Below, piece by piece: positions 1 to 64,000 of a DNA stretch of 64,000 nucleotides. The DNA is from Podarcis liolepis. Lineage: Eukaryota. The DNA is taken from assembly GCA_965112155.1 (NCBI GenBank), contig OZ218105.1, one strand, 5' to 3'. Position 1 is the stretch's first letter, and each line of letters begins with the position of its first letter. The notes under the pieces were generated by a model. It saw only the letters and a program-made list of their open reading frames with translations, was not told the origin of the DNA and did not search any database. A program made the position numbers and the translations under genes.

Positions 1-151
1 CATACATATGTGACCTGCAGCAGCCTGTTGCATTGGGGCTAACCAGTTGTGCCCTTTTCCAGAAAGCTCCCTTCTATTCCCTACCATCCATCGTTTTTCA
101 TTTCCTCCCCTTTAACATCCTATGGCCACTGAACATGCTTAACCCTCTTTA

Positions 152-153
<2 letters not shown>

Positions 154-191
<38 letters not shown>
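154..191. repeat. (GT)n microsatellite
   Basis: direct reading. Confidence 0.95.
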
Positions 192-196
<5 letters not shown>

Positions 197-1129
197 CTTA
201 GAAAAACCACTCCAACATATTTTTGTACTTCTTCAAACCTAGGGGTTCCCCAAGCCACGGCATGTACCCTACTATTGTGTGGATGATGCCCACTCAGCGA
301 ATTAGTCCGCTGTCAGTACATCCATAACCTAACCTATAATATCTAGTGAAGAACTTTCAAATCATAATCATCAAATAAAGAGCATGAGGCCATGCAGCAA
401 CATTTCAGACCTGTGTAAGAATCGTGCCCTTGGAAGTAATAGAGTCTGTGTAGCCACAAATGCCTAGAGGGCTGTCCTTTTAATTCTTACTTGGCAAGCT
501 AAATCCGATATTTGAGATTTTCAGATGCCTTATATACACACTGTTAAAATTTATTTGTTTAGGTGGTTTTCTGTATTGCTTTATGCCCCAAAGAAGTCTG
601 AATGTGGTTTACAGTATTATAAAACATGCCAAAAAAAATACAACGACAAAAATTCCACATTTTGAAGCAGCATGGAACAATCAGATAAGATGCTCTTAAA
701 ACATAAAGATATACTAAAACAATAATAATATAATAATAATAATAATCATTAATAATAACTGCCAGCAGACTTAAAGAAAGAAAGCAGATACTACTATCCC
801 TGCCCGTCCAATATGCAAGCCTGCCTTTTGTAAGTAGCAGTAGCAATCTCACTTCTGCTGTTGTTTTATATCCAGTTTAAACTCACAATAAAAGGTGGGG
901 CAAAATTACACACTTCCCATCCCTGGTGCTCACTTGCATTTCCTAGGGAGCACTTACAGTCATTCTTCCCCCTGATAGTATCCTCAAAAACAACAGCAAT
1001 CAAAGGTAGTGGAGGTGCTATAGCCCTTGGTGGAACCCAAAAGAGTTGACTGCATATTAATAAATATACAGCTTGTAGGTAAAGGTGCCTTGAGTTGCTT
1101 GCAGTGAGAGCATTTAATAAACAATAGTA

Positions 1130-1275
1130 ATAAGTATCACCTAGAAATGTGTTGGTATACAGTTTTTCGCATGTGAGCTTGCACATACAGGTTCTACCCA
1201 TGAAAGCTTATACCATAATAAGTCTATTAGTCTAGAATACTTTTTTTTTGTATTTGCTCTTTGCGGCTGTACACA
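1130..1275 (+). mobile_element. Very degenerate PLE 3'-end relic
   Basis: cccatgaaagcttataccataataagtctattagtct resembles the GAAAGCTTAT..AATAAA..TTAGTCT PLE tail. Confidence 0.4.
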
Positions 1276-1662
1276 GGTTTTTTTTTATGATAATAGGCTA
1301 CCACACTTTCCCCTCTAAATCTCTTACATGATCACTAACAATAGATTATCACTGCCAGATGGTGTAATTTGTGTTTTGTTTCCTGACAGATTAATCATAA
1401 TATTTCAAGATCTGGTTGCTGGCGGAGGAAAGTTTTTATATTTGAGCAGGATGGACATTTGGCAACAGACTGCTTAAAAGAAACAACACCCAGTGTTCAG
1501 CGCGAAGTAGTCAGCTGCTGAAACCCCATGAAACCCCTGATCTAGCTGCTTCCTTAATACTTCATGTGCCAATGTGTGGCAATTAGAGGATGACTTGCCA
1601 ATTGCTGTGTCAGTTCAACATAGCAATGTTTTGAATTAGGATGTGGATCCATGCATCTATAA

Positions 1663-1800
1663 CAGGCATCCCCAACCTGCAGCCCGCCAGACATTTAGGC
1701 CTACAACTCCCATGATCCCTAGCTAACAGGACCAGTGGTCAGGGATGATGGGAACTGTAGTCTCAAAACATCTGAAGGGCCGAAGGTTTGGGGATGCCTG
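1663..1800. mobile_element. hAT (Charlie-like) MITE
   Basis: TIR caggcatcccca/tggggatgcctg, 8-bp TSD atctataa/atctatca, internal ctacaactcccatgatccc hairpin. Confidence 0.85.
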
Positions 1801-3910
1801 ATCTATCATCTCAAATCCTTGTGAAAGTTGCGCTCCAGTCCAATGGACAGATTTGTTTTTTTACTGTTCCTTTCATGGTATGGAAACAGTGGGTGGAAGA
1901 CAAGTTTGCTATGTTTTACCTCTCTACTATCAGGGTCATCATGCTTTTGAATACTGCCTAGTTTGCAAACTTCCCACAAGCATCTGGTTGGCCACTGTGA
2001 GAACAGGATACTGGACTAAATGGGCCATTGGCCTGATAACAGCAGGTTCTTGTGTCCTTGAATGTTCATTCAGCTAATGATAGAGAGAGTCAGAACTTCT
2101 TGGAGGCCCACGTACTGCTCCAGGTAGCCTTATCTCAGTCTACCCTAAAGGGTTTATTGCTTTGGATGATTAGTAGTTTAACTGGAAAAGCAAATTTTAA
2201 AATGACCTGGAAATTCTGCAAGTGCAGTGAATAGTATCCTGAAAAACATACTTTGTTAAGAGATTTGCTTTATTAAATCCATCAAATGGAGTTCTTCGTT
2301 TTGTATATTTATGTAACTGATAATGTTATGCAGTCATTGTTTTCCTTATGCTTATGGTTTGAATGAAAAACGATTGTGCTCAGATAAACTTGTACTGGTC
2401 CGTGCTGCTGCTTTGCTTCCTGTTTAGAAATCTCAACGGCTTATTCTTTCACGTTGAGTGTTGCAGCTGTAGTGCCACTTGTTCCTTAAAAGGCAAAGCA
2501 CAATGTGAGTGTGTGTGCATGCGTTCACCAGCCTTGTAAACAGGCCCACAAAACTTAATAGGGTCACATCTATATCACACATTTAAAGTACATGGCTTCC
2601 ACCGTTTTCCTGAAAATATATATATTGGGAACCATAATTTACCCCTCACAGAACTACAGTTCCCAACACCCAGCACTATAGTTAGTTCCCTGGATTCTTT
2701 GAGGGAAGCTCTGTCCTTTATATATATGGCATGGATATTTCCTGCTTGCTGGGGTCTGGCAGAAGAGAGATGGAGAGCTCCATCCCTCCTCCAGCAGCCT
2801 GCTACATTTCCCTGCTGGGTGCAGAGGAGGGACAAAGTGTTTTGTCCCTTCTTTGCGTATCCATTCACTTGGGCTGCATGAGTTTCCTTATTGCCTATGG
2901 CTATTGGGTATGTGTGTTAAATACAAGGCTGGTGTACATGCACACTTCATCATCCATACCTAATGCCATGAACAGAAGTTCAGAAATCTATTGTCAAGAC
3001 ATATGACAAGAAATTGGTAGTATAGAAAGTAAAATTTTCATCATAATCTGCTTTTTAAATAAATAATGTGGCTGAACTAAATCAAGGGAGTTCATCATAT
3101 CTGTTTTACCTTTCTGATGCACTTCATCTTCCATAGTATTTTCACCTGGTTCTATAACTCATGTCTTTAAGAAGCCAGAACTGGAATGCAATCTTGAAAA
3201 TGGCCCTAAGTGCAGGTACCATATATTGGCTCATACTAAACAGCTTTAAAAAGAGAGAATTGGATTTGTCCAATTTTCAGATCTGAAATAATACTTCGTG
3301 TTAAATTAGGCCTTAGAAAGGAAGGAGACTTGATGGATGAAGATAATTTCATAATTCACTGAAGCTTTAGAGTCTGCATATTGATTAAACATTTAAATTA
3401 AAGCCAAGAGCCCAATCCACAGCCTAGCTTTTATTGAAGTGTACCTCGTTTAATTGAGTTTACCTGCAGGCTAAGTAGCACGGTTGGAAATTGGTTCCAC
3501 TAAAATCCATGCATGTTTTCCATTGGTGTATATCTTGCTTTTAGTTGAAGTAGTTTGGTACAGCTTGGACTTTTGAAACTCAATATGATCAGCATGGGGA
3601 GGAGAGGGAGTTGGGAGGAGGTCTGGTGTTAGACCAGACTTGGCCAACATTTGCTTACTTCCTTACCTTTCACCTTTCTGATTCTACAAGCCTTAAGACT
3701 AATTCATGTAATCTCATCTATCACATGTTTACTGCCACTTTCGTAATAGTTCTGTTATTTGAAATTGGTGTTAATGGGCCTGTCATTATAATTCATCTTC
3801 TTGCAACGGAATGATATGTCTGTTGATGGAAGCAAATTTAATGAACGATGATCACCGGGTGGCAAGATGATAATTCAACTGGTAGTAAGACTTGGTCATT
3901 TTAGTGTTTT

Positions 3911-4030
3911 AGGAACATAGTGCTGAATAATTCCTCAAGTAATTTGATAGGGTGTTTGTTCCCAAGAATCTCAAGAGAGGATAAGCATCTCACCACACAG
4001 ATAAATGGAGGAACCACTTAGGGATTCTCT
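3911..4030 (+). repeat. 120-bp direct duplication, copy 1 (NSMAF intron 1)
   Basis: 118/120 identical to 6928-7047. Confidence 0.95.
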
Positions 4031-4290
4031 GCAAGCTACTCTTCGTTACCATGCAATGATTTATTCAGTACCTTGCATTATTATTGTCTATTCATCTTGT
4101 GATTAGAAGTGAGAGAAGCTTCAGTCATATTATAAACCCATGTTGTTCAATTTCTGCTTTCTCTTGCTCAAATTATCCAAAGCTGAGCTTTGCAGTGTTT
4201 ATGGGACACCATCTGACCTCTGAGAAGAAGGACAAGAGCAAAGGATTCAGACAATTCTAACAGCTCTGCAGCATCTCCTGAGTCAGATGG

Positions 4291-4294
<4 letters not shown>

Positions 4295-4340
<46 letters not shown>
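4295..4340. repeat. (GA)n microsatellite
   Basis: direct reading. Confidence 0.95.
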
Positions 4341-4342
<2 letters not shown>

Positions 4343-5019
4343 TGTCTGCTCCCAATTTCTTCATATAGATCTTGAATAGCATAGGAGACAGAATGGGCCT
4401 TTGCAGGGGCTTGGACTAGATGACCTTTGGGGTCTCTTCCAACTCTGCAGTTCTATGATTCTGGATCCAGAGAAGACCTCTTCAAAGGAAGATGCACCTC
4501 TGCCTCTTTCAAGGCAGTGGGAATTACTTCCCTCACATGACTGCATTAGTTATACCCTGTGCCCATCCAGTCAAGCCCTTTGTACTAGATATTACCAGCC
4601 ATAATGGGAAGGGATCAAAAGGACAATAGACTTTCCCCACCTATGAAGATCATAGATAGTGGTTAACTACAAGCTTTTCTTTTTTTACAGACTTGCCTGG
4701 CTTAATTTTGTATATGTGACTGAAGGATGGCTCTTCTCCTGTTTTTGGGGAGCTGCTCTGTTCTCTAGATTAGACTTTGCCAATCTGGTGGCCTCCAGAT
4801 GTTTAAAACTGTAACTCCCACCAGCTCCTTCTGAAATGTGGTAGCTGGCTGGGGCTGATGGCAATTATGGCAAAAAGATATCAGGAGAGCGCAAGGGCTG
4901 CTAATGGTGATTTGAGGGTCTGAAGTATATTTCGTCAAGTCTTTGTGAGTGGCCAGAGGTTGGCATCCCCCATTAGCAGAGGACTTCACAGTTATGGAGT
5001 CCATTGCCCCAGGGGTAAC

Positions 5020-5021
<2 letters not shown>

Positions 5022-5059
<38 letters not shown>
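5022..5059. repeat. (TG)n microsatellite
   Basis: direct reading. Confidence 0.95.
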
Positions 5060-5061
<2 letters not shown>

Positions 5062-5292
5062 CAAATGCATACGAAACAGATATGCCATTAAAATATAGAT
5101 TAGCTCTTTCTCTAAAAACATTTTTCTTCATGTTTGCATGAAAGCTGTGGACAAAGTAAATATTTTCTGAATAATTGGGGTGGGGAACCTGTGCAAAATG
5201 GCCAGTGGCGAGGGATCTTAGAAACTGTAGTTCAACAACACCTGGAAGGTCACAGGTTCCTCACTCCTTTAGTAAAGCGTAAAGTGCTGTGA

Positions 5293-32930
<27,638 letters not shown>

Positions 32931-33141
32931 GAAGTGCCTTCTCACTCAAACACATATGGATATTTTAAAGTGAACTTTTTAAAGGACTTTCTTCGCAAGT
33001 AGCAATGCCTGCTGAAGTTCAAAGAGCTGAGATTGGGTCTAGCTCCACTGTTTAGTTGAAAACTGCAAATATTACAATGCTGAACTACAGTATGCACTTG
33101 TATTTCCTTATGAATGTTATTATTGCCTGTAATGCTTGTCA

Positions 33142-33147
33142 AATAAA
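33142..33147 (+). terminator. Candidate NSMAF polyadenylation signal AATAAA (second candidate 33693-33698)
   Basis: AATAAA 212 nt after the stop, followed by U-rich sequence. Confidence 0.55.
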
Positions 33148-33905
33148 GACTTATTTTTCAGTAACCAAAGCGGTTCTAACTTGCAACCAACTCTATGATT
33201 GATAATCTACTTAACATTATTTGTCTATATTTTTCCACAAAATGGAGATAAACCTCAGGCCTTAGCCAAAATACAAGTGTATCCTATCTCTTTACTTGTA
33301 TCCTTGCTGCTACATACAGCATGAACCACTGCCATTTCAGATGCTGGACTACAACTATCATTCCTGGCCTTTGACCATGTAGATGTGGACTGCTGGCTGG
33401 TCCAACGGCATCTGCAAGCCCTGCTCTAATGCTCCTTTTAAAGCATCGGGATTCAGTTATGTAGAGAAGTACTTTTTAATAGGAACATAGCAGCATTCTT
33501 ACCTGTAAAAATGGGGGTTAAGGCCTTTGTGTTTATAGAATCCCACCTTCTAAAACTCCTCACCAGCAGACTGAAATGGCTGTGTAATAGGGACCAGCAA
33601 TGTAAACAACTTCAACCACTGTAGAAAGCTTTAAAGTCTTAAGCAGCAGCCTTCAAAGAAAATGTCAGTTGCCAAATAGCTGTACACAAACTAATAAAAT
33701 TCAGAAAGGCAAGAAATTAAGGTAACACACTCTCAAAAGTAAAATGAATTATGTTACTGTACATACTGTTCCAAGCTAGGATCCACACCTCAAGACAGCT
33801 CACCCCCCTTTCCACTACTAATTAAATTATTGGCTTGGGGAGGGGGGAAGAAATTTAGGGACCTTCATCAGTATAGTTAGAAAAGGAAAACCTTGTTTTT
33901 CAGAC

Positions 33906-33911
33906 TTTATT
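33906..33911 (-). terminator. Candidate SDCBP polyadenylation signal AATAAA
   Basis: TTTATT on +, about 585 nt downstream of the SDCBP stop. Confidence 0.5.
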
Positions 33912-34495
33912 TCCGTTTAACATGGTTAAGGCAACATAATTTAAGCACATTAGAACTTGTAAAAGAGCAGCAGTAAGACAAAACCTAAATGCTCACCTGT
34001 GCTATTTAAAATGTCTATGGAATGATAACGTTATGCTCAGTTTAACTGGCATGCTTTGTAAACACTAAAATCAGCAGTTAACAAGCACTACAAGTCATAA
34101 ATGTAAATATCCTTCCTAGCAGAAGGTAGTAGAAAAACTAATTTGTCTGAAAAAGTACAAAGGGCAGCAATGTGCTTGGATCACAGATAGCAAAAGACAC
34201 AAGATACATTAGTTTTCATTCCAATGGCTTATATAAAGTGTTGAATTAAACAGTATAACTCTATGAAAAAGAGTTATACTGGTTTTTGTGAGACAAGTAT
34301 AAGGCTACAAAATTCATAGTTTGAGCAAGGTAATATGTTGGATTGTGACATTCCCAGCCATAATAATGTAAATACTCAAGGCAGTATATCTGCTTTGGGC
34401 TTAAAGAAAGGCTCATGTGCAGAACATAAAAGTTGCAGACTAAGTAGCCCATGTTTAGCGTGGTTCTCATTACAGATGCACCCAAAAACAGATTT

Positions 34496-34550
34496 CTAGA
34501 CTTCAGGGATGGTGTGATCCATCAGGTTTTTCATAATGCTTGAAGCCATC
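34496..34550 (-). CDS. SDCBP: SDCBP exon 9 coding part (TAG stop)
   Basis: [17 protein letters not shown]. Confidence 0.96.
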
Positions 34551-36815
34551 CTGAAAATAATAATGAATCTTTAACAATGTGTAAAAAGCAGATTAATTCC
34601 AAAGCTGCAAAAATATCACAGCAAGGAGTGCAACATTTGAGTCATTTGTTACAAGGCACAAGACCATATGCTGTAAACTCAAAAGCTGAGGGCAAGTTTA
34701 CTGCAGCAGCTTCTCAACCCATTTCTGGGCAGCAAAAGAAAAAATTAAGTTCTACATTCCTTCACTCCTACAATTACTTTTAGTGCCAATAACACTTTAA
34801 AATCAATAATGGTATGAAGCATTGATAAGCTTCATTCTAAGCTGAAATTTGCCTTTTCGTTTTGAAATTTCAGGAAGCAGCTTGACAAGAATAGTTAAAA
34901 GATTTTCAGACTCTCTGCCATTGTTAGCCACATTTGTATAAGAGTTTAACACCACATGCATATTACATTTGTTGATATTTATTCTGAAGATCCTACAATC
35001 AAAGCATGCCTATTCTTTTAAGAGATTGTTAGTCTATTTAAATGGAGAAGTATTTTACACGTACCTCTTGATTATGTGTTCAAAAATTTGAGAAGGCATG
35101 ATAGTGATGGTCACCACGTTTCCAGCTGATATGAGTATGTCTGCAATTTGGGCATCCTATGAAGCAAGATAGAAAGTCATGAATTCTGACTTGAAACTTG
35201 GCACTTACGGATGTTATTGTGGATGTAGCTTCCACAATAGTTAATTGTTATTAGCTGTCTTAAGCACTATTGAGGTGATAAATTCTATACACATATACAG
35301 GTAGAGCTGGTCTGGGGAATGTATGACTCTCTTGATGTTGCTAAACTACAACTCCCAATACCCCTGACCACTAGCTATACCATCTGGGGCTGATGGGAGT
35401 CCTACATCATCTGGAGGGCCATAGGTTCCCCATTCCCTGAGGTAGTATAGTGTAAAACAGCCCCTTTCATAAAAAGATGGACTATATTCTGAAATGTAGT
35501 TTGCTAAATTAAAAGTCTAAGCTCTCACTTAATCACCTATAGCAGAACCACAGCTTATCCCACTGCTGCCATCATTGCCTTCATACTACATGCTACTGGT
35601 TCTTCCAAGCAGCAGAACAACTAATAAGACAAAAAGTATGTGTTAATGTCATTAACAGGGAAGTGAATGTATAATTCTGTTTAATTTCCTTTCACTAGCC
35701 TGAGGAACCAGCAACCTTTTTGAAAGACGAGAGCCTGATCTATGCAGATCTAGCAGCAAGAATACTTTGTAGGGCAAAAGGATCAGGATGTTTTAGCTGC
35801 TGTTGAATCTCTCTTCCCCAGAGAACCATGGAAGGTGGTTGAAGGTGCAATGACCCCTGACACACACTCCCAGGAACCACAGGATTGCAGGTCCTGTTTT
35901 CTATCAATCAAATAAATTTATATGGATAAGCTTTTGCATGTGTCTTCTGCCCATTTAGAACAATATCACTTCCACTTTTCAAAATGCATTACTTGCTGAG
36001 TGCGTGTTATCTTGCATGTTACTCACCTTCAGGCCAATTACATTCTGACCATTTATTTCACAGAGGTTGTGTTCTGTCAGAAGTCCATTTCTAGCAGCAG
36101 AACTGTCCTTTGCTATTGAAGTTATCTTTCCATTTTTGAATATAAAGCCAACATGCCCAGTACTATCCTTGTGCATGGTAATAGTTCGCTCAAAAGGCCT
36201 GTAAGAAAAACGTTCACAGTTTATTGTTTGGAGTATTTACTTAATGTCCTGCATCACTAACCTGTATCCAAAGGTATTAGGCTGTGTACACTTCCCAATT
36301 TTACGATTCTATGACACGGCAGTTTAAAGTAGATTCAATACATTCCATGTGTACATGCCTTTTGTGTCATCCATGTGACACTCTCATCATCCAAGCAACA
36401 ATCCAATCTGGATTCTCCCTATCTGTAGTTAATATACACAGTGGTAACTTGGCTCTCTGAAGACAGGAGTGCCTGGCGTGCTCTGGTCCATGGGGTCACA
36501 AACAGTCGGACACGACTAAACTACTAAACAACAACAACTTGGTTCTCGAATGGCTTAGTTCTCGGACAAATCGGCTCCCAAACGCCGCAAACAGGGGAGT
36601 AAGTGTTCCGGTTTGCGAACATTTTTCAGAAGCTGAATGTCTGACGCGGCTTCCACTTGAATGCAGGAATCGGAAGTCGCACCTTGGTTTGCGAATGGTT
36701 TCAGGAGTTGAATGGACTCCTGGAACGGATTAAGTTCGAGAACCAAGGTACCACTGTAATCCAATGTATAATCCAGACATACTGAAGCACATTGGGCAGT
36801 TGGGCTTTTTTGTGT

Positions 36816-36853
<38 letters not shown>

Positions 36854-39800
36854 TCTGCTGGGTGCTATCTATCGCCACATGTCCTACTTCTGTTAGCAAG
36901 GCACTACTTGGTAGGCTGCTGGCAGAGCCAGGTATGACCCATGACTTTTTAAAAAAACAATAGTTTTATCAGGTGTTTTGTGCATGTCTGGTATTTTGGA
37001 AATAAAATTGGCCGAATGCACAGGGAACCAAATATCTGAACACATGCCCACAATGGACTTGAATTTTCTGGAATTCAGGGAGGGAGGGTAAATATTAATT
37101 TCGGGGAGGAGACAACACATAGTGCAAATCCCATCAAGCACCAGTCACTTGTGTGGACTGGAAAGCACTTGGGCAGATGAATGTGTACATGGAAAAATCA
37201 GATATGTGTGACCTATGGGCATATTAACACACCTTTGTGTGCACAACCTTAGGCCCTGACCTTAAGCTAGTCACACTAGGAAACTGAGGTTGGGGGGGGG
37301 GCAACACATTCAACTAGGCACTCCTTAACAACTATGAAACTCCAAAGATGTCTAAGAAGGTGTGTAACATTTCTGGAGGGTTTACCTGTCACGGATGATC
37401 ATTGAAATTCTCTCTCCAGGGGCCTGCTTCAGAATTTTGTGGGCTTTATCAGAGCTCCAACCTGCACAGTTTTCGCTGTTAATTTGCAGAACCTGGTCCC
37501 CAAACCGCAGGCCAACTAGTGATGATGGAGAGTTGGCCTGAACCAACTGGACAAAAATACCCTAAACACAAAGATATGTCCACATATGAAAGTAAATTAA
37601 CATCCAGTATCTTTCCAATGCATTTAGAGAAAACATGCAAGAGCAGCACAGTGAAAAACGGAACACATGCATCACATACACATTTGGCAACAGCTACCAT
37701 TAAAAAGGGGGTGGGTGGGCAGTTGTGGTTTAAATTAACATGCACATACATTCATTTTATTCTAGAAATATAATTAATAATTAATAAACAAGATAGCAAG
37801 CCAATATTAGACTCTCTTAAGAAAGTTGAGTAAACTGCAAAGTTGACTGTCTGTGGAAGGGCTCCGTTTAAGAATGCCAATGATTTTTGGCATGCTTCCT
37901 GAGGCTGATGGGAGTTGAAGTTCAGCAACATGTTGACAGCCACATGCAGGCAGCTTTCCACACCTGCCATATACTTTCAGCACAGCATTATGAGTATGTA
38001 TTAGATTAGGAATCATTCATCTGGCAAGCTAAAATCTTATGTAGATGGTATTTGTGCATGGCTTCAGTCGATGGGGCTCATTAGGTGAATCTTACCCTGT
38101 ATGTTTTGCTTAAAATCTGTTTTCCTACATGCTCATGTTGAGAAATGATCCAAATTGATAAATATCCACACTGTATTTTGATTATTTTAAATACTTTGAT
38201 GTTTTTAAATGAAAAGTTTTTTATTATATTTTTATTTGCACATCTTACAATATTTTATATGATTAACATTTTTAACATGACCAAATAAAGAAATAAAAAT
38301 AAACAGAACATTTAGTGAAACATACAGATTCAGCCATAAAATTAACACCTGGATTAGCAATTATATAGCAACTTGACTGTGTTCAGCTCTAGATAGCTGA
38401 AATTAATGGGTCACTTTAAAAAAATAATAATTTAGAAATCAGATTTATCATACATACATTGTCCACTGATTTAAGACGAAGTCCAATTTTTCCATCCTGA
38501 TCTTTACACAGTATTACTTCACGGATTCCTTGCTTAATTTCCGCTCTGCGAACTCCAACATCATTTCCAGTTACTGGAGCCACCATGTAATTCATTGCAG
38601 AAGGGCTTGCAACAAGCTGAGAATTAGAAGACCTTAAAATAAGTAGACCTTACAAACTGGCAGAATCAAGTCTCATTTACAGTCATACCTCGGGATAAAT
38701 GTGCTTCAGGTTGAGCGTTTTCAGGTTACGCTCCGCGGTGACCCAGAAGTAAAGGAGCGCGCTACTTCCGGGTTTTGCAGCTTGCGCATGCGCAGATGCT
38801 CAAAATGACGTCAAGCGCATGTGCGGAAGTTGCGAATGGCGACCCGCGCAGCCGTGGGTTGCGTTTGCTTCAGGATGCGAACGGGGCTCCAGAACAGATC
38901 CCGTTCGCATCCAGAGGTACCACTGTATAGGCCTTTTTTTTAAATGGGACAAACCCATGACTGACTTCAGGACAACAATTTTGTGCTTTATAAAAGTTAT
39001 ATTATTTTAGAATCCTTAGGATCACAGGTATTGATGGGAGCAGAATCCAACAAACTGGGTTTCCAAGGCAGACTCATTTGATGCACACCAATCTGTAGAT
39101 TGGGGGTTTATTTCCAAGTTGTTGGATTCCTTTAGCCCTGAAGCAAACTGGGAAATAATTCATTGCAACTAAAAGCAAACAAAGTATCTCCCATCTCCCC
39201 ACTTTCCTCAAAGCTCTGGGTGATTACTCAGTCAGCTTGGTTTAGTTTCTCAGAAAAGCTTGGTAAATCTGGTGTGTGTGGTTTTTTTTTTTAAAAAAAA
39301 GGTGCAACAGTGCTTCTTGGAAGGTTTGAAGCCCCCTGCTATGACTTATATTAAGGCCACAATTTGATTCAGGACTTGAATCACCCCAATTTGTATCATC
39401 ATTTGGGGTACAGAGAGGATGCACACCCCTAATATTTCAGCTCTTGCTTTTATAATGTTCTAAATATGGAGAAGATTGAAATTTTAAAGAACCCCAAAGA
39501 AGCAGCATGCATCTTTTCTTTTCTTTTATTTCAGCAAAACACAAAACACAAGGAAACCTAAATTAGTCCTACTTATATGGTTGATACTTACCCCCTGAGA
39601 ATTTACAGCAGGCACCATTGCCATGTTTCTTTGTATCTCTTCTTCATTTAGGCTTAGACCCATATACTGGGCAAGTTCAGGATACAGTTTGGGATACAAG
39701 TCTATAGAAAGTAAACAAAAACAATGTTAAACTATTACTATTATTTAGAGCCTGTTGAGATGATTCTCAATTTCACAGGTGAGAAGTCAAGTATCAGACT

Positions 39801-41647
39801 GGAGCAATCCTATCCTCCCTTAGAACATGCTGACAGTTACCACTGCACTTGGAGCTACTGGATTGACATATTGAAAGCTTATTAGGATCACTGACCAGCA
39901 ACTCTCAGATTAGAAAATCCACATAAGGATTTTACAAGGTAGCCCAAGGACTGCCTTTAAAGGAAAATAAAACTTTTTCAAAAAAGTTAATAGCTGCTTC
40001 AAGCGGCCACAAAGCACAGCTGATGCCAGGTATGTTGAAAATAGGGTTTCATATGCCACTGGGAGCAGTGACATACCTTCCCTCCCAGGAACAACATATG
40101 CAAAAAAACCACCCCTGCCCTGTCATCACATCCCAATGCTCCCGGGGGCAATTGAGGCTCCCATTGTGAATATGTGCAGCAGCAGCTAGACTTTCTAGCC
40201 ACTTGGAAAGGGTATTATAGGTAAGAAGAAGACAACATTCATTAAAAGGCAGTCCTCAGGCTGCTTCATAAGTACTTTTAAACAATATTGTGCAGGGTTC
40301 CCCCCTCCAAAAAATAATAATTTCACACATTTAATGCAGGAGGAGGATGGAACAGAAATCCTTATGAACACATGCAAAAGTAATTCAAATAGATTTAGAC
40401 TGACAAGCACCCTACAAGCACCCAACTCCATTTAATTCTCTTTAAAGCAATTCTCTTTATACAGCCTATCCTTATCATTTCCAGAGATCAATAAAAACTT
40501 CTCACTTCAAACCAGTGAAATAAATAGTTTAGCTAGAACTTGTGTTATGTCTATTGACTTTTGTTAAGGTTGTATTTTTTGTGCTATACATATTTAGCTT
40601 CTGCTACCTCATATTTTCTTAGCACTAAAGTAACTTACTTCCATGTTGAAGGGTGGGTGCTGAGGCTTCAGATAAAATTGCTGGATTGGCTGGGTTTGAA
40701 GCAAAAGATGTCTGTGCCTGCACAGGAAGATAAAGTAAAAACTTTTTAAAGTTTATAAACAGACATAGTTCTATAATACAACAGGCATGTGGGTTGCATA
40801 GCCAAAAACTTTTAATTATGCCTTTAGGTTACATAAATATTTAGTTACAAGCCAATATGTTCCAGTTGTTAAGAGTTACAAGTTACATTACAATGTTTGC
40901 TTGCTCACAAAAATATGTGAATTTCAAAATGGGGAACTTATTTTCAAAACAATTTTCTAACCTGTTTAGGAGTAACTTTGTTTGAGGAGTGGGACTTAAT
41001 GCCGAGGAAACGCATGCCTTATTCTATAATAGCTACTTTTATCAAAACACATATTGAATGTGTACTACAAATACTTTTATTCTTTATCCTTTGCTTTACT
41101 TTTGAGTTTCCTTAATACAAATTTGGAAATTTATCTGATAAATAAAAACAGATCAGGCTCTAAAGAACTATACTAAAGAATTAGTTCCATACACCTAAAA
41201 GGCTTTGGATTTGTGACCCATTCAAATAGTGCATGGTAAAGTTACTTTTCAAACAGAGTGAATTTCAAGGCAATTTGTGACAGTGTTTGGAACCGCAGCA
41301 AAAATAATTCAAGTATTACATCAGAAAGGTTCACAGGATGCCTGCATATCCATCCATCCACACACACACACACATACTTGGAGAGGCCTAAACTGTCGGA
41401 GCTCACACTTAGTGTAATTATTATAACAGCAGAAACTATGCACATAATTAAAAGATAATCTTTATACAAGAATATATTTTTATGTGCTGGTCTACAAGAT
41501 ACAGAAATATGTTTTTCAAAAATAGAATTTTCAAATGGTTACTGTTTTGACCTTCAGCAAACACTGGTTTCCCCCATAAAATATACTTTGACATACCTGA
41601 ATTACTTTGTCCACCTTGAGATCCTCCAGGGAAGGATACAGCGACAT
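34496..41647 (-). CDS. SDCBP: SDCBP / syntenin-1 (tandem PDZ), 8 coding exons, 297 aa
   Basis: Exons join to 894 nt: [17 protein letters not shown]...[15 protein letters not shown] (LYPxL ALIX-binding motifs)...PDZ1 [19 protein letters not shown]...PDZ2 [20 protein letters not shown]...MDHTIPEV*. Confidence 0.98.
35065..35156 (-). CDS. SDCBP: SDCBP exon 8
   Basis: [30 protein letters not shown]. Confidence 0.96.
36027..36198 (-). CDS. SDCBP: SDCBP exon 7 (PDZ2)
   Basis: [57 protein letters not shown]. Confidence 0.97.
36439..36756. mobile_element. Tigger-like MITE interrupted in its left TIR by BovB
   Basis: Right TIR ttcgagaaccaaggtaccactg-TA; left TIR split. Confidence 0.8.
36458..36535 (+). 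mobile_element. RTE-BovB LINE 3' tail (about 80 bp)
   Basis: gcctggcgtgctctggtccatggggtcacaaacagtcggacacgact...(caa)n; 12-bp TSD aacttgg(c/t)tctc. Confidence 0.85.
36817..36849. repeat. (GT)n microsatellite
   Basis: direct reading. Confidence 0.95.
37386..37561 (-). CDS. SDCBP: SDCBP exon 6 (PDZ1)
   Basis: [58 protein letters not shown]. Confidence 0.97.
38458..38616 (-). CDS. SDCBP: SDCBP exon 5
   Basis: [53 protein letters not shown]. Confidence 0.95.
38680..38925 (-). mobile_element. Tigger-like MITE
   Basis: TA TSD; ends cagtcatacctc / gaggtaccactg. Confidence 0.85.
39592..39701 (-). CDS. SDCBP: SDCBP exon 4
   Basis: [36 protein letters not shown]. Confidence 0.96.
40639..40717 (-). 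CDS. SDCBP: SDCBP exon 3
   Basis: [26 protein letters not shown]. Confidence 0.95.
41597..41647 (-). CDS. SDCBP: SDCBP exon 2 coding part (exon 41597-41661)
   Basis: ATG; [17 protein letters not shown]|gtatgt. Confidence 0.96.
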
Positions 41648-42047
41648 TTTCAAGAATTAGCCTGAAAGAAATAAAACAAAAAGTCTTAAAATGAACGAGG
41701 AAGTAGCACTTATATGCAAGTTGGGTACAGAATTGCCTAGCATAGCTTTATGTTTTTAATCCCTCAGAAACTAACTTTTTTCAAGTCATATCTGTGCACC
41801 ATGCAAATTACAGCACAATTCCATGCAAACTTACTCAAAAGCAAGTTCAGCAATATAAAACAGGTCTTGCTACCAGGTAAACATCAATATGACTGCACTC
41901 TTACCTATGCTTTACAGCACAAGGAATTTGCATGGCACACAAGACAGTCTTGATGGACACAGGGGAAAGAATAGCCTTTCCATTCCTTGCAATACCCTCT
42001 TATGCTGTCTCTATGCATACCAATATGCTTTCACACTGACAAAAGTA

Positions 42048-42286
42048 CAGTGGTACCTCTGGTTACGAACGGATCCATTCTGGAGGCCCGTTCACAACCT
42101 GAAAGGAACGCCACCCGCGTCTGTGCGTGCGCATGTCGCGATTCACCGCTTCTACGTGTGACGTCATTTTGCGCGTCTGCGCATGCGGTGAAAACCAGAA
42201 GTAACCCTTTTCGGTACTTCCAGGTCGCCACGGGACACAACCTGAAAACGCTCAACCTGAAGCAAATGTAACATGAGGTATGACTG
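42048..42286 (+). mobile_element. Tigger-like MITE (family of 38680, inverted)
   Basis: TA TSD; ends cagtggtacctc / gaggtatgactg. Confidence 0.85.
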
Positions 42287-42830
42287 TATGGAGAAAGTAA
42301 GGCTCTATTGTAACCACTGGGATTCCTTCACATGCGTGTTTTGCACCTACACTTGAGTAAATTGAGCCTCAGTTTTTTTAATATATAGTTGGTTATCCTA
42401 TCCTAGAATGACTATCACACTAGAAACATGCACTTTCCATTACAATATCTAATGCAAATATGCAGCTCTTCAGCAGTCCAACAGAAATCAGATGCTCTGA
42501 GTGCTAGTCACCATTTGTATGCACAAATGTATCTTGCAGAAATCTTATCAGTTGTCATTGATGAAAGAGTACTGAAAGAGCACTGGGGAGGCTGAAATTT
42601 GTTTTAAAACACTATTTTACAGTTCAGGTTGTTATCTTTTCCCATCTACCCCACTAGAAGGGAATATTTGATTGCATACTGGAATCCTCACTTTCTGAAT
42701 AGTAGCCAAGGTTGTCAATTTGAGCTACAAATGAATCCATCTTTTTACTGGGTTAATTTTACAGATTCCCTCCTCTCCATCTTTTCATCCAATACAAACT
42801 GACTGCACTGGGAGTCAAAGGGACAGTATA

Positions 42831-43072
42831 CAGTGGTGCCTCGGGATGCGAACGGGATCTGTTCCGGAGCCCCAATCACATCCTGAATACAACGTAAGAC
42901 GCGACTGCACGTCTGCGTGGCTCGAGTTTTGCCGCTTCCGCACATGACGTCGTTTTGAGCGTCTGCACATGCGGTGAAACCAGGAAGTAATGTGCTCCGT
43001 TACTTCCGGGTTGCCGCGGAGCACAACTCGAATACGCTCAATCCGAAGCACGTTCAGCCCAAGGTATGACTA
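42831..43072 (+). mobile_element. Tigger-like MITE (family of 38680, inverted)
   Basis: TA TSD; cagtggtgcctcgggatgcgaacggg...aaggtatgacta. Confidence 0.85.
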
Positions 43073-43689
43073 TAATAGATGTGAACTAATAATTCCAAAA
43101 CCTTTGATCCAACTCTACAATTCTATGATTCTATTATTCTCTCTTTCTACTTTTCTACTCTTTTCTACATAAGTTTTACAACCATTTATTAGGAAGTATT
43201 ATTCCTCCCCTTTCCCTATTAGGTTGGAGCAAAAAGAGAGTTGCCCTCAACATGCCCCAGGATATGGACAAATATTGGCTTGGTTTACTTGGTTCAATTA
43301 ACCTTACTAACAACTTATGTTTGAAAAGAAACACAAAAAAAATCACACTAAAAGCCAAGCTTCTAAAATATTTCAGGATTTGCATGTAACCTAGGAGATA
43401 ATTAGCCAGTAGCTAAATGCTTGGATTATGTGTGCGCTCACCCCGCCCGCCCCCGCAAGAGACCTTGGAAGTTGTTTAAAAACACAATATTAGAAGCTCA
43501 ATATTAGAAGCTGCAGATCAGGAAATATACCACAAGGACCAAGAGGATCCCAGCATGCTTAGAGACAAGAAGGTTTCCTTCAAAAATTTAAGTATTGTCC
43601 AAATTAAGAGAACAAAAAGGAACACAAACTTTGACCAAAAAAGTGAAAGCAGACAAAAGGTTCTTAAAATATATTAGTAGCAGGAGAGT

Positions 43690-45470
43690 CTAGGGAGGTG
43701 GTGTGCTACAGAAGGATAGTAAGATTGCAGAGAAACTGAATGAACTCTCTGCATCTGTTTTCACAATGCAAGATATATGACAGATCCCAGTGCCTGAACT
43801 AACTTTTACTGAAGGCAAGTCTGAGGAACTGAGGCAGATAATGGTGACGAGAGATGAAGTTCTCGCCCTTACTGGCACAATAAAAAGTGACAAATTGCTG
43901 GGTCTGGATGGCATCCAACCAAGAGTTCTCAAATAACTCAACTGTGAAATTGCTAATCTTCTAACAAATGTATGCACTTTATTCCTCAGATGAGCCTCCA
44001 TTCCTGAGGACTGTAGTCAATGTAACACTTTTTTTAAAAACAGATTGGGCAGGGAGAGAGGATCCTAGAAATTAAAAGCTAGTTAGCTTAACGTCTGTCC
44101 CTCCCAAAACTGGTGTAAAATACTGTTAAAGATAAAATAACCAAGCATGCAGAAGAACAAACCTGAAACAAAGCCAGCATAGCTTCTGCAAGGGTGAGTC
44201 CTATCTAACATAACAATTCTTTGAGAGCGTCAACAAACATGTAGATAGAGGTGATCTGGTTGATGTTGTGTTCTTGTACTTTCAAAAAGCTTTTGACAAG
44301 TTACCTCACCAAATATTCCTGGGTAACCTTAACAGTTGTTTAATAAAAGGAGAGGTCATCTTGTGGATCAATAATTGGTTAAGTAGCAGGAACCAGAAAG
44401 TAGGAATAAATGAAGAATTCTCCAAATGGAGAAGTGTAGAAAGTGGGAGTCCTTCAAGGGTCAGTATTGAGACGTATGCTTTTTAACTTATTCATAAACA
44501 ATCTAGAGTAAGGAGTGAGCAACACAGTGGCCAAGTTTGCTGATTACACTGAATTGTTCAGGGTTGTTAAAAGAAAAAGACGTTGTGAAGATCTCAAAAG
44601 AGAATCTCTCCAAACTGAATGAATGGGCAGTAAAATAGCAAATTCAATTCAATGTAAACAAGTGTAAAGTGTCAGGGCAAAACCCCTTAAATTTCACATA
44701 TATGCTCATGGGGTCTGAACTTGCGACTGATTAGGAACAAGACCTTGAGGTCACAATAGATAGCCTGATGAAGATGGCAACCCAATGCGCAGAGGCCATG
44801 AAAAAAGCAAATTCCATGCTAGGGAGCATTAGGAAAGAAACTGAAATTAAAACTGCCAATATCATGGTGCCATTATACAAATCTATGGTGTGACAACATT
44901 TGGAATACTGTGGACAGTTCTGGCCGCCTAACCTCAATCAATCAATTAATCAGTAAAACAGTAGAGTTGGAAAAGGTTCAGAAAAGAGCAACCAAAATGA
45001 TCAAGGCGTGGAGTGACTCCCCTATGATAAATGGTTGCAGCATATGGGACTTTTTAGAGAAAGGTTGAGCAGAAATGACATGAAGATGTTTATAAAAAAT
45101 TATACATGGTATGGAGAAAGTGAAAGCAGAAAATGTTTCCTCTTTCTCTCATATCACAAGAGTGCATGCATATTCAACATAGATAAATTACTTCTTCATG
45201 CAACACAGTTAAACTATGGAAGTCACTCCCACAAGAGACAGTGACGCCCATCAACTTGGATGATTTTAAAAAGACTGGACAAATTCATGGAGAATAAGAT
45301 TACCAATGATTACTAGCCATGATAGCCATGCTCTGCCTCCAAAGTCGGAGGCAGTGATGTTTCTGAATATCAGTTGCTACAGGATGGGAGAATGCTCTTG
45401 TGCCCAAGGTCCTGCTTGCAGGTTTCCCACAGGCATTTGGTTGGCTGCTGTGAGAGAAGGATGCTGCATT
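43690..45470 (+). mobile_element. CR1 LINE, 5'-truncated, degenerate (SDCBP intron 1, antisense to gene)
   Basis: Broken ORF2 motifs: GLDGIQPRVL, FQKAFDKLPH, KFADYTEL, LEYCGQFW, LEKVQKRATKMI, then a CR1 3' region. Confidence 0.9.
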
Positions 45471-45764
45471 TTGCATATTTTAAAAAATGACTGAACAAAT
45501 ACAGCCAAAGTGTCAATTTATATCGAGAGAGAAAAAGTGGGGTTATGGGCAGGAGAAAAGTCTGCCAAAATATGAAGTACAACTTCATTCAAAAAGACTG
45601 TATGTGTATTTCATCCAAGTATACATTTGGAACAGAAAGCACAGATCCTCTAAAGCTGCAATCCTGAACACTCATACTAAACAGTTAGCCTAACTGAAAA
45701 CACACTTTCACATATAGGACTGTGTTAGATAGAATTCAAAAAGAAAACAATTCCCATTCATTTT

Positions 45765-45976
45765 TCCAGAGGGGTAGTTGTGTTGGCCTGCTGCAGTAAA
45801 CCCAACAAGGAGTCTCGTGGCAATCAAATGTATTATGGCCTAAGCTTTTGTGGACTACAGTACATCCCATCAGAATGCAACACCCACGAAATTCAACATA
45901 TCTGTGGCTCGTGAAAGCTTATGTCACAATAAATCTGTTAAGTTTTCAAAATATCTCAAGACTTTGTTTTGCTGTT
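45765..45976. mobile_element. Degenerate head-to-head Neptune-type PLE 3'-end relic
   Basis: Left arm (-) ctgatgggatgtactgtagtccacaaaagcttagg; right arm (+) gtgaaagcttatgtcacaataaatctgttaag. Confidence 0.65.
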
Positions 45977-46229
45977 GTCGTCGTGTGGGGTACACACACG
46001 CAGATGAAGAACAAGGTAGGTATTAAATACTGTAACGCAAAATAAAGGTTCGATGGATCCCTGTAGGGTTTGCTGTGAATATCAAAACAGATCCCGACTT
46101 TCAGAGGATGTAAATCACATGAGTGGAAAGAGCCCTGCGCCACTCACAGAAATAGGACTACATACTTCCTTCTCCCACCTTTAAAGTAAACAGTCTACGT
46201 AACGAAACCAAATGGACCCGAGTCTTGCT

Positions 46230-47110
46230 TCCTCCGCCGACCTCAACTTCGCTCTCTGAGCCAAAAGACAACCCTCCCCGTCCCCGCGATAAACCCCCTG
46301 CCCTTTATTGGCCCGACTCCTCCCCTCCAATCTCAACCTTGTTCCCCGCCCCTCGAGGGAGACGGAGGTCCGCGTGGGCCGCCCGCCCTCCTTCCCTCCC
46401 ACAGGAGCCCCGCCAAGCTGCTGCTCCCCCTTCGCCCTCGCGAGACTCAGGGGGAAAGGGGCTCGCTTCCGCCGAGGCTTCCCGCCCCGCCACCCCGGCC
46501 GTTACGTGGGGGGGGGGGGCGAAACACCCGCGCAGAAACCAGGGGCGTCGCCTCCCGAAGCCCGTTTTCTGACCCGAGGCGCGCCTCTGAGCATACGGAG
46601 AGCGCGCTCCCCATGACCCGCCCCGCTCAGCCGGAGCCAGAGGAAAGGGGGCTGTTTCCGCCTCAAACGGGCCTGGCCGAAGCCCCCGCGTCGCTTTACC
46701 GAGGGAGGGAGACGCTGCTGCCCCCGGCCCAGCCGCCAAGGGAGAACAGAGGGCCCGGCCCAGCCTGCTTCAGGCCTCTCGCCCGCCCGCCCGCCCGCCC
46801 GCCCCGCTTCTCCCGCGTCCTCCCCCGACGGTGTCCTAAAAGATGAGAGGCTCACCGAACGAGTCGAGGGCGACGGCTTCGATTCCCGGACCGTTAAGCG
46901 CAAGGCTGGCTGTGAGGCGGAGGCTCTTGCTTCAGGTCCTGGCGTTTCCTCTATGAGGAGGAGGCGGCGTCGGGCGAAACACAAGCCAGCTGGCGGAGAG
47001 TCCTGCGCGCATGCGCCACCAGCGGCGGGAGGGGGGCGGACGGGCTGGTGGTTGTCTTAGGCAGGCTTGTTTGATCAGGCCTGATGGACTCCGGGGGGGC
47101 ACCCCCCCCC
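46230..47110 (-). promoter_or_regulatory. SDCBP: CpG island promoter and non-coding exon 1 of SDCBP
   Basis: GC/CpG-dense stretch. Minus-strand donor CG|GTGAG with exon end at 46856. NRF1-type palindrome GCGCATGCGC at 47007-47016 and GC boxes (GGGGCGG) just upstream. Confidence 0.8.
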
Positions 47111-47889
47111 AAGCACAAGTCAGCTATCTCGAAGCACGGGACTCACTTTGTGTATGTGTGTTAAGGCAAGGCTGGCCCAAGACATTTTGGCACAATTGCA
47201 GCTCCATCCCCACCAGGGAAGAAGGGGTGAGGAATCAGGAACAAAGCAGGAAAGAATGTTGACATTAGGATCTGCTGTCCCCTGTGGATACTGCTGCCTG
47301 AGGCAGTCACCTCAGCTTGTCTCATGGGTGGGCTGGCCCTGTGTGAATGTCTAGCTGCCAATGGAGTGCTGAACTGGGGCTCAGCTCTTTCATACACACA
47401 GTTTGTCACTTCAGCTGATGAATGTGCCCCATGTAGAGATGGACTTGCTTTATAGATCATAAAGGTGTACATGGACATAAAGAAAGGGGGGACCTTATAG
47501 CAACATTGGTCTTTGAATCACATGAATATATTTTGAACAGCATTTATCTTCGGCAAGTTCACTCACTAGAAAAATAGTGTGACTAAGGTTCTGCAATTTC
47601 CCATAAGTTCTATAAAGCAGTCTCATGACAAGCGGCAAAGTTCCTCAAATTTCATGCGTGTTATGCATCATTCAAATAAGAACTTTCATAACAGCAGCTG
47701 ATTTCTAAAGGTCATGGATTTCTAGAAGCAGCCCACTGTTGATTTCAGTTCATCTCCACAGTATAGCCATTTTAGATAATTCTTTTTCACACATGAAACA
47801 AAAAATTGATTTCATACTTACAATACTGCATCTCAATTTACTACCAGGCCAAGTTTACAATTTTGTTATTGACTTTTAATGCCCTAAAC

Positions 47890-48346
47890 CAGTGATTTTC
47901 AGTCTGTGTGACATGGCACCCTGGGGTGCCTTGAATGATGGTCAGGGATGCCATGAGCAACACTGTCCCTCTTTCCTTCCCTCCCTCCTGACACCCTCTT
48001 GCATCTCTGCCTCTCAAAGGCTTGCACAGCTGTTTATTGCATCAGCCCTGGCTGTAGGCTCTGCAGGCGAATGGTGCCTCTGAGACCCACCTCTCTTTGG
48101 GGCAATGGAGGAGGGGCAGCTCAGAGACCAGGGATGGCAGCAGCTGCTGCCCAGAGGACTCCCAAGAAGAGGGGAGAGGAGGCTGAGGGAACACTCCACA
48201 AGGGAGGGCGTTTGAAAAGGGTGAGAGGCTGCCAGCTCTGCAGGCAAGGGGTGACATAACTGGGCTCCTGAGTCCCACAGGGGTGCCACAGAAAGAATGT
48301 AGTTGGTCAAGGGAGCCGTGGATTCAAAAAAGGTTGAAAACATCTG
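47890..48346. mobile_element. hAT non-autonomous element
   Basis: TIR cagtgattttca/tgaaaacatctg, perfect TSD ccctaaac. Confidence 0.8.
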
Positions 48347-48757
48347 CCCTAAACAACTTGGGCGCCTCCCTGATATATCTTTCCATTCATTAAGTGATTT
48401 GGATGAGGCCCTCCTGTTGTGTTGCAGATTGCTGATGTTCATATTGAGCAGGGTCTTTTCTGAGTTGTTGCCCAGCTTGTAGAATCCTCTCCTTTTGGAA
48501 AGAAGATAAGCACCAGCTTGCTAAAAAACATACTTCTTGGCCCAAGCATTTGATGGTTGTTGGTTATTGTAGATACTGCTGTCCTCTAGATTTAATGGCA
48601 GATTTTATCTAATTTGATCTGTATTATTCATGGAATCAATTTAATGAAAGGTGCTGTAGAAGTGTATTCAATAAATAAATAAACCTCCTTCATGATCAAA
48701 TTATATCACAGTTCTGGGGCACCAATGTTCTTGTGCAGGAGATATCAGTTGTATTTG

Positions 48758-49276
48758 TTTTTGTTTTTTTAAAATATATTTATTAACTTTTCAAAAATTA
48801 TACAAAAAAGACAAAAAACAAAAATACAAAAATTAACAACACGTATAATTTCATTCACTTATTTTCTTTTAACTTATTTCTCGGACCTCCTCATACCTCC
48901 CCTTTTTGTATTCCAGTTCCAATTATTCATTCAGCAAATCCTCACCTTTAATTTTCACTTAATTTTACACCTTTCTTTCTTCTTTTTTCCCCAATTATCT
49001 TAATCATTACAGCTAGTAACCCCTTATTCAGTCCAACATCAATCTAACATTCACTAATTTTATAATATTTCCCAAGATAGTCCTTAAATTTCTTCCAATC
49101 TTCTTCCGCCGTCTCTCTTCCCTGGTTTCGGATTCTGCCAGTCATTTCTGCCAGTCCCATGTAGTCTATCACCTTCATCTGCCATTCTCCCAAGGTGGGT
49201 AGATCTTGTGTCTTCCAGTACTTTGCAATAAGTATTCTTGCTGCCATTGTTGTGTACATAAAAAATGTTCTGTCTT
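48758..49276 (-). mobile_element. L1/Tx1-clade LINE 3' fragment with 19-bp TSD
   Basis: ORF2 C-terminus AARILIAKYWK...W..F..YL*, A-rich tail, TSD gagatatcagttgtatttg at 48739-48757 and 49277-49295. Confidence 0.85.
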
Positions 49277-49764
49277 GAGATATCAGTTGTATTTGATGGC
49301 GAAGTGATGATATTCAATTTTGAGGGTCAGGAGAAAATGCTATTTATGTTAATCCATTACTGGATATTACAGTCAGAATTACATTTTTCTTAGAAGAATC
49401 TGGATTTTTCTTACAAAAACTGAACTCTGGGTTGTACCCATTGAAATTGTCCCATCATGCAATGGGGCTTCCTCTCCCTGTGCACTCCCCAATTCTGTTC
49501 TTGGGGTTCTCCCAACTCTCCAGAACAGATGTGGAAGAGGGTACACAGAGAGGAAAGGAATTTCCATTGCACAGTCGGAAGTCCTTGTGCTGATGGGATG
49601 ACTTTGCTGGATACTGCACTATTTCATTATGATCAGCCTTCCTGGTGACTCATCCTGAGAACTAGCTTGCCTGCCTTCAGTACTTGAAATTGTATCTCTA
49701 AACATCTTTCTTGTCCTTCAGAAACCTCTGACACAGTGCATCTCTGTCACACTAGAAACTGTAG

Positions 49765-49767
<3 letters not shown>

Positions 49768-49807
<40 letters not shown>
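49768..49807. repeat. (CAT)n microsatellite
   Basis: direct reading. Confidence 0.95.
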
Positions 49808-50950
49808 GATAAAAATCTGAACTACCTTAATCTATTGGGAATGTTTGGTCAGAAAGAATTTGGTATTTACATGCTCTTCAATACTATAAGTCTTGTGGAA
49901 TTCAATTTGATACCTATTTACGTATTTTCTTTCTCCTTTATTGTGTCTTGTCACCCCTTTTCTTTCCTTCTGATTCTGAAACTAGTTTTCTTTGCTTAAG
50001 AAATTTCTGATGTTTCTATTTCCATTTCCATTATTTAATAATGCATTCTGTTAAATATTTTACATCAATGAGTTTGCAGCTCTTGAGTGAACCACAGACA
50101 CATTGTAACATTTGTGGTTTGAGTATGTCACATTTGAACTATTCTACCACCACAAAAGTGAATTCAGGACACTTGTAGATGGTTTATTTTTAAAAGTCTG
50201 TTCAGTAAACCCACAGTCTGAGGGAGGCTTGCGTAAATATTTATTCGATGATTTTAGCTACATGCTAAATTTATAGATGTGTTCTATATATAAACAACAT
50301 GCAAATGAGGTGGGCAACAAAAGCCTGCTGTTTCTTGTGAAAAAGAACACAATATAACACATATATATTCCATATATATATAATTGCAGGCAAATCTCAA
50401 TTTGCTAAATCTCAGTTTTTTCAACGAGACTTTTGGGTGTATGATTAGACTTTCAGCCTGAAGTTGGAAACACTGAAACAAAAAACATCAAGGACAAATG
50501 CAAATAGGATCTATGCCAAATTGTTTCTTCCCTATCTACCCACAGGGACAGGGAGACAACCTGAATGTTAGAACTCATGCAAGCAACCCCAGATTCAATC
50601 ATTGGCATCTCCAGGATCATACAGCCTTTCCCAAGCTGGCATCCTTGAGATGTTGGATTCGCATGAGGTCCGGCCAGCACTGTTAGTGGTCAGGCATGAT
50701 GGGAGCTGAAAGGCACCAGACTGGGGAAAGCAGGAAAGAGCTGGTTCTGAGACCTTGGATTGCTTGCTGCTAGAGTAGGCAATACTGTGCTCAATGGCTA
50801 GATGGTCTGACTGCTATAGGGGACATTTTGATGTTCTAGCTCCACTCACAGAACAAGTCTTCCCTTTCTGTTGCTGTGAGTCACAGAGAACCTACGGTAA
50901 TTACTTGTGTTTTAGGCCTCACTAACCTATACACTCACTAACCTATAACT

Positions 50951-51299
50951 GGGACGCGGGTGGCGCTGTGGGTTAAACCACAGAGCCTAGGACTTGCCGA
51001 TCAGAAGGTCGGCGGTTCGAATCCCCGTGATGGAGATTCCCGTTGCTCAGTCCCTGCTCCTGCCCACCTAGCAGTTCGAAAGCACGTCAAAGTACAAGTA
51101 GATAAATAGGTACTGCTCCAGCGGGAAGGTAAACAGCGTTTCTGTGCGCTGCTCTGGTTTGCCAGAAGTGGCTTAGTCATGCTGGGCACATGACCCGGAA
51201 GCTGTACGCCGGCTCCCTCGACCAATAAAGCGAGATGAGCCCCGCAACCCCAGAGTCGGCCACGACTGGACCTAACGGTCAGAGGTCCCTTTACCTTTT
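50951..51299 (+). mobile_element. Sauria SINE (full length)
   Basis: gggacgcgggtggcgctgtgg (A box)...ggttcgaatcc (B box)...BovB-like tail gagtcggccacgactgga and (acctt)n end; TSD about taacctata. Confidence 0.92.
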
Positions 51300-51858
51300 A
51301 ACCTATACAAAATACACTCAGCGGTAGGATAGTTTGTGCTTTTCTTAATTAGTTTCTGTTGCCATTAAATTGCTGCTAATGTTATTTTGGCCTGGCCTTA
51401 AGTGTACAAGAAGACAGGAAGAAATGTGAAAAAGTGGAGGAACAAAAATGGCTGGAGGTAGACATTGCACTACCTTCCACTACCTTTTCCTTGCAATCGT
51501 TTATCATGTAGGCTTTGAAAATATTTGCACAAGGACAGGTGACTTAGCAACCTGAGAGAAATGTAAATACAGTGTTAAACAAAGAACAATGCTGTTGGAT
51601 ATTCATACATAGAAAAGGCCAAAAATAACCCTAGGTCTCTAAGACAATCCAGATAATGATTCTATGAAAATAATTACACAAAAGTATACAGTTCCTCAAG
51701 CTAACTTGCTTAGATGCTGTCCTAAAACTAGGCCTTTTTAAAACTACTAATATTAAGCTCAACTGAATACTCAAAATATTCTATTTATGAAGCAATAAAA
51801 AGAGTGATAATGCTGCCCATATATTATATGTGCATTATATGTGAGTGAAAGTTATTAG

Positions 51859-52153
51859 CAGTGGTGTGTGGTGAACTTTTTGTTGTAGGGGAACAGTTAG
51901 GGCCAGAGGCAGCAGCTTGCAAGGCTGACTGAGTTGGGGGCAGACATTGCATGTGTGAGCATCACACCTCCCTCCCTAAGACTGGCAGAAGCTTCCTGGG
52001 CTTTGGGAAGGAGGTACCAGGCCACTTGACAGGATGCTGAAGCTCTGCTGCCACCTTCCCAAAGCCAGGTGGGCTTTGAGGAGGTGGCAGGAGTGCTCTT
52101 GGACCCTTTAGGGGGCTAACCTAGTCCCCTAGTCAATTGACCGCACACCACTG
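51859..52153. mobile_element. Probable old DNA-transposon MITE
   Basis: TIR cagtggtgtgtggtga/tgaccgcacaccactg; TSD not recognisable. Confidence 0.5.
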
Positions 52154-52611
52154 CCAATGATATTTGTTGTTGTGTCACATCATGCCCACTGTTGTGAATG
52201 AAATTTAGTGCAAGATGCTGTTATGCTTCTCAAAAAGCCACAGTTCCATAAAGCAGCAGGTCAACTGCAGTGTGAAAGGAAAGCTAGCACAGAAGTGCTA
52301 GCCCTATAAACAGGAAAACTAACCCAATATTCTCCATGTCGGAATGCACCCTCAGTTCTCGTACTTCAAGAACATCAGAATAATGACTTCGTACAATTAC
52401 ACCCATTCACTTCATTTCTTTTAGCCAATTCAAAATCAGGCTGCACCACATGCCCTGGTCTTTTCCTTTTCTTTTTTGATAATGTATTCCCCCCTCCCCC
52501 CGAATAGGGGGTCTACTGTGATACAGTCTACAGTGGTTCTCAAAGGGTTTTCCAGGAGAGGATGGCAAGTGTGGCATGAAGATTCAAGGACAGTCAAAGG
52601 AACATTGAAAC

Positions 52612-52673
52612 GTATAGTATAGTATAGTATAGTATAGTATAGTATAGTATAGTATAGTATAGTAGAATAGTAT
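52612..52673. repeat. (TATAG)n pentanucleotide microsatellite
   Basis: direct reading. Confidence 0.95.
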
Positions 52674-54726
52674 ATAAAAAAATTATTGCAGAATATGGAT
52701 AGATAGCTTTTTAACCACTGTTGGGAGTTGTTTTCTTTCTTTCTTTCTTTCTTTCTTTCTTTTGTTTTGTTTCCCAATGTATTTCCTATAATAATAATAA
52801 ATCAGTGTGGCATGAGCAAATTTTCATTCTGAAAGTGTAGCCAGAGAAAAAAGTTTGAAATCCAATGACTTTGTAGGATACCACATTTTTAAGTCCAGGG
52901 TTCCCAGAAATATCCATCTGGTTTGGTAAGTGAGCTCATTTGAGAAGAAAAGGTCCTTTAGGTGTTCGCATCCCCGGCTGTGTAACGTTTGAAAGCTGAA
53001 ACCAATACCTTAAACTGGGTCTAGAAGCAAATTGGAAACCAGAGTAACTAGCACAAACTGGTTTGAATATGTGCCTGCATCCCAGCACATTGGAAATGTG
53101 CAGCAACTCCATGCAGAGTGAATTGTAGTAACCAAGTCTGGAATATACAGATACATGAACCAGTGTAACAAAGTTTGGCAGGGGGAAGGGGGGAGGGGAC
53201 TATTATTAGCCAAAGATGGAAGAAGATACACTTCAGAACAACATTAACTTCGTTTTCAATGCTCCCCCAGATTCTTTGGTTGATCAAGATCACAGAGATT
53301 CCATGAATCAGGTACATGCTTCTATCAGGTGCATGACATTCCCTTACCCAGTGCCTTTTCCCCTAGAAAAATAGGTGGCGGTACTCACCATGAAGTTGTT
53401 ACAATAAATGCCACACTATTTAACAACAACAACACCAAAATAGGTGCCAGTACTGCGTCCTTTTCAGTACCCCCTGAAAAAAATACACATTGCCCTTACC
53501 AGTATTACGTACCTCCATGTTGTCTATATCACATCCTAGTCTATTCTCCCTCATCCAATTGTCCACAAATGTCCAGCACTGGTTCAGGACTGAGATGGTT
53601 GCTCCTGAAGGCTTATGGATGCTGTTTAACTTAGGAAAGTGGGTCAATTAAATTACTATAACCATAGCTGCACCTAAAAGCCTGTGGACCTGTCTTCACG
53701 GTGTTTATTACAGAGGAGCAATGATAGCTCATTTGTTCTGTGGCTTTCTCATCACCCACAAACTATTATTTATATAGTCATGAATTGCCGTTTCCATCTG
53801 CCACACAGCAGAGAAATTACAGCATGTTGAGGAAAGAAAGGAAAAGCACAGCAGGTCATGACAATGCACTTACTGCTGCTTTCTGCATCACTATAAAAAG
53901 AAACAGGAATTTGGACCCTGTCAGAGAATCAAAGACAGGAAAGGCCTATCAGGAAGTGGGCAGAGAAAACATGCTATTACCGTAACTAAAACCTCAAGTG
54001 GAATTTTACCTCAAGACACAGTAATGGGATTACGCAATCATTCTTCCCTGTCTCTTAACATTTTTGTTTGCATGTTTGAACTTCATGTTTATTGATCGAT
54101 TGATTATTTTATATCTCACTAGTTCAGCTCCCAAAGATACTCAACATAGTATGATAAAAATTACTGGGCCAAGTATTCATTAGTTTCCTATTTAAGTAAC
54201 CCACCTAATCTAATAATATAAGACTATAAGAACAACATCACTGCTTTTCCAGATCAGGTCATGTTTCATAGAATGTAGCATTCTGCTTCCGTGAGAGTTC
54301 AGCCAGACACCCCTGGGCATCTGGAAGATGTCAAGCAATATTTCATGGCGGGCTGCAACAAAAATAACTATATTTCCAAAACAGAAGCTGACTTTCATTT
54401 TATTGAAGATTGGCCATGAGAGTATGTTGTAACACCATGAAACAAAAGACTACAGTGGGGTGTACATTAAAGACTAAATTAGACCATGAAACTAAAGAAG
54501 CTAGAAAAGTAGGGTATAAATATTTTAGAAAACAATAAATACTTTGACTTTTAACAATGCAGGATCAAACAAAACCAATATGGAATGGTTCACCTGTCTA
54601 TAATGACCTTGTGGACAGGGGTGAGGTTAGTTAACTTTCAAGTCTGTGTTAGAGAAGGAAATGCGGCAGGGCACCAAGATATGGTTTGCCACAATGTTTG
54701 AACATAGCCACTGCTGAAAAAGAAAA

Positions 54727-55204
54727 ATAGAATCGTAGACTTGTAGAGTTGAAAGGGACCACAAGGAATGTCTAGTCCAGGGATAGGCACCTAAGGCCCG
54801 TGGGCTGGATGCGGCCCAATCGCCTTCTCAATCCGGCCCACGGACGTTCCAGGAATCAGTGTGTTTTTACATGAGTAGAATGTGTGCTTTTATTTAAAAT
54901 GCATCTCTGGGTTATTTGTGGGGCCTGCCTGGTGTTTTTACATGAGTAGAATGTGTGCTTTTATTTAAAATGCATCTCTGGATTATTTGTGGGGCATAGG
55001 AATTCATTCATTCCCCCCCCCCCAATATAGTCCAGCCCACCACATGGTCTGAGGGTTGGTGGACCAGCCCACGGCTGAAAAGGGTTGCTGACCCCAGTCT
55101 AGTCCAACCTCCTGCAATACAGGAATCTTTGGCTCATTGTGGGGTTTGAACCCACAACTCTGAGATTGAGAGTCTCATACTCTACCAACTGAGCTATCCC
55201 AACC
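54727..55204 (-). mobile_element. tRNA-Lys-derived SINE with CR1-type 3' tail (interrupted by hAT MITE)
   Basis: Minus strand: gatagctcagttggtagagtatgagactctcaatctcagagttgtgggttcaaacccc...ggactaga...ccctttcaactctac. Confidence 0.78.
54778..55096. mobile_element. hAT MITE with internal ~70-bp tandem duplication, inserted in a tRNA/CR1 SINE
   Basis: Perfect TSD gtctagtc; reverse-complement similarity to 21036-21299. Confidence 0.85.
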
Positions 55205-57254
55205 AAAATGTTCCTGTATTGGAACATTTTGGTCTTTCCAGTATTTTTGGTCCTTCCAACCTTCATTCTATAAATTAAAACTATTGTGATACAATTTTGC
55301 TAGTTACAGAGGCAAATTGTCCGTACACAGCATTAAAACTGAAAGCTATGGGCTAATCTGTTTCTATTAAAATACATGGTTGGATGCTTTTAAAGGGCTG
55401 TTTCAGACTTCTTGCTCCATCTGCTGGAGCAAGCACAACACAAGCAGTCACATGTTGCAGTATGCAAAGTGAAAATCCTAGAAACTAGAAAGTGATGCAA
55501 CAATGGGATTTCATTTCCTTTTTCTTCACAGTGAATTTTGAATGCTTAATTATTAACTGCTGGAATTTTGTTCCTAAATACTTTAGTGTTAAATTGTAAA
55601 GCATTTTCCTTCAATGTTTCCCTTTTGCTTGACACTGTATACTTGCATACAGGAAATGCAACAGTGGTGTAAAGACCAAGGGGCCAATAGCTGCTAGTGA
55701 AATAAAATTAGTGATCATGATGGTAAGGCACACTTAGGGTTCTGCCTCCCTCTACTGGAATTCTTTAGATTATATTTTAGTATTATGGTGTGTGTAGCAT
55801 CTTAGCTTGACATCTTCCCATTTTTTTCATGCTATTTGATATATGTGTGTGTGTGACTGATAACGTAAAATTCCAAATTGATTTTTCAGCTCACAAAGAG
55901 AGAATTGCAGCATTCCTTTACCTTGCTCTTTAATCTGTCAGTTGATGATATTACAGGAGGGGAACATGTGGAAATGTCCTTAAAGTATTGACAATGCAGG
56001 TAAATAAAGTTGTGTTTAATTAGTGTTTAGTGTTATGAGGGTTTTTTTGGGGGGGGGCAGTCTGGATGAAACTCTGGGTCTCCTTTCAAACCTTGTGATC
56101 TTGTATCTGTGAGGGTAGAATGTGTAATGTTGAAGCTTGCCAAGCCAATTCCGTTGTCAAGGTAATGGCTTTGACTGGCTAGTTAAGTGCCACAATTTAG
56201 CATATCCAAAGAAGTTGCTCTGTGCCATAGAACTTATGAGTTGGTCTTTCTTCCACTTCCCCTTACCTACTTGCTATGTAAAAGAACAACAGTGAGAGTT
56301 GTGTGCAAGTGCGCTGAAAGCAGGCTGGAAGCTGGATACATAAAGACATGTATTGCTCTGTGCTGGGGTTTGGACCTCTCCTGGTAAACTAAAGCAATAT
56401 CCGGGGGGGGGGGGTATTTTACACTCAGGTTGTGCCCTGAGTAAGTGCTTGACACCCTGGAGTCTGTTGCTGCTTGGAGATTAGGGTTTTGTGTTATTTG
56501 ATATTTGAGAAAATGAATATTTGAGAAAATGAATATGCTTGACTTACATAATGTGAATTATACACAATGATAAATAATAAAATGCTGCTTAATCAGATGC
56601 AAATTAGTTATTCTGTATTATTAATGGGAAATTAATTATGAAAAGTAAAAATCATTTAAAAATATAAGCCACACTTGGCAGATGGTGGAGTGTGTATTGG
56701 GAATTAAGAAATAGACTTCAAGTAAAAGCTTCATTAGTATTCATTATCTCATCGAGGAACCATCAAAAATGCATTCGTGGAACCTAGAGGGGCCAGTTTG
56801 GAGGGGAAGAAGAATTCAAAAACTTTAACTTTGAAGGAACATTTTTATTATTCAATATAGCTGTTCATTTACATAAAAAAATGAAAGAAAAATATGAGGG
56901 GATCTCTGGAAATTGGAAGAGGTACACATAATTCCTTTGTCTATAAAACTTTCAGCTGTCCACCTTTTCCATACTACATTTAAGTCCTGAGAAGGAATGT
57001 TTATTATTTAAAATATAGAACAACAGAAACAATGACACATTTGGCTCATTGTCCTCATTTCCTCCACATATATGTACCCTGTTCTCACTTATTAATCTCC
57101 ACCCTACAATAAATGTGGTATGTGTAAAGTGTAAATCCTTGTATAGATTTAATGGGCTTTAAAGGAGTATAATATATGGCACTCCCCACCCCCCAGATAT
57201 TACTGGACTCCAACTCCTATCGACTCTAAACACCATGGCCTATGGTAGAGGGTT

Positions 57255-57390
57255 ATTTATTATTTTATGTATTATTACATTTATATCCTGTCTTTCGTCC
57301 AGAAAGTTCAAGGTGGCTGACACGATTTCTTCTCCTCTCCATTTTATCCTCACAACAACCCTGTGAGGCAAGTTAGGCTGAGAAATTGTA
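57255..57390 (-). mobile_element. MIR/L2-like SINE fragment
   Basis: ttatcctcacaacaaccctgtgagg..aggctgaga motif. Confidence 0.55.
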
Positions 57391-57560
57391 ACTATGGGTT
57401 TGTGGAAGTTGTAGTACAGCAACATAGGGAGGACACCCTGTTGGCTATACCTGGTCTATAGTCTGGAAGGATCATTCTCCAAATATATAATTGGGGACCA
57501 TATATTTACAGATTATATCTCTTCAACTGACTGCTTATGAAACCATAACTGTCTCATATA

Positions 57561-57796
57561 CAATGGAACCTCGGTTGCCAAATGTAATCCGTTCCGGAAG
57601 AAAGACCATTTGACTTTCGAAATGTTCGACAACTGAGGATCAATGGGCTGGCTGCAAAGTCAATGGGGGAAAAAATAAAAATGCACCCCAGAAGCCATTT
57701 GACTTCCAAGGCACGTTTGAAAACAGAAGCAATTACTTCCAGGTTTTTGGCGTTCAGGTTCCGAATTGTTCGGCTTCCGAGACGCTCGAAAACTGA
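57561..57796. mobile_element. Tigger-like MITE truncated by assembly gap
   Basis: TA-caatggaacctcgg...taatccgttccggaag; right TIR not visible. Confidence 0.7.
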
Positions 57797-57932
57797 NNNN
57801 NNNNNNNNNNNNNNNNNNNNNNNNNNNNNNNNNNNNNNNNNNNNNNNNNNNNNNNNNNNNNNNNNNNNNNNNNNNNNNNNNNNNNNNNNNNNNNNNNNNN
57901 NNNNNNNNNNNNNNNNNNNNNNNNNNNNNNNN
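57797..57932. other. Assembly gap (136 N)
   Basis: run of N. Confidence 1.
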
Positions 57933-59606
57933 TGTCTTCCCGTGTAAGAGTTGGGGTGTCTAGGCGACGTTTCGACGAGGTCTCACTCGTCATCTTCAGG
58001 CTGGAGCTTTCGGCTTCTTGTTACTGGAACAGAGCAGGATCTCAGTGTTTGAGTTCCTATAAATACTGTTGAGGGGGTGTGGTGTATAGCCTCCAACGTT
58101 CTGGGCAGAGAGGAAGTTCCCAGGTTAGTGTGCCTTTTCTTCCTTAATTACTTGAGGGATATCTTGAGTGATTTCTTGAGTGATATTCTGAGTACCACTT
58201 AGGTGGGTCATTAAGTGTGGATTAGTTGCTAAAGCTTTCGTGTCTTGACCTCTTGAGCTTGTGAAGAGTTTTTCTGAGAAGATGGCTGTACTGCACTTAG
58301 TTGTGCTCTGGCTTGGCTTCGTGTATAGGGGCGAGCTGTGGTTTTGTGCCCTGTGCCAGCCAGATCTGTGTAGGGATTGCAGGGGGGTGCAGCATCCGGA
58401 GGTGCCACTATGGTTTGGCTACTGGATGGTGTCTGTAATTTATCTGTGGAGAGGGTCTGGGTTTGGGTCTGGTGTGGTTGATTGGTGATGGCGTTCTGTG
58501 TGCCTCTGGTTCTGGTGTCGGTTTTTGTGGGGAGGGCTAATTTCCAGATGTCTGGCAGGCGGGACGTGTCGTCACGCTTGTTCATGTTGTGAGGGTGTTT
58601 CTCTATCTCGATGGCTTCCATGATTATTCTCTTGTGGTGATGTTCCATGTTAAAGAGCAATTTGGAATCTGCAAAATTAATTTCGTGTCCTGTTTCTTTC
58701 ATGTGTTGGAAAAGAGAGGAAGTTTTTTCTTCTTTTTTGACGGCATTCTTGTGTTCTGCGATACGTGCATTTATTCGTCTGTTTGTTTGTCCAATGTACG
58801 TGGCTGGGCAGACTTTGCAGGGTATTTCATAGACCCCTTGGTTTTCCAACTGGATTTTATCTTTGGGGTTTCTGAGGATATTGGCTATTTTTTGGTTGGT
58901 GCAAAAGGCTGTTTTGATATTGTGTTTATGGAGGATTTTGCTAATTTTATCTGTAGTGCCCTTGATATAAGGAAGGAGGGCCATGCCATTGTTTTCTTCT
59001 GTGTCTTGGTTTTTGGGGGGTGTTTCTTTTTGGATTAGCTTCGTAACCCTGTTTTGCTGGTATCCATTGGCGATTAACACATTTGAGAGATTCTGTAACT
59101 CAGTTGTCAAGTGGTCTTTGTCAGCCAGGCGTTTGGTTCTGGAGATGAGAGTCTTGGCTACGGAGTTTATTTGTGCAGGGTGGTGGTGTGATTGTGCATG
59201 TAAGTAGCGGTTGGTGTGTGTTTTTTTCCGGTAGATAGTGTGTCCTAGGGAGCCATCAGGTTTTTTGTAGATTAGGACGTCAAGGAAGGGAAGTTGGTTG
59301 TTGGCTTCTATTTCCATAGTGAATTGTATTTTGGGGTGTAGGCTGTTGAGATGTGTGAGGAAGCTATCTAGTTTTTCTTTCCCGTGTGGCCAAATTACAA
59401 AGGTGTCGTCAACATATCTGAGCCAAAGTTTGGGTTTGTGTTCTGACTTGTCTAAAGCATTGGTTTCAAAGTGTTCCATGTACAAATTTGCGATGACCGG
59501 TGAGAGGGGTGATCCCATAGGTGCTCCTTCTATCTGTTTGTATCTTTGTCCATTGTGGATGAAGTACGTGTTGGTTAGGCAGTGGTTGGTCAGGTCCAGG
59601 ATGTAT
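57933..59606 (-). mobile_element. Penelope-like element (Poseidon-type), 5'-truncated, left arm of palindrome
   Basis: RT motifs GAPMGSPLSPVIANLYM, WLRYVDDTF, LPFLDV, YRKKTHT and GIY-YIG GVYEIPC..CPATYIGQT..RIAEH..EAIEI..MN, with no Cys-rich linker. 3' end runs into the gap. Confidence 0.95.
57959..58006 (-). ncRNA. Minimal type I hammerhead ribozyme motif (mirror copy in left arm)
   Basis: Identical to 61215-61262 on the minus strand. Confidence 0.75.
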
Positions 59607-59620
59607 CCCCCCGAATACAT
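58229..59620 (-). CDS. Open frame: C-terminal half of PLE reverse transcriptase + GIY-YIG endonuclease + low-complexity tail (463 aa from junction ATG)
   Basis: ORF track 58229..59923 is stop-free. The part upstream of 59620 is antisense of the right arm. RT motif A is absent. Confidence 0.7.
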   Translation of the reverse strand: MYSGGYILDLTNHCLTNTYFIHNGQRYKQIEGAPMGSPLSPVIANLYMEHFETNALDKSEHKPKLWLRYVDDTFVIWPHGKEKLDSFLTHLNSLHPKIQFTMEIEANNQLPFLDVLIYKKPDGSLGHTIYRKKTHTNRYLHAQSHHHPAQINSVAKTLISRTKRLADKDHLTTELQNLSNVLIANGYQQNRVTKLIQKETPPKNQDTEENNGMALLPYIKGTTDKISKILHKHNIKTAFCTNQKIANILRNPKDKIQLENQGVYEIPCKVCPATYIGQTNRRINARIAEHKNAVKKEEKTSSLFQHMKETGHEINFADSKLLFNMEHHHKRIIMEAIEIEKHPHNMNKRDDTSRLPDIWKLALPTKTDTRTRGTQNAITNQPHQTQTQTLSTDKLQTPSSSQTIVAPPDAAPPCNPYTDLAGTGHKTTARPYTRSQARAQLSAVQPSSQKNSSQAQEVKTRKL

Positions 59621-61338
59621 CCTGGACCTGACCAGCCACTGCCTAACCAACACGTACTTCATCCACAATGGACAAAGATACAAACAGATAGAAGGAGCAC
59701 CTATGGGATCACCCCTCTCACCGGTCATCGCAAATTTGTACATGGAACACTTTGAAACCAATGCTTTAGACAAGTCAGAACACAAACCCAAACTTTGGCT
59801 CAGATATGTTGACGACACCTTTGTAATTTGGCCACACGGGAAAGAAAAACTAGATAGCTTCCTCACACATCTCAACAGCCTACACCCCAAAATACAATTC
59901 ACTATGGAAATAGAAGCCAACAACCAACTTCCCTTCCTTGACGTCCTAATCTACAAAAAACCTGATGGCTCCCTAGGACACACTATCTACCGGAAAAAAA
60001 CACACACCAACCGCTACTTACATGCACAATCACACCACCACCCTGCATAAATAAACTCCGTAGCCAAGACTCTCATCTCCAGAACCAAACGCCTGGCTGA
60101 CAAAGACCACTTGACAACTGAGTTACAGAATCTCTCAAATGTGTTAATCGCCAATGGATACCAGCAAAACAGGGTTACGAAGCTAATCCAAAAAGAAACA
60201 CCCCCCAAAAACCAAGACACAGAAGAAAACAATGGCATGGCCCTCCTTCCTTATATCAAGGGCACTACAGATAAAATTAGCAAAATCCTCCATAAACACA
60301 ATATCAAAACAGCCTTTTGCACCAACCAAAAAATAGCCAATATCCTCAGAAACCCCAAAGATAAAATCCAGTTGGAAAACCAAGGGGTCTATGAAATACC
60401 CTGCAAAGTCTGCCCAGCCACGTACATTGGACAAACAAACAGACGAATAAATGCACGTATCGCAGAACACAAGAATGCCGTCAAAAAAGAAGAAAAAACT
60501 TCCTCTCTTTTCCAACACATGAAAGAAACAGGACACGAAATTAATTTTGCAGATTCCAAATTGCTCTTTAACATGGAACATCACCACAAGAGAATAATCA
60601 TGGAAGCCATCGAGATAGAGAAACACCCTCACAACATGAACAAGCGTGACGACACGTCCCGCCTGCCAGACATCTGGAAATTAGCCCTCCCCACAAAAAC
60701 CGACACCAGAACCAGAGGCACACAGAACGCCATCACCAATCAACCACACCAGACCCAAACCCAGACCCTCTCCACAGATAAATTACAGACACCATCCAGT
60801 AGCCAAACCATAGTGGCACCTCCGGATGCTGCACCCCCCTGCAATCCCTACACAGATCTGGCTGGCACAGGGCACAAAACCACAGCTCGCCCCTATACAC
60901 GAAGCCAAGCCAGAGCACAACTAAGTGCAGTACAGCCATCTTCTCAGAAAAACTCTTCACAAGCTCAAGAGGTCAAGACACGAAAGCTTTAGCAACTAAT
61001 CCACACTTAATGACCCACCTAAGTGGTACTCAGAATATCACTCAAGAAATCACTCAAGATATCCCTCAAGTAATTAAGGAAGAAAAGGCACACTAACCTG
61101 GGAACTTCCTCTCTGCCCAGAACGTTGGAGGCTATACACCACACCCCCTCAACAGTATTTATAGGAACTCAAACACTGAGATCCTGCTCTGTTCCAGTAA
61201 CAAGAAGCCGAAAGCTCCAGCCTGAAGATGACGAGTGAGACCTCGTCGAAACGTCGCCTAGACACCCCAACTCTTACACGGGAAGACACCCGAAGACACC
61301 AAAACCTGCATTCCTGTACCCGTGAAAATCTACGAAAG

Positions 61339-61341
<3 letters not shown>
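59607..61341 (+). mobile_element. Penelope-like element (Poseidon-type), 5'-truncated, right arm of palindrome, nonsense mutation at 60048
   Basis: Reverse complement of the left arm. CAA>TAA splits the ORF (59601-60050 and 60051-60992). Ends in (AT)n. Confidence 0.95.
61215..61262 (+). ncRNA. Minimal type I hammerhead ribozyme motif (PLE 3' terminal repeat)
   Basis: CTGAAGA-T-GACGAG(tgagac)CTCGTC-GAAA-CGTC. Palindromic ACGT helix III, GUC cleavage triplet, weak helix I. Confidence 0.75.

Positions 61342-61391
<50 letters not shown>
61342..61391. repeat. (AT)n microsatellite abutting PLE 3' end
   Basis: direct reading. Confidence 0.95.
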
Positions 61392-61395
<4 letters not shown>

Positions 61396-61916
61396 AAGAG
61401 ATGGAGAGAGGGGGAGATAAAGGGGAGGGGGAGATAAAGGGGAGGGGGAGTGCTACAAGCAGACAGAAACATGGGAGAAAGGAACTCAGAAAGAACATTA
61501 TTAATATTTATTTATTTAGCACCATTATCAGTCTTGGGCTGATTAACATCCTATACTCCTTTAAAGATGTTTGTGAAAGCGGGTTGGGGGTGAGGTCTTA
61601 CTGATTTGTTTTGTTCTTATTCTTTTTATTGTGGATTTTGTGTTTTCAGCTGGTGTCTTTATGCTGCGAACCACCCTGAGATCTATAAGTGAAGGGCAAT
61701 ATACACATTTAAAATGAAATAATGTACATGGTACTTTACAAAGAATGCGGGTCTGTACTCAAAGGGGCTCACAATATTGAAAAAAGATGCATGTGAGACT
61801 ACAGAGGAAGTGGGAAATGAAGGCAGACAAAGACAGGGGAATACTACTTCAGTTACTTAGTCAAAATAAAAAATTCCTTCCAGTAGCACCTTAAAGACCA
61901 ACTAAGTTAGTTCTTG

Positions 61917-61954
61917 GTATGAGCTTTCGTGTGCATGCACACTTCTTCAGATAC
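61917..61954 (-). ncRNA. Minimal type I hammerhead ribozyme motif of Neptune-type PLE
   Basis: gtat-CTGAAGA-a-gtgtgcatgcacac-GAAA-gc-TC-atac. Helix I gtat/atac, palindromic helix II, palindromic AGCT helix III. Confidence 0.85.
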
Positions 61955-62133
61955 ACTGAAATAGAAGTTGCCAGATCCTTCTATATAGTGAGAAGGTGGG
62001 GAGGGGTGTTACTCAGAAGGATGGTGGGAATGGGAGATAGGCAGATAGCTGGGAGAGCCTGTTGACGACTCTTAACGACTGTAATAGGTCTTACAGGAAA
62101 AGGCAAGGGGTGGGAAGGTGAGAAATGGTTTAG

Positions 62134-63999
62134 TTATGTATAGTGAGATAAGAATCCAATGTCTTTGTTAAGCCCAGGTCTTTTCATGGTTTTAAGTTTG
62201 GTAATGAGTTGTAATTCAGCAGCTTCTCTTTCCAGTCTATTTCTGAAATTCCTTTGTAGTAAAACAGCTACTTTGAGATCTTGTATAGAATGCCCTGGGA
62301 GATTGAAGTGTTCTCCTACTGGTTTCTCTGTTCTGTGATTCTTGATGTCAGATTTATGTCCGTTTATTCTTTGGCGTAAGGTTTGGCCTGTTTGTCCAAT
62401 ATAGAGAGCTGAAGGACACTGTTGGCATTTGATGGCATACACAATGTTAGACGATGAGCAATTAAATAGTCCCGAGATGGTATGTGTGATGTTGTTGGGG
62501 CCAGTAATGGTGTTGTCCGGGTGTATGTGGCAGCAAAGTTGGCATCTGGGTTTATTGCAGGCTCTGGTGCCAGTGTCTGTGTTAAGTCTGGTTGTAGTAT
62601 TATTGTGGGTTAGGAGTTGTTTAAGATTGGGTGGCTGTCTGTAGGCAATGAAAGGTCTTCCTCCCAGAGCTTGAGAAAGAGAACTGTCATTGTCCAGGAG
62701 AGGTTGTAGATCTCTGATGATGCGTTGTACTGTTTTAACTTGGGAGCTGTATGTGATGACTAGAGGTGTTCTGTTATTTTCTTTTTTGGGTCTGTCTTGC
62801 AGCAAGTTCTCTCTGGGTATCAGTCTGGCTCTGTTGATCTGTTGTCTAACTTCATCTGCTGGGTATTTTAGTTCTGAGAAGGTTTGCTGTAGATCCCTTA
62901 GGTGAGAGTCTCTGTCTGTAGAATTGGAACAGATGCGGCTGTAACGTAGTGCCTGGCTATATACAATGGACTGTTTGGTATGTTTGGGATGGTAGCTAGA
63001 GGCATGTAGATATGTTTGTCGGTCAGTTGGTTTGCGGTATAAGGTGGTGTCTATGCGCCCATCCTGTATTTTTATAGTAGTGTCCAAAAAATGTATTTCT
63101 TGCATAGATTGATTCATTGTAAGGTTGATTGTGGGGTGAAAATCATTGAATTTCTGGTGAAAGGTGTCCAGGGTCTGTTGACCATGTGTCCAGATGATAA
63201 AAATATCATCAATGTATCGCAGGTACAAGAGAGGTTTGAGTGGGTAGGAGTTCAGGAAACGTTGTTCTAAATCTGCCATGAAGATGTTGGCATACTGTGG
63301 GGCCATGCGGGTGCCCATTGCTGTGCCGCTGATCTGAAGAAACAGGTCATCACCGAATTTGAAGTTGTTGTGGGTAAGGACAAATTGGCAGAGTTTGGTG
63401 GCAAGGTCCGCTGTGGTTTTATCTGATATGGTGTTCCTTATGGCTTGTAAACCATCGTTGTGTGGGATGTTGGTGTACAGAGATTCCACATCCATAGTAG
63501 CTAGTATAGTGTTGTCGGGAAGATTATTTAAAGATTGTATTTTCCTCAGAAAATCTGTGGTGTCACGTACATAGCTGGGAGCATTGATGGCATATGGTTT
63601 CAGAACAGAGTCCATATAACCGGAGACACCCACTGTAACAGTGCCAATACCTGAAATGATGGGGCGTCCTGGATTTCCTGGTTTGTGTATTTTGGGTAGA
63701 AGATAGAAAGTTCCTGGTCGAGGTTCTGTTGGTGTGTTGGTGAGGATCTGTTCTTGGATGTGTGGGGGTAGCTCCTTAACAATCTTGTTTAGTTCTTTCT
63801 TGTATTCTTGTGTGGGGTCTGAGTCCAATTTTGTGTAAAAGGCGGTATTGGAAAGTTGTTTGTGAGCCTCCTGAATGTAGTCAGTTTTGTTCATGATGAC
63901 GACAGCTCCACCTTTGTCTGCTTCTTTAATTATAATGTCTGGGTTGTTTCTGAGATTATTTATGGCTCTCCTTTCAGCATGGTTTAGATTTTGTTGTAA
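62134..63999 (-). CDS. Neptune-type PLE polyprotein RT + GIY-YIG endonuclease (5' part outside window)
   Basis: Stop-free for at least 621 codons: ADKGGAVV, YLLPKIHK, GRPIIS, MDVESLYTNI, GTAMGTRMAP, YLRYIDDIF, FLDT, YRKPTD, IVYAIKCQQC..YIGQT..RINGH, RE..LI, GLN. Confidence 0.92.
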   Translation of the reverse strand, partial: LQQNLNHAERRAINNLRNNPDIIIKEADKGGAVVIMNKTDYIQEAHKQLSNTAFYTKLDSDPTQEYKKELNKIVKELPPHIQEQILTNTPTEPRPGTFYLLPKIHKPGNPGRPIISGIGTVTVGVSGYMDSVLKPYAINAPSYVRDTTDFLRKIQSLNNLPDNTILATMDVESLYTNIPHNDGLQAIRNTISDKTTADLATKLCQFVLTHNNFKFGDDLFLQISGTAMGTRMAPQYANIFMADLEQRFLNSYPLKPLLYLRYIDDIFIIWTHGQQTLDTFHQKFNDFHPTINLTMNQSMQEIHFLDTTIKIQDGRIDTTLYRKPTDRQTYLHASSYHPKHTKQSIVYSQALRYSRICSNSTDRDSHLRDLQQTFSELKYPADEVRQQINRARLIPRENLLQDRPKKENNRTPLVITYSSQVKTVQRIIRDLQPLLDNDSSLSQALGGRPFIAYRQPPNLKQLLTHNNTTTRLNTDTGTRACNKPRCQLCCHIHPDNTITGPNNITHTISGLFNCSSSNIVYAIKCQQCPSALYIGQTGQTLRQRINGHKSDIKNHRTEKPVGEHFNLPGHSIQDLKVAVLLQRNFRNRLEREAAELQLITKLKTMKRPGLNKDIGFLSHYT

Positions 64000-64000
64000 G

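What the first reader, a model, noticed from the sequence alone, without database searches (positions are those of the whole stretch)
57933..61288. 3.36-kb near-perfect head-to-head palindrome built from one 5'-truncated Penelope retroelement, with a hammerhead motif at each end
Seen: 57933-59606 and 59615-61288 are reverse complements of identical length (1674 bp, no net indel) around an 8-nt spacer (ccccccga). Only two differences were noticed by eye (59586/59635 and 59173/60048). Both would be G.U wobbles in a plus-strand transcript, so that RNA could fold into an essentially fully paired ~1.7-kb hairpin. Both PLE 3' ends face outward. Known: PLEs often carry partial-tandem or inverted terminal copies. 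Inference: this is one integration event via a fold-back (self-primed hairpin) cDNA, giving a symmetric two-tailed insertion with no internal single-copy body. It would be a strong source of dsRNA/endo-siRNA able to silence the family in trans, an ADAR substrate, and a cruciform/fragile site about 11 kb upstream of the SDCBP promoter. Perfect palindromes of this length are usually unstable, which suggests a very young insertion.
Basis: partly seen in the sequence, partly recalled or inferred. Interest (0 to 1): 0.88.

Follow-up and report, generated by a model that had tools for sequence, protein, structure and literature searches.

The report
Fold-back palindrome of a Penelope retroelement
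Two mirror-image copies of the same broken Penelope-like jumping gene sit head to head in a lizard genome; this layout is already described for these elements, so the locus is ordinary, and its left edge is hidden under a run of N.

Summary
57933-59606 and 59615-61288 are reverse complements of 1674 nt each, with two mismatches and the 8-nt spacer CCCCCCGA. Each arm encodes the C-terminal part of a reverse transcriptase plus a GIY-YIG endonuclease. It is 98% identical to a Podarcis muralis Penelope-like ORF and is followed by a minimal hammerhead core.

The "identical length" is not biological. The left arm starts on the first base after the N run 57797-57932, so its outer end is unseen.

The spacer is native element sequence (codons PPE) belonging to the right arm. 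The geometry is therefore a snap-back: the left arm restarts 8 nt inside the right arm's 5' end.

Published work already describes head-to-head inverted 5'-truncated Penelope copies with palindromic junctions, attributes them to self-priming, and notes a one-sided "tail" and a microsatellite target bias. All of this fits here.

It is weakened, because the window's other N run sits where a conserved exon is expected and looks like a deliberate mask rather than a gap.

First-reader notes, unchecked, list many other Penelope palindromes elsewhere in this genome.

Verdict: probably real, and a new member of a known kind. The dsRNA, ADAR, fragile-site and age claims are untested.

The parts
57797..57932 (.). 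N run of 136 nt that hides the outer end of the left arm and the left insertion junction. Whether it is an assembly gap or a deliberate mask is unknown.
   Evidence: The window's other N run (16396-16533) sits exactly where a BEACH-domain exon is missing, so it looks like a mask.
57933..59606 (-). Left arm: the Penelope-like element with its sense on the minus strand. Its ORF is open from the centre to the stop at 58229-58231. The RVT_1 match is at about 59342-59569 and the GIY-YIG match at about 58718-58837. It carries the ancestral residue at both arm differences.
57966..57999 (-). Minimal hammerhead core of the left arm, on the minus strand.
   Evidence: descriptor: 3 hits against 0.04 expected. 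No Rfam hit.
59607..59614 (+). 8-nt spacer CCCCCCGA. It is native element sequence (codons of PPE in ...KYNPPEYILDLT...) and continues the right arm 5'-wards. It forms the loop of the snap-back.
   Evidence: alignment of the plus-strand junction ORF with P0001 residues 240-242.
59615..61288 (+). Right arm: the same element with its sense on the plus strand. The RVT_1 match is at about 59649-59882 and the GIY-YIG match at about 60384-60503. The ORF stops at 60990-60992.
60048..60050 (+). Premature TAA stop in the right arm only. The left arm and all related proteins have Gln at this position. This is one of the two arm differences.
61222..61255 (+). Minimal hammerhead core of the right arm: CUGAAGA, a bulged U, a 6-bp helix II, GAAA, CG, UC.
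   Evidence: The architecture is as described for Penelope hammerheads in PMC4209133.
61289..61339 (+). 51 nt between the end of the visible symmetry and the microsatellite. It is either the last part of the element's 3' end or the one-sided 'tail' described for these elements.
   Evidence: The 'tail' is described in PMC8557442 and PMC3846280. The assignment is an inference.
61342..61391 (.). (AT)25 microsatellite abutting the right end. It is the likely target site.
   Evidence: The microsatellite insertion bias of these elements is reported in PMC8557442.

Best explanation
This is most likely a genuine, dead insertion of a Penelope/Poseidon-type retroelement made in one event by snap-back self-priming.

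Inferred sequence of events:
1. Reverse transcription started at the right-hand target, next to the (AT)n tract.
2. It copied the element's 3' 1.73 kb as minus-strand cDNA up to about 59607, inside the RT domain.
3. The 3' end of that cDNA folded back over an 8-nt loop, with at most 2 nt (AT) of microhomology.
4. It then copied itself back to the 3' end.
5. After second-strand synthesis, the hairpin strand became a head-to-head palindrome.

Both copies lack at least the first ~240 residues of the ORF, so neither can encode an active enzyme.

Shown: the sequence anatomy, the element's identity, and the native origin of the loop. Inferred: the order of events and that the structure exists in the animal. 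Any RNA-level role (hairpin dsRNA) is possible only if the locus is transcribed, and that was not tested.
For: 1. Both arms are the same segment of one element: RT C-terminus plus GIY-YIG, 98% identical to Podarcis muralis P0001.
2. The inner ends of the two copies differ by only 8 nt, and those 8 nt are native sequence of one arm. This is what self-priming gives and what two independent truncations would almost never give.
3. All visible arm sequence is element sequence. The symmetry stops within 51 nt of an (AT)25 tract, and left of the N run there is no mirror image.
4. The literature describes this arrangement. [quoted passage not shown] 5. P0001, a gene model at another locus, starts with 37 residues that are the antisense reading of the same RT region and then joins sense element sequence. 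So the family forms head-to-head pairs elsewhere too.
6. The window's other N run looks like a mask, not a gap. This removes much of the reason to suspect a contig end here.
7. As leads only: unchecked scan notes list Penelope palindromes from 93 bp to 4.4 kb elsewhere in this genome.
Against:
- The left arm is flush with an N run, which is also what a fold-back artefact at a contig start looks like.
- The left junction, any target-site duplication and the true outer end are hidden.
- Both arm differences are derived in the right arm, which this model takes as the template. The model would place copying errors in the left arm. With two sites this is not informative, and both may be later mutations.
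- The element's true 3' end was not defined, because the window holds no other copy of the family.
Confidence: 0.7

Rival explanations
1. Assembly artefact. The genome holds one 5'-truncated or longer Penelope copy at 59607-61340. A fold-back chimeric long read, or a gap-filling step, added its reverse complement to the start of a contig.
For: - The left arm begins on the first base after an N run.
- The arms have no indels and only two substitutions, about the level expected from heterozygous sites.
- The literature warns that these elements disturb assemblies.
Against: - A chimeric read would run on into the mirror image of the unique right flank for an arbitrary distance. Here the copy stops within 51 nt of the element/microsatellite boundary.
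- The centre has an asymmetric native 8-nt loop rather than a blunt or adapter-like join.
- The window's other N run is probably a mask over an exon, so this N run need not be a contig end.
- The same layout is a documented hallmark of this element class.
Confidence: 0.2
2. Two independent cDNAs. The element's endonuclease cut both target strands, and each 3'-OH primed its own reverse transcript (dual or twin priming). The two 5'-truncated copies were then joined head to head.
For: The Anolis Penelope protein PAc cleaves and extends both strands of its target in vitro (PMC11167929). Both 3' ends face outward.
Against: Two independent truncations would have to fall within 8 nt of each other in an element of several kb. 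That happens by construction in a snap-back and only by coincidence here.
Confidence: 0.05
3. Post-insertion rearrangement. An ordinary 5'-truncated copy was later duplicated in inverted orientation, by a replication template switch or by hairpin repair of a break at 59607.
For: Short or absent microhomology and a small loop at the centre are also typical of fold-back inversions (my own knowledge).
Against: Such events are not expected to stop at the element's boundary, yet the visible arms contain element sequence only. They would also not explain why the layout recurs in this element class.
Confidence: 0.05

Closest known systems
Inverted 5'-truncated copies and head-to-head inverted repeats of endonuclease-containing Penelope-like elements (Arkhipova et al. 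2013, PMC3846280; Craig et al. 2021, PMC8557442)
   Same: Same element class (RT plus C-terminal GIY-YIG, with a hammerhead core in the 3' region). Same head-to-head orientation, a palindromic junction, a one-sided extension, a microsatellite at the target, and self-priming as the proposed cause.
   Different: The textbook layout puts the inverted truncated copy next to a full or tandem unit with pseudo-LTRs. Here both copies are truncated at the same point inside the RT domain, so there is no complete unit and no direct repeat.
Hairpin self-priming of first-strand cDNA by reverse transcriptases, the classical route to second-strand cDNA (my own knowledge)
   Same: The 3' end of the cDNA loops back over a few nucleotides and primes a copy of itself.
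   Different: That is an in-vitro observation with retroviral enzymes. Here the product would have to be integrated and unfolded in the germ line.
LINE-1 twin priming (5' inversions) (my own knowledge)
   Same: Inverted retroelement segments made during one target-primed insertion.
   Different: Twin priming joins different, adjacent parts of the RNA. Here the two arms are the same segment, so the defining feature is not met.
Fold-back chimeric reads or inverted duplications at contig ends in long-read assemblies (my own knowledge)
   Same: A near-perfect inverted duplicate flush with an N run.
   Different: The arms are confined to one transposon, the loop is native and asymmetric, and it is not shown that the N run is a gap.
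Hairpin-RNA (hpRNA) loci that yield endogenous siRNAs in flies and mouse oocytes (my own knowledge)
   Same: A long inverted repeat that would fold into a perfect hairpin if transcribed.
   Different: No transcription or small-RNA evidence exists for this locus.

Membership tests
Penelope-like elements, endonuclease-containing (Penelope/Poseidon type) | Penelope-type reverse transcriptase | tested here: met
   RVT_1 at E=2e-8 and 6e-9, above the Pfam cut-off. 98% identity over 450 aa to a lizard Penelope-like ORF; thousands of RT plus GIY-YIG relatives. Only the C-terminal part of the RT is present.
Penelope-like elements, endonuclease-containing (Penelope/Poseidon type) | C-terminal GIY-YIG endonuclease | tested here: met
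   Pfam GIY-YIG at 20.9 bits, just under the 22.6 cut-off. The domain aligns with the GIY-YIG of the neighbouring element, which passes the cut-off at 25.4 bits.
Penelope-like elements, endonuclease-containing (Penelope/Poseidon type) | Hammerhead motif in the terminal repeat or 3' region | tested here: met
   The core with a 6-bp helix II was found once per arm. The architecture is as in PMC4209133. Rfam models do not detect it.
Penelope-like elements, endonuclease-containing (Penelope/Poseidon type) | Pseudo-LTRs (partial tandem direct repeats) | tested here: not met
   No direct repeat in 56-63 kb. This feature is typical but not obligatory; solo 5'-truncated and inverted forms are described.
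Penelope-like elements, endonuclease-containing (Penelope/Poseidon type) | Target-site duplication or defined junctions | not testable with these tools
   The left junction lies under the N run 57797-57932.
Hammerhead ribozyme (type I) | Conserved core CUGANGA...GAAA...UH with helices I-III, and self-cleavage | tested here: inconclusive
   The core and helix II are present. Helix III is a single A-U pair around a CG loop, so it would need a dimer. Helix I has at most 3 bp. There is no Rfam match. Cleavage is not testable. In one transcript only one arm carries the sense motif.
Fold-back assembly artefact | The inverted copy sits at a true contig end and lacks support from independent reads | not testable with these tools
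The nature of the N run is unknown, and the other N run looks like a mask.
Fold-back assembly artefact | The inverted copy ignores repeat boundaries and runs into the mirror image of unique flank | tested here: not met
   The visible arm is element sequence only. There is no mirror image left of the N run. At most 85 nt of non-element sequence could be hidden.
LINE-type twin priming | The inverted and direct segments derive from different, adjoining parts of the template | tested here: not met
   Both arms are the same 1674 nt.

The most novel reading that the evidence does not exclude
In this lizard lineage the Penelope family turns out fold-back palindromes systematically, from under 100 bp to over 4 kb. 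Transcribed copies such as this one would then act as hairpin-RNA loci that feed small-RNA silencing of the family, so the element's own insertion mechanism would generate its repressor.
Probability: 0.1. Interest if true: 0.55.

Novelty: new member of a known kind. Interest (0 to 1): 0.2.

Why it matters
If real, this is a clean, nearly unmutated example of the snap-back product that has been inferred, but never shown mechanistically, for Penelope-like elements. The native 8-nt loop fixes which arm was the template. That detail could help design in-vitro tests with the recently purified lizard Penelope protein. In practice it also warns annotators. Such palindromes give long spurious ORFs across the centre, chimeric gene models (as in P0001), false miRNA hits at the apex, and trouble for assemblers. 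It does not open a new question on its own.

Tried and rejected
- **Metagenome scan.** A scan for the 30-nt centre junction found nothing. This was expected and is not evidence against the junction.
- **Rfam.** No hammerhead family matched in 57.0-62.5 kb at E<=1 or in the whole window at gathering scores. The only hits on the palindrome are miRNA models on the apex (mir-449, 53.5 bits, below its 60.4 cut-off). I reject these as a side effect of any perfect hairpin.
- **Other copies in the window.** blastn of the right arm plus flank against the rest of the window found no other copy of the family, so the element's 3' end could not be defined by comparison.
- **Junction-spanning protein.** None was found in the protein collection. 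No hit covers both halves of the 564-aa ORF apart from the P0001 chimera, which has a different junction. This is uninformative, because short-read unitigs break at a palindrome centre.
- **N runs.** I did not try to infer or fill their letters.
- **Target-site duplication.** No shared word of 6 nt or more was found between the last 40 nt before the N run and 61289-61500.
Full report
**Observation**

The inverted repeat is exactly as described. Arms 57933-59606 and 59615-61288 are 1674 nt each, separated by 8 nt. A base-by-base comparison finds two mismatches: 59173 G against 60048 T, and 59586 T against 59635 G. The spacer is CCCCCCGA. Nothing else in the window comes near it; the next inverted pair is 134 nt at 94%.

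Both mismatches are G.U pairs in a plus-strand RNA and C.A in a minus-strand RNA. The fully paired hairpin evaluates to about -3421 and -3412 kcal/mol respectively.

The important qualification is that the left arm begins on the first base after the N run 57797-57932. The equal length of the arms is therefore set by where readable sequence starts. Left of the N run the mirror image does not resume: identity to the mirror is 25.5%, and the best local score is 11-12. So the symmetry can extend at most about 136 nt further.

**What the arms are**

Each arm encodes the C-terminal part of a reverse transcriptase (Pfam RVT_1, profile positions about 104-176 of 205) followed by a GIY-YIG domain. The ORF is open in the left arm from the centre to 58229. 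In the right arm it is cut by a TAA at 60048-60050.

The best relative is a 735-aa Podarcis muralis protein, P0001, at 98% identity over 450 residues. A viper and an agamid protein follow, and then thousands of RT plus GIY-YIG proteins from many animals. This is an endonuclease-containing Penelope-like element, and the genome is a lacertid lizard or a close relative.

The copies start at P0001 residue 240, so at least the first ~240 residues of the ORF are missing, including the N-terminal RT motifs. Neither copy can be autonomous.

About 230 nt after the ORF stop, each arm has a minimal hammerhead core: CUGAAGA, a bulged U, a 6-bp helix II, GAAA, CG, UC. It lies at 61222-61255 (+) and 57966-57999 (-). 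My descriptor finds three such sites in the window against 0.04 expected in shuffles, and the helix II hairpin appears in the minimum-energy fold. The architecture matches the Penelope hammerhead variants described in PMC4209133: a large helix II with a 5' bulge, a 2-nt palindromic insert in place of helix III, and a short helix I. Rfam models do not detect it. The two motifs lie on opposite strands, so a single transcript would carry only one sense motif.

**The centre**

Read on the plus strand, the junction ORF gives ...RMYPPEYILDLTSH. P0001 has ...KYNPPEYILDLTNH. The 8-nt spacer is therefore native element sequence that continues the right arm towards the 5' end. The left arm is the complement starting 8 nt further in.

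That is the geometry of a strand that ran to about 59607, looped back over 8 nt and copied itself. Up to two further bases (AT at 59605-59606) could be shared microhomology if the native Asn codon is AAT. This cannot be checked here.

At both arm differences the left arm has the residue found in all relatives (Asn, Gln). The right arm has the derived state (Ser, stop). With only two sites this says little.

**Surroundings**

- To the right, 51 nt (61289-61339) separate the end of the visible symmetry from an (AT)25 tract at 61342-61391.
- About 0.6 kb further right lies a second, unrelated Penelope-like element on the minus strand. It has a 586-aa ORF at 62134-63894 with RVT_1 and GIY-YIG, is 27% identical to the palindrome's ORF, and has its own minimal hammerhead at 61950-61917. 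Two different Penelope elements therefore point their 3' ends at the same simple-repeat region.
- The window also holds BEACH-domain exons on the plus strand (14.6-19.9 kb).
- Syntenin-like PDZ exons lie on the minus strand (36-38.6 kb), with a CpG island at 46-47 kb.

**Real or artefact**

The flush N run first made me favour a fold-back artefact at a contig start. Three observations moved me away from that.

1. The window's other N run (16396-16533, 138 nt) starts right after an AG acceptor. It sits exactly where one BEACH-domain exon is missing, between the exon ending ...ERLERLL (16150-16229) and the one reading ...[14 protein letters not shown] (about 17.1 kb). It therefore looks like a deliberate mask, not a gap, and the N run beside the palindrome may be a mask too. 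I did not try to recover any masked letters.
2. A chimeric read would continue for an arbitrary distance into the mirror image of the unique right flank. Instead, all visible arm sequence is element sequence, and the symmetry stops within 51 nt of the element/microsatellite boundary.
3. The loop is asymmetric and native, not blunt or adapter-like.

Independent support comes from P0001. Its first 37 residues are the antisense reading of this same RT region (97% identical to the window's antisense ORF). They are joined to sense element sequence at a different point (DVTNIL...). That means another locus carries head-to-head copies of the same family.

Unchecked first-reader notes list many more Penelope palindromes, from 93 bp to 4.4 kb, elsewhere in this genome. 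I treat these as leads only.

A metagenome scan for the junction was empty.

I put a real structure at about 0.7-0.8 and an artefact at about 0.2.

**Mechanism**

The best reading is a one-step snap-back during target-primed reverse transcription that started at the right-hand (AT)n side.

Dual priming from both target strands is biochemically plausible, since the Anolis Penelope protein cleaves and extends both strands (PMC11167929). But it would need two independent truncations to fall within 8 nt of each other.

A later fold-back duplication would not be expected to respect the element boundary.

**Comparison with what is known**

[quoted passage not shown] It also reports that a 30-40-bp tail is often present at one end only, that the elements prefer microsatellites, and that these structures trouble assemblies.

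PMC3846280 reports that head-to-head is the most frequent inverted arrangement. It also reports that palindromes occur at the inverted junction and that they are best explained by self-priming.

The present locus is a particularly clean and symmetric instance, with both copies truncated at the same internal point and no complete unit. It is an instance of a described kind.

Identity between arms can also be maintained by gene conversion (my own knowledge).

**Verdict**

The structure is probably real, a new member of a known kind, and of low to moderate interest.

Noticed in passing
window 16396-16533: This 138-nt N run begins right after an AG acceptor. It sits exactly where a BEACH-domain exon is missing, between the exon ending ...ERLERLL (16150-16229) and the exon reading ...[14 protein letters not shown] (about 17.1 kb). 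It looks like a deliberately masked conserved exon rather than an assembly gap. The letters were not looked up.
   Followed up: partly
window 61917-63894 (minus strand): A second, unrelated Penelope-like element: a 586-aa ORF with RVT_1 and GIY-YIG and a Cys/His cluster before the endonuclease, 27% identical to the palindrome's ORF. It has its own minimal hammerhead (CUGAAGA, 6-bp helix II, GAAAGCUC) at 61950-61917. Its 3' end points towards the palindrome, so the two are tail to tail across an (AT)25 and GA-rich simple-repeat region.
   Followed up: partly
protein P0001 (Podarcis muralis LOC144326219), not in the window: The annotated protein is a chimera. Residues 1-37 are the antisense translation of the element's RT region, joined to sense Penelope sequence from DVTNIL onwards. 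In the window's copy, the bases after the matching codons read GTCAGG, a plausible splice donor. The gene model therefore probably splices across a head-to-head Penelope pair.
   Followed up: partly
window 59563-59658: Rfam miRNA models (mir-449 at 53.5 bits, also mir-2278 and mir-1490) score on both strands of the palindrome apex, below their gathering scores. This is a side effect of a perfect hairpin, not a miRNA gene.
   Followed up: yes
window 26981-27577: A CpG-rich tandem array with an 89-nt period and at least 5 copies. Its units contain internal 29-31-nt near-perfect palindromes. It lies between the 3' ends of the BEACH-domain gene and the syntenin-like gene.
   Followed up: no
window 21038-21287 and 54789-55095; 12212-12270; 55139-55196: Inverted copies of an interspersed repeat, 87-94% identical and about 33.5 kb apart. 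Partial tRNA-model hits (model positions 8-63) lie at 55139-55196 (-) and 12212-12270 (+). These are probably tRNA-derived SINE heads.
   Followed up: no
window 57540-57796: The sequence immediately left of the N run is made of three related sub-repeats of about 35 nt (ccatttgac...gaaa...). It looks like part of an interspersed repeat, so readable sequence on both sides of the N run is repetitive.
   Followed up: no
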